This document shows, piece after piece, positions 1-64,000 of a stretch of 64,000 nucleotides of DNA. The position numbers and the translations under genes were made by a program. How positions within the stretch are numbered: position 1 is the first letter of the stretch; each line of letters starts with the position of its first letter. Origin of the DNA: Spirochaetota bacterium (GTDB lineage: Bacteria; Spirochaetota; UBA4802; UBA5550); assembly GCA_963664815.2 (NCBI GenBank), contig CAXXHB010000003.1, positions 640,001 to 704,000 on the forward strand, in the 5' to 3' direction. The notes beneath the pieces were generated by a model, which was given only the letters and a program-made list of their open reading frames with translations, did no database searches and was not told the origin of the DNA.

Positions 1-293
1 TTTATAAAAATTCTTTCGAAGTTTCCAAAGCCGCTGAAGGTTACTCCTGTTATAAAATATGGCGCATCCTCAACTTTTATCGGATATGTATAATCACCGT
101 AATGAAGAACATATTCACCATCTGCAGTGATATCTACAGATTTGCTGAAAAAGGATATTATTTTTTCATTGATGAATTTTTCACCGTTATGATACCATGT
201 GCCTTCCTTATCAATAAATATTTCGTCAATACCTTCTCCGGAGGAGATGAGCTCTTTAATATAATCCGGAATCCCGGGTGATTGAATTTCCAT
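1..293 (-). CDS. DUF1285-like protein (partial, runs off window start)
   Basis: Not in ORF track. ATG at 293 with AGGAG RBS, open to position 1: MEIQSPGIPDYIK...IFIDKEGTWYHNGEKF...YPIKVEDAPYFIT. The W-Y-H-x-G and VEDAP motifs resemble DUF1285. Confidence 0.7.
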   Translation of the reverse strand, partial: MEIQSPGIPDYIKELISSGEGIDEIFIDKEGTWYHNGEKFINEKIISFFSKSVDITADGEYVLHYGDYTYPIKVEDAPYFITGVTFSGFGNFERIFI

Positions 294-301
294 GGTAACT
301 C

Positions 302-1456
302 CTAAATTCTGATAAATGGATCTGTTAATTTTCTGTATTCTTCAAGCGCAAAACGATCAGTCATTCCAGCAATAAAATCAGTCACCGTTCTTATTATTCC
401 CTGATGATCAATATCCTCACTGTATCTGTCAGGGAGAGTGTCAGGGTGTTCGGTATAGATATGAAAAAGCTCGTTAATTACTCTTTGTGATTTCAGCGAC
501 ATCCTGGTTACCTGGTAATGTTGATACATGTTTTTTTTAAGAAATCTTTTCAGTTCATCATTAGCTTCCCCGATATCTGATGAGAATCCTGCAAGTTTGA
601 CCGGAGATTGTTTTATATCATCATATGTGACAATTCTATTATTTTCAATATTTATTATGATGGAATTAATCAAATCTGTTACAAGAAGATTTATTATTGT
701 CCGTATAATTTCTCTAGAGGCGGATTTTTTTGATGATGGGATAGTCCTGCCGTACATTTTTACAGCAAGTTCCCATATTTCAAGTTTTATAACATCATCA
801 TATTTGAGAAGTCCGGAAGTGATACCATCGTCAAGATCATGATTATTGTATGCTATTTCATCGGCGAGATCAATGATCTGCGCCTCAAGAGAAGGCTGTT
901 CTTCCGGTTTGAATTCGGAAGTTTCGGGTCGGTCGTATGGCCCGGAGTGCTTAATGATTCCTTCACGGGTTTCCCAGGTCAGATTAAGTCCGTTAAAATC
1001 GTTATATCGTTTTTCAAGAACTTCAACAACACGCAAGCTCTGTCTGTTGTGTTCAAATCCTCCATGTTCCTTAAGAAGTCTGTTAAGCTCTTTCTCTCCA
1101 ACGTGTCCAAAGGGAGTATGCCCCAGGTCATGGGCAAGAGCAATGCTTTCTGCGAGATCTTCATTAAGCCTGAGCGCTCTTGCTACAGCTCTCGCTATCT
1201 GTGCGACTTCGATGGTATGAGTGAGCCTTGTCCTGTAATGGTCCCCCTCATGGTTTATAAATACCTGTGTCTTGTATTCAAGTCTTCTGAATGCGCGTGA
1301 ATGGATAATCCTTTCCCTGTCACGCTGATATTCAGAACGGTAGGCGTGACTCGGTTCTGAATGTTTCCTTCCAAGGGTAAGAGATGAATGCGCGGCAAAT
1401 GGTGCGAGTGTTAATTCTTCAAGATTCTGTAGAAATGTTCTGTCTGCGTTTATCAT
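302..1456 (-). CDS. dgt: Deoxyguanosinetriphosphate triphosphohydrolase (dGTPase, HD family)
   Basis: RDRERIIHSRAFRRLEYKTQVF, RTRLTHTIEV, AHDLGHTPFGH and IAGMTDRFA motifs. Confidence 0.95.
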   Translation of the reverse strand: MINADRTFLQNLEELTLAPFAAHSSLTLGRKHSEPSHAYRSEYQRDRERIIHSRAFRRLEYKTQVFINHEGDHYRTRLTHTIEVAQIARAVARALRLNEDLAESIALAHDLGHTPFGHVGEKELNRLLKEHGGFEHNRQSLRVVEVLEKRYNDFNGLNLTWETREGIIKHSGPYDRPETSEFKPEEQPSLEAQIIDLADEIAYNNHDLDDGITSGLLKYDDVIKLEIWELAVKMYGRTIPSSKKSASREIIRTIINLLVTDLINSIIINIENNRIVTYDDIKQSPVKLAGFSSDIGEANDELKRFLKKNMYQHYQVTRMSLKSQRVINELFHIYTEHPDTLPDRYSEDIDHQGIIRTVTDFIAGMTDRFALEEYRKLTDPFIRI

Positions 1457-3501
1457 CTGTTTCTTTCAAGCTCGTTTTCATATGCCTGGACGGCAGTTTT
1501 CCTGTTAATGCGGATCTCTTCATTTGAAGGGTCTTCTTCTATACCACGAGTAAACGCCTCAACGGATTTTCTATACTCTTTAAGCTGGTAATAGCTCTTC
1601 CCCATATTATTATATGCCTCTGAGGACATTTTATTATCTCTTGAAGATTTAATCGACTGATAAAATGATTCGACTGCTTTGCTATGCATCTCTTTCCGTG
1701 CATAAATAACTCCAAGGGCGAGAAGCGCATCAGAATCATCCGGTTTGAGAAGAAGAGCCTTCTGTATCATTTTGATTGATTTATTAAGGCTCTCCTCGTC
1801 ATTACGTTCACCGGATGATACTATAGCAAGGTTTATAAGGGCTTTTCTTGAAAGTTCTGTTGCATCACCGGTTTCGATTACTTTTGAGTATGCTTTACCG
1901 GCATCGGCATAATCTTTATGTTTATGATAAATTGTTCCAAGTTTAAAAAGAGCTTCCTGGTTATCAGGCCACTTGTGTATTATCTCCTGATATTCCTTTT
2001 CTGCCTGATCATTGTAACCCTGTTCATAATAGTAATCTGCCATGGCTAGTCTGGCTTTGATATTGCCAGGATTGATCTGAATGGCCTTTCTCCATGAATT
2101 AATGGCCATTGCCTGTTTCTCGTAATGTTTGTATGCTATTCCAAGATTAAAATATGCGAGATCGTCATTATCTCTTATGGTAATGGCGGATTCGTAAGCT
2201 TTAACAGCGTCCTCATATTTCTGTGCATCGTCAAGAATATTACCTATGTTAAGATATGCTATACGTGCATTTTCAGTCGCAGGCTGAATCTGAGTAACTT
2301 TTCTGTAAGATTCATAAGCCTTTTCAAGATCGCCTTTGGAATAGTATATCTCCCCGATTCTGGAAAGAATTTTTACATTTCTGCTCTGTACTTCAAGAAC
2401 CTTGCTGTAGGTTCTCAAACTCCTGTCATAATCCTTCAGTGAAAAATATGATTCGCCAATACTTTCAAGAAGCAACATATCCCCCTGGCTTAATCTTTCT
2501 GACTCTTCCAGCTCTCTTAAGGCTTCCACATTTTTATTTTGCCTCAGATATGCCACGGCAAGGTTGTAACGTCCAACCGGATCCTGAGGCCTGAGGTGAG
2601 TTGCCTGAATAAGGTATTTTTCAGCAAGGTCAAACATGTTGCTTTCAAGAAACTCGGTACCGAGCCGTGAGTATGAATTATATGCAACGTCGCCTATTTT
2701 ATCAGATTCGGCTGCTTTCTTAAGAAATTCCAATGCCGGGAATCTGTCTCCTTTTTTAAAGAGCGCGAGAGCCATGTTGTAAAGCAGGGTGGGATTATTA
2801 CTGTCTATTTTCAGGGCTTTTTCATAATACCTGATTGCTTCCTCCCAGTTGGAAAGCTCGTAGTTAATGTTCCCGAGAAGTATAAGGGGATTTACATCCC
2901 CTGGAAGCATCTCTGATGTTTTTTCTGCATATTTAATGGCATTATTAAAATCTCTTTTTTTCCGGTATGTCCTTGCCATGTTGAGATATATTTCGGGGTT
3001 ATATTCATCATAATTCTGTGCCCTTTGAAAGTAGCTTAAGGCATTGTCATATTCCCCTTTCCTGTCAGCTATGATGCCCAGGTAGATGAGAGCTATTGCT
3101 TTATCCTTGGGGAGGGCGGTGGATTCAACAACATCAGTGAATTCTGTGATAGCATTCGGAATATAACCGCTGTTATAGCTTGTTATTGCTTTTTTAAGCT
3201 GCGGATTTTCTGTTTGAAATGGAGTTATAAGCTCTTTCCCCTGCATGACTTCGCTACCCGGTTTTGGGGAATTATTCACAGGTAACTTTTCGGATCTGTT
3301 ATAGAAGAAACTGAAAATAAGAAATATTGAGATTATTAAAACCGAAGCCAGGGCTAATATCAGGAGTATAAACTTCTGCCTGGGAGACATCAATCCTTTA
3401 GCGTCTGTTTCTTCCTTGACAGTCTCAATTTCATTGATTCTGTTCTTTTCGATCTGATTATCGATTTCGGAATTTTCCGAACGGTTTCTTCCAATCTTCA
3501 C
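1453..3501 (-). CDS. Membrane-anchored tetratricopeptide repeat protein
   Basis: One N-terminal hydrophobic helix followed by many TPR units (e.g. LGNINYELSNWEEAIRYYEKALKIDSNN). 4-nt overlap with dgt. Confidence 0.9.
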   Translation of the reverse strand: MKIGRNRSENSEIDNQIEKNRINEIETVKEETDAKGLMSPRQKFILLILALASVLIISIFLIFSFFYNRSEKLPVNNSPKPGSEVMQGKELITPFQTENPQLKKAITSYNSGYIPNAITEFTDVVESTALPKDKAIALIYLGIIADRKGEYDNALSYFQRAQNYDEYNPEIYLNMARTYRKKRDFNNAIKYAEKTSEMLPGDVNPLILLGNINYELSNWEEAIRYYEKALKIDSNNPTLLYNMALALFKKGDRFPALEFLKKAAESDKIGDVAYNSYSRLGTEFLESNMFDLAEKYLIQATHLRPQDPVGRYNLAVAYLRQNKNVEALRELEESERLSQGDMLLLESIGESYFSLKDYDRSLRTYSKVLEVQSRNVKILSRIGEIYYSKGDLEKAYESYRKVTQIQPATENARIAYLNIGNILDDAQKYEDAVKAYESAITIRDNDDLAYFNLGIAYKHYEKQAMAINSWRKAIQINPGNIKARLAMADYYYEQGYNDQAEKEYQEIIHKWPDNQEALFKLGTIYHKHKDYADAGKAYSKVIETGDATELSRKALINLAIVSSGERNDEESLNKSIKMIQKALLLKPDDSDALLALGVIYARKEMHSKAVESFYQSIKSSRDNKMSSEAYNNMGKSYYQLKEYRKSVEAFTRGIEEDPSNEEIRINRKTAVQAYENELERNR

Positions 3502-3509
3502 AAGGTTTA

Positions 3510-3923
3510 TTACTCCTCTCTGAGTTCATGTTTCTTAATTGCATCAAGAATCCCGTTTATAAACTGGCCGGAGTTTTCTCCTCCGAATGTTTTCCCCAGA
3601 TCAATACATTCATTAATTGTAACTATTGCAGGGATATCCTTTACATAAATCATTTCATATATTGCAAGCCTCAGAATTGATTTGTCAATAATGGATATAC
3701 GCTCGAATTTCCAGTTTTTAGAATAATCAGTAATAATTGAATCAAGTTTTTCAATCTCCGATATAACTCCCTGTATAAGCTCGGTGGCAAACTTCTCTTC
3801 GTCGTCGGATATTTCGCCATCGAGCCATTCAAACTCGATGATGTTTTCAATTGCCGATTTCGAGACTTCATACATATAAAGCCCCTGAAGAGCATGTTCT
3901 CTTGCTTTATGTCTCTGTCCCAT
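3510..3923 (-). CDS. nusB: Transcription antitermination factor NusB
   Basis: RHKAREHALQGLY, IDKSILRLAIYEM, FINGILD; directly after ribH. Confidence 0.97.
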   Translation of the reverse strand: MGQRHKAREHALQGLYMYEVSKSAIENIIEFEWLDGEISDDEEKFATELIQGVISEIEKLDSIITDYSKNWKFERISIIDKSILRLAIYEMIYVKDIPAIVTINECIDLGKTFGGENSGQFINGILDAIKKHELREE

Positions 3924-4387
3924 CAGTTGATCTGTTTAAAAAGATTTGTCATCTCAATGGCAGACATGGCGGCATCAAAACCTTTATTTCCCGATTTAGT
4001 ACCTGCTCTTTCCACGGCCTGTTCGATAGAATCGGTTGTGAGTACTCCGAATATAACTGGAATTTCAGCTTTGAGGCTAAGCTGTCCGACACCTTTTGAA
4101 ACCTCTGAGGAAACATAATCAAAGTGAGGTGTGGCTCCTCGTATTACAGCACCAAGGCATATGACCGCGTCATATTTGTTAGACTGTACCATTCTTGTTG
4201 CGGCGGCAGGAATTTCAAATGCTCCCGGGACCCACATGACTGTGATATTGTCCTCTTCGGCATTATTTCTTCTAAGGCAGTCAACTGCTCCGCCGAGAAG
4301 TTTGCTTGTGATAAATTCATTAAAACGGGATACTATTATGGCAAATTTAAGGCCCGTTGCGTCCAGTTTTCCTTCGATAGTTTTCAT
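3923..4387 (-). CDS. ribH: 6,7-dimethyl-8-ribityllumazine synthase
   Basis: [41 protein letters not shown]. Start moved to ATG 4387 (MKTIEG). Confidence 0.97.
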
Positions 4388-4717
4388 ATAAATAATCCTT
4401 GTTGTTATTTCTTTTCTGATATTAAAATAATATGTTCTTGCGGGAGTCACGGATCATGTTTCGAATAAAAAACTTTTATACCCGGAATACCCTGGTAACT
4501 TTTTAAGGGGAAGCTGCTTAAAAAGTTGATACGAAATTGCAATTCTCAGCACATATTTATTACATGAAATATTATTATAAGCTGATATAAATATAAATAG
4601 AAGAAGAATTAAAATCATTACAGTCAAGCTTTTTTTAAGGCGTGGGAAATTCCGCCACATCATTGAAGGGGATCAATTTTATATTGCACCCTCCGTTGAT
4701 GAAGTAGATTAATTATT

Positions 4718-5491
4718 TTACTTGCCGCCAGACATGGATTTCTGAACCATATCAAAGATTCCTTTTAATTGAGGACTTGTAATCGTAGCGGCAAGACCAT
4801 CCTGCCAGTTTTCATTATCAAGTCTGTATCTTATTTGCGATGCTATGGGGTATCTGAGGCAGTACTTGATATTGGTGAATGCATGACCCGGCTGGTCCCA
4901 CCAGTAACAGATTCTTTTTTTGGCAGTTTCAAGTAACTCAGTTTCAGGAACTATCTGATCTATAAAACCGAGCTCCTTACCTTTTTCAAAGCTGTGCCTT
5001 TCTCCGTCAAACATAATATCACGTACAAGCTTGTCGTTATTAAGACCTGATCTGACCAGTTCCATCTCTGCTATAGTCAGAGAGAGACCTATTTTAGTCT
5101 CCGTCATCCCCATTTTAGCCTTGGGGTTATCGGCTGCGATTCTGTAATCACAACCCATTGCAACAATAAACCCCCCAGCTGTACAGTGACCATTAATAGC
5201 TGCAATAACCGGTTTTCTGCATGTATAAATTTCATAAAGCATCTCTTCTTCGACATTAAAAAAACCGAGAACATCCTCTCGTGTTTTAAAACCCATAAAT
5301 GTCGGGAGGTCAAAGCCTGAACAGAAAAATTTACCTTCACCGGTAAAAATGAGGCCTTTAAGGTTATCGTCATCATTGACTTTTTTAACTGCATCTCTTA
5401 TAATCTTAAGGCTTTCAAATGTCATTGCGTAAGTCGGCGGATTTCCGAATCTGGCAATCATGATGTTGTCTTCGATTATTTGTTTTACCAT
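4718..5491 (-). CDS. Enoyl-CoA hydratase/isomerase (crotonase) family protein
   Basis: FCSGFDL, PVIAAINGHCTAGG, CDYRIA and GMTETKIGL motifs; GGAG RBS. Confidence 0.9.
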   Translation of the reverse strand: MVKQIIEDNIMIARFGNPPTYAMTFESLKIIRDAVKKVNDDDNLKGLIFTGEGKFFCSGFDLPTFMGFKTREDVLGFFNVEEEMLYEIYTCRKPVIAAINGHCTAGGFIVAMGCDYRIAADNPKAKMGMTETKIGLSLTIAEMELVRSGLNNDKLVRDIMFDGERHSFEKGKELGFIDQIVPETELLETAKKRICYWWDQPGHAFTNIKYCLRYPIASQIRYRLDNENWQDGLAATITSPQLKGIFDMVQKSMSGGK

Positions 5492-5889
5492 GATATTCTC
5501 CTTTTTTATCTCTGGAATGGTTTTATTTATTAATAATTGCTGTTTAACATAAGGCAGAATTTCTATTTCAATTATATTTTTATTACATCTCCATAAATAC
5601 CGGTTATTACTTTTAAAAAGAATATCATTAATTTATACAACAAAAAAACGGATTCAGGTATGTTTTCTGTTGATTATAAAACTATTCTTTGGAGTTGCTT
5701 TGTATATTGTTTTTCTAATAAGATGTTTTTCTCTGCAGCACAGTCGTCATAAAAGTGGTTATTTCAATAAACAGTCAGAGAATTAATATATCTGGAGTTA
5801 AAAAATAATTGCCTGCAATCAGACATTTTTATTTATTAAAGCAATCAGAAATATTATGAAATTTACATGAAGTAAAAAATGGAGTGCAG

Positions 5890-6087
5890 ATGAATCAGGA
5901 AGAGAGACTTATTGAGCTTGAATCAAAGATCACTTATCTTGAAAACTATATTAGCGACATTAACTCTGTTGTAATTGAGCAGGAAAAGATTATAAAAAAA
6001 ATTATTGTTGTAACTGAAGAATTGAAAAAACAGATCATGACAAATAAAGATGGTCTTCCGGAAGTAGAGAAACCTCCACATTACTAA
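5890..6087 (+). CDS. slyX: SlyX family protein
   Basis: RLIELESKITYLE...EKPPHY signature; GGAG RBS at 5881. Confidence 0.9.
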   Translation: MNQEERLIELESKITYLENYISDINSVVIEQEKIIKKIIVVTEELKKQIMTNKDGLPEVEKPPHY

Positions 6088-6088
6088 A

Positions 6089-9000
6089 GTGAATGATATT
6101 TTTAATAAGGAGACATTTGTTCTAAAAGTCTGGTATTCTATGAATAAAAATAGAGAAGATGGTTTTTACAGGGTAAAGAAATGTAATCTATTCATGATAG
6201 TTATGTTGGCAGTAGTGATATTTTTTCCGCTTTATTCATTCGCAGCCAGGGGGAAAAACTACGGAGTGAATAATGAAAGAGGTGTACTGGATCTGAGTTC
6301 AAAAGATTTAAACATTGCAGGGCCAGTGTCACTTGATACCTTGTGGGATTTCAGATGGAACAGATTACTTAAACCGGGTGATTTTGAATGGAATGAAGCT
6401 GTCGGTATTCATGGATATTATCCGGTACCACTATTCTGGACGGGATATGAAGACCTTAATCTCCCCTCTAAGGGCTATGCCACTTACAGGCTTATAATTA
6501 AAGTTCCGGTAGAATCAGCAACTTACGGCTTAAGAACACCGGAAATATTTACTGAATACAGGCTCTGGATAAACGGGAAACTTATGGATCAGCATGGTAC
6601 ACTGGCCGGGGAAAAGATAAGATTCCTTAACCCCGGCGTTTTTATTTTCAATATCAATTCAGGAGAGATAGAAATTATTCTCCAGGTTAAAAACATCTCT
6701 CATGGGAATGCCGGGATTGGTCAGAGTTTTATACTAGGGAAAGAGTACCAGATTATTCGGTCATATATTCTGAGTATTTCAATGGAAATTATTCTTATTG
6801 CTATCTGTATTTTCGCTGGATTTTATCATACAATAATTTTTATTTTCAGAAAGGAGGAGAAAGAACTTTTATATTTCGGGTTATTCTGTATCATTATATC
6901 CGTAAGAACATTAAGTACCGGAAATACACTTCTAACACAGATGTTCCCGGATCTTGCATTTAATATTGGATCAAGGATTGCTACTGCAGTGATACCTCTT
7001 TCGGTTATAACATTTCAATCTTTTGTGTATTATTTTTTTAAGGATATTTTTAACCGGTGGGTATTTCTGATATTGACAGTGATACATGGTTTTTATCTTG
7101 TTCTTTTATTTGCGGCATCAACCTTTTTTTATTCAACTGTTTTTACTTATTATCTTGGTGAGATAGCTGTCAGTGCATTCTATATAATTGGAATAGGCTT
7201 TTATGCTATTATTAAAAGAAAACAGTATTCAGTTATTTTTATGTCAGGTTTTATTTTTATCCTGATCGGGGCGGCAAATGATATGCTGCATTATATGCAG
7301 GTTATTAACACGGGATATTACCTCGCACTGTTTTTTTCAGCATTTATCATAATTGAATCGGTGATGCTGGCCATCAGGTTTTCCATGGAACACCGTGCAG
7401 TATCGGAACTTTCGGAAAAGCTCAAGGTGATGGATAGACTTAAAGATGAATTTCTGGCAAATACTTCTCATGAGCTCCGGACGCCACTTAATGGTATAAT
7501 AGGAGTGGCCGAATCTCTGATAGATGGAGTGACAGGTCCACTTCCGTATAAAACAAAACAGAACCTGAAACTAATAGTGTCAAGCGGCAGAAGATTATTC
7601 AATCTTATCAACGATATACTTGATTTCTCCAAGCTCAGGCATAACGATATCGATATACAACGACAGGAAATCGATCTGAAGCAACTGGTCTCCGTGGTGA
7701 TGACCGTAATAAAAGCAACCATGCCGGGGAAGGATGTTGAACTTATAAATGATATCTCTGAAGATACACCTCAGGTTATTGGTGATGAAAACAGACTTCA
7801 GCAGATTATGTTCAATCTCATCGGAAACGGGGTAAAATTTACCAGCAGCGGGTATGTTAAAGTCTCATGTCTGGTTAAGGGAAGTTACGTGGAAGTAAGA
7901 GTTGAAGATAGTGGCATAGGTATTGCAAAAGGGCGACTGGACGCTATATTTCGGTCATTTGAACAGGCTGACGGGTCTATATCGAGGGAATACTCCGGCA
8001 CTGGTCTTGGACTTTCCATTACTAAAAAACTTGTTCAGCTTCATGGTGGAGAGATACATGTTGAATCAGAACCGGGGAAAGGTTCCTGTTTTATTTTTAC
8101 TTTGCAGGGAGTGATTATGAGGGGTTTAAATAGTAGTGGTAAAGAGCTGAGTTCTGCAAATCCGGTTTTTTTTAAAGGCGAGGTAAAAACTCCGGAGATT
8201 ATTCAGGAAACCGTGAATGACGGAGTAAAGGGGAATATTCTTATTGTGGATGATGAATTGATAAATGTACAGGTTTTGATTAACCATCTTTTCATAAGAA
8301 ATATAAAAGCTGAATATGCGTTAAGCGGAGTTGAGGCAATAAAAAAAATTGAAAACGGATCATATGACCTTGTATTGCTTGATCTTATGATGCCCAGGAT
8401 GTCGGGTTATGATGTATGCAGAAAACTAAGAGAGAAATATTCAAACTATGAACTCCCGGTTATAATTCTAACCGCCAAAAACCGGTCGGCTGATATAGTA
8501 GCGGCTTTTGAGGCAGGAGCCAATGATTATATAGTAAAGCCGATAGACAGAATAGAGCTTTATGCACGGATAGATACTCAGCTTTCCCTGAAACGTGCGG
8601 TGAATGAGGCAATGGTAAATGCCGATCTTGCAAACACCGATCATCTTACAGGGATGCATAATCGCAGATTTTTTATGAATGCCGGGGAACGTGAATTTCT
8701 GTCTGCAAAGCGATATGGCGCGGGATTGTCACTGATAATGCTGGATATCGACTATTTTAAAAGGATAAATGATACGCATGGTCATGATGCTGGGGATATA
8801 ATTATCCAACGACTTGCTTCCATTATAAATGAAAATATTCGTGGACTCGATATATCTGTGAGGTTCGGCGGAGACGAGTTTCTGATTATTCTTCCAGGTA
8901 CGGCTTCCAGTGGCGCGATGATTGTGGCTGAGAAGATAAGGAAGCTCTCTGAAGAATCAGTTGTAAACACGGGGAGATTGTTCGGCTTGAAGTTTACTAT

Positions 9001-9127
9001 AAGTCTTGGTGTATCTTCATTGAAAGATGGTACTTGTTCTATAGAGGAACTTATAAAAGAGGCTGATGATATGCTGTATATATCAAAAAAAGACGGAAGA
9101 AACCGGGTTACAATTGATACTATTTAA
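6089..9127 (+). CDS. 7TM-DISM sensor hybrid histidine kinase with receiver and GGDEF output domain
   Basis: Extracellular beta-rich domain, 7 TM, FLANTSHELRTPL, NLIGNGVKFT, GTGLGL, REC (LLDLMMP), RFGGDEF. True start may be downstream (6140 or later). Confidence 0.9.
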   Translation: MNDIFNKETFVLKVWYSMNKNREDGFYRVKKCNLFMIVMLAVVIFFPLYSFAARGKNYGVNNERGVLDLSSKDLNIAGPVSLDTLWDFRWNRLLKPGDFEWNEAVGIHGYYPVPLFWTGYEDLNLPSKGYATYRLIIKVPVESATYGLRTPEIFTEYRLWINGKLMDQHGTLAGEKIRFLNPGVFIFNINSGEIEIILQVKNISHGNAGIGQSFILGKEYQIIRSYILSISMEIILIAICIFAGFYHTIIFIFRKEEKELLYFGLFCIIISVRTLSTGNTLLTQMFPDLAFNIGSRIATAVIPLSVITFQSFVYYFFKDIFNRWVFLILTVIHGFYLVLLFAASTFFYSTVFTYYLGEIAVSAFYIIGIGFYAIIKRKQYSVIFMSGFIFILIGAANDMLHYMQVINTGYYLALFFSAFIIIESVMLAIRFSMEHRAVSELSEKLKVMDRLKDEFLANTSHELRTPLNGIIGVAESLIDGVTGPLPYKTKQNLKLIVSSGRRLFNLINDILDFSKLRHNDIDIQRQEIDLKQLVSVVMTVIKATMPGKDVELINDISEDTPQVIGDENRLQQIMFNLIGNGVKFTSSGYVKVSCLVKGSYVEVRVEDSGIGIAKGRLDAIFRSFEQADGSISREYSGTGLGLSITKKLVQLHGGEIHVESEPGKGSCFIFTLQGVIMRGLNSSGKELSSANPVFFKGEVKTPEIIQETVNDGVKGNILIVDDELINVQVLINHLFIRNIKAEYALSGVEAIKKIENGSYDLVLLDLMMPRMSGYDVCRKLREKYSNYELPVIILTAKNRSADIVAAFEAGANDYIVKPIDRIELYARIDTQLSLKRAVNEAMVNADLANTDHLTGMHNRRFFMNAGEREFLSAKRYGAGLSLIMLDIDYFKRINDTHGHDAGDIIIQRLASIINENIRGLDISVRFGGDEFLIILPGTASSGAMIVAEKIRKLSEESVVNTGRLFGLKFTISLGVSSLKDGTCSIEELIKEADDMLYISKKDGRNRVTIDTI

Positions 9128-9158
9128 ATTTTTATTTATTCAAATAATTGATAGATGG

Positions 9159-9187
9159 GGAACCTTTTATTATAAACCAGGGTCAAA
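9159..9187 (+). promoter_or_regulatory. Candidate ECF (sigmaE-type) promoter
   Basis: GGAACCT-N16-GTCAAA upstream of the small secreted protein, resembling the RpoE consensus GGAACTT-N16-GTCAAA. Confidence 0.5.
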
Positions 9188-9310
9188 TATATGTTTAATT
9201 ATTCAGAGGAACTACTCTCAAACGATAAAATTGTTTGTCCAATGAACAGAGACGGATATGGTAATTTTTCTGTTCATCACTTGATTATTAAAATATTATG
9301 GAGGTTTATA

Positions 9311-9601
9311 GTGAAAAGTTTTAAAATCCCTGCTGTAGCCGTATCGCTTGTTATGGTTACATCTTTAGTCGCATTAAATCTTATGGCGGAACAGAAAAAG
9401 CCAATGGGCCCGCCCCCGGAAATTCAGGCATGTAAAGACAAAAAAGTTGGTGATAGCTGCTCATTTAAGACGCGTGATGGTGCAACAAAAAATGATAGCT
9501 GTAAAAGTATTACAACTCCAAAGGGACAGGAATTAAGCTGTGGTGATATGCCGAAACCGCCAAAAGGTGGAGAAGCACCTAAAGATGGAGATAAAAAATA
9601 A
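9311..9601 (+). CDS. Small secreted Cys/Pro-rich protein
   Basis: GGAGG RBS then GTG 9311; signal peptide followed by GPPPEIQACKDKKVGDSCSF...C...C (4 Cys). Confidence 0.8.
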   Translation: MKSFKIPAVAVSLVMVTSLVALNLMAEQKKPMGPPPEIQACKDKKVGDSCSFKTRDGATKNDSCKSITTPKGQELSCGDMPKPPKGGEAPKDGDKK

Positions 9602-9921
9602 AAATGTATTGAGCCGGAATTAAGTTTATCCGGTCCGGAACATCTTAGTCGCCGGTTGTTGATGAGGATTTCCTCTGAATTAAACACTGCAGTTTTTTTA
9701 CTCAGAAATATGAGATAAAGTTGTTTGTTCTTCTTATCTGATCATGTTGGTAAAGGTTGTTGTTCCTGGCATGTAAATATCCTGATGTTAAAATTAAATC
9801 TTTAAACTCATCATCTTTTTTATATCATGAAAAAAATCTCCTTTTATAATATGGACTTCATTAAGCCTTGTTGCTATTATTATATGGCAGATATTGTCAG
9901 ATCAGAAATAAAAGAAATGTT

Positions 9922-11163
9922 ATGAAAAATCTATTTTATATATTCGCATACATAGTCTTCATCATTTTTTCCATGCCAGTTCATCCTTCAGAAACAGATG
10001 GAGACGATTACAACTGGCTGGTCAAACCGCAGTTTGAAAAAGCAGGAAATTATTCTGAAGGATTTGCCGCAGTAATGATGAACGGTAAATATGGTTATAT
10101 TAATATCAAAGGTGATATCTCAATAAAACTACAGTTTGATGAGGCTGAGGATTTTATAGATGAAAAAGCTTCTGTAGTCAAGGATGGGGTTTCCGGAGTT
10201 ATCGATAAGAAGGGTAAATATATCGTCTCTGCCGGGAGAAACAGCAAAATTTTATCCGAAAATGATTTGTATGTTATGAAAACTGATGGAAAGTTCGGAT
10301 ATGTTAAAAGAGATGGTTCTGTGGCTCTTAAACCAGTATATGATGATGCTCTGCCTTTCAGTGAAGGATTAGCAGCAGTGAGCATAAACAGAAAATATGG
10401 CTATATTAATTACAGTGGACGTTTGATTATTAAACCGCATTTTGAATATGCTTTTTCATTCCACGAAGGTCTTGCTGCAGTTAAGATTAATGGAAAATTT
10501 GGATATATAAAAACTAATGGTTTAATGGTAATAAATGCGTCGTATGAAAGTGCGGGTAACTTCCGCGAAGGGCTTGCCCGCATCAGTCTTGATGGGAGTT
10601 ATGGATATATCAATACTGATGGTGAAATTGTAATAGAACCGCAGTTTGGAGATGCATCAGATTTTTATCAGGGGATTGCTGCAGTGATGCTCGGAGGCAA
10701 ATGGGGCTATATACAGGAAAAACCTGTTAGAGAAGTTAACAAGTCAGAAAAAAAAATGGGGAGTATTTCTGAACGTGGAATTAAAAAACAGTCGGATAGT
10801 AAGATGGAGATTGGCAAGAGAAGAAGTGATGTGAATATGATAAAGAAAAGAAGTGGAACAGAAATAACAAAACAGTTGAAAAAAGAATTAAAAAAACGGG
10901 AGCCTGATATTTCTAATCAGTCAGTAAAAGGTCTGGTTTTTATAGGTCTGGTGAGCGAGGTTAATGAAGGACAGGTTGTAATAATAGATGAAGAAAATAA
11001 TGGAAAAATATATATGGGAGCCTGGTGTATTTCCGCTGTGAAAAATGATCTGGTATATATTGAAGCAGATAATCCTATATCAACTGTAGCGAAGTGTTAT
11101 GTTCCTGAAAGTATTTTGAAAAAAATAAAACCGGGAATGAAAGTGTATAAAAGAATCAAATAA
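9922..11163 (+). CDS. WG-repeat (KWG) secreted protein
   Basis: Signal peptide, then repeated FSEGLAAVxxNGKYGYI units; ATG 9922. Confidence 0.9.
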   Translation: MKNLFYIFAYIVFIIFSMPVHPSETDGDDYNWLVKPQFEKAGNYSEGFAAVMMNGKYGYINIKGDISIKLQFDEAEDFIDEKASVVKDGVSGVIDKKGKYIVSAGRNSKILSENDLYVMKTDGKFGYVKRDGSVALKPVYDDALPFSEGLAAVSINRKYGYINYSGRLIIKPHFEYAFSFHEGLAAVKINGKFGYIKTNGLMVINASYESAGNFREGLARISLDGSYGYINTDGEIVIEPQFGDASDFYQGIAAVMLGGKWGYIQEKPVREVNKSEKKMGSISERGIKKQSDSKMEIGKRRSDVNMIKKRSGTEITKQLKKELKKREPDISNQSVKGLVFIGLVSEVNEGQVVIIDEENNGKIYMGAWCISAVKNDLVYIEADNPISTVAKCYVPESILKKIKPGMKVYKRIK

Positions 11164-11175
11164 ATAAATTAGCTC

Positions 11176-11213
11176 TTCCGGTATTTTACCAGATATGACA
11201 TAAAATACCGGAA
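11176..11213. terminator. Inverted repeat between convergent genes
   Basis: TTCCGGTATTTTA / TAAAATACCGGAA perfect 13-bp stem. Confidence 0.65.
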
Positions 11214-11245
11214 AACTCAATTTTTTGTAAGATTTACTTTCTTTA

Positions 11246-11950
11246 TTAAAGTAAATCTTTTAGTTTCATACTCTCAATAATTATCCTTGCTGCCTTTTCG
11301 GACGAATGTTCTGCATTGTTAATTACGAGATGATAATTATGAGGATCTGAAACATCAAATCTGAGATATTCCTTCAGAAAAGTATCTCTCTGTTTGGTTT
11401 TATCAGCAATGAGTTTCGTGGCCTCATGCTTTGGCATATTCATTTCTTTTATAATCCTTTCGGTTCTCCATGAAAGGGGTGCTACAAGTCTTACATGATA
11501 ACCGTTTTTTATTGACCGGGTTATAATGTTTGATCCTCTGCCAACAATCACTACGTTTCCGTTAAGTGCTAGCAATGCTACAGTCTCTGCAAGTTTTTTG
11601 TGAACAGACACCTGTGGAGGAAACGAGCTGAAAGATGTTTGAAGAAGATTTGTCAGACTGCTTCTTGCAGTGCTTGTCAATGTCTCTGCGAGACTTGAAG
11701 AGAGTCCCATGTCGTCCATTACTCTGTCCAGAAGCTGTCTGTTATAAGCGGCCCATTCAGGATTCTGATTCAGTTCAGTATTGAGTATTTTAATAAGGTG
11801 TTTGGCAACTTCATATCCTCCACATCCATATTCCCTTGATATTGTTATAAATGGGAGCCGGTTACTTTTTTCTGGAACAGCCAGCTTCTCCTTTTGCTGT
11901 TTCCAATGTGTTACCTGCGCTTTGATATATTTTTCCATTGTTGCTGGCAT
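11246..11950 (-). CDS. Cytidylate kinase-like family protein (paralog 1)
   Basis: FITISREYGCGG, VVIVGRGS and DPHNYHLVIN motifs; GGAGG RBS. Confidence 0.88.
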   Translation of the reverse strand: MPATMEKYIKAQVTHWKQQKEKLAVPEKSNRLPFITISREYGCGGYEVAKHLIKILNTELNQNPEWAAYNRQLLDRVMDDMGLSSSLAETLTSTARSSLTNLLQTSFSSFPPQVSVHKKLAETVALLALNGNVVIVGRGSNIITRSIKNGYHVRLVAPLSWRTERIIKEMNMPKHEATKLIADKTKQRDTFLKEYLRFDVSDPHNYHLVINNAEHSSEKAARIIIESMKLKDLL

Positions 11951-12533
11951 ATAAACCTCCTATGCAATCAAGGTTTTAATTTTAGTTGCTGATATTATAA
12001 TACTGAAAGATTTTTATTTTTTCAAGTGATATACAAAAACTTTTTTAGAAACTGTAATTTAATCGGTAATGACAATGAAATATATATTGGAGTAAAATAT
12101 TATATCACAATACTGCGGCATTTGTACAAGCGACAAATAAATAATTGACAATAAATAATTATGGATAATAACTTAATTTTAAGATTTAGATACTGTTTAA
12201 GTTATATATCTGATGTCCTGTGCTTTATCGAACGTGTTTTCTTTTACACATTCTCTTCACCCGGTTTTTTACTGAAAGTACTGGTAAAGTTTGTAATTAA
12301 AGATGGTCTGGTCTATCAGCTCATCAAGAAGATGACATATGAATGCCTTATTAATAAAATTATTTTATATACCGATTCAGGTCACATCAGACATCTTTAT
12401 CACATTACTTCAGACAGGAAGATGTGAACATCTCACGATGGCGGCATTTTCACGGCAGATTTGTTGTCGCATATATCCTCAGGTATATCCCATATCTTAT
12501 TGAGTCATTATAGTAATCAAGGATGTTAAGAAC

Positions 12534-13286
12534 ATGAAAGATGAAAAAATCCATAGCAGCGATTTTTCAATCATGAATAAAGATTTTGCGGTCAGGTATT
12601 CTGATTTAGACATGACATATTCTGCCACGATGCCGGCAATATGCAGCTATTTTTTTGAAGTAGGTAGCATCCATGGCAGGATACTGACCGAGGATGCGAA
12701 GCTTGATTCGGTTTTCGTCCTGACGCGGCTTTACGTGAAAATGGATATGTATCCTGAAGTTGAAGAAACTGTCTCAGTCAGGTCATGGCTCTCCCCTGTA
12801 AAAGACAAATATGTAATAAGAAATTTTATAGTAACCGGTGAAAACGGTGATATAATAGGACGCGGGAAATCATCGGCTGTTCCATTTAATCTGCATGAGA
12901 GAACAGGTGCTGCAATTCCGGAAAATATAGGAAAAGTAAAGACAGTTGATATCGAGCCCGCTACACTTCATGCATTCGAGAAACTAACCCCTGTGATGAC
13001 TTCATTGTATGAAAAATCATTCGAAGTCAGTTACTTTGACTGCGATATTTACCAGCATGTAAACAACGTGAAATATATTCAATGGTGCATAGAGGCTCTC
13101 CCCGTTGAATTTATTAAAAGTCATATGCTTAGTGAGATAGATATTAATTTCAGAACAGAGGGGAGTGTCGGAGATAAACTGGTTTTAAAAGCCGGGTATG
13201 GAGGCGGGGATGGTATATTTGTTCATACAATAAGTGATAACATAGGAGGAAGGGAACTGGCACGGATGAAAAGTATATGGAGATAA
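12534..13286 (+). CDS. Acyl-ACP thioesterase (double hot-dog fold)
   Basis: VRYSDLD and DCDIYQHVNNVKYIQW motifs. Confidence 0.88.
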   Translation: MKDEKIHSSDFSIMNKDFAVRYSDLDMTYSATMPAICSYFFEVGSIHGRILTEDAKLDSVFVLTRLYVKMDMYPEVEETVSVRSWLSPVKDKYVIRNFIVTGENGDIIGRGKSSAVPFNLHERTGAAIPENIGKVKTVDIEPATLHAFEKLTPVMTSLYEKSFEVSYFDCDIYQHVNNVKYIQWCIEALPVEFIKSHMLSEIDINFRTEGSVGDKLVLKAGYGGGDGIFVHTISDNIGGRELARMKSIWR

Positions 13287-13343
13287 ACCCGGTCAATTTA
13301 GCCCACATCTTAACCGGTGTTCTGATATCTGTAAATTTTAAAT

Positions 13344-13385
13344 AATAAAAAAACGCAGTATAGATGTACCGCGTTTTTTATTTTT
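13344..13385. terminator. Probable bidirectional terminator
   Basis: ATAAAAAAACGC...GCGTTTTTTATT between the convergent thioesterase and SET genes. Confidence 0.6.
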
Positions 13386-13409
13386 AGTGAATTGTTTTAT
13401 AAACATCTG

Positions 13410-13904
13410 TCAGGTATCCGCAACAGCATATTGTATATCGGAAAGTCCCTGAATATGCTGTAAACGGAAATTTTTCCCCTTTATGACTTTTTTGCAATTT
13501 TTTGAACCGCACTGGCATTCGAAAGAACGGAAGAGTTCATCCTCAGTAGTTTCATAATCCATTGTGAGAAACTCACCCGGTTTAATATCTCTAATGGCTG
13601 TGAAAGTCTGAGTAGCCATATCGCAATGCATGTTTGGATCACAGCTGTGAAGCACCTTCCCCATAAAAAAAGGATCATGGAGATGATACCCTGGCTGCAT
13701 CTGAAGTGTAAAGAGTGTTACTTCACTTAAAAGAACACCAGCAAATTTAAAAACTATTTCACCGGATTTAAAAGAAGCAAGTGAAATAATCCCCTCGCCG
13801 ACATCATCAGTCTGGATGATACGGAACATTTCCTTTGTTGGTTCATAATTGAACCGGGGGTAGAAGTCCGGATAAAACCGGTCCGGAACATGATCGTCGA
13901 TCAT
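13410..13904 (-). CDS. SET-domain protein with post-SET cysteine cluster
   Basis: VGEGI, KVLHSCDPN, IKPGEFLTMDY and FECQCGSKNCKKVI motifs. Confidence 0.9.
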   Translation of the reverse strand: MIDDHVPDRFYPDFYPRFNYEPTKEMFRIIQTDDVGEGIISLASFKSGEIVFKFAGVLLSEVTLFTLQMQPGYHLHDPFFMGKVLHSCDPNMHCDMATQTFTAIRDIKPGEFLTMDYETTEDELFRSFECQCGSKNCKKVIKGKNFRLQHIQGLSDIQYAVADT

Positions 13905-13909
13905 TTTTT

Positions 13910-14320
13910 TTATCTCCTTAAAATTGTGTTTTCTTTTATTTCTTCAGGTGCGAAGAATTCCTTTATCATGTCGATTACAGTATCCTCTTCGAACCATTTA
14001 CAGCTGAAAACATCAAGGTACATGTCACGCATCATATCATTTGTATGAATTGTAATTGCGCTTGTAACTATCAGCTGTACCGCAGATATTCCTTCTTCGA
14101 TACCTTCGCCGAACCTGGCAATAACCAGATCCCCGTAGGGAACCATATCAATTCGCGGAACAATTTCTTTTATAAACCGGGACACAGAATTTAAATCGAG
14201 CAGATTTTCATTGCAGGCAATGGCTGTTACCATAAGGTGTTTGCCATAGTATTTCCCGCCATTGATCTCTGTTCTTTTGTACGCATCCCGGGCTACCAGG
14301 CCATCGGCAGTTTTACTCAT
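13910..14320 (-). CDS. S-adenosylmethionine decarboxylase (SpeD/SpeH)-like pyruvoyl proenzyme
   Basis: YGKHL, GISAVQLIVT-SAITIHT, YLDVFSC. Ser79/Ser87/His92/Cys107 keep the class 1 AdoMetDC spacing; AGGAG RBS. Confidence 0.85.
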   Translation of the reverse strand: MSKTADGLVARDAYKRTEINGGKYYGKHLMVTAIACNENLLDLNSVSRFIKEIVPRIDMVPYGDLVIARFGEGIEEGISAVQLIVTSAITIHTNDMMRDMYLDVFSCKWFEEDTVIDMIKEFFAPEEIKENTILRR

Positions 14321-14836
14321 CTTCTTTTTACTCCTGAAATTATATTAATATTATGTCTTATATTAACGATTCTATAAAAATTATGATTATAAAAAAGTCA
14401 ATTATTAACTTGTATACCTGCAGTAAAATTAACATTTATTCAACTTTGTCTGAGTATAAATGATGTTTTATGTTTCACCTATATTAAAAATTGGAATAAT
14501 TTATATATAGAATATGTCAAGATAGTTGTTATATTAATTTATTTTTATTGGATTTTGTTTACTGCATAACCTGGTGCTGGTATTTTGTTAATAAAACCCC
14601 TTTAAAATGATTATTTTGGAATGCGAGTTAAATAAACACGATTAATGTAATTATATAAGTGATATGATTGCAGTGTCTGTAAGGTAAAAATGTAGTATAA
14701 TAATTTAAATTAACAAAAGTGAACCACATATATCAATTTAGGCGTAGTAATAATTATTTGTATACGAAGGATTTGAAATAGCCGCACCTCTTTTTTTATA
14801 ATACAGTGAGCTGGATGTGTATTCTATTAATAATGG

Positions 14837-15544
14837 TTATTTAATCAGAAGGCCTTTTATTATCATTCCTTCAATTATCAGTCTTGCCAACTGCTCTACA
14901 GAAAAATGACTGTCATTTAGTATAAGGTCATAATTATTCGGGTCTCTCAGGTCAAATTTAAGGAATTCTTTCATATATTCTTCTCTCTGTTTGCTTCTCT
15001 CCTGTATAAATTTGATGGCTTCAGCTTTGCTGATATTTTTAGCTTTTGCAAATTTTTCAGCTCTGTATTTTTCCGGAGCAACAAGCCTTACGTGAAACCC
15101 TCCAGCTGTTTTATTTGTTATCATGTTTGAACCGCGTCCAACTATTACAACATTTCCTTGAAGTGCCAGCATCGTGATTGTTTCAGTAAGTTTTTTGTGT
15201 ATGGCAACCTGCGATGGGAAGGAACTGAATGTTGTCTGGATTAAATCAGTCAGTTTATTACGGGCTTTTCCTGTAAGAGTTTCAAGAAGGCTTTCCGATA
15301 GGCCGGTATCTGCCATGAGTTGTTCAAGCAGCTTCTTATCATATGCAACCCATGGTGGTTCAGATTTATATTTTTCATTAATTATTTCTATTATTCTGGT
15401 TGCAACCATGAATCCGCAACAACCATATTCACGAGATATGGTAATAAAAGGAAGATGATTAGCTTTATCGGTATCTTTAATCTGTTCTTTCTGTTTTTTC
15501 CAGTATATCACCTGTCCTGTCATATATTTATCTAACACAGTCAT
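14837..15544 (-). CDS. Cytidylate kinase-like family protein (paralog 2)
   Basis: LPFITISREYGCCG, VVIVGRGS, DPNNYDLILN; ATG 15544 after GGAGG. Confidence 0.88.
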   Translation of the reverse strand: MTVLDKYMTGQVIYWKKQKEQIKDTDKANHLPFITISREYGCCGFMVATRIIEIINEKYKSEPPWVAYDKKLLEQLMADTGLSESLLETLTGKARNKLTDLIQTTFSSFPSQVAIHKKLTETITMLALQGNVVIVGRGSNMITNKTAGGFHVRLVAPEKYRAEKFAKAKNISKAEAIKFIQERSKQREEYMKEFLKFDLRDPNNYDLILNDSHFSVEQLARLIIEGMIIKGLLIK

Positions 15545-15846
15545 ATCATACCTCCATTTAAAATATTTTAATCTCAGTTTAAAAAAGTTAGCTGTGATAT
15601 GGGAGTTTTTCAATATTTTAGTATGCTATTTCTGATATTTTTATGTAATCTATAAAGCCAAATTTAAAATATTTTTTTAACATATATTTCAGTGCATGAA
15701 AAAACATTATATCATTACGTAACTATAACCGGGGAGATATAATGTCTCTTAATTAAAAAAAGCTATTGTATAAATATTTGAAAATGATAGTAAATTATCG
15801 ATTAATTCATTTGTTAAGTTCAGCAGAATGACTGTAAATTACTTGA

Positions 15847-17028
15847 TTAAGGTTTCGGTTTAAATCTTATCTGGAATACTGCGATCTCCGGTCTTCCGCT
15901 TGTTCTTACCGGTGGACCCCATGTCCCATATCCGCTGGATACATATATATTAGTATTATTCACTTTTGTATATCCGCATGTGATTTTGAAGATCGTATCT
16001 GTTATATAGTTAAGCGGCCATAGCTGCCCATTATGTGTATGGCCTGAAATATGGAGATCAACATTGTTTTTAAGTGAATCGACAATACTGGAAGGCTGAT
16101 GATCCATCAGGATTATCGGGAGATTGAGATTTTTCCCATGGAGTATATCCTCCAGGTTTTTTCTTTTTACTCCCGCGATGCGGTTTATAATCCTGTCTTC
16201 CCTGCCGACAAGAAGAATCGAGCCATTAATTTCGATCGCTTCATCACGCAGCACATTTATTTTATGTTTCTGCATGAAGTTTACGGCTTCAGTAACCCCG
16301 CCTATATATTCATGATTTCCCGTAACTGCGTAAACTCCATATCTTGATCTGATAGATTCAACAAGGCCGCCCATATTATCCTTGACGATGGGGCGGAGTG
16401 TTTCATCAAAGAAATCACCGGGGAACAGGACTATGTCGGTGTCGAGAGAATTTATTGTGTCAACAAGAAACTTGAATTTATTCCTACCGATAATATTTCC
16501 AAGATGAATATCTGATGCTACAACTATGTTAAGTGAACTTTCTATACCCCCCTGTTTGTCAATTTGAATATCGATGATCTTAATAACAGGACAGCATGCT
16601 GTAATGAATCCAGCTATGATTATAACAGAAGTAATGGAGATCACTCCAATCATAAGCTTAAGAGGGATATTTGCTGTTTTGAGTGTTTCATCCTGGGGAA
16701 GAAAGTTAAGTAAATAATTAACTTCTTTTACTGTATCGATCAGAATAATAAAAAGGAGGGCATAAAAAAGAAAAGCCAGCCATGTTGAACCGGTAATTAT
16801 AAGCATCTGGTTGTGTTCAAAAATTCCGTTTCTCTCTGAAATCTCTCCAATGATAAAAGAAGAGGCAAATATGAAAAAGAGTGTGGAATATATTGACCGT
16901 ATTATGCTGCTTGCCGGAAGCGCCTGCCATCCCCTGATAAAAACATAAAAATTTCCAGCCAGATAAACAGCGAGAAATATTGTCATGAATATAACGAACT
17001 GATGTCCTTTCATATGATTAATCTTCAT
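15847..17028 (-). CDS. Membrane-bound metallophosphoesterase (YkuE-like)
   Basis: N-terminal TMs; SDIHLG, PGDFFD, GNHE, DHQP, SGHTHNGQ and GTWGPPVR motifs. Confidence 0.92.
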   Translation of the reverse strand: MKINHMKGHQFVIFMTIFLAVYLAGNFYVFIRGWQALPASSIIRSIYSTLFFIFASSFIIGEISERNGIFEHNQMLIITGSTWLAFLFYALLFIILIDTVKEVNYLLNFLPQDETLKTANIPLKLMIGVISITSVIIIAGFITACCPVIKIIDIQIDKQGGIESSLNIVVASDIHLGNIIGRNKFKFLVDTINSLDTDIVLFPGDFFDETLRPIVKDNMGGLVESIRSRYGVYAVTGNHEYIGGVTEAVNFMQKHKINVLRDEAIEINGSILLVGREDRIINRIAGVKRKNLEDILHGKNLNLPIILMDHQPSSIVDSLKNNVDLHISGHTHNGQLWPLNYITDTIFKITCGYTKVNNTNIYVSSGYGTWGPPVRTSGRPEIAVFQIRFKPKP

Positions 17029-17044
17029 ACTCCGATAGGATTAT

Positions 17045-17208
17045 TACGCGTTTTTTAAGCGGTTTCATGTTGAATATTCCCATTCCAGGAGAAAGTATAT
17101 GGCAAAATATGTATATTCTTTATGCATCTCTTAATGAGATATTTTATTATCAATTCCATCGGCAATTCCCAGGAATGTAAGTGTCAGAAGAGCTGTAATC
17201 CATTCCAT
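17045..17208 (-). pseudogene. Internally deleted TerC-family remnant
   Basis: ATG 17208 reads MEWITALLTLTFLGIADGIDN (TerC N-terminus W-x-ALLTLT-x-LEIVLGIDN), stop at 17131, then KEYTYFAI-F/SPGMGIFNMK (TerC C-terminus KGYIYFAMAFS) with a frameshift. Confidence 0.65.
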
Positions 17209-17528
17209 CGTTATTTCCTGTTCTCAGAGTTTATATCAAACAGATATAAAGAATATCACCTGTTGTCAATTATAATCAGTCGTTTATATTCATCTTATAT
17301 GATTTTATATTTCCTGTATTTATTACATTACATATTAAAAAATGATGTTACAAAATTCCGGTTTGTTAAGTTTTAAGTATCATGTTGAAACTTAAAAGCT
17401 TTTTACAATTAAGAATATTTTAAAGAATTATTACTGAAAAATCTCAGAAAAGTCTTTGATATTTTTTCAGTATAAGTATTAAATGCCTTTAAATCGGGTT
17501 TTATCAGTTTAAATAAGAGGTTTAAAAA

Positions 17529-17723
17529 ATGTACAGCAACATAACTCTGAATTATGCCTTTGCTATGCCGGGAATGGGGGAACTCGTAGTTATTTTTCTG
17601 ATCATTCTTGTTCTTTTCGGCGCAGGAAAAATTCCAACTATCGCGAAGGATATTGGTTCCGGTATAAGGGAATTTAAAAAATCTGTTAAAGATAATCCGG
17701 ATGAAAATAAGGATAAAAAGTGA
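17529..17723 (+). CDS. tatA: Twin-arginine translocase subunit TatA/E
   Basis: PGMGELVVIFLIILVLFGAGKIP...GSGIREFKKS. Confidence 0.95.
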   Translation: MYSNITLNYAFAMPGMGELVVIFLIILVLFGAGKIPTIAKDIGSGIREFKKSVKDNPDENKDKK

Positions 17724-17753
17724 AGAAAAGCTGCCATTATGGCAGCTTTTCTT
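17723..17753. terminator. Bidirectional rho-independent terminator
   Basis: AAGAAAAGCTGCC-ATTAT-GGCAGCTTTTCTT between convergent tatA and trpB2. Confidence 0.85.
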
Positions 17754-17835
17754 TTAAGAAGGATTATGTAAAAAGTAACTTATGATAATTATAAAATATT
17801 TGCCAGGGTACGTATTGCTGGATTCTTTATTTTAA

Positions 17836-19203
17836 TCAATCCACCTTTGGCAGAGTGTTGAAACCTCTCTGCAGATCAGCATCTGTTGGAATGTAATCTG
17901 TCATTGTCCCCTCGTTATACTGCATGTAGGCATTCATATCAAAATAACCTGTGCCGGTAAGGCCAAACAATATGGTTTTTTTCTCACCCGTCTCTTTACA
18001 TCTGAGTGCCTCCTGAATCGCTCCAAAGATAGCATGAGAAGATTCAGGAGCAGGGAGTATCTGTTCCAGTTTGCAGAACATGGTTGCTGCGTCGAATACC
18101 CTGTTTTGTTCAGCAGAGATAGCTTCCATATAACCATCATGATAAAGCTTCGAAAGAATTGTTGACATACCGTGGTAACGCAGTCCCCCTGCATGGTTCG
18201 GCGAAGGGATGAAATCACTTCCAAGCGTATACATCTTTGCAAGTGGTGTCATTTTTCCTGTATCGCAGAAGTCATAGGCGTATTTCCCCCGGGTGAATGA
18301 GGGGCATGAAGCCGGTTCAACCGCAATAAATCGGGGATTGGCTTTCCCGGTAAGTTTGTCCTGCATGAATGCAGACATCAGTCCGCCGAGGTTTGATCCG
18401 CCACCTGCGCATCCGATAACGACGTCCGGGTACTCTCCGAGTTTCTCCATGGCAAGCTTGCTTTCAAGGCCGATTATTGACTGATGCAGTAGCACCTGAT
18501 TCAGAACAGATCCGAGGGCATAGCGGCACTTATCGTCATGCATTGACAGCTCAATAGCTTCAGAAATGGCACATCCTAAACTGCCGCCTGTATCAGGATT
18601 TTTCGCCAGAATGGAACGACCTACTTCTGTAGTATCTGAAGGGCTTGGGATTATTTTTGCTCCATAAGTTTCCATGACAGCTTTGCGGAATGGTTTCTGC
18701 TGGAATGATACCTTTACCATAAATACTGTAAGACCAAGGCCGAAATGTGCACAGGCCATTGAAAGGGCTGTGCCCCACTGTCCTGCTCCTGTTTCAGTTG
18801 CCAGTGATGTGAGTCCCTGTGCTTTTGCGTAATATGCCATTGCAGCGGCCGCATTCAGTTTATGGCTGCCAGAAGTATTATTACCCTCAAATTTAAAATA
18901 GATTTTTGCAGGGGTATCCAGCGCTTTTTCAAGATGATAGGCGCGGATTAAAGGAGATGGACGAAAAGTTTTATAATAGTCTATTACTTCTCCAGGTATA
19001 TCGATATACCTCGTTGTTGTATCCATCTCCTGTTTGCACAATTCTTCACAGAATACCGGATAAAGGTCCTCTGTTTTCAGTGGTTGAAGTGTTCCCGGAT
19101 TCAGCAGCGGGTCATGTTGCTGTTTCATATCTGCTCTGATGTTGTACCATTGTTTTGGCATTTCATCTTCTGTGAGATATGTTTTGTATGGTATTTTTGC
19201 CAT
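17836..19203 (-). CDS. trpB2: TrpB-like PLP-dependent enzyme (TrpB2)
   Basis: SGSHKLN, TETGAGQWG, GSLGCAISEA, GGGSN, HAGGLRYHG and PAPESSHA; long N-terminus typical of TrpB2. Confidence 0.93.
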   Translation of the reverse strand: MAKIPYKTYLTEDEMPKQWYNIRADMKQQHDPLLNPGTLQPLKTEDLYPVFCEELCKQEMDTTTRYIDIPGEVIDYYKTFRPSPLIRAYHLEKALDTPAKIYFKFEGNNTSGSHKLNAAAAMAYYAKAQGLTSLATETGAGQWGTALSMACAHFGLGLTVFMVKVSFQQKPFRKAVMETYGAKIIPSPSDTTEVGRSILAKNPDTGGSLGCAISEAIELSMHDDKCRYALGSVLNQVLLHQSIIGLESKLAMEKLGEYPDVVIGCAGGGSNLGGLMSAFMQDKLTGKANPRFIAVEPASCPSFTRGKYAYDFCDTGKMTPLAKMYTLGSDFIPSPNHAGGLRYHGMSTILSKLYHDGYMEAISAEQNRVFDAATMFCKLEQILPAPESSHAIFGAIQEALRCKETGEKKTILFGLTGTGYFDMNAYMQYNEGTMTDYIPTDADLQRGFNTLPKVD

Positions 19204-19278
19204 TTTTTACCTCTTTGATTTCGTTGATAGTTATTAATATAGAAAAATAGCTCAGTAAAGAAGATGGATTTTCTATAT

Positions 19279-19315
19279 ATAGAAACGTTTCTATTTGAAG
19301 AAACGTTTCTGTCAA
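19279..19315. promoter_or_regulatory. Tandem palindromic operators next to a -35 box upstream of trpB2
   Basis: ATAGAAACGTTTCTAT (19279-19294) and AGAAACGTTTCT (19299-19310), abutting TTGACA on the minus strand (19310-19315). Confidence 0.75.
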
Positions 19316-19501
19316 TATAATTTTACAAATAAGGGGATGTGACAGAAAGATTAATAAAGGATACGCCTCTTTAATGTTTTCTACCGCTCAAATTGTTTTT
19401 ATAAGAGGGATTTTTTAAAAAAGAACAATTATAGTTCAGATTTTTTTGATCCTGCGTTGTTAATAGTTATATTGAGTACAGATCAGGATTTAATTTATAA
19501 G

Positions 19502-19817
19502 ATGAATTTGGAGATAAAACATATCATTGAGGGGGAGCAGAAACCTGTTCTTTTGACAGATGATTCAGGAAATGCTGCAAGAGAAAAAGTGGAAGTGTAT
19601 TGTGCAGCCATTAATGGAATTACAGGATCGGAGTTTAAATATTTAGCTGTTAAATGTAACTATATGACAGAATTGAACTTCAGTGATATAAAGGGGGAAA
19701 TGGATAGGGAGTTTAAGGAGATGAGAATGAAACGGGAACACCTCCTTAATGAAAAGGGTCTCATGAATAAAAATAACCGGGGGGATAGTAGCAGTAATAC
19801 TTGAAGACCGGAAATAG
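19502..19817 (+). pseudogene. Degenerate helical protein, possibly a V/A-ATPase subunit H/G remnant
   Basis: Directly upstream of subunit C. Removing one A in the A5 run near 19770 restores a KITGGIVAVILEDRK end that stops 9 nt before the next ATG. Confidence 0.35.
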
Positions 19818-19826
19818 GGTGCAGAT

Positions 19827-20813
19827 ATGAATTACTATGCTGACAGCAATTATATTCATGCGAAGATCTACGCGCTGCACAGTCTGCTTCTTGACAGAAA
19901 GGATTATTATGAAATGTTAAAGAGTGGAAATTTTAATTCTGTTGCAGCCGGTCTAAAGTCCGTAAATATTAAATATGACTACATCGTAATCAAAGAGAGC
20001 CTGTTTGAAAGCCAGATAAAACTTGTAATATCTCTGGCGGAAGCATCGGCTTCTTACAGTAAACTTTTTCTATATTTTCTTCGATACTTTGAACTGCTCA
20101 ATCTTAAACTACTTTATGCAAAGGCTTTCAGACGAAGTCCTGTTTCATTTATCTGGTATAATACAGGTGATTTCGCGGTGCTTGACAGGGAGATGATCTC
20201 TGAAAATACAGATGTCGCTTCATTGCTTAAATACACACAGAACACATGGATGAGGGGAATACTGACATCAAAAGAGGCAGTGATGTACGAAGGCGTTGAA
20301 TTTTCTATAGACAGGGCGGTTTTCCGTCTTGCCGCAGAGTTTTCAAATTCAATGAGTTTTTTACGAGGAACAGATGCAGGGAGGATTATCTCGGGGCTTG
20401 CTGCATATTTCCGCCTTTCATGGAGCTGGAGGTTGCAGCAGGAGTACTCATGGGATGAAACTGGCATCAGAAAGTATATTGACTCGAACATTCCGCTGCC
20501 ACATTCTGGAAGAATTACCTGGTCGTCTGTTGAGGAGTGGGAGAGGTTGTTAATGCGGCAGGTCAGGAATAATTATGCCGATCTCCTTACTGGTGGTGGC
20601 GCCGGGCTGGTCAGCGCGGAAAAGATAATGGAAAGGACACTGCTTCGTGATTTCAGCAGAACATTCCGTGAAAATTTTCATTCGGTGAATACAGTAGTCT
20701 GTTATCTGGCTCTGCTTTACAGGCAGATAAGAAATCTCTTTGCCGTTGCAGACGGATTGAGATTGGAGCTTGATCCTGATGTAATAATGGAAAACATCAT
20801 TTGCGAGGGATGA
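19827..20813 (+). CDS. V/A-type ATPase subunit C (AC39/V0D family)
   Basis: N-terminal YIHAKIYALHSLLL, ELLNLKLL, C-terminal YLALLYRQIRNLFAVADG; typical length. Confidence 0.7.
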   Translation: MNYYADSNYIHAKIYALHSLLLDRKDYYEMLKSGNFNSVAAGLKSVNIKYDYIVIKESLFESQIKLVISLAEASASYSKLFLYFLRYFELLNLKLLYAKAFRRSPVSFIWYNTGDFAVLDREMISENTDVASLLKYTQNTWMRGILTSKEAVMYEGVEFSIDRAVFRLAAEFSNSMSFLRGTDAGRIISGLAAYFRLSWSWRLQQEYSWDETGIRKYIDSNIPLPHSGRITWSSVEEWERLLMRQVRNNYADLLTGGGAGLVSAEKIMERTLLRDFSRTFRENFHSVNTVVCYLALLYRQIRNLFAVADGLRLELDPDVIMENIICEG

Positions 20814-20958
20814 TGTTTTCCGTAGTAGGTATAATGAGGTTTAACATATAAACCCGGGGAGTAGGAATTCGGTGAAATTGTTTTCATGCAGGCTTAATAT
20901 GGCTGTTAACTGCTTTGGGCCGGACTTCCTGCAATTAAACTGTTTTATGAGAAATCGG

Positions 20959-22245
20959 CTATAATCCGGAAGGATAGGTTTCCGGTTTCTTCCCGGCATC
21001 TAAAGCAGAATTTTCTGCCTTAATCAGCAGTATCCATCCTGTAGCAAAAAGGAGAATTATACATAGAATTCCGTATCTTGAACTTCCCGAAATACTTATC
21101 GCAATACCCATCATAAGCGGGCCCATTATTGTAGCAAATTTACCAAAGATATTATAGAGTCCGAAAAATTCCGCGGATCTCTCCGGTGGTATTATTTTGC
21201 CGAAATAGGAACGGCTGATAGCCTGAATACCCCCCATTGATGTTGCAACCATAAAGGAGAGCAGGTAGAAAACTATTTTTTTCCAGTTGTCAGATTCAAT
21301 AGCTGGCAGGAAAAATGAAATGACAGTTATAAGAACGTAAATTAAAATTCCAGTCTGAATCATTTTCCCTGCACTGAATATTTCCGATAGTTTACCATAA
21401 ATAAGTGAAAACGGGAAAGCAAGGATCTGGATCATCAGAATCGCCCCGATCATTAATGCAGTACTGAGTCCGGAGTCTATACCATATGCAACGGCCATAC
21501 TTATTATTGTATCAACTCCATCTATGTAGAAAAAGTATGCAAGCAGAAAGAGATAGATCTGTCTGAATTTCCCGATATCTTTCAAGCCTGAAATCATTCT
21601 CTTGAAGCTCTCTCTCACCGGAGATATTACAGCAGGAATGAAAAATATTTGTTTAACATTTTTAATCATGGGAATTGAAAATAACAACCACCAGAGTGCG
21701 GTTATAACAAATCCGATTTTATAATACCCGTACTGATCCTGCACATCCTTCGCAGAAAGAATCATAAAAATAATTATTCCAAACGGAATCACGCTGCCGA
21801 TATAACCCCAGGCATAACCACGGGAAGATACCTTATCCATTCTTTCTTCATCTGCCACATCGACGAGAAAGGCATCGTAGAATACAAGAGTACCAGACCA
21901 GGCTATCTTTGCCGTTATAAAAATAATAAGACACGACATCCACTCTCCATGGGCCACAGTTGCAAGCAGAAGTGTTGAAACTATTCCGGTAATAAAAAAT
22001 GGGAGAAACATTCTCATCTTGTTTCCTTCATAATCGGCGAAGGTACCCATGATGGGTGAAACAAGCGCTATTATAAGTGCGGCGGCTGAATTGGCATAAC
22101 CCCAGAGTGCGGTTGATTCCGGGCCTGTCAGACCTGCTGCGGCATATTCCTTGAAAAAAACGGGCATTAGCATTGTGACAATTATCAGCACAAATGCCGA
22201 GTTTGCTACATCATATAGAATCCAGCTGAATTCATTTTTTTTCAT
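20959..22245 (-). CDS. MFS transporter, UMF1/Atg22-like family
   Basis: WILYDVANSAF, FYDAFL, GYAWGYIGS, YIDGVDT, QAISRSY and EFFGLY; about 12 TM. Confidence 0.92.
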   Translation of the reverse strand: MKKNEFSWILYDVANSAFVLIIVTMLMPVFFKEYAAAGLTGPESTALWGYANSAAALIIALVSPIMGTFADYEGNKMRMFLPFFITGIVSTLLLATVAHGEWMSCLIIFITAKIAWSGTLVFYDAFLVDVADEERMDKVSSRGYAWGYIGSVIPFGIIIFMILSAKDVQDQYGYYKIGFVITALWWLLFSIPMIKNVKQIFFIPAVISPVRESFKRMISGLKDIGKFRQIYLFLLAYFFYIDGVDTIISMAVAYGIDSGLSTALMIGAILMIQILAFPFSLIYGKLSEIFSAGKMIQTGILIYVLITVISFFLPAIESDNWKKIVFYLLSFMVATSMGGIQAISRSYFGKIIPPERSAEFFGLYNIFGKFATIMGPLMMGIAISISGSSRYGILCIILLFATGWILLIKAENSALDAGKKPETYPSGL

Positions 22246-22628
22246 TTATCATTTCCTGTTTTAAAATGATTATAACATATTAACCTTATTATAGTCAATG
22301 TTCAAGAAATATACTTTATAATTTATAGTAATAAAAAACAAGGATTTTAAAATTCCATGCCTATATCGCTAGGAAATAATACGATTGTAATTTGAAAAAA
22401 AATCTGAAACAGAATAATAATTTGGATTCAGGACTGTTATGTCTTTAAAATATTCAGATCAGCAGTAGTGAAGTTTGACTTTTATGTAAATAGTTTGTAA
22501 TATATTTTGAGGATATATTATTATTTATCTGGTAGTAATTTAATGGTTTTTGCTTAATTATTATCCGATGCCAAGTATAATGTGTGTTACAATATGTTTT
22601 ATACATATAAATCTGAATTCAGGAATAT

Positions 22629-24983
22629 ATGAATTTGAATGATATAGAAAAGATCAACAAAATTGAGATTTCTCTGGAAGAAAAAATTAAAACTCTGGAA
22701 GATGAAGTAACGCGTCTTAAAGGATTTGAAAATATAGTCAGAGGATTTACGCAACATGAAAATATATGTCTTGCATTGCTACAGAAAGAACCCCCGCTGG
22801 CAGTTTTTGTAAATCGCGGGTTTGAATTACTTACAGGTTATACAAAGGATGAAATTTATAAATTCACACATTCTGATCTGGAAAATTTAATACATCCTGA
22901 CATGAGGAACAGATTCTTTCACGGGTATTACCAGTGTCTTAAAGGTGATCCATTGACCGGCAGTTGTGAATTTATTATGTTGAGAAAAAACGGTGAACAT
23001 CTTTCAGTAGAATCTTTTTTATATTTAATTGATTATGACGGAGAACCTTCAATCGCAGTGACATTTGTTGACAGAACTAAGATGAGAGAAATTGAGAGAG
23101 CTCTCAGGGATAACAGGGAAAACTACAGATTATTGTTCAACAAAAGTCCGGTCAGTATTTTTTATTATGATAAAGATTTACATATAAATCATTTTAATGA
23201 CAAGTTTGTTGATCTGCTTCAGTCAAAAAGAGAGAGCTTGTCAGGTCTTGATCTTCGAACCATAAATGATAAATCTATAATTCCATGTCTCGAGTCAGCA
23301 ATAAAAGGAAATAACGGTTATTATAAAGGTCATTACAGGGTTACAACGAGCAATGCTGAGATAGTTATTTCCATGAAAACTGAGCCACTTTACAATGATT
23401 CCGGAGAGGTTTCGGGTGGAGTCGGCATCATTGAAGATATAAAAAAAACAGAAGAGATTGAAGAGGCATTGCAGAAAAGTGAAGAAAATTTTAAGGACAT
23501 GATCGATCTCTCTCCGCTGCCTATTGCCGTAGTGGATGTTAATGACAACATTGTTTATGTTAACAGGGAAGGCCTGGAACTATTTGCATATTCACACAAA
23601 GATATAAAGGATCTTGAATCGTGGTGGAACAAATCTTATCCTGATCCATTATACAGAAAATCTGTAATTGATGACTGGTATTCAGGCTATAAAAATGCCC
23701 AGAAGAAAAAGGAGATATTCGGGGCCAGAGAGTACAAGGTAACATGCGGTGATGGAATAATTCGTGATATAGAATTCCATGTTGTCCCTGTGGGAGATCT
23801 GAGTTTCATTATAATGAACGATATGACGAGGCACAGAAAAGCAGAAGCGGAACTTTTAAGAACCAGAAAAATCGAATCTGTGGGAATTCTTGCCGGCGGT
23901 ATTGCTCACGATTTTAATAATATACTTACTGGTATCATAGGAAATCTTAATATTGCAAAGATGGATATTACGAAGGAACATAAATCATATGTTATTCTTG
24001 ACAGTATTGAAAAGGCTGCATGGAGGGCCCGTGATCTGACACAACAACTGCTTACTTTTTCAAGAGGGGGGGCTCCGATAAAAAAGGTTACATCAATAAA
24101 ACAGCTTCTGGCTGATTCTGCATCATTTGTACTCACGGGTACAGAAATTAAACTGGAACTTGATATTGCCGATGACCTGTTGGATGCGGATATTGATGAG
24201 GGTCAGATAAGTCAGGTAGTGCATAATCTGGTTATTAATGCTAGAGAATCGATAACAGGTAGGGGTGTGATAAAAATCAGGGCGGAAAACTTTGTGAATG
24301 AAGGGAACGAATATCTTGATTATGAAGGTAATTATATTTTAATACATATTGAAGACTCGGGAGTCGGGATTAATCCATCTGTAATTCCGAATATTTTTGA
24401 TCCCTTTTTTACGACTAAAGATTCCGGCACCGGTCTTGGACTTTCAGTTTCATATTCGATTGTGAAAAAGCATGGAGGTAATATTAAAGTCTTTTCAGTA
24501 GAAGGAGAGGGAACAACTTTTGAAGTTTTTCTCCCCGCATCTGATGAAAAGTGTATTCCCTCCATCAATCAGGATATTAAGATGCATAATGCCAGCGGCA
24601 GGATTCTTGTTATGGATGATGAGGCGCTTGTTCTTGATGTGGCAAAAAAACTTATAATACGGATGGGATATGATGTTGAAGTTGTAAACAGTGGAGAGGA
24701 AACATTTACTCTTTATAAAAAAGCAAAGGAGAGTGGAAATCCTTTTGACTGCGTAATAATGGACCTTACGATTCCCGGCGGGATGGGGGGAAAAGATGTT
24801 CTCATTTTACTTAAAAAATATGATCCTGATGTTAAAGCAATTGTCTCAAGCGGTTATTCAAATGATCCTGTAATGTCGGAATATGAAGAATATGGTTTTG
24901 CCGGGGTATCAGTAAAACCTTATTCTTTCGAGGATCTCAGAAAAGAGATAGAAAGAGTTGTGTCAAGAAAATGTCTGGATTAA
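22629..24983 (+). CDS. PAS-domain hybrid sensor histidine kinase
   Basis: Three PAS-like repeats, AGGIAHDFNNIL, NLVINA, GTGLGL, C-terminal REC (MDLTIPGGMGG). Confidence 0.93.
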   Translation: MNLNDIEKINKIEISLEEKIKTLEDEVTRLKGFENIVRGFTQHENICLALLQKEPPLAVFVNRGFELLTGYTKDEIYKFTHSDLENLIHPDMRNRFFHGYYQCLKGDPLTGSCEFIMLRKNGEHLSVESFLYLIDYDGEPSIAVTFVDRTKMREIERALRDNRENYRLLFNKSPVSIFYYDKDLHINHFNDKFVDLLQSKRESLSGLDLRTINDKSIIPCLESAIKGNNGYYKGHYRVTTSNAEIVISMKTEPLYNDSGEVSGGVGIIEDIKKTEEIEEALQKSEENFKDMIDLSPLPIAVVDVNDNIVYVNREGLELFAYSHKDIKDLESWWNKSYPDPLYRKSVIDDWYSGYKNAQKKKEIFGAREYKVTCGDGIIRDIEFHVVPVGDLSFIIMNDMTRHRKAEAELLRTRKIESVGILAGGIAHDFNNILTGIIGNLNIAKMDITKEHKSYVILDSIEKAAWRARDLTQQLLTFSRGGAPIKKVTSIKQLLADSASFVLTGTEIKLELDIADDLLDADIDEGQISQVVHNLVINARESITGRGVIKIRAENFVNEGNEYLDYEGNYILIHIEDSGVGINPSVIPNIFDPFFTTKDSGTGLGLSVSYSIVKKHGGNIKVFSVEGEGTTFEVFLPASDEKCIPSINQDIKMHNASGRILVMDDEALVLDVAKKLIIRMGYDVEVVNSGEETFTLYKKAKESGNPFDCVIMDLTIPGGMGGKDVLILLKKYDPDVKAIVSSGYSNDPVMSEYEEYGFAGVSVKPYSFEDLRKEIERVVSRKCLD

Positions 24984-25783
24984 ATCTTAATTATTATCTC
25001 TTCGGTTTTAACAGTTTTTCCGCTTTTATATACCGCATCCCTGACGAGTGATGTGACGCCGCTGCAGCATGGAACCTCCATCCGGGTTATTGTGATTGAA
25101 TTTATGTCCTGTTCTGATATTATCACTTCAAGCTTTTCTCTATACTCGTCAATGTATGGATCGAGTTTGGGACAGAATGTAACCACAACATTTCCGTCAA
25201 GAAACTTTTTATGGAAATTTCCGCATGCATATGGTACACAGTCGGCAGAAACCAGAAGGTCAATCTTTCCGGAGGTAAAGACCCTGGAGTATGGGCTTAA
25301 AAGTTTAAGCTTCACCGGCCATTGTGACAGTTCGGAGAAGTCTTCCATGGATTCAGGCGAATTTGTATGAATTTTATTCAATAAACGATTTGCACTACCA
25401 GGGCATGAATGATTTGTATCAGATGTTTCCGATTCAATTACTTTTATACCCTTTTCTTCAAGTATTTTAAGAGCTTCGCTGTAATGTACTGTTTCATTAT
25501 GGTCTTTCAGGTGTTTGAGGTGAGCTGAAATTACAACAGGGCCCTGACTGATAATGTTTTCCATTACAGATGCTTCATTGTACGCGGCAGCCTCTCTCTC
25601 TTCGATTGTTATGGCTTCTTCAGGGCATGTACCGATACATGCTCCGAGTCCATCACACGAAAGGTCACTGATCAATCTTGCTTTTCCATTAATTATCTGG
25701 ATTGCTCCTTCAGGACAGTCAGGTACACACAGACCGCATCCTGAACACTTGTTTTCATTTATATGGATTATCTGACGCTTCAT
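24980..25783 (-). CDS. 4Fe-4S binding protein (type often found beside hcp)
   Basis: CSGCGLCVPDCPEGA, CDGLGACIGTCP, LSQWPVKL, ADC, CPKLD and MEVPCC motifs. Confidence 0.88.
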   Translation of the reverse strand: MKRQIIHINENKCSGCGLCVPDCPEGAIQIINGKARLISDLSCDGLGACIGTCPEEAITIEEREAAAYNEASVMENIISQGPVVISAHLKHLKDHNETVHYSEALKILEEKGIKVIESETSDTNHSCPGSANRLLNKIHTNSPESMEDFSELSQWPVKLKLLSPYSRVFTSGKIDLLVSADCVPYACGNFHKKFLDGNVVVTFCPKLDPYIDEYREKLEVIISEQDINSITITRMEVPCCSGVTSLVRDAVYKSGKTVKTEEIIIKI

Positions 25784-25949
25784 ATTTTAACCTCTTTTAT
25801 TTTAAAAAGGATTTAATTGCTGTTGACTCCTTCATACATCCTGTATTTATAAAAAAGTGTTTTGTGTCAGTTTATATTGATTAAGTAATATTAATCCGGC
25901 TGTATTTAAATTGACAGTATATAATAATCATATTATCTATTAATTAAAA

Positions 25950-25963
25950 TTGACCTGAATCAA
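25950..25963. promoter_or_regulatory. FNR/HcpR-type box
   Basis: TTGAC-CTGA-ATCAA, one mismatch to TTGAT-N4-ATCAA, 15 nt before the Crp/Fnr start codon. Confidence 0.6.
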
Positions 25964-25978
25964 TTAATAGAGAAAAAA

Positions 25979-26671
25979 ATGGAAAAATCGGAAGAAACAT
26001 TATCTAAAAGCCTTGTATTCGGCGGACTTTCACAGCAAATAATTTCACTTATCGTCGAGAAAGGCCGGACTGAATTTTTTAACCGGGACGAACTTATTTT
26101 TTTTGAAGGCGACAAAGGGGATAAATTTTTTTTTCTTATTGAGGGTCTGGTGAAAATCTATAAATCCACGGACAGCGACAGAGAAATTGTACTGAGACAT
26201 ATACGCCCCGGTGAAATGTTTGGTGAGGTTATTCTTTTTGAATCTGAAAATTATCCTGTGAGTGCAGCAGCGCTGAGAGAAAGTATTCTTTTTTCAATAA
26301 ACCGTGTTAACTTTATGGAACTCTTCAGAGAAGATTCCTTTCATAGATATTTTACAGGCAACATTTTCCGTAAGCTGAGATACCTTGCTGACAGGGTTGC
26401 TTTTCTCAATGCTTATGATGTTGAGGAGAGATTTTTTCTTTTCATTGAAGAGCATTATGGGATTAAACCTGTATTACAGATAGATCTTACAAAGGCTGAA
26501 CTTGCTGATGGAATAGGAACAATACCGGAAACAATGTCAAGACTTATTGCTCGTTTGAAGCTTAATGATCTTGTGATATGGAATAAAAATGAAATGAAGC
26601 TGAATGTTGATTATGCAAAGTCTGTTATTGAAAAAATAAAATGGGGTGATTCAGGTGAAAAAAGAAATTGA
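25979..26671 (+). CDS. Crp/Fnr family transcriptional regulator
   Basis: cNMP-binding fold (IFFEGD, GEMFGE, YPVSA) and HTH (LTKAELADGIGTIPETMSR); no FNR Cys cluster. Confidence 0.92.
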   Translation: MEKSEETLSKSLVFGGLSQQIISLIVEKGRTEFFNRDELIFFEGDKGDKFFFLIEGLVKIYKSTDSDREIVLRHIRPGEMFGEVILFESENYPVSAAALRESILFSINRVNFMELFREDSFHRYFTGNIFRKLRYLADRVAFLNAYDVEERFFLFIEEHYGIKPVLQIDLTKAELADGIGTIPETMSRLIARLKLNDLVIWNKNEMKLNVDYAKSVIEKIKWGDSGEKRN

Positions 26672-27917
26672 GCATATAGTGATAATTGGAGCAGGCTTTT
26701 CCGGTTTGTTTGCTGTTAAAAAATTTTTCAGAAAACCTGTAATGGTTACTCTTGTTGACAGGAACAACTACCATACATTCAATCCACTACTTTATCAGGT
26801 TGGAGCTGCTGAAATTGAACCTGATCAGATCGCATATCCGGTAAGAACTGTAATTAGAAAAAAGGGGAATGTGGATTTCCTGATGTCAGAGGTTGTAGAA
26901 ATAAAATTCAGGGAAAAGACTGTAATCACAGAAAGATGTGAGCTTAAATATGATTATCTTATCATAGCCCCGGGAAGTAAGACTAATTATTTCGGAATTG
27001 AAGGTGCTGAAACAAACTCAATTCCGCTTAAAACGCTTTATGATGCCATATTTCTGAGAAATCATGTACTCTCACTATTTGAAAAAGCTGTTAAATGCAG
27101 CGACAAAGATGAGAGAAAAAAATGTCTTACTTTTGTCATTGCAGGGGGGGGGCCTACCGGTGTTGAATTTGCCGGAGCATTCGCAGAACTTGTTAAAGGT
27201 CCTCTGAAAAAAGATTTTTCAGAAATAAAACCGTCTGAGATTGATATAAAACTGATTGATGCGGGGAATAGGATACTCCCGGCTTATAGTGAAAAATCAG
27301 GGGAATATGCAATGCGCAAGCTGGAGAAGAAAGGCGTAAAGATTATGCTGAACTCCGAAGTGGTAAAAATAGATAAAGGGTCGATCCGGTTTAAAAACGG
27401 AGAAAAAGTTAAATCGCATACAATACTCTGGGCAGCGGGTGTGTGCGGCGGTGTTGATTTTAAAGCAGATATTAAGATTCCGGTCGGAAAAGATTCCCGC
27501 GTTATTGTTGATTCAACGTTAAGAATACCTGGATTTGATGAAGTATTCTTCTGTGGTGATATTGCACGTTTTGAAGATAAAGGCATTCTGCTGCCGATGA
27601 ATGCTCCGGTAGCAATACAACAGGGTGAATGTGCAGCATTTAATATTTTAAAGATGACTGCAGGACGTGAAGTGGTTCCTTTCAGATACAGTGACCGTGG
27701 ATCAATGGTAACACTCGGGAGAAATTCAGCAATAACAAAAATCGGAGGCCTGGAGGTACGGGGATTTACGGCATGGATATTATGGTTGTTTATCCATATA
27801 TTTTATCTGATAGGCTTCAGAAATAAAATTTTTGTGCTTATAAGCTGGTTCGGGGATTATATCCTTTTTGAAAGATCAGGAAGGATGATAATCCCTTTAA
27901 GTGAAGATAAAAAATAA
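26646..27917 (+). CDS. ndh: Type II NADH:quinone oxidoreductase
   Basis: IIGAGFSG, FNPLLYQV, GGGPTGVEFAG, WAAG, APVAIQQG and C-terminal WLFIHIFYLIGFRNK. Start GTG at 26646 or 26655. Confidence 0.92.
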   Translation: MIQVKKEIEHIVIIGAGFSGLFAVKKFFRKPVMVTLVDRNNYHTFNPLLYQVGAAEIEPDQIAYPVRTVIRKKGNVDFLMSEVVEIKFREKTVITERCELKYDYLIIAPGSKTNYFGIEGAETNSIPLKTLYDAIFLRNHVLSLFEKAVKCSDKDERKKCLTFVIAGGGPTGVEFAGAFAELVKGPLKKDFSEIKPSEIDIKLIDAGNRILPAYSEKSGEYAMRKLEKKGVKIMLNSEVVKIDKGSIRFKNGEKVKSHTILWAAGVCGGVDFKADIKIPVGKDSRVIVDSTLRIPGFDEVFFCGDIARFEDKGILLPMNAPVAIQQGECAAFNILKMTAGREVVPFRYSDRGSMVTLGRNSAITKIGGLEVRGFTAWILWLFIHIFYLIGFRNKIFVLISWFGDYILFERSGRMIIPLSEDKK

Positions 27918-27918
27918 C

Positions 27919-28674
27919 TCAGTCCATCAGGTAATTAAGGGCTACGGTTCTGTATTCGTGGTTTTTACTGATAATCAGCGGATAATTTGCACTGCTGAAA
28001 AGATGAACCTGCGCTTTTTTAAATAGCGTCACTGATTCTTTCAGTCTCCCCTCCATGTCGGGGAGAAGATCGTATCCGCTGCTTCCAGCTAGTAGTATTG
28101 GGCAGCCTATAAGGCCTGCATCTCCATGAAGAAATCCGCCACCGGCATCTACCAGATCTTCAAGCATGGCATTGTCTTCATCAAGAACTTTTTCCCATCT
28201 TGAACCGTTCATAGACTGGAAAAAGGATTTCAGTTCAGATTTTTTTGCGCGTTCCCTGAAATGAAGAATGGTATTCAGATAATCAAGGTCCGGTACAATA
28301 CCCGGAAGACTCTCAGCCAGAATATTTTTTACAATTGGCGGATTAACGAGTGCCATATTCAGCGCTACAAGCGCACCGCCACCAAGGCCTATAATTGAAA
28401 CTTTTTTGATTTTTTCTTTTTCACAAAGCTCTGATATCGCAATTGCATTGCTTACCCAGAAGTTATTCTGGGTATCGGACGATGCAGGCGATTTTCCATG
28501 ACCTGAAAGATCTATTATCATGGTATTGAAATAACTGGAATAAAACTTTATTTCGGTATCAAATATTTTTGAGGATTGACCATTGTCATGAATCAACAGC
28601 AGGTTGTTAAAATTGCTTTTTGTATTGTATATATTATAATATATTTTGTTGTACTTATTTTTGTAGGATGACAT
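27919..28674 (-). CDS. Alpha/beta hydrolase-fold protein, catalytic serine absent
   Basis: LLLIHD, IDLSGHGKS; the nucleophile elbow reads GLGGG instead of GxSxG. Confidence 0.8.
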   Translation of the reverse strand: MSSYKNKYNKIYYNIYNTKSNFNNLLLIHDNGQSSKIFDTEIKFYSSYFNTMIIDLSGHGKSPASSDTQNNFWVSNAIAISELCEKEKIKKVSIIGLGGGALVALNMALVNPPIVKNILAESLPGIVPDLDYLNTILHFRERAKKSELKSFFQSMNGSRWEKVLDEDNAMLEDLVDAGGGFLHGDAGLIGCPILLAGSSGYDLLPDMEGRLKESVTLFKKAQVHLFSSANYPLIISKNHEYRTVALNYLMD

Positions 28675-28864
28675 ATAATGGTCCTGTAGTTTTATTTTAA
28701 GTATTAGACAGGAAAAAATAGTTTCGTTTAATTTTCAATAATTATTCTTATACATGTATGTAAGTGCAAGAAATTATTTAATAAATCCCTGTATAATTTA
28801 GAGGGATTATAGAGCAATTCTTCCGGTAAATTCCAGTGATAAATACACATCAGAAGGTAAAGTT

Positions 28865-31249
28865 ATGGATGATATTATTAACGTGGCCAGGACTGAAGCT
28901 TTAAATGACGACTATGAAAATTTCAGACTGAATTTTGCCAAGACTCTTGAGTATGTAAAAGTATTCCCGTGGACGCTTGATGTCAAGGCGATGAAGTTTA
29001 ATAATATTTTCGGGACAGATATTCTTTTATCGAAAAACCATTTAAATGCGGATTTAAAGGAATGGATTCAGATAATTCATCCGGATGATAAATCAAAGGT
29101 TTCTCCGCTTCTTAACAACATACTTGAGGGGACTATAGATGAACTATCAATAGATTACAGGGTAAAAAAGACTTCAACAGATTATATGTGGGTAAAGACA
29201 ATTGCAAAAATCAGAAAAAAGGATGATTCAGGAAAGCCTCTTATAATTGCCGGGATCAATCAGGATATTACCAGGGGTAAACTGCTTGAGATGCAGACCC
29301 TTAAAAAAGAAAAGAAAATCCGTGAGAGCGAAAGCAGGCTCAGGAATGTAATGAAAATCGGCAGGATGTCAATATGGGAATATAACTATGAGTTTGAGAC
29401 TATGACAACCGACAGAAAGATGGCAAAGGTATGGGGGCTTGATGATTATTACGAGAGGGGAGAGGCTGTCCGAACTGATGTTCTTGCAGGAGTTATACAC
29501 CCTGAGGATAGGGATAATGTACTGGAAAGATTCAGACATTCAGTTGAAAAAAATGAAAGTTTTGAAATGTGCTTCAGAATAGTAGTTAAAGGAGATGTTA
29601 AATACATTAATTATGTTGGCGAAGTAATCTTTAATGATGATGGGAAGCCTGTAATACTTTTAGGGGTAACTCAGGATATTACAAAGATGAAAAGTCTGGA
29701 GGATTCTCTGGCAAGGCAGTATGACGGATTGAGATTTATTTCTGAGAAGGCTGGTCTTGGTTTATGGGAGTTTAATACCCGGGAAAATTCTATTTTTATA
29801 ATAACCAGGGACGATAAAAAAACAGAACCGGATAGTATATACAGAAGAATTTCGATGGAGGATTTTAACAGAATAATTCATCATGAAGATTTTGAAATGT
29901 TTCAGTCCAAGGTGAATTCTCATGTTTATAAAGAGGGGGATGTTATAGATTTTGATATTCGGATAAATACGGAAAATGAAACATACAGATGGTTCCACAT
30001 CACGGCTGTTGTTGATAAAATTGATGAGTATGGAAATCCGGCAGAGTGTAAAGGTTTGTATCAGGATATAACAGAAAGAAAAGAGATAGAGGAGAGGTTA
30101 TATCAGTCACAGAAAATGGAGGCTATCGGCAGGCTTGCCGGAGGGATCGCGCATGATTTTAATAATCTTCTGCAGGTAATACTTGGTTATGGCAGCCTTG
30201 CACTGATGGATGCTGAAAACAACAGCGATATGCTGGAAAATATTACTCATATTGTAGATTCTGGTGAAAAAGCCAAAAGCCTTGTCAGGCAGCTTTTACT
30301 CTTTGCCAGAAGAGAAAAATTCAGGCCAAGCCCCGTAGCGCTTAATGACCTTATTTCAGGTTTTATAAAAATGATGAAAAGGGTTATCGGTGAAAATATT
30401 ACACTAACGTTTAACCCTGATGCAGAGATTCAGTATATCCATGGAGATATAGGGCAGCTGGAACAGGTTTTTATGAATTTGTGTATCAATGCAAGGGATG
30501 CTCTTGGTGGTAGCGGTTCAATAATAATAACAACAAGGAATATTACTGTTGATGAGTACTGGCCATGCTATGGCAGCAGTATATCTCCGGGAACATATGT
30601 GATGCTCAGTTTATCAGATACAGGATACGGAATCCCTGCAGAAAATATTAATCATATATTTGAGCCTTTTTTCACAACGAAAGATAAAAATATGGGTACG
30701 GGATTGGGACTCGCGACGGTTTACTCAATAGTGAATCAGCATAACTCATATATCGATGTTCACAGTATAACCGGTAAAGGTACAACATTTTCAATATATT
30801 TCCCTGTTTATGGGGCAGCAATACCTGTTTTTCCTCAGATGGAAAAAGAAAAAGCGGAACAAAGATATAGCGGCAATGAAACAGTATTACTTGCTGAGGA
30901 TGATGATCTCATAAGAAAATATACAGAACGTATATTACGGGATTCAGGATATAATGTTATTACAGCCGAAGATGGAGAGATGGCACTAAATCTCTTCAAT
31001 AAAAACAGTGATAAAATCGATCTGCTTGTATTTGATGTTGTTATGCCTAAAAAAAACGGATGGGATGTATACAGCGAAATAAGGGAAAAAAGGAGGAATA
31101 TCCCTGTCTTATTTTTCAGCGGGTACGACCAGAATCTGCTGCCCATGAACGCAATGGATACTTTCCCAATGGCTTATGTGCAGAAGCCATTCAAGTATTA
31201 TAGTGTGATAAAGGCAGTCAATGAACTCCTTGACAGGAAAAAAACATAG
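28865..31249 (+). CDS. PAS/PAC hybrid sensor histidine kinase
   Basis: Three PAS_3-like repeats (IHPDD/IHPED/IHHED), GRLAGGIAHDFNNLL, NLCINARDA, GTGLGL, REC. Confidence 0.93.
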   Translation: MDDIINVARTEALNDDYENFRLNFAKTLEYVKVFPWTLDVKAMKFNNIFGTDILLSKNHLNADLKEWIQIIHPDDKSKVSPLLNNILEGTIDELSIDYRVKKTSTDYMWVKTIAKIRKKDDSGKPLIIAGINQDITRGKLLEMQTLKKEKKIRESESRLRNVMKIGRMSIWEYNYEFETMTTDRKMAKVWGLDDYYERGEAVRTDVLAGVIHPEDRDNVLERFRHSVEKNESFEMCFRIVVKGDVKYINYVGEVIFNDDGKPVILLGVTQDITKMKSLEDSLARQYDGLRFISEKAGLGLWEFNTRENSIFIITRDDKKTEPDSIYRRISMEDFNRIIHHEDFEMFQSKVNSHVYKEGDVIDFDIRINTENETYRWFHITAVVDKIDEYGNPAECKGLYQDITERKEIEERLYQSQKMEAIGRLAGGIAHDFNNLLQVILGYGSLALMDAENNSDMLENITHIVDSGEKAKSLVRQLLLFARREKFRPSPVALNDLISGFIKMMKRVIGENITLTFNPDAEIQYIHGDIGQLEQVFMNLCINARDALGGSGSIIITTRNITVDEYWPCYGSSISPGTYVMLSLSDTGYGIPAENINHIFEPFFTTKDKNMGTGLGLATVYSIVNQHNSYIDVHSITGKGTTFSIYFPVYGAAIPVFPQMEKEKAEQRYSGNETVLLAEDDDLIRKYTERILRDSGYNVITAEDGEMALNLFNKNSDKIDLLVFDVVMPKKNGWDVYSEIREKRRNIPVLFFSGYDQNLLPMNAMDTFPMAYVQKPFKYYSVIKAVNELLDRKKT

Positions 31250-31292
31250 AAATATTTTTCTGTAAGGATTAAAATAGCTTATCTGATAACCC

Positions 31293-31316
31293 GTTTCAGG
31301 CCTTTCGGCCTGAAAC
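31293..31316. terminator. Hairpin between convergent genes
   Basis: GTTTCAGGCC-TTTC-GGCCTGAAAC perfect 10-bp stem. Confidence 0.65.
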
Positions 31317-31336
31317 CGGCGATGTTAATCTCCGAT

Positions 31337-31579
31337 TCAGGCGCGCCTGTTGTCCTCTTTCGCAAGGATTTCATAATACTCAGTCCAGGTTTCCTCAATT
31401 TCTCTTGCCTGTTCCTCGTCAAGTTTTTCAATAATAAATCCCGCATGAACCAGGACTTTATCGTTTAACTGAAGGTCAGGTATCATGGCGTAGTTTACCT
31501 GCGTTTCAACTCCATTGGCCATTGCTGTTGCATAACTCCCTTCAATCTTTGTTATAGTCATCGGTATTGCAAGGCACAT
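31337..31579 (-). CDS. hypC: Hydrogenase maturation chaperone HypC
   Basis: MCLAIP start at 31579 after AGGAG; VLVHAGF. Confidence 0.95.
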   Translation of the reverse strand: MCLAIPMTITKIEGSYATAMANGVETQVNYAMIPDLQLNDKVLVHAGFIIEKLDEEQAREIEETWTEYYEILAKEDNRRA

Positions 31580-31600
31580 ATTTTTTCTCCTGTTTTTACT

Positions 31601-31737
31601 CCTCATCCGCCCTTCGGGCTTATTCCCCATGATGAGACGGGGAATGGCTTTTTACCTGAGGTGTTATTAAATTAACCATCTTATCATTATAACTCTTATT
31701 CTGTACATCTCCCCCCCCATTTTTCATGTGGGAGATG
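31601..31737. repeat. Degenerate REP-like palindromic elements between hypE and hypC
   Basis: CCTCATCCGCCCTTCGGGC followed by TTCCCC...GGGGAA, and a second CATCTCCC...GGGAGATG hairpin (31706-31737). Confidence 0.55.
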
Positions 31738-31760
31738 CTGCTAATGCGACAGAGTGAAAG

Positions 31761-32771
31761 TCAGCATATTCTCGGGAGCTGTTCTTCCACAAGAAGAGGT
31801 AAAAGTCTTTTACCTCCGATAAATGTTTCCAGATATACTTTTCCGGGATATAGTGAATCTATCTCCCCGATTATCGCGGTATTTCTGCCGTACTCGTTTT
31901 GTTTCATTATATCAACCATACCATCTGCATCTTCCGGCCTGCAGATAATTACAACTTTTCCTTCATTGGCCACGTATAGAGGATCGAGTCCAAGAAGAGA
32001 GCATATTCCCTTAACTTCTTCTGAAACCGGAACTGAATCTTCAATGATCCCTGCTGAAAAAGCTCTCCCCGTTGTAATCTCATTTAATACGGAGGCGAGT
32101 CCACCACGAGTTGCGTCTCTCATGAACTTAATACTCTCCGGGTACTTTGTTGTTACAGATTCAATTAGCTTGTTCAGCGGAGCGCAGTCTGATTTAAGAT
32201 TGCTTGAAAATCTCAGATCGTTACGCAGAGACATTATGGTTATTCCATGATCCCCGAGAGTACCGCTTACTATGATTTTGTCTCCCTTTTTTATTTCTCT
32301 TCTCTGAGGGCTGTTTTTAAATATCCCTATACCGGAAGTATTTATATAGATTCTGTCACCTTTACCATTTGGAACAACTTTTGTGTCTCCGGTTACAATT
32401 TTTACTCCGGCAGACTCAGCAGAGGTTTTCATTGAATAAAGAATTTTTTCGAATGAATCAAAATCAAATCCCTCTTCAAGTATAAGAGAACATGATAAAA
32501 ATTCCGGTATAGCTCCCATTACTGCAAGATCGTTAACGGTACCGTTTACTGCAAGTTTACCTATGTCTCCTCCCGGGAAAAATATAGGAGTTACTGTATA
32601 TGAATCAGTTGTGAATGCTATTTTACCGGAAGATATATCAAGAACTGCGGAATCATCTATCTGTATTGATTCTTTACCAAGAATCTCTTTTATCATACCG
32701 GAGATCATATCATTCATCAGTTTTCCGCCGCTTCCATGCCCCGGAAGAATTTTCTTTGTCGTCTTCTCCAT
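31761..32771 (-). CDS. hypE: Hydrogenase maturation carbamoyl dehydratase HypE
   Basis: GHGSGG, FTTDS, GDIGKLAVNGTVNDL, RDATRGG and C-terminal LPRIC; ATG 32771 overlaps the hypD stop. Confidence 0.97.
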   Translation of the reverse strand: MEKTTKKILPGHGSGGKLMNDMISGMIKEILGKESIQIDDSAVLDISSGKIAFTTDSYTVTPIFFPGGDIGKLAVNGTVNDLAVMGAIPEFLSCSLILEEGFDFDSFEKILYSMKTSAESAGVKIVTGDTKVVPNGKGDRIYINTSGIGIFKNSPQRREIKKGDKIIVSGTLGDHGITIMSLRNDLRFSSNLKSDCAPLNKLIESVTTKYPESIKFMRDATRGGLASVLNEITTGRAFSAGIIEDSVPVSEEVKGICSLLGLDPLYVANEGKVVIICRPEDADGMVDIMKQNEYGRNTAIIGEIDSLYPGKVYLETFIGGKRLLPLLVEEQLPRIC

Positions 32772-33838
32772 TATTTCCTCCAGTATTTGTAGTAAGCAGA
32801 GCATGGCCCTTCGCTTGAGACCATGCATGGCCCGATGGCATTTTCAGGAGAGCAAACTTTATCAAAAAGAGGACATTGCGGAGGAATAATGACTCCCCGA
32901 AGAAGATCACCACATCTGCACCCTGCGTGTTCTTTAACCGGGGGAGGGGTAGCCGGAAATTTCTTTTTCGCGTCATATATGCTGTATTTCTCTTTTATCT
33001 TCAGACCGCTTCCCGGTATTTCACCAAGCCCCCTCCATACCTCGGAGCATCTTTCAAAAACAGTATCAAGTATTTTTATCGCATTGGGGTTTCCTTTATC
33101 TTTAACAACTGTTTTGTACTCATTGGTGATTTTTATCTCTTTTTTTTCAAGAAGATCAATAAGAGCCAATACTCCGATTATCAGATCATGCGCTTCAAAC
33201 CCTGCTACAACTCCCGGTTTGTTATATTTTTCCGCTATAAAGTTCCACGGTTCCTTACCAATAACGGCGCTGACGTGGCCGGGAATAATAAATCCGTCAA
33301 TCTGTACTTCGTCCGCACTGAGCAGCGCATCAATTGCCGGAGGGGTAAGCTTGTTTCCGGAAAGTATTGAAAAGTTATTAATACCCTTTTTTTCAGCTTC
33401 CATTATAATAATTGCTTCAGATGGAGCTGTGGTTTCAAAACCTACACTGAGGAAAATTACCTCTCTGCCCGGATTTTCTTCGGCAATTCTGAGAGCATCC
33501 AGCGGAGAGTAAACAATGCGTATATCCATACCTTCCGCTTTTTCCTTCGCGAGAGAACTGTATGACGAAGGAACTTTGATCATATCGCCAAATGTCGCAA
33601 GTATGACATCATATTTTTTTGCAATTTCGATTATAAGATCAAGATACGAGTTTGGGGTAACGCATACCGGGCAACCTGGTCCGTCTATCAGAGTAAGTTT
33701 TTCAGGGAACAGATCTTTTACCCCCGTCTTAAAAAACTCGGCTGTATGTGTGCCGCATACTTCCATTATTCTGATCTCTTCAGAGAGCTTTTTGTCTTTA
33801 AGCACCCCTGCAAGTTTTTTTACAAGTTCTTTGTTCAT
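32771..33838 (-). CDS. hypD: Hydrogenase maturation protein HypD
   Basis: MEVCGTH, GPGCPVC, GFETT, PGHVS and GPCMVSSEGPC motifs. Confidence 0.97.
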   Translation of the reverse strand: MNKELVKKLAGVLKDKKLSEEIRIMEVCGTHTAEFFKTGVKDLFPEKLTLIDGPGCPVCVTPNSYLDLIIEIAKKYDVILATFGDMIKVPSSYSSLAKEKAEGMDIRIVYSPLDALRIAEENPGREVIFLSVGFETTAPSEAIIIMEAEKKGINNFSILSGNKLTPPAIDALLSADEVQIDGFIIPGHVSAVIGKEPWNFIAEKYNKPGVVAGFEAHDLIIGVLALIDLLEKKEIKITNEYKTVVKDKGNPNAIKILDTVFERCSEVWRGLGEIPGSGLKIKEKYSIYDAKKKFPATPPPVKEHAGCRCGDLLRGVIIPPQCPLFDKVCSPENAIGPCMVSSEGPCSAYYKYWRK

Positions 33839-33983
33839 TAAATATTATCCCTGGAATCTGTTGATTTGTTTTACCTTCAGAAAAGATGTTGATTTTAAAC
33901 ATATTGCTATAGATGCTGTCAACAAATAATACCTGCAAGTTTAATGTCAATTATATATAATTTCTCCGGGGGACTCTAATATA

Positions 33984-36701
33984 ATGGTCTTTGACTTTCG
34001 AATTAATAGTGATAAAATCAGTAATTTTTTTGCCGTTGTAATTTTTCCTTTCTGCATAATAACACTTGAAACAGTGCTTTTTCATCTCCTGATGATTGTG
34101 TCAAACTATCTTCAGGCAACTACAATTATATCTATAGCGATGTTCGGAATTGCCATTGGGGGTCTGGTCAGCTTTTATCTGCTTAGGTTTAATAAAACTC
34201 TGATTTTATCTTTATCATCAGTTATATTTTTTCTTTCAATAGGGTTAGCATATTACGGTATAGTCCGCCTGGATAATTTCAGTTTCCCATATTTCCTTAT
34301 TCTCCCGTTTTTTTCAGGATCAATAATCGTTTCATCAATCTTTTCCAGGGCGAATTCGCATAAGATTTATTTTGTTGATCTTACTGCATCGGCGTTAGGA
34401 GTTGTTTTCCCGATTATTGCTGTTGCCCTGTTCAAATCAGAGAATACTCTTCTGATGCTTTCAACTCTTCCGGTTGTTTTTTTAATAATACTTTTTTTTA
34501 CAATTAAGAATCTTTTTATAAGAATTCCACTGCAGTTAGTTTCAGCAGCTCTCATTGTGTGTATATGCTTTTTCATACATATGAATATAGCAATACCGCG
34601 TGTTATAGGAAAAGAAGACTATAATCAGAAAATTCTGCCATACCTAAACATACCCCTCGAACAGAAAATACTGAAAGATGTTTACAGGGAGGAGTCTGCA
34701 ACAGGAAAGTATATTCTAAAGACAGATGATCCATACAAGGAACTTATGGCGAGAAATATAATAAACAGAACAAAGTATTATCCATTCGTAATGGATCTCT
34801 CCTGTAATTATAAGCCCTCACTTTCTGCAGAAAAGAATCTTAAAATATACACAAAAAAACTCGGTCAATATACATTCCTTTTTTCTGAGGATAACCTCAT
34901 GGGGAGAGTGGAGTATATCACCAGGACCAATGAGGAGTTTTTTTATATAAACAACGGAGCCTTTTACGACAGGGTGGCGTATGGAGACCGTGGTTCGGAG
35001 TGGGATATAAGGTTTCCGAATTACATGGTAAACACTAACGCTTTTATTATGGGGGCTTCGGCAGATGGTATAGTTAAGTCACTTAAACAACTTCCCGGTA
35101 AAACGAAGATTACAGGTGTAGAGTTTAATCCGATAATATATAAGACGATGATGTCAGGTTATTATTTTTACAAGTCGGAAAAGGCATACGAAAATACAAA
35201 TATTTACAAGACGGAGGGCCGTGCCTATCTCAGATCTACCAGCGAAAAGTTTGACATGATAACCCATATGAACAATCATGCCGAACATGGAGCAGTCTGC
35301 ACTCTGGCTCCAGAATATCTTCATTCAGTTGAGGGCATTAAGGAGATGCTTGATAAACTTACTGACAGGGGGCTGCTGATTTATGAGGAGATCCTCTGGA
35401 GCAAAAGGTCCGAGTGGTCATTCTATAAATTCATGAACACGGTTGTTACATCTCTCCGGGAATCGGGTATTCAGAACCCGCAGGAGCACATACTGGTTTA
35501 CGAATGGGATTACTGGAATTATCAGGATCCGGGAGTAAGATCTATAGTGATTAAAAAAACACCCTTTAATGATTTTGAAAAGGGTAAGCTGATGGAAAAC
35601 CTTCAGCATTATATTGCCAACCAGCCGTCGCCTCTCCCTTCGGAAAGACATATTCTTGCATTCCCCGGAAGAACAATTACCGGAATATTAGGGAATATAA
35701 TATCCGGGAAAACCGTCAACGATCCCGTACAGCTCCCCGATTACTACTGGGAGGATGATTTTGAAAAAGACATTTTAAACCATATTGAGAATGAGAACGA
35801 CAGGGTATTCATCAATTCTCTATACAAACATTATCCGAAGATGGAGATTGAAAAAGGATTCGATTTTGTTAGTACTGTGTGGAACTATCAGCAGGGGAGG
35901 TATGTGCTGAATAAAGGTATAAATGAATCCGACAGGTCAAGATATCTCTCGCTTCTGGATAAAACTGATTATTCATACAGAATGGATATAACTCCTGTAA
36001 GAGATAATATGCCGTTTCCTTATAATGTTTATAAAGAAAAAAAAGAAGTTCTCAATATATTAAAAATAGTAAGTCTTCTATCGTTGCTGATTTTCATCCC
36101 GGTTATAATTCTGGTAATAAAAAAATATTCATCACATAAACTCATCCTTCTTGAGCATTCCCTTTTTTTTATTGCTGTTGGTTTCGGTTTTATGCTTGTA
36201 GAAATTGTTCTGATGCAGTTCTTTCAGCGTTTTATAGGGATCCCGGTTTATTCGGTAATTATAACTCTCGGTGCGCTTCTGTTTTTCAGCGGTGCAGGCA
36301 GCCTTCTCAGTTCAAACTGGGAAAAGAAATATATTATTACTGTTGTTTTTTCAATTCCTGTAATGATTTTTCTTTACCATCACTTTCTTGATGGCATTTT
36401 TAACTATTTTGCCGCATCGTCTTTTAATATAAGGATGGGGGCCAGCGTTGCGCTGATGGTTCCATTGTCGTTGATGATGGGTATCCCTTTCCCCAAGGCT
36501 ATGGAGAAAATAAAAAAGGAAATTTCCGGTGAATATGCTACACTTATGTACGCTATAAGTGGAGCTGCCGGTACAATTGCATCAACACTGGCACTTTACA
36601 TGAATGTTTCATACGGTTTTTCATTTACGTTTATTGTTGGTATGTGTGCGTACTTTGCAGGAGCAATGCTGCTGCTTTTTATATTAAGAGGGGAGAAATA
36701 A
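33984..36701 (+). CDS. Large polytopic membrane protein with spermidine-synthase-like (class I SAM-binding) domain
   Basis: N-terminal TMs ([18 protein letters not shown]), central TGVEFNP...EGRAYL...[13 protein letters not shown]-terminal [13 protein letters not shown]...LMMGIPFP. Confidence 0.75.
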
Positions 36702-36724
36702 TTAATTTAAAAGGAGAGTATAAC

Positions 36725-38410
36725 ATGAAAGGGAAAAAAACAGTAAAAAGTGATATAGAGATAGCACATGAGGCTAAAATGTTCCACATTAAGGATGTGG
36801 CATCTCAGCTTGGGCTTTCTGAAGATGATATTGAATATTATGGAAAATATAAAGCGAAGATAGATCTCAATGTACTTAAAAACCGTCCTTTAAAAGGAAA
36901 GCTCATTCTTGTTACCGCAATTACACCTACACCGGCTGGAGAAGGCAAGTCAACAACAACAATTGGTCTTGCGCAGGCAATGAATAAAATAGGAAAACAG
37001 TGTACAATAGCGCTTAGAGAACCATCGCTGGGCCCATGTTTCGGAGTAAAAGGCGGGGCAGCGGGTGGTGGTCACTCTCAGGTTGTACCGATGGAGGATA
37101 TTAATCTCCATTTTACCGGCGACATTCATGCAATTGGAGCCGCTCATAACCTTCTTGCTGCAATGATTGACAATCATATAAAACATGGAAATGAACTGGA
37201 TATAGATCAGACAAAAATTTACTGGAAGCGTGTTGTCGATATAAATGACAGGGCATTGAGGAATATGGTTATAGGCCTCGGCGGAAACATGCATGGTATA
37301 CCAAGAGAATCCGGTTTTATGATTACTGTAGCATCAGAGGTTATGGCAATACTTTGCCTTTCAGACAGTATCCCCGATCTCAAGAAACGTCTTGCAAAAA
37401 TCGTAATCGGAGAGAACCGGAGCGGTGAACCGGTAACTGTTGCAGATCTTAAAGGACAGGGGTCAATGGCTGCGTTGCTAAAAGATGCGTTAAAACCGAA
37501 TCTGGTGCAGACTCTTGAGAATACTCCTGCTATAATCCATGGTGGTCCTTTTGCCAATATAGCCCACGGATGTAATTCGGTTCTGGCTACAAAAATGGCA
37601 ATGGCTTTGTCAGATTATGTAGTCACTGAAGCAGGTTTCGGCGCAGATCTTGGTGCGGAGAAGTTTCTGGATATTAAATGCAGGTACGCAGGGATAAAAC
37701 CTGATTGTGTTGTTCTGGTAGCAACTGCGCGTGCGCTGAAGATGCATGGTGGTGTTGCGAAACCATATCTTAAAGCAGAAAATGTCGGTGCGATTAAAAC
37801 AGGTCTTGCCAATCTGCAGAAGCATATTGAGAATATAAAGAAGTTCGGCCTCCCTGTTGTTGTAGCACTGAACAGCTTCCATGATGATACAGAGGAAGAG
37901 ATTAAGACAATTGAAAATTTCTGCAGAGACATGAAGGTTGCATATTCACTCTCTGAGGTGTGGGAGAATGGAGGAGAAGGGGGAATTGACCTTGCACAGA
38001 AAGTTGTAGAAATTATTGATAACAGCGATAATTCTCATTTCAGGTTTCTCTATGATACAGATATGTCTGTAAGGGCTAAAATTGCGGCGCTTGCTGTGGA
38101 AATTTATGGTGCAGACGGAGTGCTCTATTCAAAAAATGCGGCAAGAAGAATTGATTATCTCGAAGAGAAAGGTTATGGTAATCTTCCGATATGTGTGGCA
38201 AAAACACAATACTCATTATCTGATGATCAGACTTTGATGAACAGGCCTTCAGGGTTTAAAATTTCAGTTGGAGATGTAACGCTTTCTGCGGGAGCCGGAT
38301 TTCTTGTTGTTCATACCGGGGAGATAATGATAATGCCAGGGTTGCCGAAAAAACCGGCAGCGCTGGATATAGATGTGACTGATGAAGGAGTGATTACAGG
38401 ATTGTTTTAA
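36725..38410 (+). CDS. fhs: Formate--tetrahydrofolate ligase
   Basis: [54 protein letters not shown]; ATG 36725 after AGGAG. Confidence 0.98.
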
Positions 38411-38544
38411 AATGTTTTGCATAACTGAGGGAGTAAATATTACTTTTCAGGCAAAGCTATTGTTCTATTAAAACAGATAATATTATACATCTTAAGTAGA
38501 AAAGAGTGTGAATTGTAAATGACGGAATATAAAGAAATTCGCTC

Positions 38545-38886
38545 ATGTTAAAAGAATATTATGTTTATATTATTGAATGCAGCAATGGAAGACTTTATAC
38601 CGGTTATACTGTTGATTTAGAAAAGCGTTTTAATGAACACCTTTCCGGACGACGAGGAGCAAAATTTACCAGGGCTTTCAAACCTCGTGAGATTTCAGCT
38701 TCGTGGAAAGTTTCAGGTGTAAGGGGAGATGCAATGCGGATTGAAGCATTTATTAAATCTCTTTCGAAAGCTGACAAGACAGCAATTGCGAGTGAACCTG
38801 AATCATTGATTGAACGTATGAAATTGATGGAAAACATTAAATGTGAAATATCTGTTTTTAATTATAAAACTCCGGTTAAAATATAG
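38545..38886 (+). CDS. GIY-YIG nuclease family protein (UPF0213-like)
   Basis: YYVYII..LYTGYT..RFNEH..GAKFTR..E-x-x-IK. Confidence 0.9.
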   Translation: MLKEYYVYIIECSNGRLYTGYTVDLEKRFNEHLSGRRGAKFTRAFKPREISASWKVSGVRGDAMRIEAFIKSLSKADKTAIASEPESLIERMKLMENIKCEISVFNYKTPVKI

Positions 38887-38910
38887 AACCGTGGATAGTG
38901 GGATAATAAA

Positions 38911-39792
38911 ATGGCTGAGATAATTGACGGGAAAAGCGTTAGCAGTGAAATAAGGGAAAAGATAAAGCTGAATGTAGAGAGTCTGAAAAAAAAATATAAA
39001 TCTGTGCCCGGACTTGCAGTTGTACTTGTGGGAGATGATGCACCCTCTGCTGTTTATGTAAGGATGAAGGGTAAAGCCTGTGAAGAGGCTGGAATCCGTT
39101 CATTCCAGCATATACTTCCCGGGAGTACTTACAGAGATGAACTTTTATCGTTAATAGATAAACTCAATCATGACAGAGATGTAAGCGGAATTCTTATACA
39201 GCTTCCTCTTCCCGGGCATATACATGAAAATGATGTAATAAGTGCCATAATTCCGGAAAAGGATGTTGATGGTTTTCATCCGGTAAATACGGGGAAGATG
39301 GTTGCCGATCAGGACTGTTTCTATCCATGCACACCGTTGGGAATTCAGGAACTCATATACAGGTATGTAAAGGATCTCAAAGGTAAGCATTGTGTTGTGA
39401 TAGGGAGAAGCAATATTGTGGGCAAACCAGTAGCAAATATGATGCTTCAGAAGAATGACAGGGCGAATTGTGTTGTGACAGTATGCCATACTGCAGCTCC
39501 TGATATCAGCGTTTATACAAAACAGGCTGATATACTGGTTGTAGCTGCCGGAAAAGCCAATACCTTAACCGGGGATATGGTTAAAGAAGGGGTTATAGTG
39601 ATAGATGTAGGTGTAAACCGGATACCGGATCCTGCAGACAGTACAAAAACAAAAATTGTCGGAGATGTTGATTTTAAAAGTGTGGAACCGAAGGCATCTG
39701 CCATTACGCCTGTACCGGGAGGAGTAGGGCCTATGACTATAGCGATGCTAATGTTTAACACGGTAAAGGCGTTTGAGATCCAGAACAGGTGA
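38911..39792 (+). CDS. folD: Bifunctional methylene-THF dehydrogenase/cyclohydrolase
   Basis: QLPLP, KDVDGFHP, PCTPLG, GRSNIVGKP and TPVPGGVGPMTIAML. Confidence 0.98.
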   Translation: MAEIIDGKSVSSEIREKIKLNVESLKKKYKSVPGLAVVLVGDDAPSAVYVRMKGKACEEAGIRSFQHILPGSTYRDELLSLIDKLNHDRDVSGILIQLPLPGHIHENDVISAIIPEKDVDGFHPVNTGKMVADQDCFYPCTPLGIQELIYRYVKDLKGKHCVVIGRSNIVGKPVANMMLQKNDRANCVVTVCHTAAPDISVYTKQADILVVAAGKANTLTGDMVKEGVIVIDVGVNRIPDPADSTKTKIVGDVDFKSVEPKASAITPVPGGVGPMTIAMLMFNTVKAFEIQNR

Positions 39793-39810
39793 AATATCGC
39801 ATAAATATTC

Positions 39811-39848
39811 TAAATAAAAAAGCTGCCGTAAGGCAGCTTTTTTATTTA
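39811..39848. terminator. Bidirectional rho-independent terminator
   Basis: TAAATAAAAAAGCTGCC-GTAA-GGCAGCTTTTTTATTTA between convergent folD and qrcD. Confidence 0.9.
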
Positions 39849-39850
39849 TC

Positions 39851-41107
39851 TTAGTGGTGAGCTTCATGCTCATCGTGATGCTCAAGATGAGGGAAAAGCG
39901 GGAACCATTTTACGAATGCCATGTATATAAGGATCATAACAGAAAAACAACCGAGTGTTATTGACCATTCCTGGATTGTTGGCATATAAGAGGTAAATCC
40001 TTTCCATGGGAAGTTAGGCGCTGCAAATCCGTGAAGAAGAACGCTTAATTTACTTATAACTATTGCTCCAACTGCACATGCAAGTCCAGTTACCATATAC
40101 TTCTCCTGTTCTCTGTACTTTTTAATGTTAAGGAGTACAATAGGTCCGGCAAACAGCAGAATTTCAAGAACAAGCATCCAGAGTCCATAATATCCGCCCC
40201 ACATATCTGAATAAGCTCTTCCGCCCATAGGAGCATAGACATAAACTGCCTTGAAAATGTCAAATATTCTGAAAATGAAGTAGAAAATAAATATTAAGCC
40301 GGAGATACGTGCTAACAGCTGAAATGTATCCATCGGTACATATTCTTTCTTCATTACTTTACCTGCAATGTAAGGCATAAGAGTCATAAATGATGTACCA
40401 CCTGCCATTGCGGCAACAATTGCCATAAAGAAGAAATGAGGAGAATACCATACAGTTTTTGCATAAAGAGCTCCCCACATACCGCCACCGAGAGATCCCT
40501 GGTGAAATAAAGAAAGGAAAGTTCCGCCGGCAGCCATTGTCCACATAAGTAAATGCATATAGTGAGCTATGGCCGCAACAACCTTATTTTTTATCAGTAC
40601 TTTGTGTTCCAGTATTACAGGTATGAGCTCTACAATAAGAATACAGAAGTAAAATGATAAACAGAAGAAAACTTCAGTGAGCATTGAGTGCGGGTAAACA
40701 CCTTTACCCCAGTTCGGGTATGCAAAACCGAACCAGCATCTCAGCGGCTGACCAAGGTCAAACAGCAGAAATACGAAGGTAAAGAGATAACACATGAATC
40801 CGATAAGAACTGTTGAGTTAATTATTGGTCTCAGTTTATCAACTCTGAGTATATACAGAATATAACCTGTGGTAAAAGCCCCGCCCCCGAGACCTACAAG
40901 ACCAAGGTCACCAATAATCCAGGCTCCCCATGTGAAGTTATTATCCATGTCTGTATAACCTAGTCCCCAGAACAGGATTTGTATAGCAAAAATTCCGAAA
41001 AGAACTGTAAGCCCTATGAGAACATAAAGAAATATCTTCATGTTCCTGGATGTCCCTTCGAAAATTCCATCATAACAAGCTTTGAAAATGTTTTTCGATT
41101 TTTCCAT
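39851..41107 (-). CDS. qrcD: Menaquinone reductase integral membrane subunit (NrfD/PsrC family)
   Basis: About 10 TM; WGAWIIGDLGLVGLGGGAF, DLGQPLRCWFG, SMLTEVFFCL, SLFHQGSLGG and YMPTIQEW. Confidence 0.85.
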   Translation of the reverse strand: MEKSKNIFKACYDGIFEGTSRNMKIFLYVLIGLTVLFGIFAIQILFWGLGYTDMDNNFTWGAWIIGDLGLVGLGGGAFTTGYILYILRVDKLRPIINSTVLIGFMCYLFTFVFLLFDLGQPLRCWFGFAYPNWGKGVYPHSMLTEVFFCLSFYFCILIVELIPVILEHKVLIKNKVVAAIAHYMHLLMWTMAAGGTFLSLFHQGSLGGGMWGALYAKTVWYSPHFFFMAIVAAMAGGTSFMTLMPYIAGKVMKKEYVPMDTFQLLARISGLIFIFYFIFRIFDIFKAVYVYAPMGGRAYSDMWGGYYGLWMLVLEILLFAGPIVLLNIKKYREQEKYMVTGLACAVGAIVISKLSVLLHGFAAPNFPWKGFTSYMPTIQEWSITLGCFSVMILIYMAFVKWFPLFPHLEHHDEHEAHH

Positions 41108-41130
41108 TATAATCTCTCCATCTGCCTTAT

Positions 41131-41961
41131 TCAGGAGTTCTTTTTAAACCGCATCATGTCGCGGAGCCACTTCTGGCTTGTTAAATAATAAACTTTTGGA
41201 TTGGCAAACTGCTTTTTATCCATAAGTGCTTTTTTATGTACAGGGTCTTTCACGTCATCAATAACGTTATTAAGCCTCATCGCTCTGTCTGACTGTGTAA
41301 GCTTGTAAACTTCCGATTCATGATCGTTGAGATCTCCGAATACTATAGCGCCTGTGGGACAACCGCTTGCACATGCAGGAGTATAAAGCACGGCATTTAT
41401 ATCAAGGATGCCTTTCGCTACGGCTTTATCTCTTTCCCGTTTCCATATATGGCTGCAGAAAGTACATTTTACGATTGTACCTCTTGACGCAATTGATACT
41501 TCAGGATTAAGTGATTTTTTGAAGCTGCCTTCGTTTTCCGGTTTCCACCAGTTGAATGCCCTTGCTTCATATGGGCATGCTGTCTGGCAGTATCTGCATC
41601 CTATGCATCTTGACCATACCTGACTTACAACTCCGTCTTCCCCAACATCAGTCGCAACCGCAGGACAAACTGATACGCATGGAGGTTCAGCCTCATGCTT
41701 ACCTTGTTTATTACCTTCGCACTGCTGACACATCTTTGGAAGATATGCTGTTTTAACATCGGGGAATTTTGCGTCTCTATCATTCGTGACTTTCATAAGT
41801 TCAAGAAAAGCAACCCTTTTCGGTACATCTGAATCGTCCTCGAAAACAGGCATATTGTTTTCCTGGTTACAGGCGACTGAACACTTGCCGCAGCCGGTGC
41901 ATTTGTCTAGATCTATCGCCATTCCCCATTTTCTTTTCATTTTAACGTCTTTCTCTATCAT
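41131..41961 (-). CDS. qrcC: Menaquinone reductase iron-sulfur subunit
   Basis: WGMAIDLDKCTGCGKCSVACNQEN, CQQC..PPCVSVCP, RCIGCRYCQTACPY, KCTFC..ACASGCP. Confidence 0.85.
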   Translation of the reverse strand: MIEKDVKMKRKWGMAIDLDKCTGCGKCSVACNQENNMPVFEDDSDVPKRVAFLELMKVTNDRDAKFPDVKTAYLPKMCQQCEGNKQGKHEAEPPCVSVCPAVATDVGEDGVVSQVWSRCIGCRYCQTACPYEARAFNWWKPENEGSFKKSLNPEVSIASRGTIVKCTFCSHIWKRERDKAVAKGILDINAVLYTPACASGCPTGAIVFGDLNDHESEVYKLTQSDRAMRLNNVIDDVKDPVHKKALMDKKQFANPKVYYLTSQKWLRDMMRFKKNS

Positions 41962-41971
41962 GACTTACCTC

Positions 41972-43909
41972 TTAGCTAATTTTAACACGTGTTGACCACC
42001 AGTCAGCTGTTCCTGTAAGAGGATCAACGTCAGCAGCCATAACTTTCTTGGGATTAACCCCTTTCTCGCTTCCGTACTTTGTGTACGATTCGTGGCCGAA
42101 ACCGAGCGGGATGGCAACTGTGTCAGGTGCAACAGTATCTGTTAAATGTACATAAACTTTACCGAGTTTCCCTCTTTCTGATTTAAGCACGATTGATTCA
42201 TCTTCAGAAAGGCCGTATTTTTTACCTGTTTCCCTGTTGATCTGTACAAGGAGCTTTTCTCTGTAAAAAACAGTGGGATCGATGCTTTTCAGTACATATG
42301 GGAAAGCAAGACCGTCGCCGTCTCCAATAAGTGGAGCTTCAACAGGTATCATGAAAAGAGGATATTCCGCATTAGCCGCAATTTTTTTATCAAGCGTATC
42401 TATTTCATTTTTGATCTTATCAAAATTGAATGAGAATTTAGCTCCGGATGCTGTTTCTTTACCTGATATCTTGAATGAATCAATTCCGCTTGTGAAAGTA
42501 AAAGTGTTTTTTGTCTTATCAACTGCTTTTGCCAGGGAAATGATTACATCTTTAGCATCTTTGGATTCTTTAAAGTTGGTTACTACAATTTTATTTTCCG
42601 GGGTTTCAGCTTCAAGAAATGAGAGAGATGGAAGTATATAGTCGGCATAATTTGCGGAATCATTCATTATAGGGTTGATTGAAACCACAAAAGCTTTTTC
42701 CATCTTCTTTTTCAAATCTTCACCGAGAACGCTTTTGTATACCGGATCGGAATTATTAAGAAAGAGCATGCTGAAATTTCCGCTCTTTATGAAACTGTCA
42801 AGGCCGGCAAATTCACTTTTATATGATACAGCATTGTTTGTAACAAGAGAAGCAGCTTTTGATTTAACAAGCGTATTGAGGCAGTAAACAGCTATAATTT
42901 CAGCTGATGATGCGCTTACTCCACAGGCGCCTTTACCTGCTACAGCAACCGGGTTCTTGGCTTTGCTGAAATCTTCCGCTATCTTCTTGATTGTTTCTTC
43001 TTTAACGCCTGTATATGTTGAAACCTTGGCAAGAGGGAATTTATTAATGATCAGTTGTGACCATTTTCCGAAATCCTCGCCTGCCGAGTTCATTCTTTTT
43101 CCGGTAATAAGATAATTTGCAATACCGAAAGCAAGAACCGCCTCTGTTCCGGGTTTTACAGGTATCCACTCGTCTGCGAGGGATGCTGTCATTGAACATA
43201 CTGTATCAGCCTGTACTATTTTTGTTCCGCGTTTTTTCCACCCGGTGAAATTTTTCTGCATATCAGCAGCTAAACCCCAGCCTTCAACAAGCCTGGCGCC
43301 GAAACTAAGTATGTGGTCTGTATTATCAAAATCATATTTTATGTATCCGCCAAGGGCAGATGATGTGAGAGATTTTAGTGAAGGTTCATAATAAACATTA
43401 TTGCTTCCGGCTGACCTGATGAATTTCTCCATTAATTGGCCGTTAAGCGATTCGTTTTTGTTTATTGCGGCAATTGAATTTGCTTTGCCTTCGGCAATAA
43501 GGGAGTTCATCTTTGTAGATATATCCTTGATCGCTTCTTCCCATGATACGGGCGTGAATTTACCATCTCCCTTGTCGCCTTTTCTCTTAAGAGGGGTTGA
43601 TATTCTTTCGGGATGGTAAGCCAATTGCAGCGCATTATGGCATGATGGGCATACACCTTCTTTTGATTCAATTTTCACAGCTCTTTCACCGATCATTCTA
43701 ACAGTTACTTTACATCCGTTAGGACATGAATCGTTTACCGCCTGAGCGTACTTCTCTAAACCTTTAACCGGTACATACTGGTCCTGTGTCCATTCAGCAA
43801 GCCACTGAAAACCCAGAAAAGGAGCACCGGAAAAAACCCAACCGGAGAGACCGCCGAGAATTGCGCCCCCCCCTAATTTTAAAAAGTCCTTTCGTTCTAT
43901 TTTTTTCAT
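41972..43909 (-). CDS. qrcB: Menaquinone reductase molybdopterin-oxidoreductase-like subunit
   Basis: Tat-like ERKDFLK, WTQ motif, HPERISTPLKR, ADEWIPVKPGTE, ADYILP, GFGH and DPLTG; shortened DMSO-reductase-family fold in qrc gene order. Confidence 0.8.
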   Translation of the reverse strand: MKKIERKDFLKLGGGAILGGLSGWVFSGAPFLGFQWLAEWTQDQYVPVKGLEKYAQAVNDSCPNGCKVTVRMIGERAVKIESKEGVCPSCHNALQLAYHPERISTPLKRKGDKGDGKFTPVSWEEAIKDISTKMNSLIAEGKANSIAAINKNESLNGQLMEKFIRSAGSNNVYYEPSLKSLTSSALGGYIKYDFDNTDHILSFGARLVEGWGLAADMQKNFTGWKKRGTKIVQADTVCSMTASLADEWIPVKPGTEAVLAFGIANYLITGKRMNSAGEDFGKWSQLIINKFPLAKVSTYTGVKEETIKKIAEDFSKAKNPVAVAGKGACGVSASSAEIIAVYCLNTLVKSKAASLVTNNAVSYKSEFAGLDSFIKSGNFSMLFLNNSDPVYKSVLGEDLKKKMEKAFVVSINPIMNDSANYADYILPSLSFLEAETPENKIVVTNFKESKDAKDVIISLAKAVDKTKNTFTFTSGIDSFKISGKETASGAKFSFNFDKIKNEIDTLDKKIAANAEYPLFMIPVEAPLIGDGDGLAFPYVLKSIDPTVFYREKLLVQINRETGKKYGLSEDESIVLKSERGKLGKVYVHLTDTVAPDTVAIPLGFGHESYTKYGSEKGVNPKKVMAADVDPLTGTADWWSTRVKIS

Positions 43910-43937
43910 AAGATTAACTTACTCCTCTCGTTTCTTT

Positions 43938-44492
43938 CTAGTCGTGGCATACGGCACATTTGTTGCTTATATTAAGCGCTGTATGGCAATCCATACACTG
44001 TCCCATCAGCATTTTACCTTTGATCATTTTGGTATCTGTTGAAACAGACTTGTCTCCATGGCATGAACCGCATCTGGCCTTTAATCTTCCATCATCATAT
44101 TTGGCAGTCATTACAACCTTGTGACTGAAATATACGAGATCAGGCTGTTTTGCCCATGAAGTCCATGGTTGGTCTGAATCCTTGTAGGAATCAAACATGG
44201 TTTTTTTCCTGGGAATACTGTGGTCATCAGAAGTGAGGACACCATTACGATCGTGGCATACCGTACATTCGGCTACAGTCGGAAGCCCTTTGAATCTTCC
44301 ATTTTCTTCGTATCCATGGCATTGAGTACAGTCGTTAATCCCGTATTTTTCCACGTGATTCTTGTGGCTGAAGGGGATTTTTTTTGCGGCATCGGCCTGC
44401 ATAACGCTGTGACAGCCCTTTTGAGATATTCCGAAGAAATACCAGGTAAATATTATAAAAGGGATAAAAAAAAGCAGCAATGAACGTCTCAC
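43938..44492 (-). CDS. qrcA: Membrane-anchored multiheme cytochrome c (QrcA/ActA-like)
   Basis: N-terminal TM; five CxxCH (CTQCH, CTVCH, CGSCH, CMDCH, CAVCH); PFSH and QPDLVYFSH motifs; GTG start with GGAG. Confidence 0.85.
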   Translation of the reverse strand: MRRSLLLFFIPFIIFTWYFFGISQKGCHSVMQADAAKKIPFSHKNHVEKYGINDCTQCHGYEENGRFKGLPTVAECTVCHDRNGVLTSDDHSIPRKKTMFDSYKDSDQPWTSWAKQPDLVYFSHKVVMTAKYDDGRLKARCGSCHGDKSVSTDTKMIKGKMLMGQCMDCHTALNISNKCAVCHD

Positions 44493-44525
44493 AAAAATTC
44501 TCCTTATGTTTTTTATTTTTGGAAG

Positions 44526-44573
44526 AGTTGTACTTCTTTAAAACTTTAAGTTGTACTTCTTTTAAAACTTTTA
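44526..44573. repeat. Tandem 23-25 bp duplication in the qrcA leader
   Basis: AGTTGTACTTCTTTAAAACTTTA followed by AGTTGTACTTCTTTTAAAACTTTTA. Confidence 0.85.
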
Positions 44574-44646
44574 AAAATGTGAGTCAGATACTAAACCGGC
44601 AGCATGGTGAAATACCTTGCTAAAAATATAATAATCCACCTGAATT

Positions 44647-44743
44647 GCTAAAATCGTTTTGGCTAAATGTCAACAAAAAATATAAAAAAAGTATTTTAGG
44701 TAAAAAAACATTTAAGAAAATTTTAATATACTAAAACGATTTA
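44647..44743 (-). promoter_or_regulatory. Candidate qrc promoter with two related near-palindromes
   Basis: Minus-strand TTGACA at 44668-44673; GCTAAAATCGTTTTGGC (44647-44663) in the spacer and related CTAAAACGATTTA (44731-44743). Confidence 0.5.
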
Positions 44744-44989
44744 TTTTGACTGAACCCTCATTTCATGATTTGCAGTCAATGAGTGATTTTAATGGTCATG
44801 GAACTCCTGTGCGGGGATAAAACATATAGTTTTACAGATAAGCATATCAGTATAATTAAATAATGAGAAATCAGGATCATCTTCACGGAATATGGACATT
44901 TACAGGTATAAAACAATCTGACTTAAATGGGTCCGGTCTCATTTTTAACAAAGTCATAATTACTTGTCAATGACGTTATACCTGAGAAT

Positions 44990-45868
44990 TCACTCCGGGT
45001 CAGAATTACCCGGGAGATATCCTAACTCTTCAAATTTTACATCTATATAGGGGGTTGACTGGCTTTCAAGCGGTGGATAGATTAAGCGCGATGTTTTGTT
45101 TATATCTACTGTTTTAATGTACTTTTTACATTTATCACATACATCAACCCTGTATTCCTCTTCACCTTCAATATCAAAATACTGAAGTGTTTCATGATCG
45201 GTATTTTCACAGAAGGGGCAGTAGATTCTTTTTGATTCCCATTTATGACTGCAGAATCCGCAGATTAATGAGCGTTTTCCATTTTCTTCAAATGTTGACA
45301 GTTCAGGGGCAGAACCGCAGACAGGGCAGTAACCTTTATTCCACTCTTTATCTTTATCGAGGAGTTGTGACATCTTTTCTGCGAAAAGATTCAATGAGGG
45401 TTTGAGGCTGTTATATATTATAAAAGCCAGAATTTTTTTATCAACTCCCGTATCAATTTCAAAGTTATTGAAAAGAGCTTCATCTTCTTTCAGGAACGAA
45501 GAGAAGAGCATATCAAGCTTCAGCGGGTTATTTTCTATTAAACCTGTTATTTTCCTGACAGTTTGCGAAAGTTCATTATCAGAAGTGGCAAGGATTGAGC
45601 AGATCTCATTAAAAAGTTTTTCGGACTGGCTTCTGTCTATGATGAATTGTGAAATATTTATCAGGGGAAACTGTTCCTGCAGTTTTACTGCTAAAATGTC
45701 TTTCGGAATTTCAAAGTCATTAATGCGGATATCTTTTTTAGCGTTTTCCTGTGCGATAAATATCATTTCATACAGGTCAAGCATGGTTGCGTAACCCGGT
45801 TTTATTTTTTTCACTGCATTTACAGCTTCTTTGATCTCGTCTGTTGTTAATATTGTAATACTATTCAT
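44990..45868 (-). CDS. fdhE: Formate dehydrogenase accessory protein FdhE
   Basis: CPVCGS, CGFCSHKW, CPFCEN and CDKCKKYIK motifs; follows FDH genes. Confidence 0.93.
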   Translation of the reverse strand: MNSITILTTDEIKEAVNAVKKIKPGYATMLDLYEMIFIAQENAKKDIRINDFEIPKDILAVKLQEQFPLINISQFIIDRSQSEKLFNEICSILATSDNELSQTVRKITGLIENNPLKLDMLFSSFLKEDEALFNNFEIDTGVDKKILAFIIYNSLKPSLNLFAEKMSQLLDKDKEWNKGYCPVCGSAPELSTFEENGKRSLICGFCSHKWESKRIYCPFCENTDHETLQYFDIEGEEEYRVDVCDKCKKYIKTVDINKTSRLIYPPLESQSTPYIDVKFEELGYLPGNSDPE

Positions 45869-45915
45869 GAATGATTCCTTTTTTATATTTTCTTTTATTT
45901 TTTCACTTTTTTAGT

Positions 45916-45947
45916 ATAACACCCCGCCGTATCAGGCGGGGTGTTAT
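45916..45947. terminator. Strong hairpin between the FDH beta gene and fdhE
   Basis: ATAACACCCCGCC-GTATCA-GGCGGGGTGTTAT. No U-tract on the sense (minus) strand, so it may be an mRNA-stabilising stem. Confidence 0.55.
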
Positions 45948-45995
45948 TTTTATAATGCTAAAAGAAGTTAACAGTTTAATATTGTAAACTTAAAA

Positions 45996-46685
45996 TCATG
46001 CAAGGGATATATTATCAGAATTTTTCTCCAGTGACGCAAGATGATGATACATTTTGCGGTTGTGAGTAATCAGATAAATGACCCTTACGCTGTCTACATC
46101 AAGCAGTGTAGCTTCGGGAAACTCTTTTTTCACCACTCCGAGCCTGCCTGCAGCCATAACCTTCATTTTTTCTCTTTCACCGAAATTCATAGCGCCGGTG
46201 GGGCATGTTTTTACACACATGGGGACATGACCTGCTTCTATTCTCTCAAGACACATGTCACACTTATTGATAACACCGGTTTTTTCATTTCTCTGCGGTA
46301 TATTGTAAGGACAATACTCCTTCATCATGAGAAAACCTTCTTTGGAAATCTTTTTAGTTTTCTCAGTGAATATTACGGCTCCGGTTTCCTTATCAATAAC
46401 AACCGCACCTTTTACGTTGCCATCTGCAGCAAGCTTGCATGGAGGCTCTGTGCAGTGACGGCACTGATCAGGAAAAAAATTCCAGAATACACGGTCTTTC
46501 ACTTTGAATTCGGTGAATTTAACAACCTTATAATTCAAAGCATTAAGATCCGGCGGATTCTGGTGGCTGCCCCAGTTCAGCTGTTTTGTATAATTTGGTT
46601 CGAATCCCTGCCACTCTTTACAGGCAACCTGGCACCCTCTGCACGCCGTACACCTTGAGGTGTCAATAAAAAATGTCTTACTCAT
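45996..46685 (-). CDS. fdhB: Formate dehydrogenase beta (iron-sulfur) subunit, soluble type
   Basis: CTACRGCQVACKEW, CRHCTEPPC, CPYNIP, KCDMC..CVKTCPTGA; no C-terminal TM anchor; ATG 46685 after GGGAGG. Confidence 0.92.
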   Translation of the reverse strand: MSKTFFIDTSRCTACRGCQVACKEWQGFEPNYTKQLNWGSHQNPPDLNALNYKVVKFTEFKVKDRVFWNFFPDQCRHCTEPPCKLAADGNVKGAVVIDKETGAVIFTEKTKKISKEGFLMMKEYCPYNIPQRNEKTGVINKCDMCLERIEAGHVPMCVKTCPTGAMNFGEREKMKVMAAGRLGVVKKEFPEATLLDVDSVRVIYLITHNRKMYHHLASLEKNSDNISLA

Positions 46686-49600
46686 GATGTCCTCCCGCAT
46701 TTAAATCCGTATAAGAAAGCTCAGTCAGCTTGCCGGGATCCGCCTTTGTGATATTCACGCAGCATGCCTTGGTTTCAGGGGTTGAGGTATTCGCGTCACC
46801 TGCCGAAATTGTTAATCTGTTAGTAGCATCTCCAATCCCTTTTTTTGTCCAGCCGAATGCAAATGGCATTCCAACGAGGTGAACAGTTTTACCCTGAACT
46901 TTGAATGGTGTTATACGTACAGTCACCATTGCTACTGCTTCAACCCGTCCCCGCAGGTTTTCAACAATAACCGGGTCTCCGTTTTTAATACCTTTTTCTT
47001 TTGCCAGTTCATGACTCATCTCAACATAGAGTTGTGGTTCTGCTTCAAGAAGAGATGGTACATTTCTTGTTTCGCTTCCTCCACACCAATGCTCAGTCAT
47101 ACTGTATGTTGTCAGTACTATTGGAAATTTCGGGTCACCGGCAGCAGATACATGATCCAGGTCGCTGGTAATTATTTTTGCGCATGGATTTATCAGCTGT
47201 CCTGAAAAACCGTGATTTTTTACAGGTGTTTCAACCGGTTCATAGTGTTCCGGGAATGGACCGTCATTCAGACCGGGGCCATAAAGCTGTCCTAAACCGT
47301 CAGTGGTCATAATAAATGGATTTTTACCGCCGGTCTTCGATAGAGGGGGCTGGGCACCATCAGGCACATCACCTTCCCATTTTTCGCCGTTCCACCTGAT
47401 TACTGTTCGTGTCGGATCCCACGGCTGACCATCTTTGTCAACGCCGGCCCTGTTATAGATAATTCGTCTGTTCATCGGCCATGACCAGGAGAACTTCGGG
47501 AACAGTCCTATCTGTTTTTCAAGAGGTGTCTGCTCCAGACTGCGGGCTTTCATTTTATTCCCGAATTCGTCTGTATAAACTCCTGCCATCATCCAGCATA
47601 GAGATGCTGTTGTACCGTCATCGGCGAAGTCTGCCAGAGCGGTGAGCTGCTTACCCTTTTTGGGGCCATCTGTAAACCAGCCGTTTATACGTTTTGCAAC
47701 CACGTTGGCATCATATTTTTTATACCAGTTCAGGTTTACAATCGGTTCTTTATGAACTCCACCTTCATCCTCGTAGAGATCCTTAACCTCATTCATGATC
47801 TCTACCATGATCTGCCCCATGGATTTAGACTTGCCTCTCGGCTTGGTAGCCTGATTATGCCACAGAATCCATCGTCCGCTGTTGCTTATACTACCTTCCT
47901 TCTCAACGCGATGGCATGACGGGAAGAGGAATACTTCTGTTTTAACCTTTTTCGGATCCATCCCCGGGCCATGCCAGAATTCAGTTGTTTCATTCATATG
48001 GATATCAGCGGAAATGAGAAACTCAAGATTTGCCAGAGCTTTCCTTATTTTATTACTATTTGGGAATCCCTGGGCAGGATTTGTGGCCCATATTGACCCC
48101 CCTTTAAGTTCCCCTTTATACATCCTGTCAAATGTATAAAGAAATGAGTGGTCGCCAATTTCTTCACTTTTTGACACTTCTGCCCTGGGAAGCCAGTCGT
48201 AACCAAAATCGTTTTCTTTAGTGGCTTTTTTACCGAAATATGCTTTAAGAAGACTGGTTATATATTTTGGTTTGTTCCCCTGCCAGTTTACGCTTGCAGC
48301 TTCTTTAGTGACAGGTGTAGTCATTTTTTTGTAATCCGCCAGTGTGGGCATATTTGCTCTTGGAACCGCGAGGTAACCGGGGAGTATATCATATAGAATA
48401 GCATGGTCAGAAGTTCCCTGTACATTCGGTTCACCTCGGAGTGCGTTGACTCCGCCACCTGCTATACCTACATTCCCCAGCAGCAGCTGAATGATACCGC
48501 AAGTACGGATATTCTGCACACCCACTGTATGCTGTGTCCAGCCCAGTGCGTAAAGAATTGTTCCGGCTTTGTCACGCGTTCCCGTTGCTGCAAAAGCCTC
48601 ATAAGTTTTAATAAGATTTTCCTGAGATACACCTGTTATAGATGAAACTCTGTTAAGGTCATACCTTGAGTAATGCTTCTGAAGCAGCTGCATTACGCAT
48701 CTGGGATGCTTAAGTGTCGGATCTTTCTGTATCTTACCTTCCTTATCCCGCTCAAATTGCCACAATGATTTATCGTACTTTTTGGTTTTGGGATTATATC
48801 CTGCAAAAAGACCATTATTGAATGAAAACTTTTCGTTTACGATGAATGATGCGTTTGTATAGAGATCGACATATTCTTTAAAATATCTGTTTTTTGTCAA
48901 TATGTAGTTTATCATACCACCCATGAAAGCAATATCTGTTCCTGAACGTAGAGGTACATGAAAGTCAGATCTTGCGGATGTTCTTGAGAATTTCGGGTCA
49001 ACGTGGATAATCTTAGCCCCTCTTTCTTCTTTTGCTTTGAGCACCCATTTAAAACATATGGGATGGTGTTCTGCAGCGTTACTTCCGATTATGAGGCAAC
49101 AGTCAGTGTTTTTAATATCGATCCAATGATTTGTCATTGCACCACGACCAAATGATTCCGCCAAACTGGCGACAGATGGACCGTGTCAGACCCGTGCCTG
49201 GTGATCTATGTTCATGATCCCCATTGCGCGCATTGCCTGCACAACAACGGATGCCTCTTCATTACTCATCTGTGAGGAGCCCATATGGAACATCTTATCG
49301 TTACGGTTGACAACCTGCCCCTCGGCATTTTTTACCATAAAATTTTTATCACGTGTGTCTTTTATTCGTCTTGCTACAGTTTCAATCATCCAGCTCCAGC
49401 TTTTTTCTTCCCACTTTTCGCTGTATGGAGCGCGATACAACGGTTTAAGTATGCGGTGTTCGCTGTTGATCATTGAAAGCATTGTTGATCCCTTGGCGCA
49501 CAGCGCTCCTTCGCTCACGGGATATCCCGGATCACCTTCAGTGCTTACAACCTTTCCGCTTTTGACATGTGCTATAAAATGGCAGCTTACAGCGCAGAAA

Positions 49601-49752
49601 GGGCATATAGATATAACTTCTTTTGCACCTTTAATCTTGAGGTCTTTTGCGTAAGATTCTGTCATCAGATAGTTTACGCCCAGGCCCCCCAGAGCAATAG
49701 CTCCGGCCCCCGCACCCGCCACTTTTAATAAATCACGGCGTGTTAACTTCAT
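46678..49752 (-). CDS. fdhA: Selenocysteine-containing formate dehydrogenase alpha subunit (Tat-exported, 1024 aa)
   Basis: ORFs 49186-49752 and 46678-49164 are in frame and joined by DHQARV-U(TGA 49186-49188)-HGPSVASLAESFGRGAMTNHW; TRRDLLK Tat signal, CPFCAVSC...CAKG, RGEPNVQG. Confidence 0.95.
49148..49185 (-). promoter_or_regulatory. Bacterial SECIS-like hairpin
   Basis: Directly 3-prime of the UGA: CGCCA-GTT-TGGCG stem-loop (49159-49171) with G in the apical loop about 20 nt after the UGA. Confidence 0.75.
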
Positions 49753-50229
49753 TAAAATCCTCCTGGAAATCTAATGTATTTTTTGGAATAGACTATGAAT
49801 AAGATTGATACCTCATCATGGGATGGCTCCGACGGCCGGTGAAGTATTTGATATTCTGTTAATCAATTAAATAGTCATATCAGACATAGCTGTGTCAATC
49901 TATAAATGGAATTATATAAAAAAATGAATATGTTTTTTTTAGCATATGGTTAATTTTAGCATAATACACGGTGTTGTATGACTGCCGTCTCTTCCAGTTA
50001 TCTGTTACATCTTTTATTATCCGGGCGTTCTGTTCGGATGTGTATTGATCCGTTGTTTATTAAGTATGCTTTGGCATCTGATTATACCGGAATCCGGTAT
50101 AATTCATTTAATAAAACGGTAAAACTTCCAATCTGACAGACTGACAGGAGTTTCAATAAAGTGTTGACTGTTGTTGTAATACCTCTTTAATTAACGATAT
50201 GGTTGCGGCATAAGGTACAGGAGAAGGGT

Positions 50230-51003
50230 ATGAACAGGTTCAGCAGGGCAGGTCTCTTATTATCTTTATCAATTATCATTGTATGCATCGTTGCATTTTT
50301 AAAAGGGAGCACATCAGGCTATATTCCTATCGTTCTTGTATTAACCATTATCATAATTATACCTGTCTCGATAGGTATGGCAATAGGGAACAGTATAAGA
50401 AAAAAAACTGATGCATCATTCAGAAAGACACTCGATCCCCTTTTTCCCAGGTATATGACATTTTACGGCAGGTTTTATGCCGCTGCGGAATATAAAGGCT
50501 GCTCAATAAGTTTTACCACCGCTGCAAAAAGCAGTTACAGATATGAACTGACACCTGTGAGAAGGTACTCAATGATTCTTGTACGTGTCAAGATCCCTTC
50601 AACTGCAGGGATAAAACTTCACCTGGCAGTAGTCCATCATGGAAACGGAGCAGTACGGAAAATGCTCGGATGGACAACCCCTGAAGACGGGTTCTTTATA
50701 GCGGGAATTAAAAATCAGACGGAGGCGGAATCCCTTTCATTATTCATGAGACTTTCAGCATCAACGAAAGCTGGAATGAAAAACCTTGCCGAACAATGCG
50801 GAAGCTGCGGGGTAACACCTGACTGGGAGAGCGTGATGATAGGAAAGGAAAACTCCCTTAAACTGCATGGCGGGGACCATGCAGTAATAGAACAGCTTGA
50901 TTTCCAGTCATGGATACAGGCAGACATAACTGAAACAGAACTAATCGCACGCATGGATGAAATTGTTAAAACTGTTAAACTGATATCCTGTGATCTTAAA
51001 TAA
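50230..51003 (+). CDS. Hypothetical membrane protein (2 N-terminal TM)
   Basis: AGGAG RBS, ATG 50230, long ORF, no recognised family. Confidence 0.7.
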   Translation: MNRFSRAGLLLSLSIIIVCIVAFLKGSTSGYIPIVLVLTIIIIIPVSIGMAIGNSIRKKTDASFRKTLDPLFPRYMTFYGRFYAAAEYKGCSISFTTAAKSSYRYELTPVRRYSMILVRVKIPSTAGIKLHLAVVHHGNGAVRKMLGWTTPEDGFFIAGIKNQTEAESLSLFMRLSASTKAGMKNLAEQCGSCGVTPDWESVMIGKENSLKLHGGDHAVIEQLDFQSWIQADITETELIARMDEIVKTVKLISCDLK

Positions 51004-51084
51004 AAACAAGATAAAGAGGGGGCTTTATAAATCAATATAATTATATAAGGAAGAAAATAAGAAAATCAAAACTGCTGAATTGAA

Positions 51085-51315
51085 TCATGCTGCCCTTGTG
51101 TAAACAATAAAACCCATTTTTAGTTCTTCAGTCTCAAGCTTTTTAAGCAGAGCTTCAATTTTTCCTGTAGTCTGAATGTCAATAAAATCATCATCGCATT
51201 GTTTGCATATAAGAGCCGGGACTTTGTTGGTTACGATGATTGAATCTTAATTGCGCTCTATAAGAATATGTGTTGTTCCATTCTTCATTTCTCCACGGCT
51301 TAAAGGGCAGTTCAT
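51085..51315 (-). pseudogene. YgiT/MqsA-type zinc-finger antitoxin pseudogene
   Basis: MNCPLSRGEM...ERN*DSIIVTNKVPALICKQCDDDF...RAA; in-frame TAA at 51247-51249, first CxxC decayed to CPLS; AGGAG RBS. Confidence 0.8.
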
Positions 51316-51339
51316 ATTTTTCTCCTTCGGTGTTTTTTG

Positions 51340-51510
51340 CTTACTTGTAAAACCAAAATCAATATTACTATTATGATATTTTTTTCCATTCACCAGATTT
51401 TTGTTCGTCGCAACGGGGGAATGATTGCTGATGTTATTATTGCTGATATAAAGGTAAGTCATGCCGTTCAGATTACTCAGAGCGCTTATATCGGATAACC
51501 GCTGCCCGAG
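51340..51510 (-). pseudogene. Leucine-rich-repeat gene fragment
   Basis: Reads LSDISALSNLNGMTYLYISNNNISNHSP, an internalin-type LRR unit without a surrounding gene. Confidence 0.55.
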
Positions 51511-51639
51511 TGTTTCCGGTGAAACTGGAAATGTACCGAGGGAACCACTACAGGGTTAAAAAAGTCCTGCAGGATTTTCTGCAGACAGGAAGTCCCGTAC
51601 ACGAACATACTTACATCGTGTGTCAGCTGGTTCTGCTTC

Positions 51640-51830
51640 AAATTCACGTCAGATTTATGACAAATATCACAATCTGTTTACAGAGTATTCAGTTTCGCGT
51701 TAATTACGCATCAAACACGTTACATACAGCTATAACCGCGCGTTTTTCTCTGTCGATAACGATGTTGAAACGGTATTGAAACGGTTTTTAATATGGTCTT
51801 CATACTGCTTAAATCCCGTTTTAACAGATC
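51640..51830. repeat. Degenerate about-11-bp periodic repeats
   Basis: CGATGTTGAAA/CGGTATTGAAA/CGGTTTTTAAT, then TGGTCTTCATA; also TTCGCGTTAAT/TACGCATCAAA. Confidence 0.5.
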
Positions 51831-52269
51831 TGCCTTTATCTTTTACCATATAAATATTATTCTGCACATCTGCTGATCTGCTGTTTCCTGAACAGTAACA
51901 GGTATATTCTGTAACTTTCGCTGAAGCAGATACAACCACTGCATCCCCTGTTCCGCCGTTTCCCGCTGGTGTTACAGGTGAACCGGGTGCAATGCCGCGA
52001 AGATATTCCGACATAAAAAGATTATACCCTGACTTTCTCTTCCTTTTAGCCCTCACCCTGTAAAGGTTCTTCTCCTCTTCCGGAAGTACCTGCCATGCTT
52101 TAACACTGCCGCTGAAATTACCCCTGCATTTCACCTGAGGTTCAGTGCGTGGATTAGCGGGTATTGTGCGTGCTTTAATGTAGATCTTTCCGTAGCGGCG
52201 GTAAAGCACAAGGCCGTCCAGGCCGCCATGTGCAGTTCTTAAATAGGGATGAAGCTTTACTCTAGCCAT
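51730..52269 (-). CDS. Hypothetical basic protein with NPRT-x-x-Q motif and HMG-box-like helices
   Basis: AAGGGAG RBS; GGLDGLVLY..G..Y..PANPRTEPQ..R..F..AWQVLPEEEKNLY..A..SGYNLFMSEYL, followed by a low-complexity tail. Confidence 0.7.
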   Translation of the reverse strand: MARVKLHPYLRTAHGGLDGLVLYRRYGKIYIKARTIPANPRTEPQVKCRGNFSGSVKAWQVLPEEEKNLYRVRAKRKRKSGYNLFMSEYLRGIAPGSPVTPAGNGGTGDAVVVSASAKVTEYTCYCSGNSRSADVQNNIYMVKDKGRSVKTGFKQYEDHIKNRFNTVSTSLSTEKNARL

Positions 52270-52657
52270 GTCATTTACTCTCCTTATTTATTATTATATT
52301 TTTTTATCGTTATATTGAGATTTATGCCTCTATATAACCAGTCCGGAAAAGCAAATGACATGGCGCAAGCAGAATTTTTAAAAAATTTCAGAATTGAATT
52401 GTGGACAGTTTAAGAAAACACCCACGGTTTAAAAATATTCCTGATTATGATTTACGTCTTTTAGAGATACTGGAATACAATATTTACTGGATATATCACG
52501 ATGATATTATTAATCAAATTAAAGACAGCCCACGAAGTTACATTAAAATTGAACAACATCTTATGAAAGCAGTACCTTTTTAAACATCATGTATGGGATG
52601 AAGTCGACAGACTTGATGAGATTGTGTAAAAGCTTTTCAAGGAAGCAATCCAGGCTG

Positions 52658-53266
52658 TCAGGATATTAAGCCTTCGGTTTTTAACCATTCCCTGACAAGA
52701 TCCAGATATTCATTATATGGTACGTTCTTTGTATCTTTTTTAGTATATCCTCTGCTCATAAGAGAATCATAAATATATCCCCAACAGTCATTGTACTTGT
52801 ACCATAATGCCGTCGGACCGAGTATATCACCTGTATATCTGTTATTTACAAACCAGTCTCTTATAATCTTTACTAATTCCTGGGGATCATTTTTATGGCA
52901 GAAAACATCAAATCCTGCATAATCAGATAAAGCTTTTTGGTATGAATACTTTTCACCTTCAAGTATAAGAAACTTTTTAGTCATTGATCCTTTTAGTCTT
53001 ATCCCAAAGTCTATACCAAGCTCAAAGGGCATATTGAAACGTGAATATTCATTCTTATCTTTTGATTTTATCCTTGATAAATCATGTATGCTTATTATTG
53101 AAACATCAATCAATGATGAAATCTTTTCAAGCCTGTTAGTCACACAATCGGAATCTTCCAGTGCAGTTCGCGGATTAAATCCATAATATAAAACTGAAAA
53201 AAGAATTATCCGGAATAAAGGGGTGTATCTGTTATCAAAAGGGCAGTTGATAAAAACATTTTTCAT
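52658..53266 (-). CDS. TIR/nucleoside-deoxyribosyltransferase-like protein
   Basis: NVFINCPFD, RLEKI, SIHDLSR, RFNMPFELG, LSDYAGFD; flavodoxin-like pattern with a conserved Glu. Confidence 0.65.
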   Translation of the reverse strand: MKNVFINCPFDNRYTPLFRIILFSVLYYGFNPRTALEDSDCVTNRLEKISSLIDVSIISIHDLSRIKSKDKNEYSRFNMPFELGIDFGIRLKGSMTKKFLILEGEKYSYQKALSDYAGFDVFCHKNDPQELVKIIRDWFVNNRYTGDILGPTALWYKYNDCWGYIYDSLMSRGYTKKDTKNVPYNEYLDLVREWLKTEGLIS

Positions 53267-53493
53267 TTTTTATCTTTGGGCGGCATCGGGTCACAGCCAT
53301 GACTGTCTTTGCTAGCTATTGTACCATCCTTTTTATGAATATATAATTCAGTTTTCTGATTAATACTTACCTGCCTGGCATACCTGACAGCATCCTGTTT
53401 ATTATCAAAATGCCTGGATGCTTTTTCATCACCGCTTTTTTTTATACTCCAGCCGCCTTTACCTGAAGGGACTACATGGTGCGATTTGGTCAT
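53263..53493 (-). CDS. DUF2188 domain protein
   Basis: HHVVPSGKGGWSIKKSGDEKAS..KQDAV..ELYIHKKDGTI..DSHGCDPMPPKD; GAGG RBS. Confidence 0.9.
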   Translation of the reverse strand: MTKSHHVVPSGKGGWSIKKSGDEKASRHFDNKQDAVRYARQVSINQKTELYIHKKDGTIASKDSHGCDPMPPKDKK

Positions 53494-53951
53494 AATTTAC
53501 CTCAGCTAAAATATCAAAATGCAATATATTTTATAAAAACACATGTTAATAAAAACTCTGAAATGTCAATAAAATCCGGTTTTTTACTGAAAATATTAAG
53601 CATCCTTCAGACAGCAAATCAAACACTCGAATTTTAATTAACTGATACAGACAGATAAGGGATCTGGCAACAGAGAATTACTTTTTGCTTCCGATAAGGA
53701 ATGGTATGTCTCCCGAATCAGGGGTTGTGAAGTGGATTTTTTGTGCGGTTCACTGTTGCCGATAACCCGGATGTCTCGGAAGATATTAAACTTTATACCC
53801 GGAAGATTTCCTGTGCTGTGAGTAAAACAGTTCTGACAGAGCTACTGTGAAATCTTGCAAAACAGAAGAAGTACCGGTATTTTGAAACTTTTTGAAAAAA
53901 CAGCTTGCGAACAACGGTTGCAGCTTCTATTATTTTATAATGGTGTGATAA

Positions 53952-54386
53952 ATGGAAAGTTCATTAAGACCAAAGCGCGCAGTATTTGTCGCGATTATGA
54001 CAATGATAAATTCATCATTAGCTGTCTTAATTGCCATAGCTGGATTAACAGATAAATCATCCGGGTATTCAGTAATCGAGACAGTTGTGTTTACTTTAAT
54101 TGTTGGCGTTATCCTGGGATCAGGTTTTTTTGTTTTGTCGGTATTTTTACTTAAGATGAAGAAATCAGCATATATTATTTTTACAGTCTTTTACGGCATC
54201 ATGACCCTTCTTTCAATAATTACATTTACAGGATCTGTATACTATGATTTCATTATCAGGAAGCAGGATTTTACATGGTCTATATCAAGAAATTTTATGT
54301 TTATGGTTTATTTTTTATATTTTTCACCGCTCTTTATCAGCCTGATAACGATAAGAAAGTATTTTAATAAAAAACAGGCGGCTTAA
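53952..54386 (+). CDS. Hypothetical 4-TM membrane protein
   Basis: 144-aa ORF with four hydrophobic segments. Confidence 0.7.
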   Translation: MESSLRPKRAVFVAIMTMINSSLAVLIAIAGLTDKSSGYSVIETVVFTLIVGVILGSGFFVLSVFLLKMKKSAYIIFTVFYGIMTLLSIITFTGSVYYDFIIRKQDFTWSISRNFMFMVYFLYFSPLFISLITIRKYFNKKQAA

Positions 54387-54437
54387 TGTGTATCTCTTTA
54401 AAATGATGCAATAATACGGCAAGTTATAGGAGAATTT

Positions 54438-55067
54438 ATGCTGATAAACAATCATTTCTATTCTTCGTGGTTTCCTTTTCTCCTGATGATACCCTTTTTA
54501 TGTGCTGCTGTTTTTATAATCTTAAAACGTCATACGCTGTTTAAATCTGTTGAGCAGTTTGTTTATTTAATCTCCCTGGGCCTGGGGTTCCTGTTTTTAA
54601 TTATTTTTCTTCTGATAGATTCAACAACAGGCCAGGTATGGATAATTACCAGAGGCATGGATGGATCAATTGTCAAAGATGAAAAAAGGCTGATGTGGTA
54701 TAGCAGTTACCATTTATCAAATGGGACAAAAGTTCAGCTTCATTCCACTGAATACCTCCTTGTGAATGATACAGATGTTCCGCTTACAGTTATTCCGGTA
54801 GTTTATATAAGCCGGAATTTTATCGGTAGTATTGAGGAATACCGGAAAAATAAAGATAAATATAGTAAAAATAAGAAGGCACAGAACTTTGTTAACTATA
54901 TTAATGAAAGGGTATTCAAAGGATTAAGAATTACAAAACCATTTTCAACGAGTGAGCATTCTTATTTGAAGTATTTTGGTTATAAAGAGGAGGCACCTAA
55001 GGAGAATGAATCTGTAAGCAGCACTGAGTCCAATAAAGTATCATCCTGGGCATGGGTTTTATACTGA
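54438..55067 (+). CDS. Hypothetical membrane protein
   Basis: AGGAG RBS; two N-terminal TMs and a soluble domain. Confidence 0.75.
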   Translation: MLINNHFYSSWFPFLLMIPFLCAAVFIILKRHTLFKSVEQFVYLISLGLGFLFLIIFLLIDSTTGQVWIITRGMDGSIVKDEKRLMWYSSYHLSNGTKVQLHSTEYLLVNDTDVPLTVIPVVYISRNFIGSIEEYRKNKDKYSKNKKAQNFVNYINERVFKGLRITKPFSTSEHSYLKYFGYKEEAPKENESVSSTESNKVSSWAWVLY

Positions 55068-55112
55068 TTAAAAAATACAGAAAAAAATATATTAAAGTGC
55101 AAAATTGAATTT

Positions 55113-55209
55113 TAATACCCCAGCCGCCTTTGGCGACTTGGGTATTAGTACGTCAGGCAGATGCTATTACCGTAACAATCACCGCCGCCTTTGGCGGCGG
55201 GGGTATTAG
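55113..55209. repeat. Two related GC-rich hairpins (REP- or IS200/IS605-end-like)
   Basis: TAATACCC-CAG-CCGCC-TTT-GGCG-ACTT-GGGTATTA and CCGCCGCC-TTT-GGCGGCGG-GGGTATTAG. Confidence 0.7.
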
Positions 55210-55277
55210 AGCATTTTATGCATATAATAAGTTAAGGAATTAATATTGAAAAAAATATTTTTCGAGTAAAATTCATT

Positions 55278-56003
55278 ATGATAAAGAATAAAATAATGCA
55301 GATAATTGAGAAAACCGGTGTTTTTATTTTCGGGATCATGATGCTCGCTGTTGCTGCTGCGATTATATATTTGACATTAACTGAATATATTTTTATAACT
55401 CTGAATCCTTCTACTCCAGCCATGATTACTGTTGATCAGTTAGACAAAGGGCATTTCCCGTATTTTATTTCAATGATGACCGGAAAGATCGATTATAACG
55501 ATTGCCGAGTAATTGTTGAGATGGGGATAATCAATAATAGATATTATAAAAGGGGAAAGGCATACCTCTATGTTTTCAGAGATGAATCATCTGATAAAGG
55601 TATTTATATTTTAACTAAATATGAGCCGGCTGATCTGATGAAAAAATATTCACCGGGTAAGATTCATAAATTAGCAGGAGTCTGGGAGAAATGGGGGCAT
55701 ACCTTTGATCTTGAGAAAGATCTTCGTACGATTGACAATTCGAAAATGATGAAGGATGCCGGGTGGTATAAAAATTTCAACAATGAGACAAATGTGATGC
55801 AGGATATAAAAAAAATGGGGAGAGTAATGAGCAGAATGCCTCTCTCTTCAGGATATCTTAATATAGACTACAAAGAGAATTATAAAAACCCTGGTGATTA
55901 TTTATGGGGTTTGTTTTTTACCGGTGTCTCCGGGATTTTTATTTACCTTATAGTATTTATATTATATAAAACAATATCATTGAAATTTTCAAAAGATCAG
56001 TAG
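55278..56003 (+). CDS. Hypothetical membrane protein (N- and C-terminal TM)
   Basis: 241-aa ORF with hydrophobic helices at both ends. Confidence 0.7.
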   Translation: MIKNKIMQIIEKTGVFIFGIMMLAVAAAIIYLTLTEYIFITLNPSTPAMITVDQLDKGHFPYFISMMTGKIDYNDCRVIVEMGIINNRYYKRGKAYLYVFRDESSDKGIYILTKYEPADLMKKYSPGKIHKLAGVWEKWGHTFDLEKDLRTIDNSKMMKDAGWYKNFNNETNVMQDIKKMGRVMSRMPLSSGYLNIDYKENYKNPGDYLWGLFFTGVSGIFIYLIVFILYKTISLKFSKDQ

Positions 56004-56188
56004 CCTGTTATTTTGAAATTGGAAAAACCGGAAGTTATATGCTGATATATTTTTCCAGTATTCTTCTGTATTAAAATCAATGAAGGTTGATTATCTATCT
56101 TGCGGTAATGAGACTCTGACATTGAAAGGAAGAGAAAATATCCGGCAATGTAGATTATATATACGAATAAAGGTTAAAATGGTGATAC

Positions 56189-56650
56189 ATGAAAAGATTA
56201 TTTTTAATTATGCTGTTACTGAGTGTTTCTTGTAATACCTTTACCAAAATGCCTCATCACAAAAATATAATTATCCAGTTCCGTCTCGTTGCAGAAGCAG
56301 ATGATGAGAATTCTGAAACATTTATTCTTAAAGGGAGAGGAGAGGAATTTAAACTTTCAAAGCATGTTGAGATAGATCAGGATGACTTTAGTTATGCGGA
56401 AGCGTCTAAAACAGAGTACAGCATGGACTGTATTGATTTTCAACTTAACAGCGCTGGTACTGAAAAGCTCTCCGCTCTCACAGCTCACGTATGGGAAGAA
56501 AACTACAATATGCAGCTGGGAGTAGTTATAGATAATCAGCTGGTCAATGTCGCGAGGATCAAAGAACATATAACAGGCGGCAAGGGACGGATTGCAGGAA
56601 AATTCACCAAACAGGAAGTTGCTGATATTGTCAAAAGAATCAATGAGTAG
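56189..56650 (+). CDS. Lipoprotein with stand-alone SecDF P1-head-like domain
   Basis: Lipobox LSVSC; IQFRLV..IDFQLNSAGTEKL..LT..LGVVIDNQLV..I..I.GG..I.G.FT..E resembles the SecD periplasmic head. Confidence 0.75.
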   Translation: MKRLFLIMLLLSVSCNTFTKMPHHKNIIIQFRLVAEADDENSETFILKGRGEEFKLSKHVEIDQDDFSYAEASKTEYSMDCIDFQLNSAGTEKLSALTAHVWEENYNMQLGVVIDNQLVNVARIKEHITGGKGRIAGKFTKQEVADIVKRINE

Positions 56651-56767
56651 AATTCAAAGGGGTATATTAACAAGCTGAATTTCCTGTATCAAAAACATGA
56701 AAAATTGAATTGTTCTCCAGAAATATATACTATTAGACAATGAAACGTAATTTTCAGGAGAATATGT

Positions 56768-58774
56768 ATGATGAATGTGAAAGGGTTGAATTCCAGGATA
56801 AGTATTATTATGGGTACTGTGATTGTTGCCGGTATCGGGGTAATGATAGTTCTTTCATACTGGAGTAATCTGAACCAGATAAAAAATATCGAGATCAACA
56901 AGGTGCAGCACGTATCGGGATTTGTAAAAAACTGTATAAATAATAATTATAGTAAATCCAGAATTATTCTTGATGCGATCGGTTGCGATGAATCGATGCT
57001 TAAGCTTTTCGCCTCCCGCGACAGAGAGGGTCTGATCAGGCATTGTTCAGGTCTGTATAATAAGTTAAAAGAGAACGGAGTACAGCAGTTTCATTTTCAT
57101 TTACCCCCTGCAACCTCTTTCGTAAGGTTTCATGATTATGAAAAATACGGGGATGATATGTCTAACCAGCGTTTTACCGTTGTTGAAGCTAACCGTCAGA
57201 AGAAAAGTATCCAGGGTCTTGAGGAGGGAAAGGGAGGAATCGGAATAAGATTTGTGCAGCCCCTTTTTTACCGGGGAATACATATAGGTTCTTTCGAGAT
57301 CGGAGGAAGTCTGGGTGAAAAATTCCTTAATAATCTGAGAGAGTTTCAACCGGGTGAATATTATGTTCATAGGGTGGAATTATCTCCTTCAACGGGAAAT
57401 ATTGTCAGGGATGATATTATTGCCGGTGATACCGGCAGATTGTCTGTAAGTTCGGAAATTCTTGGAAAATATCTTCCCGGTATTCTTGGGAAAGAAACTG
57501 TTTTTTTTCAGAAAGGCAGCAGACTGCATATACTCATACCTCTGGTCGATTTTAAAGAAGCTGTTATAGGGTATATACATGCGGACGCGGACAGGAGCGA
57601 TATAACACGTGAACAGACGGCGGCCCTTATCAGGGCGATTATTTCAGGGATTATTCTTATACTCTCCGTTCTTGCTGTCCTTGCTTATTATAATAAAAAA
57701 ATAATCATCCGGCCGATCAAAACCATCAGAAACAGGTTCGAGGAATATGCCGAAACAGGTAAACTTGATGAAGTTCTCAGTATTTCTTCAAAAGATGAAT
57801 TTGGGGAGCTGGCAGGTTATATTAATTCTTTCATGATTAAGATACAGCAGATAATAGAAGGCGTTGTTGAAACGACAGGTTTACTCGTAAATTCATCAGG
57901 GGATATGTCCAACTCCGCACAGTCATTTTCAAACCATGCCCAGTCGCAGGCATCATCAGTGGAGGAGATGTCAGCTGCGGTTGAGGAGCTTGTGGCCAGT
58001 GTGGATAGTATAGGAACCAGGCTGAATTCACAATTTAAAGCATTCGGCAATGTTATAGTAAAAATGGGGGATCTGTCATCCGTGATTAACATGATAGGTG
58101 ATATAAGCAGGGATTCCGAATCAGGTATTGCTTCCCTTGTCAGCAGCTCTGACGATTCTGAAAAGAATATGAACCTGCTGAAGCAGAGTATTAACTCAAT
58201 TCTGGTGAGTTCTAAAGAGATGGAATCCGTATTGAGGATTATTAATGAAATATCTGAAAAAATCAATCTTTTATCCCTGAATGCCGCTATTGAGGCTGCG
58301 AGGGCGGGTGAAAAGGGGAGAGGTTTTGCCGTAGTGGCGGATGAAATTTCAAAACTGGCCGAGCAGACGGCAGCAAGTCTCGGGGATGTGTCAAAGCTTA
58401 TAAACAAAAATAATGAACACATATCATCTGGAATAATGACCGCTGATGAGAGCATTAATTCAATTACGAATATCAATGACGGTATTAAAAAAATGGATCT
58501 ATTTATAAAAGATGTGAGAAGATTAATAACTGATCAGTTCGATTACAAGGAAAACATAAATTCTGAGCTTGAAACGATAAAAATGCTTTCGGGTGAAATA
58601 AAAACTTCGATTGAAGAACAGCGGGCGGCGTCAAATGAAATAATACTTTCAATAGGGAGCATAAACGAATCAATACAGGCTAATGCATCGGGCGCGGAGG
58701 AGATTTCGTCAGGGGTTGTTCTTATTGAGAAGCAATCTCTGAAATTAAAAGACAGAATACAGTTTTTTGTTTAA
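56768..58774 (+). CDS. Methyl-accepting chemotaxis protein (Cache-HAMP-MCP)
   Basis: TM-Cache (QFHFH..SFVRFH..GDD)-[45 protein letters not shown]. Confidence 0.95.
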
Positions 58775-59013
58775 AACCATGCTGCGGTATAGTTACAGGA
58801 GTTTAGCTTACCTCGTAACCACAGTAAAATTTCATTGACTGATGCTGATAAAGGATTGGGGTGTCAACTCAGAATTAATTTGATTCTTCTGATTAATATC
58901 ATTAAGTCCCCTGAATCAGGAATGGTCCATGATATTGAGGGTGCTGTAGTTCATGGGATTTCCTGTTATGGGTGTGATACCTCCTTTAATTTATTTTACC
59001 ATGTTTAACATAG

Positions 59014-59054
59014 TAATGTGGTCGCTCATGTGCATCCATGCACTCGCGACATTA
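59014..59054. repeat. REP-like nested hairpin
   Basis: TAATGT-G-GTCGC-TCAT-GTGCAT-CC-ATGCAC-TC-GCGAC-ATTA. Confidence 0.7.
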
Positions 59055-59125
59055 GTACCTCCGTGTCTGTCATCCCTGGCCGATTATCAATTGGCTGGTA
59101 CACGAAAAATTTGAAGGTAACACCT

Positions 59126-59325
59126 ATATTATCTGTATCAAAAACAGAACTCAAAGCGAAGATGCTGGAATACTTCCGCAGGGTGGAGCAGACCGGCGAA
59201 GAAATTATTGTCACAAACAACCGTGTGCCTGTTCTGAAAGTCTCACCATTAAAAAAAATAAAAGCCCTTAGGAGGTATTTGCCGGTTTTCAGGTGAAGGT
59301 CATATATAAAGAAGACATCCTTATG
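59126..59325 (+). pseudogene. Phd/YefM-family antitoxin pseudogene
   Basis: ILSVSKTELKAKMLEYFRRVEQTGEEIIVTNNRVPVLKVSP; probable start decayed to ATA after GAAGGT, frameshift in an A-run, then KSP*EVFAGFQVKVIYKEDIL; no toxin gene follows. Confidence 0.75.
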
Positions 59326-59328
59326 TTG

Positions 59329-59387
59329 CCAGTACCGGGGCATTGAAAAATATTTAAGTGATTAACACGGGTAGTATTCTATATAAA
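59329..59387 (+). repeat. Degenerate direct repeat, copy 1
   Basis: CCAGTACCGGGGCA..N10..TTTAAGTGATTAAC, matching 60841-60900. Confidence 0.65.
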
Positions 59388-59398
59388 CAACAATATAA

Positions 59399-59439
59399 AA
59401 ATCCCCTGATGTGAATATAGGTCACACATCAGGGGATTT
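59399..59439 (-). terminator. Rho-independent terminator of the oxidoreductase gene
   Basis: AAATCCCCTGATGTG / CACATCAGGGGATTT 15-bp stem. Confidence 0.8.
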
Positions 59440-59463
59440 AAGGATGAATTTTTAAGCAGTTTA

Positions 59464-60042
59464 TCACAACGCATTGATGGATTTTTCCGCTTCAGCAAGA
59501 TATTTCTTTCTTGTACCGTCATCTACAGAAGGTACGGCGCCGAAGAAAAAGTGTTCAACATCTGTCATGCCGCAGAACCTGAAAATTCCAATGTCCTGTA
59601 CCTGTTTCATTGAAGCATGCATACCGTTTGAGGCATACACTTCATCAGGAGTACCTGTTGTACTGAAAAGTCTTACCCTTTTGCCATTCAGAAATCCTCT
59701 GGCGCCGTTTGCGGTGAATTCGTAGGCAAAACCATGGGCGTAAACCCTGTCGATATACCCTTTGAGTATTGCGGGCAGACCGGTCCACCAGACCGGATAT
59801 ACGAAGGATATTATTTCCGCCCATGTCACAAGATCCTGCTCCGCTTTGATATCCGCCGGAACCCTGCCGCTGCCGAATTCTTTAAAATCAGCTGCGCTAA
59901 GTACAGGGTTGAAACCTTCAGCATAGAGATCCTTAATTTTTGTCTCAAATCCCTTTTTCATTGACGCCTTTTCGATTGTGTTCACAATCGCTTTTCCGAA
60001 ACTGTTTGTGTTCGGGTGTGCAAAAACTATCAGGTGGTTCAT
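59464..60042 (-). CDS. NAD(P)H-dependent quinone oxidoreductase (flavodoxin-2 family)
   Basis: AHPNTNSF, DLYAEGFNPVL, YPVWWTGLPAILKGYIDRV and GFAY motifs. Confidence 0.93.
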   Translation of the reverse strand: MNHLIVFAHPNTNSFGKAIVNTIEKASMKKGFETKIKDLYAEGFNPVLSAADFKEFGSGRVPADIKAEQDLVTWAEIISFVYPVWWTGLPAILKGYIDRVYAHGFAYEFTANGARGFLNGKRVRLFSTTGTPDEVYASNGMHASMKQVQDIGIFRFCGMTDVEHFFFGAVPSVDDGTRKKYLAEAEKSINAL

Positions 60043-60082
60043 GTTCTTTTACTCCTTTCTTTAATATTGCGTTATCAATAAT

Positions 60083-60096
60083 GTTCGACGTCGAAC
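60083..60096. promoter_or_regulatory. Probable MarR operator upstream of the oxidoreductase
   Basis: Perfect palindrome GTTCGACGTCGAAC; second copy at 60628. Confidence 0.8.
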
Positions 60097-60189
60097 TATT
60101 CTTTAAAACTGACCCTCATAAAATGAAAACAAGACCGAACCCTTTTTCACAGCTGATCATTCCGGTCATTAAGGAAATTCCCTTAAAAC

Positions 60190-60615
60190 TTATTCCAGAT
60201 TGATTTTAATCTTATTAAGTATTTCAAGGACATCTCTTTTCTCCGTTTCGGAAACTCCTTTGTAAACTGTACCGAGCAGAGTTTGTGAAACCTTATCAAA
60301 TATCTTCTGAAGAGAACGACCCTCCGGTGTAAGACGGACAAGATTTATACGGCTGTCATCAGGATCAGATGTTTTTTTTACATATCCTAAATTCTCCAGC
60401 TTCTCCACAAGAGTTGTGACAGTATTCTTTTTTTTATTGATAGCGGATGCCAGCTCAGACATCGGGATAGAATCTGCCCGAAACAGCCTTATTAGAATAT
60501 CGCCATGGGACGGAACTATTCCTTTTATACCGTTTTTTTCAAGTTCACTTATAATCAGTTCATTTGCCTTATGCCTGATCTGTGAAATAAGCGATATTAT
60601 CTGTCCTTCTCTCAT
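60190..60615 (-). CDS. MarR family transcriptional regulator
   Basis: SHGDIL, MSELA..KKNTVTTLVEKLE..GYV..DSR..V.LT..G. Confidence 0.93.
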   Translation of the reverse strand: MREGQIISLISQIRHKANELIISELEKNGIKGIVPSHGDILIRLFRADSIPMSELASAINKKKNTVTTLVEKLENLGYVKKTSDPDDSRINLVRLTPEGRSLQKIFDKVSQTLLGTVYKGVSETEKRDVLEILNKIKINLE

Positions 60616-60621
60616 AAAAAC

Positions 60622-60650
60622 AAAATAGTTCGATGTCGAACAATTGTCAA
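60622..60650 (-). promoter_or_regulatory. sigma70 promoter of marR with operator in the spacer
   Basis: TTGACA-17 nt-TATTTT ending 6 nt before ATG; the spacer contains GTTCGACATCGAAC (60628-60641). Confidence 0.75.
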
Positions 60651-60840
60651 GCCTTTTTTTAATTTTTTCATGAACACGGTTTGCCTGAGAGCAGTAGTCC
60701 GAATCTTTTCATCCCTTCAGGTAGTACTTATTTATTATATGGAAGAGATTTAAAGTATTTTGTTTTCGATGTTTTGATATGATTTGCGCCCCGGTTGGTG
60801 AGCCTGCCGAGCCACAGTATATGTAAGTAACAGTATGCCA

Positions 60841-60900
60841 CCAGAACCGGGGCAGTACAGGATATTTTAAGTGATTAACCGGAGCAGTTACATATATTAA
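60841..60900 (+). repeat. Degenerate direct repeat, copy 2
   Basis: CCAGAACCGGGGCA..N11..TTTAAGTGATTAAC. Confidence 0.65.
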
Positions 60901-60905
60901 AAAAA

Positions 60906-60960
60906 TTCCTTCATACACCCTCCGTATATCCTCCGTACATCCTTCGATAACCCTGCATAA
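60906..60960. repeat. Five tandem degenerate 11-bp repeats
   Basis: TTCCTTCATAC/ACCCTCCGTAT/ATCCTCCGTAC/ATCCTTCGATA/ACCCTGCATAA. Confidence 0.75.
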
Positions 60961-61018
60961 AAGAGGTACACTATACAGTTAGATGCTTTACTTTAAGTTC
61001 CCGGAATGATTTTGTAAA

Positions 61019-61456
61019 TTAAATTTTCTTGTTATCAACTTGAAAAATGTTTTCGAATTCATTGGCCGTTATAATTCTGATATTTCTATATGGATCGAGG
61101 ACAAGAAGATCATGGTCTCCGGTAATCAGATAGTCAACCTGTGCGGATATAGCAAGTTCAAGCAGAAAGTTATCTTTTATATCCCTGCAGTCATTGATTT
61201 TACAGTCTGTTTTTACGAAGATAATTTTTTCGTCCAAAAGTGAAATCAATTCATATAATTGATTTTTTGAAATTATTTTCTGTATACGGGGATATTCAAT
61301 AACTTTTACAATCTCTTCAAACAGTTCCTCGGAAAAGTATATCCTGACTTTTCCTTGAATTAGCATTTCTTTCAGGGAGGTTAACTTTTTGCCGATAAGC
61401 ATCCCTATCCATAAATTGGTATCAACTATGATTTTTGTAGCGTTCTGATCTGACAT
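61019..61456 (-). CDS. PIN-domain toxin (putative TA system toxin)
   Basis: IIVDTNLWI, EEI and CRDIKDNFLLELA...ITGDHDLL acidic motifs; overlaps the upstream small gene. Confidence 0.9.
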   Translation of the reverse strand: MSDQNATKIIVDTNLWIGMLIGKKLTSLKEMLIQGKVRIYFSEELFEEIVKVIEYPRIQKIISKNQLYELISLLDEKIIFVKTDCKINDCRDIKDNFLLELAISAQVDYLITGDHDLLVLDPYRNIRIITANEFENIFQVDNKKI

Positions 61457-61643
61457 GTTCAACTATTTCGGTAATTTCATCATCTGTGATATCACCTGAT
61501 TTAAATTCATTAAAGAGTGCTTTAATGCGGTATTGAATAATGTCATCTTTGATTTTGCTGTAAAGCTTTAATTTTTCATCAAGAGGCATTTTCGCTGCTG
61601 CATCAATGATTTGTTCAGAGTCTATATTCATGTTTATCTGCAT
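61422..61643 (-). CDS. Putative antitoxin
   Basis: GGAG RBS, 73 aa, acidic ITDDEITEIVEHVR tail, overlaps the PIN gene. Confidence 0.7.
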   Translation of the reverse strand: MQINMNIDSEQIIDAAAKMPLDEKLKLYSKIKDDIIQYRIKALFNEFKSGDITDDEITEIVEHVRSERYKNHS

Positions 61644-61885
61644 TATTGTATTTTCTCCGTTCAGTATCAATAACATATAGAAAAGATATAAAAAGTATGA
61701 GGTCAAGTCGAAAATTATTAATACAGAAATTTCCGTCTTAAATGCACTCCATTATATAATGATATAAGCAGATGTCTTGCTGTTCTAAGCTTCATGTAAC
61801 AGAATATGGATCAAAAAAGAATAATTTCTTTCCCTGTTTTTTTGCTCATAAATTCCTGAAGAAAAGCAGATCGGGAGAGAGAGGG

Positions 61886-62539
61886 TTATTCCTTCGCTCC
61901 TGCCTTTTTAAGCAGATCAACAATTTCTTTATAACCTTTTTTAGCAGCCAGCATTAAAGAGGTATTCTCGTCGTCATCTTTTACTTTTATATCAGCTCCT
62001 TTGGCCAGCAGAAGTTTTACAATTTCCACATGCCCGTTTTCGGAGGCAAAGAGTAATGGTGTTTTGTTGAAGTTATATATATCTTTTGCGTTGACATCCG
62101 CTCCCTTATCAAGCAGAAGTTTTACCATTTCTGTATGACCGTTTTTTGATGCAAGGATTAATGATGTTTCACCGTAAACTCCTTTTGTGCTGACATCAGC
62201 CCCTTTACTTAAAAGAAGTCCTGCCATTTCAACATTTCCTTTTTGCGCAGCTATCATAAATGCGGTCCAGCCAGCCGTATTTTTTATTTTTATATCTGCA
62301 TCGTTTTCCAGCAGCACCCTGGCAACTTCAGTTTTACCATTAATTAAAGCGTGCATCAGAGGAGTGCAGTCATCACGATCTTTGGCATTAATATCAGCCT
62401 TTTGTGAAATTAATAGATTAACATTTTTAAGATCACCTTTTTTTGCCGCGGAAAAAAGCTCATCGTTCAGTTTTTTATCTGCCGCAGAACCTGCAACTGT
62501 TATCATGCAAATAAGGGAAGAAACAATTAAATTTTTCAT
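61886..62539 (-). CDS. Secreted ankyrin-repeat protein
   Basis: Signal peptide then repeats such as GETSLILASKNGHTEMVKLLLDKGADVNAKD. Confidence 0.93.
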   Translation of the reverse strand: MKNLIVSSLICMITVAGSAADKKLNDELFSAAKKGDLKNVNLLISQKADINAKDRDDCTPLMHALINGKTEVARVLLENDADIKIKNTAGWTAFMIAAQKGNVEMAGLLLSKGADVSTKGVYGETSLILASKNGHTEMVKLLLDKGADVNAKDIYNFNKTPLLFASENGHVEIVKLLLAKGADIKVKDDDENTSLMLAAKKGYKEIVDLLKKAGAKE

Positions 62540-62615
62540 ACGCTGATCCTCTCTGTTTACTGTTACTTTATGTTATAACGCATCTTATTTAATCTGATTA
62601 TTCAAATCTTTTTTA

Positions 62616-63422
62616 TTATTTACCTTTCCATTCATATTTTTCGTGATTAAGCCAGGCCCGCATGGCGCCGGCCGCGTCTTCAGACATCATAGCCCTGTCA
62701 AAACACTCCTGTTCAATAAGCAGAGCCTCTTCGATGTTCTGTTTACGTATTCCCTGCTGTATTGCCGTTTTCGCGGCTGTGAGTGCAACCGGAGCGCGCC
62801 CGGCAAGAACCCGCGCGAATTTTATGGCTTCGGAATTGAAATCTTCAGCTTCATAAAGCCTGTGCACGAGTCCGAGGTCAAATGCTTTTTCAGGTGAGAA
62901 AAGAGAGCCGTGCAGAATAAGATCCAGTGCCCTTGCGGTTCCGGCCATCCGTGCCATGCGTTGGGTTCCCCCTGCTCCGGGGATAATTCCGACGTTTGTT
63001 TCAGGGAGCCCGAATCTGTATTTACCTTTTTTCGCGAGCCGGAAATCGCAGGCAAGAGCGATCTCCCATCCTCCGCCTGTAGCACCTCCGTTAAGCGCTG
63101 CTATTGTTATAAGCCTGCTGTTTTCAAGACTTAAACATAGCCGGTTCATATCGTGGAGTTCCAGCGGTTTACCTGCTGTAGTTTCACCCTGCTGTTTTTC
63201 CGATGTACTGGCAAGCTCACCAATTTCGTAGTGTGCAATAAATATATCAGGGTTTTCGCCGGTGAAGAGCAGTATCCTTACATCGTTATTGTTCTCAAGC
63301 TGCTGCAGCAGATTCAGAAGCTCAATGGCGCCATATTCGTTGAGTGTAAATTTCGGCGGATTGGTAATTGTGCATACGGCTGTATACTCTGATATGCTGA
63401 CTTTTAAATATTTATATTCCAT
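62616..63422 (-). CDS. Enoyl-CoA hydratase/isomerase family protein
   Basis: IAALNGGATGGGWEIALACDFR and GLPETNVGIIPGAGGTQR. Confidence 0.93.
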   Translation of the reverse strand: MEYKYLKVSISEYTAVCTITNPPKFTLNEYGAIELLNLLQQLENNNDVRILLFTGENPDIFIAHYEIGELASTSEKQQGETTAGKPLELHDMNRLCLSLENSRLITIAALNGGATGGGWEIALACDFRLAKKGKYRFGLPETNVGIIPGAGGTQRMARMAGTARALDLILHGSLFSPEKAFDLGLVHRLYEAEDFNSEAIKFARVLAGRAPVALTAAKTAIQQGIRKQNIEEALLIEQECFDRAMMSEDAAGAMRAWLNHEKYEWKGK

Positions 63423-63722
63423 GAATTCTCTCCGATGATTTTATTGTTCTGTTTAACTCAGTGTAATATTTTCTGATACTGCCGTAATGACAGTTAATGT
63501 GCAGTCAGTAAAACTTTACAGATGCTATTTCACAATAGTATATCGCTTATTTCAATTAAAATTTTAACCGGAACCAGCTGATGTTATATTTTCGATTGCT
63601 CGACTTAACTCACTACAGGTAGTTCGGCTTCTATCAATACGGGTAAGGTTAAATGGAGTCTCCTGAATCGGTGGTAGTGCAGGTTCTTGCGGGTGTTTTA
63701 ATACACGGAATTTGCTATGTTA

Positions 63723-63761
63723 ACAAAAAAGGGCTGTTTCAATAAACAGACCCTTTTTGTT
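63723..63761 (-). terminator. Probable terminator
   Basis: AACAAAAAAAGGG-CTGTTT...AAACAG-A-CCCTTTTTGTT. Confidence 0.6.
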
Positions 63762-63795
63762 AACAATTATGTTGCTGCTATTTATTTTATGTTTG

Positions 63796-63978
63796 TCAGC
63801 TTTTTCCTGATCCTTGGCTGATTTTACTCAAGTTTCCGAATTTTTTTCTCTTTTTTCTCTTTTTCCTCTTCTTTTTTTGCATTCTTTTCAGTTTTTTCTC
63901 AGCTTTTTTATCTGTTCTTTTTTGCCTGAACAGGGCTGTAATCAATCCTGAAAGTGCGGAAAACAGTTCTGTGTTCAT
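63796..63978 (-). CDS. Small Lys/Arg-rich hypothetical protein
   Basis: Purine-rich RBS-like sequence upstream, terminator downstream; highly basic C-terminal half. Confidence 0.4.
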   Translation of the reverse strand: MNTELFSALSGLITALFRQKRTDKKAEKKLKRMQKKKRKKRKKRKKFGNLSKISQGSGKS

Positions 63979-64000
63979 ATAAAACTCATCCCTTCCAGAA

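Follow-up and report, generated by a model that had tools for sequence, protein, structure and literature searches.

A conserved gene pair of a SpeD-like predicted pyruvoyl enzyme and a BurB-like SET-domain protein: a candidate module for the formation and decarboxylation of S-methylmethionine

Introduction

DMSP is an osmolyte. In the DMSP methylation pathway, S-methylmethionine (SMM) is the product of BurB of B. thailandensis (PDB 9l4t, 9l4v), a Met-specific S-methyltransferase for which the available text of PMC12542666 gives no activity on MTHB and MMPA. According to the same text, H93 and R133 of BurB bind SAM, Y124 is needed for activity and the backbone of T73 serves Met. The enzyme is encoded in a large NRPS-PKS virulence-factor cluster together with BurI, BurD and BurE; for the DMSP pathway of B. 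thailandensis burB and burI are both essential, and burD and burE are dispensable (PMC7496086). In the literature searched, including the available part of PMC9135737, BurB is assigned to Burkholderia alone or to "a narrow range of taxa". The step directly after Met S-methylation, the decarboxylation of SMM to 3-dimethylsulfoniopropylamine (DMSP-amine), is catalysed by BurI, bacterial SMMDC and SaSDC of Spartina. All three are PLP-dependent enzymes of the alanine-racemase fold; BurI and SMMDC resemble diaminopimelate decarboxylase, and the Spartina enzyme is derived from an ornithine decarboxylase (PMC11464771). The class I bacterial Met S-methyltransferase MmtN, sometimes clustered with downstream DMSP genes (PMC9135737), has a fold unrelated to that of BurB, and the accessible part of PMC12542666 reports no significant similarity between the two. 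The MSMT of S. mobaraensis is called homologous to BurB in the latter paper; it was rejected as a second SET example, its gene being treated as mmtN in PMC9135737.

The second group of enzymes relevant to this locus comprises AdoMetDC (SpeD) and its relatives. In T. maritima AdoMetDC (1tlu, 1vr7), S63 forms the pyruvoyl group, and H68 and C83 are assigned catalytic roles (PMC10407285). SpeDC and SpeDA, anomalous paralogues of SpeD without a tie to speE, are pyruvoyl ornithine and arginine decarboxylases, respectively, that descend from class 1b AdoMetDC and keep its fold and the Ser/His/Cys triad; in the available part of Li et al. (2023; PMC10407285) these two activities are the only ones described for such homologues, and the term "SET domain" does not occur in that paper. 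A paper joining a pyruvoyl enzyme or SpeD with SMM or DMSP was not found in the literature searched.

Here we describe a two-gene module in the genome of a Spirochaetota bacterium (assembly GCA_963664815.2, contig CAXXHB010000003.1, forward-strand positions 640,001 to 704,000); this whole 64,000-nt stretch of analysed DNA is referred to as the window. Like BurB, the methyltransferase of the module is a small stand-alone SET protein with a decarboxylase encoded alongside, but the two genes are free-standing rather than part of a large biosynthetic cluster. The first reaction proposed for the module is that of MmtN and the second is that of BurI, SMMDC and SaSDC, although the putative decarboxylase is not PLP-dependent but a 136-aa predicted pyruvoyl proenzyme of the AdoMetDC fold.

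Organization of the locus

The gene pair comprises a gene for an AdoMetDC homologue (SpeD-like) and a gene for a BurB-like SET-domain protein (Table 1). The gap between the two ORFs is 5 nt (13905-13909), and the junction, read from the sequence, is AAGGAGA-TAA-AAAAA-ATG on the minus strand. The pair is flanked by a cytidylate-kinase-like gene and an acyl-ACP thioesterase gene, and no spermidine synthase gene is adjacent. The first-pass annotation had described the genes as co-oriented and 5 nt apart, with the SET ribosome-binding site inside the end of the decarboxylase gene, a shared terminator and no neighbouring spermidine synthase, and all of these features were recovered, the terminator as a hairpin with a T run. 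Two terminator-like sites were found in the region versus 1.1 expected.

Table 1. Coordinates of the SpeD-like/SET locus and its flanks within the window
Feature	Position	Strand	Description
SpeD-like gene (AdoMetDC homologue)	13910..14320	-	ORF, 136 aa
BurB-like SET-domain methyltransferase gene	13410..13904	-	ORF, 164 aa
SET gene RBS AAGGAGA	13913..13919	-	in last codons of SpeD-like gene, 8 nt before ATG
Intrinsic-terminator-like hairpin 3' of SET gene	13348..13379	-	13 pairs, loop 6, T tail
Acyl-ACP thioesterase gene, convergent	12534-13286	+	ends just past the hairpin
AT-rich intergenic region 5' of operon	14321..14836	-	promoter-like hexamers, candidate only

Elsewhere, the same genome carries a canonical SpeD (124.7 bits on Pfam, ESH...HTWPE), a SpeA-sized arginine-decarboxylase-like gene (643-aa open frame) and a spermidine-synthase homologue, the best Spermine_synth match, located ~870 kb from the pair. 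The SpeD-like gene is therefore not needed for polyamine synthesis. Two of five other carrier genomes have no AdoMet_dc homologue besides the SET-linked gene.

The SET protein resembles BurB

The SET protein was assigned to Pfam PF00856 (33.5 bits, cut-off 22.4). In a single-sequence search against the PDB, its residues 21-144 matched BurB (9l4t) with an E value of 4.5e-30, the next match being at 1.3e-7, and about 56 of the 124 residues are identical (~45%). A profile of the family matched BurB with an E value of 5.3e-40 (139.8 bits), followed by EHMT1 (8.6e-10). The AF2 model (pLDDT 85.3) gave the same order of relatives: BurB structures 9l4v and 9l4t at TM 0.78-0.81, and ASH1L as the second-best fold match (TM 0.58-0.59).

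Canonical SET protein-lysine N-methyltransferases contain the motif NHSC, with a cofactor-binding Asn. The window's protein has L85-H86-S87-C88 at this place, and LHSC occurs in all 23 aligned family members, so that the Asn is absent throughout. The same LHSC is found in BurB (PMC12542666), which also shares the MDY tyrosine, the R133 equivalent and the CxCx4C tail (C130/C132/C137) with the window's protein. BurB residues H93, R133, Y124 and T73 align with H86, R125, Y117 and T66, and of these H86, Y117 and T66 are invariant in the 23 aligned sequences. The first-pass annotation had noted the LHSC motif and the Cys cluster correctly; its further reading of the motif as a loss of the Asn has to be revised, since LHSC is common to BurB and does not represent a loss in a lysine methyltransferase.

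The window's SET family differs from BurB in the motif MGK versus SGL, with BurB S88 and L90 replaced by invariant Met (Met81) and Lys. Ser88 of BurB sits between SMM and SAM, and the S88A variant retains >60% activity (PMC12542666), so the Met81 substitution may not matter. We propose, from sequence and modelled fold, that the SET protein is a SAM-dependent L-methionine S-methyltransferase forming SMM. Because LHSC is shared with BurB, methylation of the methionine sulfur (Met to SMM) is likely to come first and to be followed by decarboxylation of the resulting sulfonium amino acid. The first-pass annotation had suggested decarboxylation followed by N-methylation; the likeness to BurB favours S-methylation as the first step, and N-methylation is retained only as an alternative, discussed below.

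The SpeD-like protein is a divergent member of the AdoMetDC family

The SpeD-like protein scores 53.8 bits against Pfam PF02675 AdoMet_dc (cut-off 25) and fails the AdoMetDC equivalog TIGR03330 (38.8 bits versus a cut-off of 75.65). Its AF2 model (pLDDT 92.5) has T. maritima AdoMetDC (1vr7/1tlu) as the top PDB matches, with TMt 0.83-0.85 and rmsd 1.9-2.0 A, at about 21% sequence identity. The residues S79, T86, S87, A88, H92, T93, N94, D95, M96 and C107 are present, and those forming the self-processing serine context and the catalytic centre lie, as the first-pass annotation had stated, at the spacing seen in T. maritima: in the alignment, the Ser-to-His (5) and Ser-to-Cys (20) distances equal those of S63/H68/C83. 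Two substitutions listed in the same annotation were also seen in the alignment, namely T-S at the cleavage site where T. maritima AdoMetDC has E-S, and HTNDM where both the T. maritima enzyme and the canonical SpeD of the window's genome have HTWPE. The W-P-E of class 1b AdoMetDC contacts adenosine. Thirteen positions, S79, Q82, T86, S87, H92, T93, N94, D95, D103, F105, S106, C107 and K108, are invariant in all 53 members of the SpeD-like clade. The protein is thus predicted to be a class 1b AdoMetDC-fold pyruvoyl proenzyme that would cleave itself at T86-S87 and use H92 and C107 in catalysis.

In the tree, the SpeD-like clade is separated from canonical SpeD by a branch of length 1.75 (support 100) and lies outside a 111-row SpeDC-like clade (support 95); the latter, SpeDC-like by sequence, contains the TS....HF sequences together with the C-terminal half of a SpeD-SpeD2 fusion. 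Three of four SpeDC markers, whose positions were inferred from alignments, occur in the SpeD-like protein (Q82, T86 and Y101), and the fourth, a Phe following the catalytic His, is replaced by Thr in all 53 members, giving HTND in place of the HF motif. Further differences from SpeDC-like sequences are Y25 versus W, I78 versus Y/F/W and R69 versus H. On sequence grounds, the nearest characterised relatives of the clade appear to be the pyruvoyl ornithine decarboxylases (SpeDC). Because its TIGR03330 score is below the cut-off and a canonical SpeD is encoded elsewhere in the genome, the SpeD-like protein is, judged by these sequence comparisons, a divergent paralogue and no plain AdoMetDC, in agreement with the first-pass annotation. 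It is predicted to be an active, distinct decarboxylase, since the Ser/His/Cys triad is invariant in the 53 members and the clade is a separate one.

Conservation of the gene pair and exchange of the decarboxylase

In close relatives of the window's locus (11 loci with the window's included; SpeD-like identity 61-100%), the SET gene adjoins the SpeD-like gene in every case. A wider survey covered the best 80 of 185 SET relatives on contigs from one genome per species. A SpeD-like gene was found directly beside the SET gene, on the same strand, in 52 of these 80 loci, and the decarboxylase gene precedes the SET gene in 50 of the 52. The SpeD-like-linked loci cover 8 named phyla: Spirochaetota (22 loci), Pseudomonadota (17), Chloroflexota (4), Planctomycetota (2), and Myxococcota, Bacillota, Eiseniibacteriota and Omnitrophota (one each), with three loci unplaced. 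Most carriers, from several phyla, are recorded as uncultured MAGs; cultured carriers named in the records are Paenibacillus sp. yr247, Permianibacter sp. IMCC34836 and Aggregatilineales SYSU G02658. Two fused proteins were also identified: (i) P0121 (285 aa; a cluster of 3 members on 8 contigs), whose BurB-like SET and SpeD-like parts are 49 and 55% identical to the window's proteins, and (ii) P0126 (263 aa), with corresponding values of 44 and 43%. The adjacency in 11/11 and 52/80 loci and the fused proteins support the view that the SET and SpeD-like genes form a functional unit. This had been suggested in the first-pass annotation. The recurrence of the pair in many genomes and the residues invariant in all 53 clade members go beyond what chance would give. 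The clade also differs from SpeDC and SpeDA in its linkage to, or fusion with, a BurB-like SET protein.

Some decarboxylase gene is present in the SET flanks in 71 of the 80 loci, and in 70 it lies directly beside the SET gene on the same strand. In 17 loci, the SpeD-like partner is replaced by an OKR_DC_1 protein, i.e., a PLP-dependent, AAT-fold decarboxylase of the Orn/Lys/Arg type (assigned by Pfam or NCBIfam for 4 members and by blastp clustering for the others); in 16 of the 17, this partner has ~500 aa and is the direct, co-oriented neighbour of the SET gene. In two loci, both of Thiomargarita, the SET partner is a PLP decarboxylase of the alanine-racemase fold, the fold of BurI, SMMDC and SaSDC (PMC11464771), and its best PDB matches are Lys/Orn decarboxylases (E 4.8e-53). 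The partner type switches at least three times on the SET tree, and both Thiomargarita SET proteins fall within a clade (96) alongside six SpeD-like-linked ones. This pattern would be explained by non-orthologous displacement of the decarboxylase beside a retained SET gene.

The genes flanking the pair vary by lineage (HrpB, PBP1, glucokinase, amidase, KAS III, DUF1800/DUF1501, TerC, TrpB-like, SpoIIE, ABC ATPase, rubrerythrin and DprA were seen). Besides the decarboxylases, no family occurred in more than eight loci when 2473 neighbour ORFs were clustered, and Pfam samples agree. The BurB/BurI/BurD/BurE-type cluster has linked DMSP-amine aminotransferase and DMSP-aldehyde dehydrogenase genes, both dispensable in B. 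thailandensis, whereas genes for an aminotransferase, an amine oxidase or an aldehyde dehydrogenase did not recur beside the window-type pair in the clustering and the Pfam samples. A gene for a GntF-like amine N-methyltransferase lies upstream of the pair in five loci.

Proposed pathway and alternative explanations

We suggest that the two genes of the operon account for the two committed opening steps of a methylation route to dimethylsulfonium compounds. In the first step, the BurB-family SET enzyme would use SAM to methylate L-methionine at its sulfur, yielding SMM. The SpeD-like proenzyme would process itself at T86-S87 to generate an N-terminal pyruvoyl group and then, with H92 and C107, would decarboxylate SMM to DMSP-amine. 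SMM may suit such an enzyme, having the 3-amino-3-carboxypropyl-sulfonium core of SAM, with methyl replacing adenosyl, and a size and charge like those of ornithine. Unlinked, unspecific aminotransferase/oxidase and aldehyde dehydrogenase activities may take DMSP-amine on to DMSP. The pathway builds on homology and fold, on the conservation of the catalytic residues, and on the linkage of the genes, their fusion and the exchange of the partner, and a two-gene core fits the essentiality of burB and burI and the dispensability of burD and burE. The ~45% identity to BurB and the replacement of Ser88 by an invariant Met weigh against it, as do the kinship of the SpeD-like clade with SpeDC, the resemblance of the PLP partners to Lys/Orn/Arg decarboxylases, the lack of recurrent genes for later steps beside the pair, the arginine and ornithine decarboxylase activities as the only ones described for anomalous SpeD homologues (PMC10407285) and the absence, in the literature searched, of reports of DMSP production by the carrier groups. 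We infer what the two substrates are, that the proenzyme is processed and what becomes of the product, and on balance hold this sequence of reactions, as read from sequences and models, to be somewhat more probable than all other explanations together.

A different reading takes the SpeD-like protein as an ornithine (or lysine) decarboxylase of the SpeDC type and the SET protein as an N-methyltransferase of the diamine product or of the amino-acid substrate, with N-methylated putrescine/cadaverine as the outcome. The kinship with SpeDC and the partners resembling PLP-dependent Lys/Orn/Arg decarboxylases (OKR_DC_1 and the Lys/Orn-decarboxylase-like enzymes) would fit an ornithine decarboxylase equally well: the clade groups with TS....HF SpeDC-like sequences, far from canonical SpeD, and has Gln82, Thr86 and Tyr101 in common with them, Gln, Thr, Phe and Tyr being diagnostic of SpeDC in the part of Li et al. 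available (PMC10407285). The diagnostic Phe is, however, Thr in all 53 members, Y25, I78 and R69 differ as well, and known SMM decarboxylases arose from just such ODC-like stock (PMC11464771). As to the methyl transfer, lysine amino groups are the classic target of SET-domain methylation, and the GntF-like gene before the pair in five loci would suit amine N-methylation; against this, the Asn of NHSC is missing from all 23 aligned SET members, and the one characterised protein close to the family, BurB, is an S-methyltransferase specific for Met (PMC12542666). The window's genome, moreover, already has an arginine-decarboxylase-sized gene. Taken together, this evidence makes N-methylated diamines an unlikely product of the pair.

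It is also conceivable, at a distinctly lower probability, that the two reactions run in the reverse order, the SpeD-like protein decarboxylating methionine to 3-methylthiopropylamine, which the SET protein would S-methylate to DMSP-amine. The gene order in 50 of the 52 loci matches this sequence of steps, a decarboxylation-first DMSP route is described for a dinoflagellate, with enzymes not known, and no test of BurB on methylthiopropylamine is reported (both points from the available text of PMC12542666). All three families of partner decarboxylase, together with the acidic residues D95, D99 and D103, which are invariant, nevertheless suggest a substrate with a cationic distal group and no neutral thioether.

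Finally, a plain AdoMetDC beside an unrelated SET protein-lysine methyltransferase, or, as in one proposal of the first-pass annotation, an AdoMetDC feeding dcSAM to the SET protein as an aminopropyltransferase, is highly improbable: the AdoMet_dc score above the Pfam cut-off, the retained triad and the NCBI-derived name of SET homologues ("protein-lysine N-methyltransferase") are outweighed by the failed equivalog cut-off, HTND instead of HTWPE in 53/53 members, the long, fully supported branch, the canonical SpeD in the same genome, the two of five other carrier genomes that have no further AdoMet_dc homologue, the closeness of the SET protein to BurB, and the replacement of the SpeD-like gene, beside the same SET orthogroup, by PLP amino-acid decarboxylases, which cannot make dcSAM.

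Implications for dimethylsulfonium metabolism

If SMM is the substrate, the SpeD-like protein would be the first SMM decarboxylase without PLP dependence, and the AdoMetDC fold, already known to decarboxylate arginine and ornithine, would have gained sulfonium amino-acid decarboxylation as its third function. The range of BurB-type proteins is widened to at least 185 species-level genomes, the best 80 loci coming from at least 8 named phyla, and the pair occurs in many bacterial phyla where the DMSP methylation pathway was not known. According to the literature, many DMSP producers are without known synthesis genes; in the literature searched, no report of DMSP production in the carrier groups was found. 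The two-gene signature could mark the production of DMSP or DMS precursors in sediments, wastewater and soil.

More speculatively, the pair may be a horizontally mobile module, complete in itself, that stops at DMSP-amine, a sulfonium analogue of a short diamine with a permanent charge. This amine might be used by diverse and for the most part uncultured bacteria (Spirochaetota, Anaerolineae, Thiomargarita, Planctomycetota, Paenibacillus) as a polyamine surrogate, a compatible solute or, in some loci, a substrate for N-methylation by the GntF-like enzyme. The HTND lineage, basal to the SpeDC-like clade, would in that case be a bridge by which AdoMetDC passed from SAM via the smaller sulfonium SMM to ornithine. 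We regard this extended scenario as doubtful.

Additional observations on the proteins and the flanking DNA

Two longer, fused forms of the SET protein were found, one combining SET with an ArsR HTH (309 aa, on a single contig), the second (307 aa) extended at its N terminus by an unexplained stretch; both are uninformative. A complex prediction for the SpeD-like and SET proteins scored 0.31 against a mark of 0.32 and was not used as evidence. RNA libraries with matching words carried just 4-6% of the sampled words. Contigs from libraries X2 and X3, both of one study, derive from a relative ~92% identical; they span the SpeD-like gene and enter the SET gene by 28 nt; bridging of the two genes by an RNA contig was counted from 31 nt and the libraries may contain DNA, so these contigs make no case for expression or co-transcription. 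Gaps in the coverage by libraries X5 and X6 carry no meaning.

No regulatory RNA was detected upstream of the operon: an Rfam scan of 13200-15000 gave no family at its gathering score, and the weak matches (isrK, 22.4 bits; SurA, 15.7 bits) were both far below the cut-offs. Promoter-like hexamers upstream of the operon were not in excess (11 versus 8.1 +/- 3.0 in shuffles); among the sites is a sigma-70-like one on the minus strand (e.g., 14366..14339, 10/12 matches). The terminator-like hairpin 3' of the SET gene has an A run on one side and a T run on the other, and could therefore also serve the convergent thioesterase gene.

Organization of the operon

The SpeD-like gene and the SET gene lie in one operon, and their junction reads AAGGAGA-TAA-AAAAA-ATG on the minus strand, so that the ribosome-binding site of the SET gene falls within the final codons of the SpeD-like gene. 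The two proteins match the Pfam families AdoMet_dc (53.8 bits) and SET (33.5 bits), each above the cut-off; the SpeD-like protein scores 38.8 against the AdoMetDC equivalog TIGR03330 and thus fails its cut-off of 75.65, and the SET protein gave no match among the NCBIfam models. The first-pass annotation was accurate as to the gene pair and its residues, all of those listed being found in both proteins. The pair is neighbored by an acyl-ACP thioesterase gene, in convergent orientation, and a cytidylate-kinase-like gene, one of two paralogues (PF13189) that lie on either side of the region. A TrpB-like gene, whose synteny with the operon is kept at several loci of related Spirochaetes, is probably unrelated to the operon.

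Features of the operon region (window positions)
Feature	Position	Strand	Basis or remark
SpeD-like ORF, 136 aa	13910-14320	-	ORF listing; SET ORF starts 5 nt downstream
SET ORF, 164 aa	13410-13904	-	ORF listing
Hairpin, 13 pairs and T run, at end of pair	13379..13348	-	terminator-type hairpin search
Cytidylate-kinase-like gene	11246-11950	-	PF13189
Cytidylate-kinase-like gene	14837-15613	-	PF13189
TrpB-like PLP enzyme gene	17836-19203	-	NF009057, 672.8 bits

The SET protein

Among all PDB sequences the SET protein has one outstanding match, BurB (9l4t, 9l4v), with E-values of 4.5e-30 (single sequence) and 5.3e-40 (family profile), compared with 1e-7 to 1e-9 for the best histone methyltransferases; by hand count, approximately 56 of 124 aligned positions are identical. 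The AF2 model of the protein (pLDDT 85.3) gives TM-scores of 0.78-0.81 to BurB and 0.58-0.59 to the runner-up, ASH1L. Judged by sequence and predicted fold, the protein is BurB-like. PMC12542666 describes BurB as a SET-domain, SAM-dependent, methionine-specific S-methyltransferase producing S-methylmethionine (SMM), and records no BurB activity for MTHB and MMPA. The BurB residues H93 and R133 (SAM contacts) and Y124 (required for activity; PMC12542666) align with H86, R125 and Y117 of the window protein. BurB itself carries LHSC, so the asparagine that had been regarded as lost (LHSC for NHSC) reflects a family trait, not a loss. The two differ at S88, located between SMM and SAM in BurB, which is an invariant Met in the family of the window protein; the BurB S88A variant retains >60% activity (PMC12542666). 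A further SET-domain ORF of the window's genome (181 aa, 45.5 bits; locus L003, G000:C3:4199164-4199493) has no adjoining SpeD homologue.

The SpeD-like protein

By sequence, the SpeD-like protein is a divergent paralogue of SpeD, the canonical form of which (124.7 bits, ESH...HTWPE) is encoded in the same genome about 92 kb away. Its AF2 model (pLDDT 92.5) reaches a TMt of 0.85 on T. maritima AdoMetDC, and S79, Q82, T86, S87, H92, T93, N94, D95, D103, F105, S106, C107 and K108 are invariant in 53 sequences of its clade. The S63, H68, C83 triad of T. maritima is essential for processing and catalysis (Li et al., PMC10407285), and its invariance in the clade points to strict selection. The SpeD-like protein is most readily interpreted as a pyruvoyl enzyme that is active.

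The canonical speD (locus L001, G000:C3:559696-563013) has no adjoining speE and is flanked by a SpoU-like ORF and a large membrane/signaling-type ORF. For spermidine synthase, the best match of the genome, in a 514-aa open frame, is approximately 960 kb from this gene and distant from the window, and the arginine/ornithine decarboxylase family matches are open frames of 643 and 418 aa. The module can occur without canonical SpeD, the SET-linked gene being the sole AdoMet_dc homologue in two of five other carrier genomes (G042, with locus L067, and G044, with L063).

Linkage and distribution of the pair

When the window's own genome was surveyed together with 40 relatives (41 in all), the SpeD-like protein was found at 61-100% identity in 11, with an adjoining SET gene in all 11. 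None of the nine loci with only distant SpeD homologues (26-37% identity) has the SET gene. Seven of these (L018-L024, in genomes G029-G031, G035-G037 and G040, which belong to the taxonomic order of the window's genome) are tandem SpeD pairs, probably SpeD and the pyruvoyl ornithine decarboxylase SpeDC like those of Li et al. (2023).

A scan with a 23-sequence alignment against one genome per species revealed 185 SET relatives, the best 80 of which were analyzed. In 52 of these 80 loci a SpeD-like gene (49-95% identical) directly adjoins SET on the same strand, the decarboxylase preceding SET in 50 and following it in two. The 52 carriers belong to Spirochaetota (22), Pseudomonadota (17), Chloroflexota (4), Planctomycetota (2) and, singly, Myxococcota, Bacillota (Paenibacillus sp. 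yr247), Eiseniibacteriota and Omnitrophota, with three unplaced. The flanking genes are unrelated from lineage to lineage, which marks the pair itself as the unit, and conflict between the SET tree and taxonomy suggests its horizontal spread. In an uncultured Pseudomonadaceae MAG the SET-adjoining SpeD-like gene (L083:5659-5895) is truncated with an internal stop, which could reflect either gene decay or misassembly.

Other partner decarboxylases and fusion proteins

Among the remaining 28 of the best 80 loci, 17 (15 of Chloroflexota) have an OKR_DC_1 PLP-dependent decarboxylase near SET, four assigned by Pfam or NCBIfam and the others by clustering. In 16 it is a protein of ~500 aa encoded by an adjoining gene on the same strand, upstream of SET in five and downstream in 11; at L065 a 751-aa form is encoded on the opposite strand. 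In two Thiomargarita loci SET is followed by a gene for an alanine-racemase-fold decarboxylase, with lysine/ornithine decarboxylases as best PDB matches (E 4.8e-53). No decarboxylase was found near SET in nine of the 80 loci, four of which end at contig edges. At least three changes of partner type are required on the SET tree, which was built from 79 rows by quick search with SH-aLRT as the only support: the Thiomargarita SETs are nested among six SpeD-like-linked ones in a clade with support 96, and the 16 Chloroflexota OKR-linked SETs form a single group (support 88). Three unrelated decarboxylase folds thus serve one SET orthogroup, and this partner swapping is the decisive pattern of the analysis.

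The coupling is confirmed, at the sequence level, by fusions of BurB-like SET and SpeD-like domains, P0121 (285 aa; three cluster members, eight contigs) and P0126 (263 aa). In P0168 a domain of the HTND type (the motif of the SET-linked clade where canonical SpeD has HTWPE) is fused to a different SET. Other SpeD-domain fusions involve inorganic pyrophosphatase-like (P0149), ADP-ribosyltransferase and NUDIX (P0230), QueC (P0220), GNAT acetyltransferase (P0212) and CxxCxxCC (P0138) domains, which suggests further unexplored functions of the fold. SpeD-like stretches also occur in two giant proteins, P0164 (2209 aa; 16 matched stretches) and P0226 (2224 aa).

Predicted function of the pair

SMM is SAM with a methyl group replacing the adenosyl group. 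Its use as a substrate by an enzyme of the AdoMetDC fold would be a small chemical step. On balance, we favor the view that the BurB-like SET protein would carry out a methionine S-methyltransferase step and that the SpeD-like protein would be a new, pyruvoyl-type SMM decarboxylase yielding 3-dimethylsulfoniopropylamine. In B. thailandensis, BurB and then the SMM decarboxylase BurI act, both essential, and the transaminase BurD and dehydrogenase BurE are dispensable (PMC7496086). A resemblance to diaminopimelate decarboxylase is reported for BurI and bacterial SMMDC, and the Spartina SMM decarboxylase derives from an ornithine decarboxylase by few changes (Payet et al., PMC11464771). From these precedents, an ornithine-type decarboxylase beside a methionine S-methyltransferase is the expected appearance of an SMM pathway. 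The pair flagged in the first-pass annotation is real and interesting, for a reason other than the proposed N-methylation of a novel decarboxylation product or supply of dcSAM to the SET enzyme.

The chief alternative, in which a pyruvoyl ornithine decarboxylase is paired with a SET protein that methylates amines, appears unlikely; its main support is the closeness of the clade to the ornithine decarboxylases. In a tree of 170 SpeD homologues (quick search, few columns; without L083, which is broken, 14 near-identical rows from Spirochaetes, or any representative whose length falls outside 100-200 aa), canonical SpeD is set apart from all other rows by a long, fully supported branch. A 111-row clade (support 95) unites the TS....HF sequences with the C-terminal half of a SpeD-SpeD2 fusion, and the SET-linked sequences, other HTND-motif representatives and three fusion domains lie outside it. 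Of the Gln, Thr, Phe and Tyr markers of SpeDC (Li et al., PMC10407285), the window's clade shares Q82, T86 and Y101 but has Thr for Phe, a contrast that is circular, the HF group being defined by this motif. It also differs from the HF group in Y25 (W), R69 (H) and I78 (Y/F/W).

No paper on SMM or DMSP that involves a pyruvoyl or SpeD enzyme, and none connecting SET with AdoMetDC genes in prokaryotes, was found in a search with most subscription journals outside its coverage, which does not prove their absence from print; the term "SET domain" is absent from the text of Li et al. (2023; PMC10407285).

In one lineage the pair forms a three-gene unit with an NNMT/PNMT/TEMT-family methyltransferase gene directly upstream of the SpeD-like gene (L066:4690-5451, L067:4642-5502, L072:4652-5476, L078:4768-5520, L094:4772-5527); at L102:5058-5933 the same gene lies upstream of SET, with no decarboxylase. 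The best NCBIfam match of this methyltransferase is the guanitoxin N-methyltransferase GntF (81.7 bits, cut-off 60), and it might methylate the product of the pair further.
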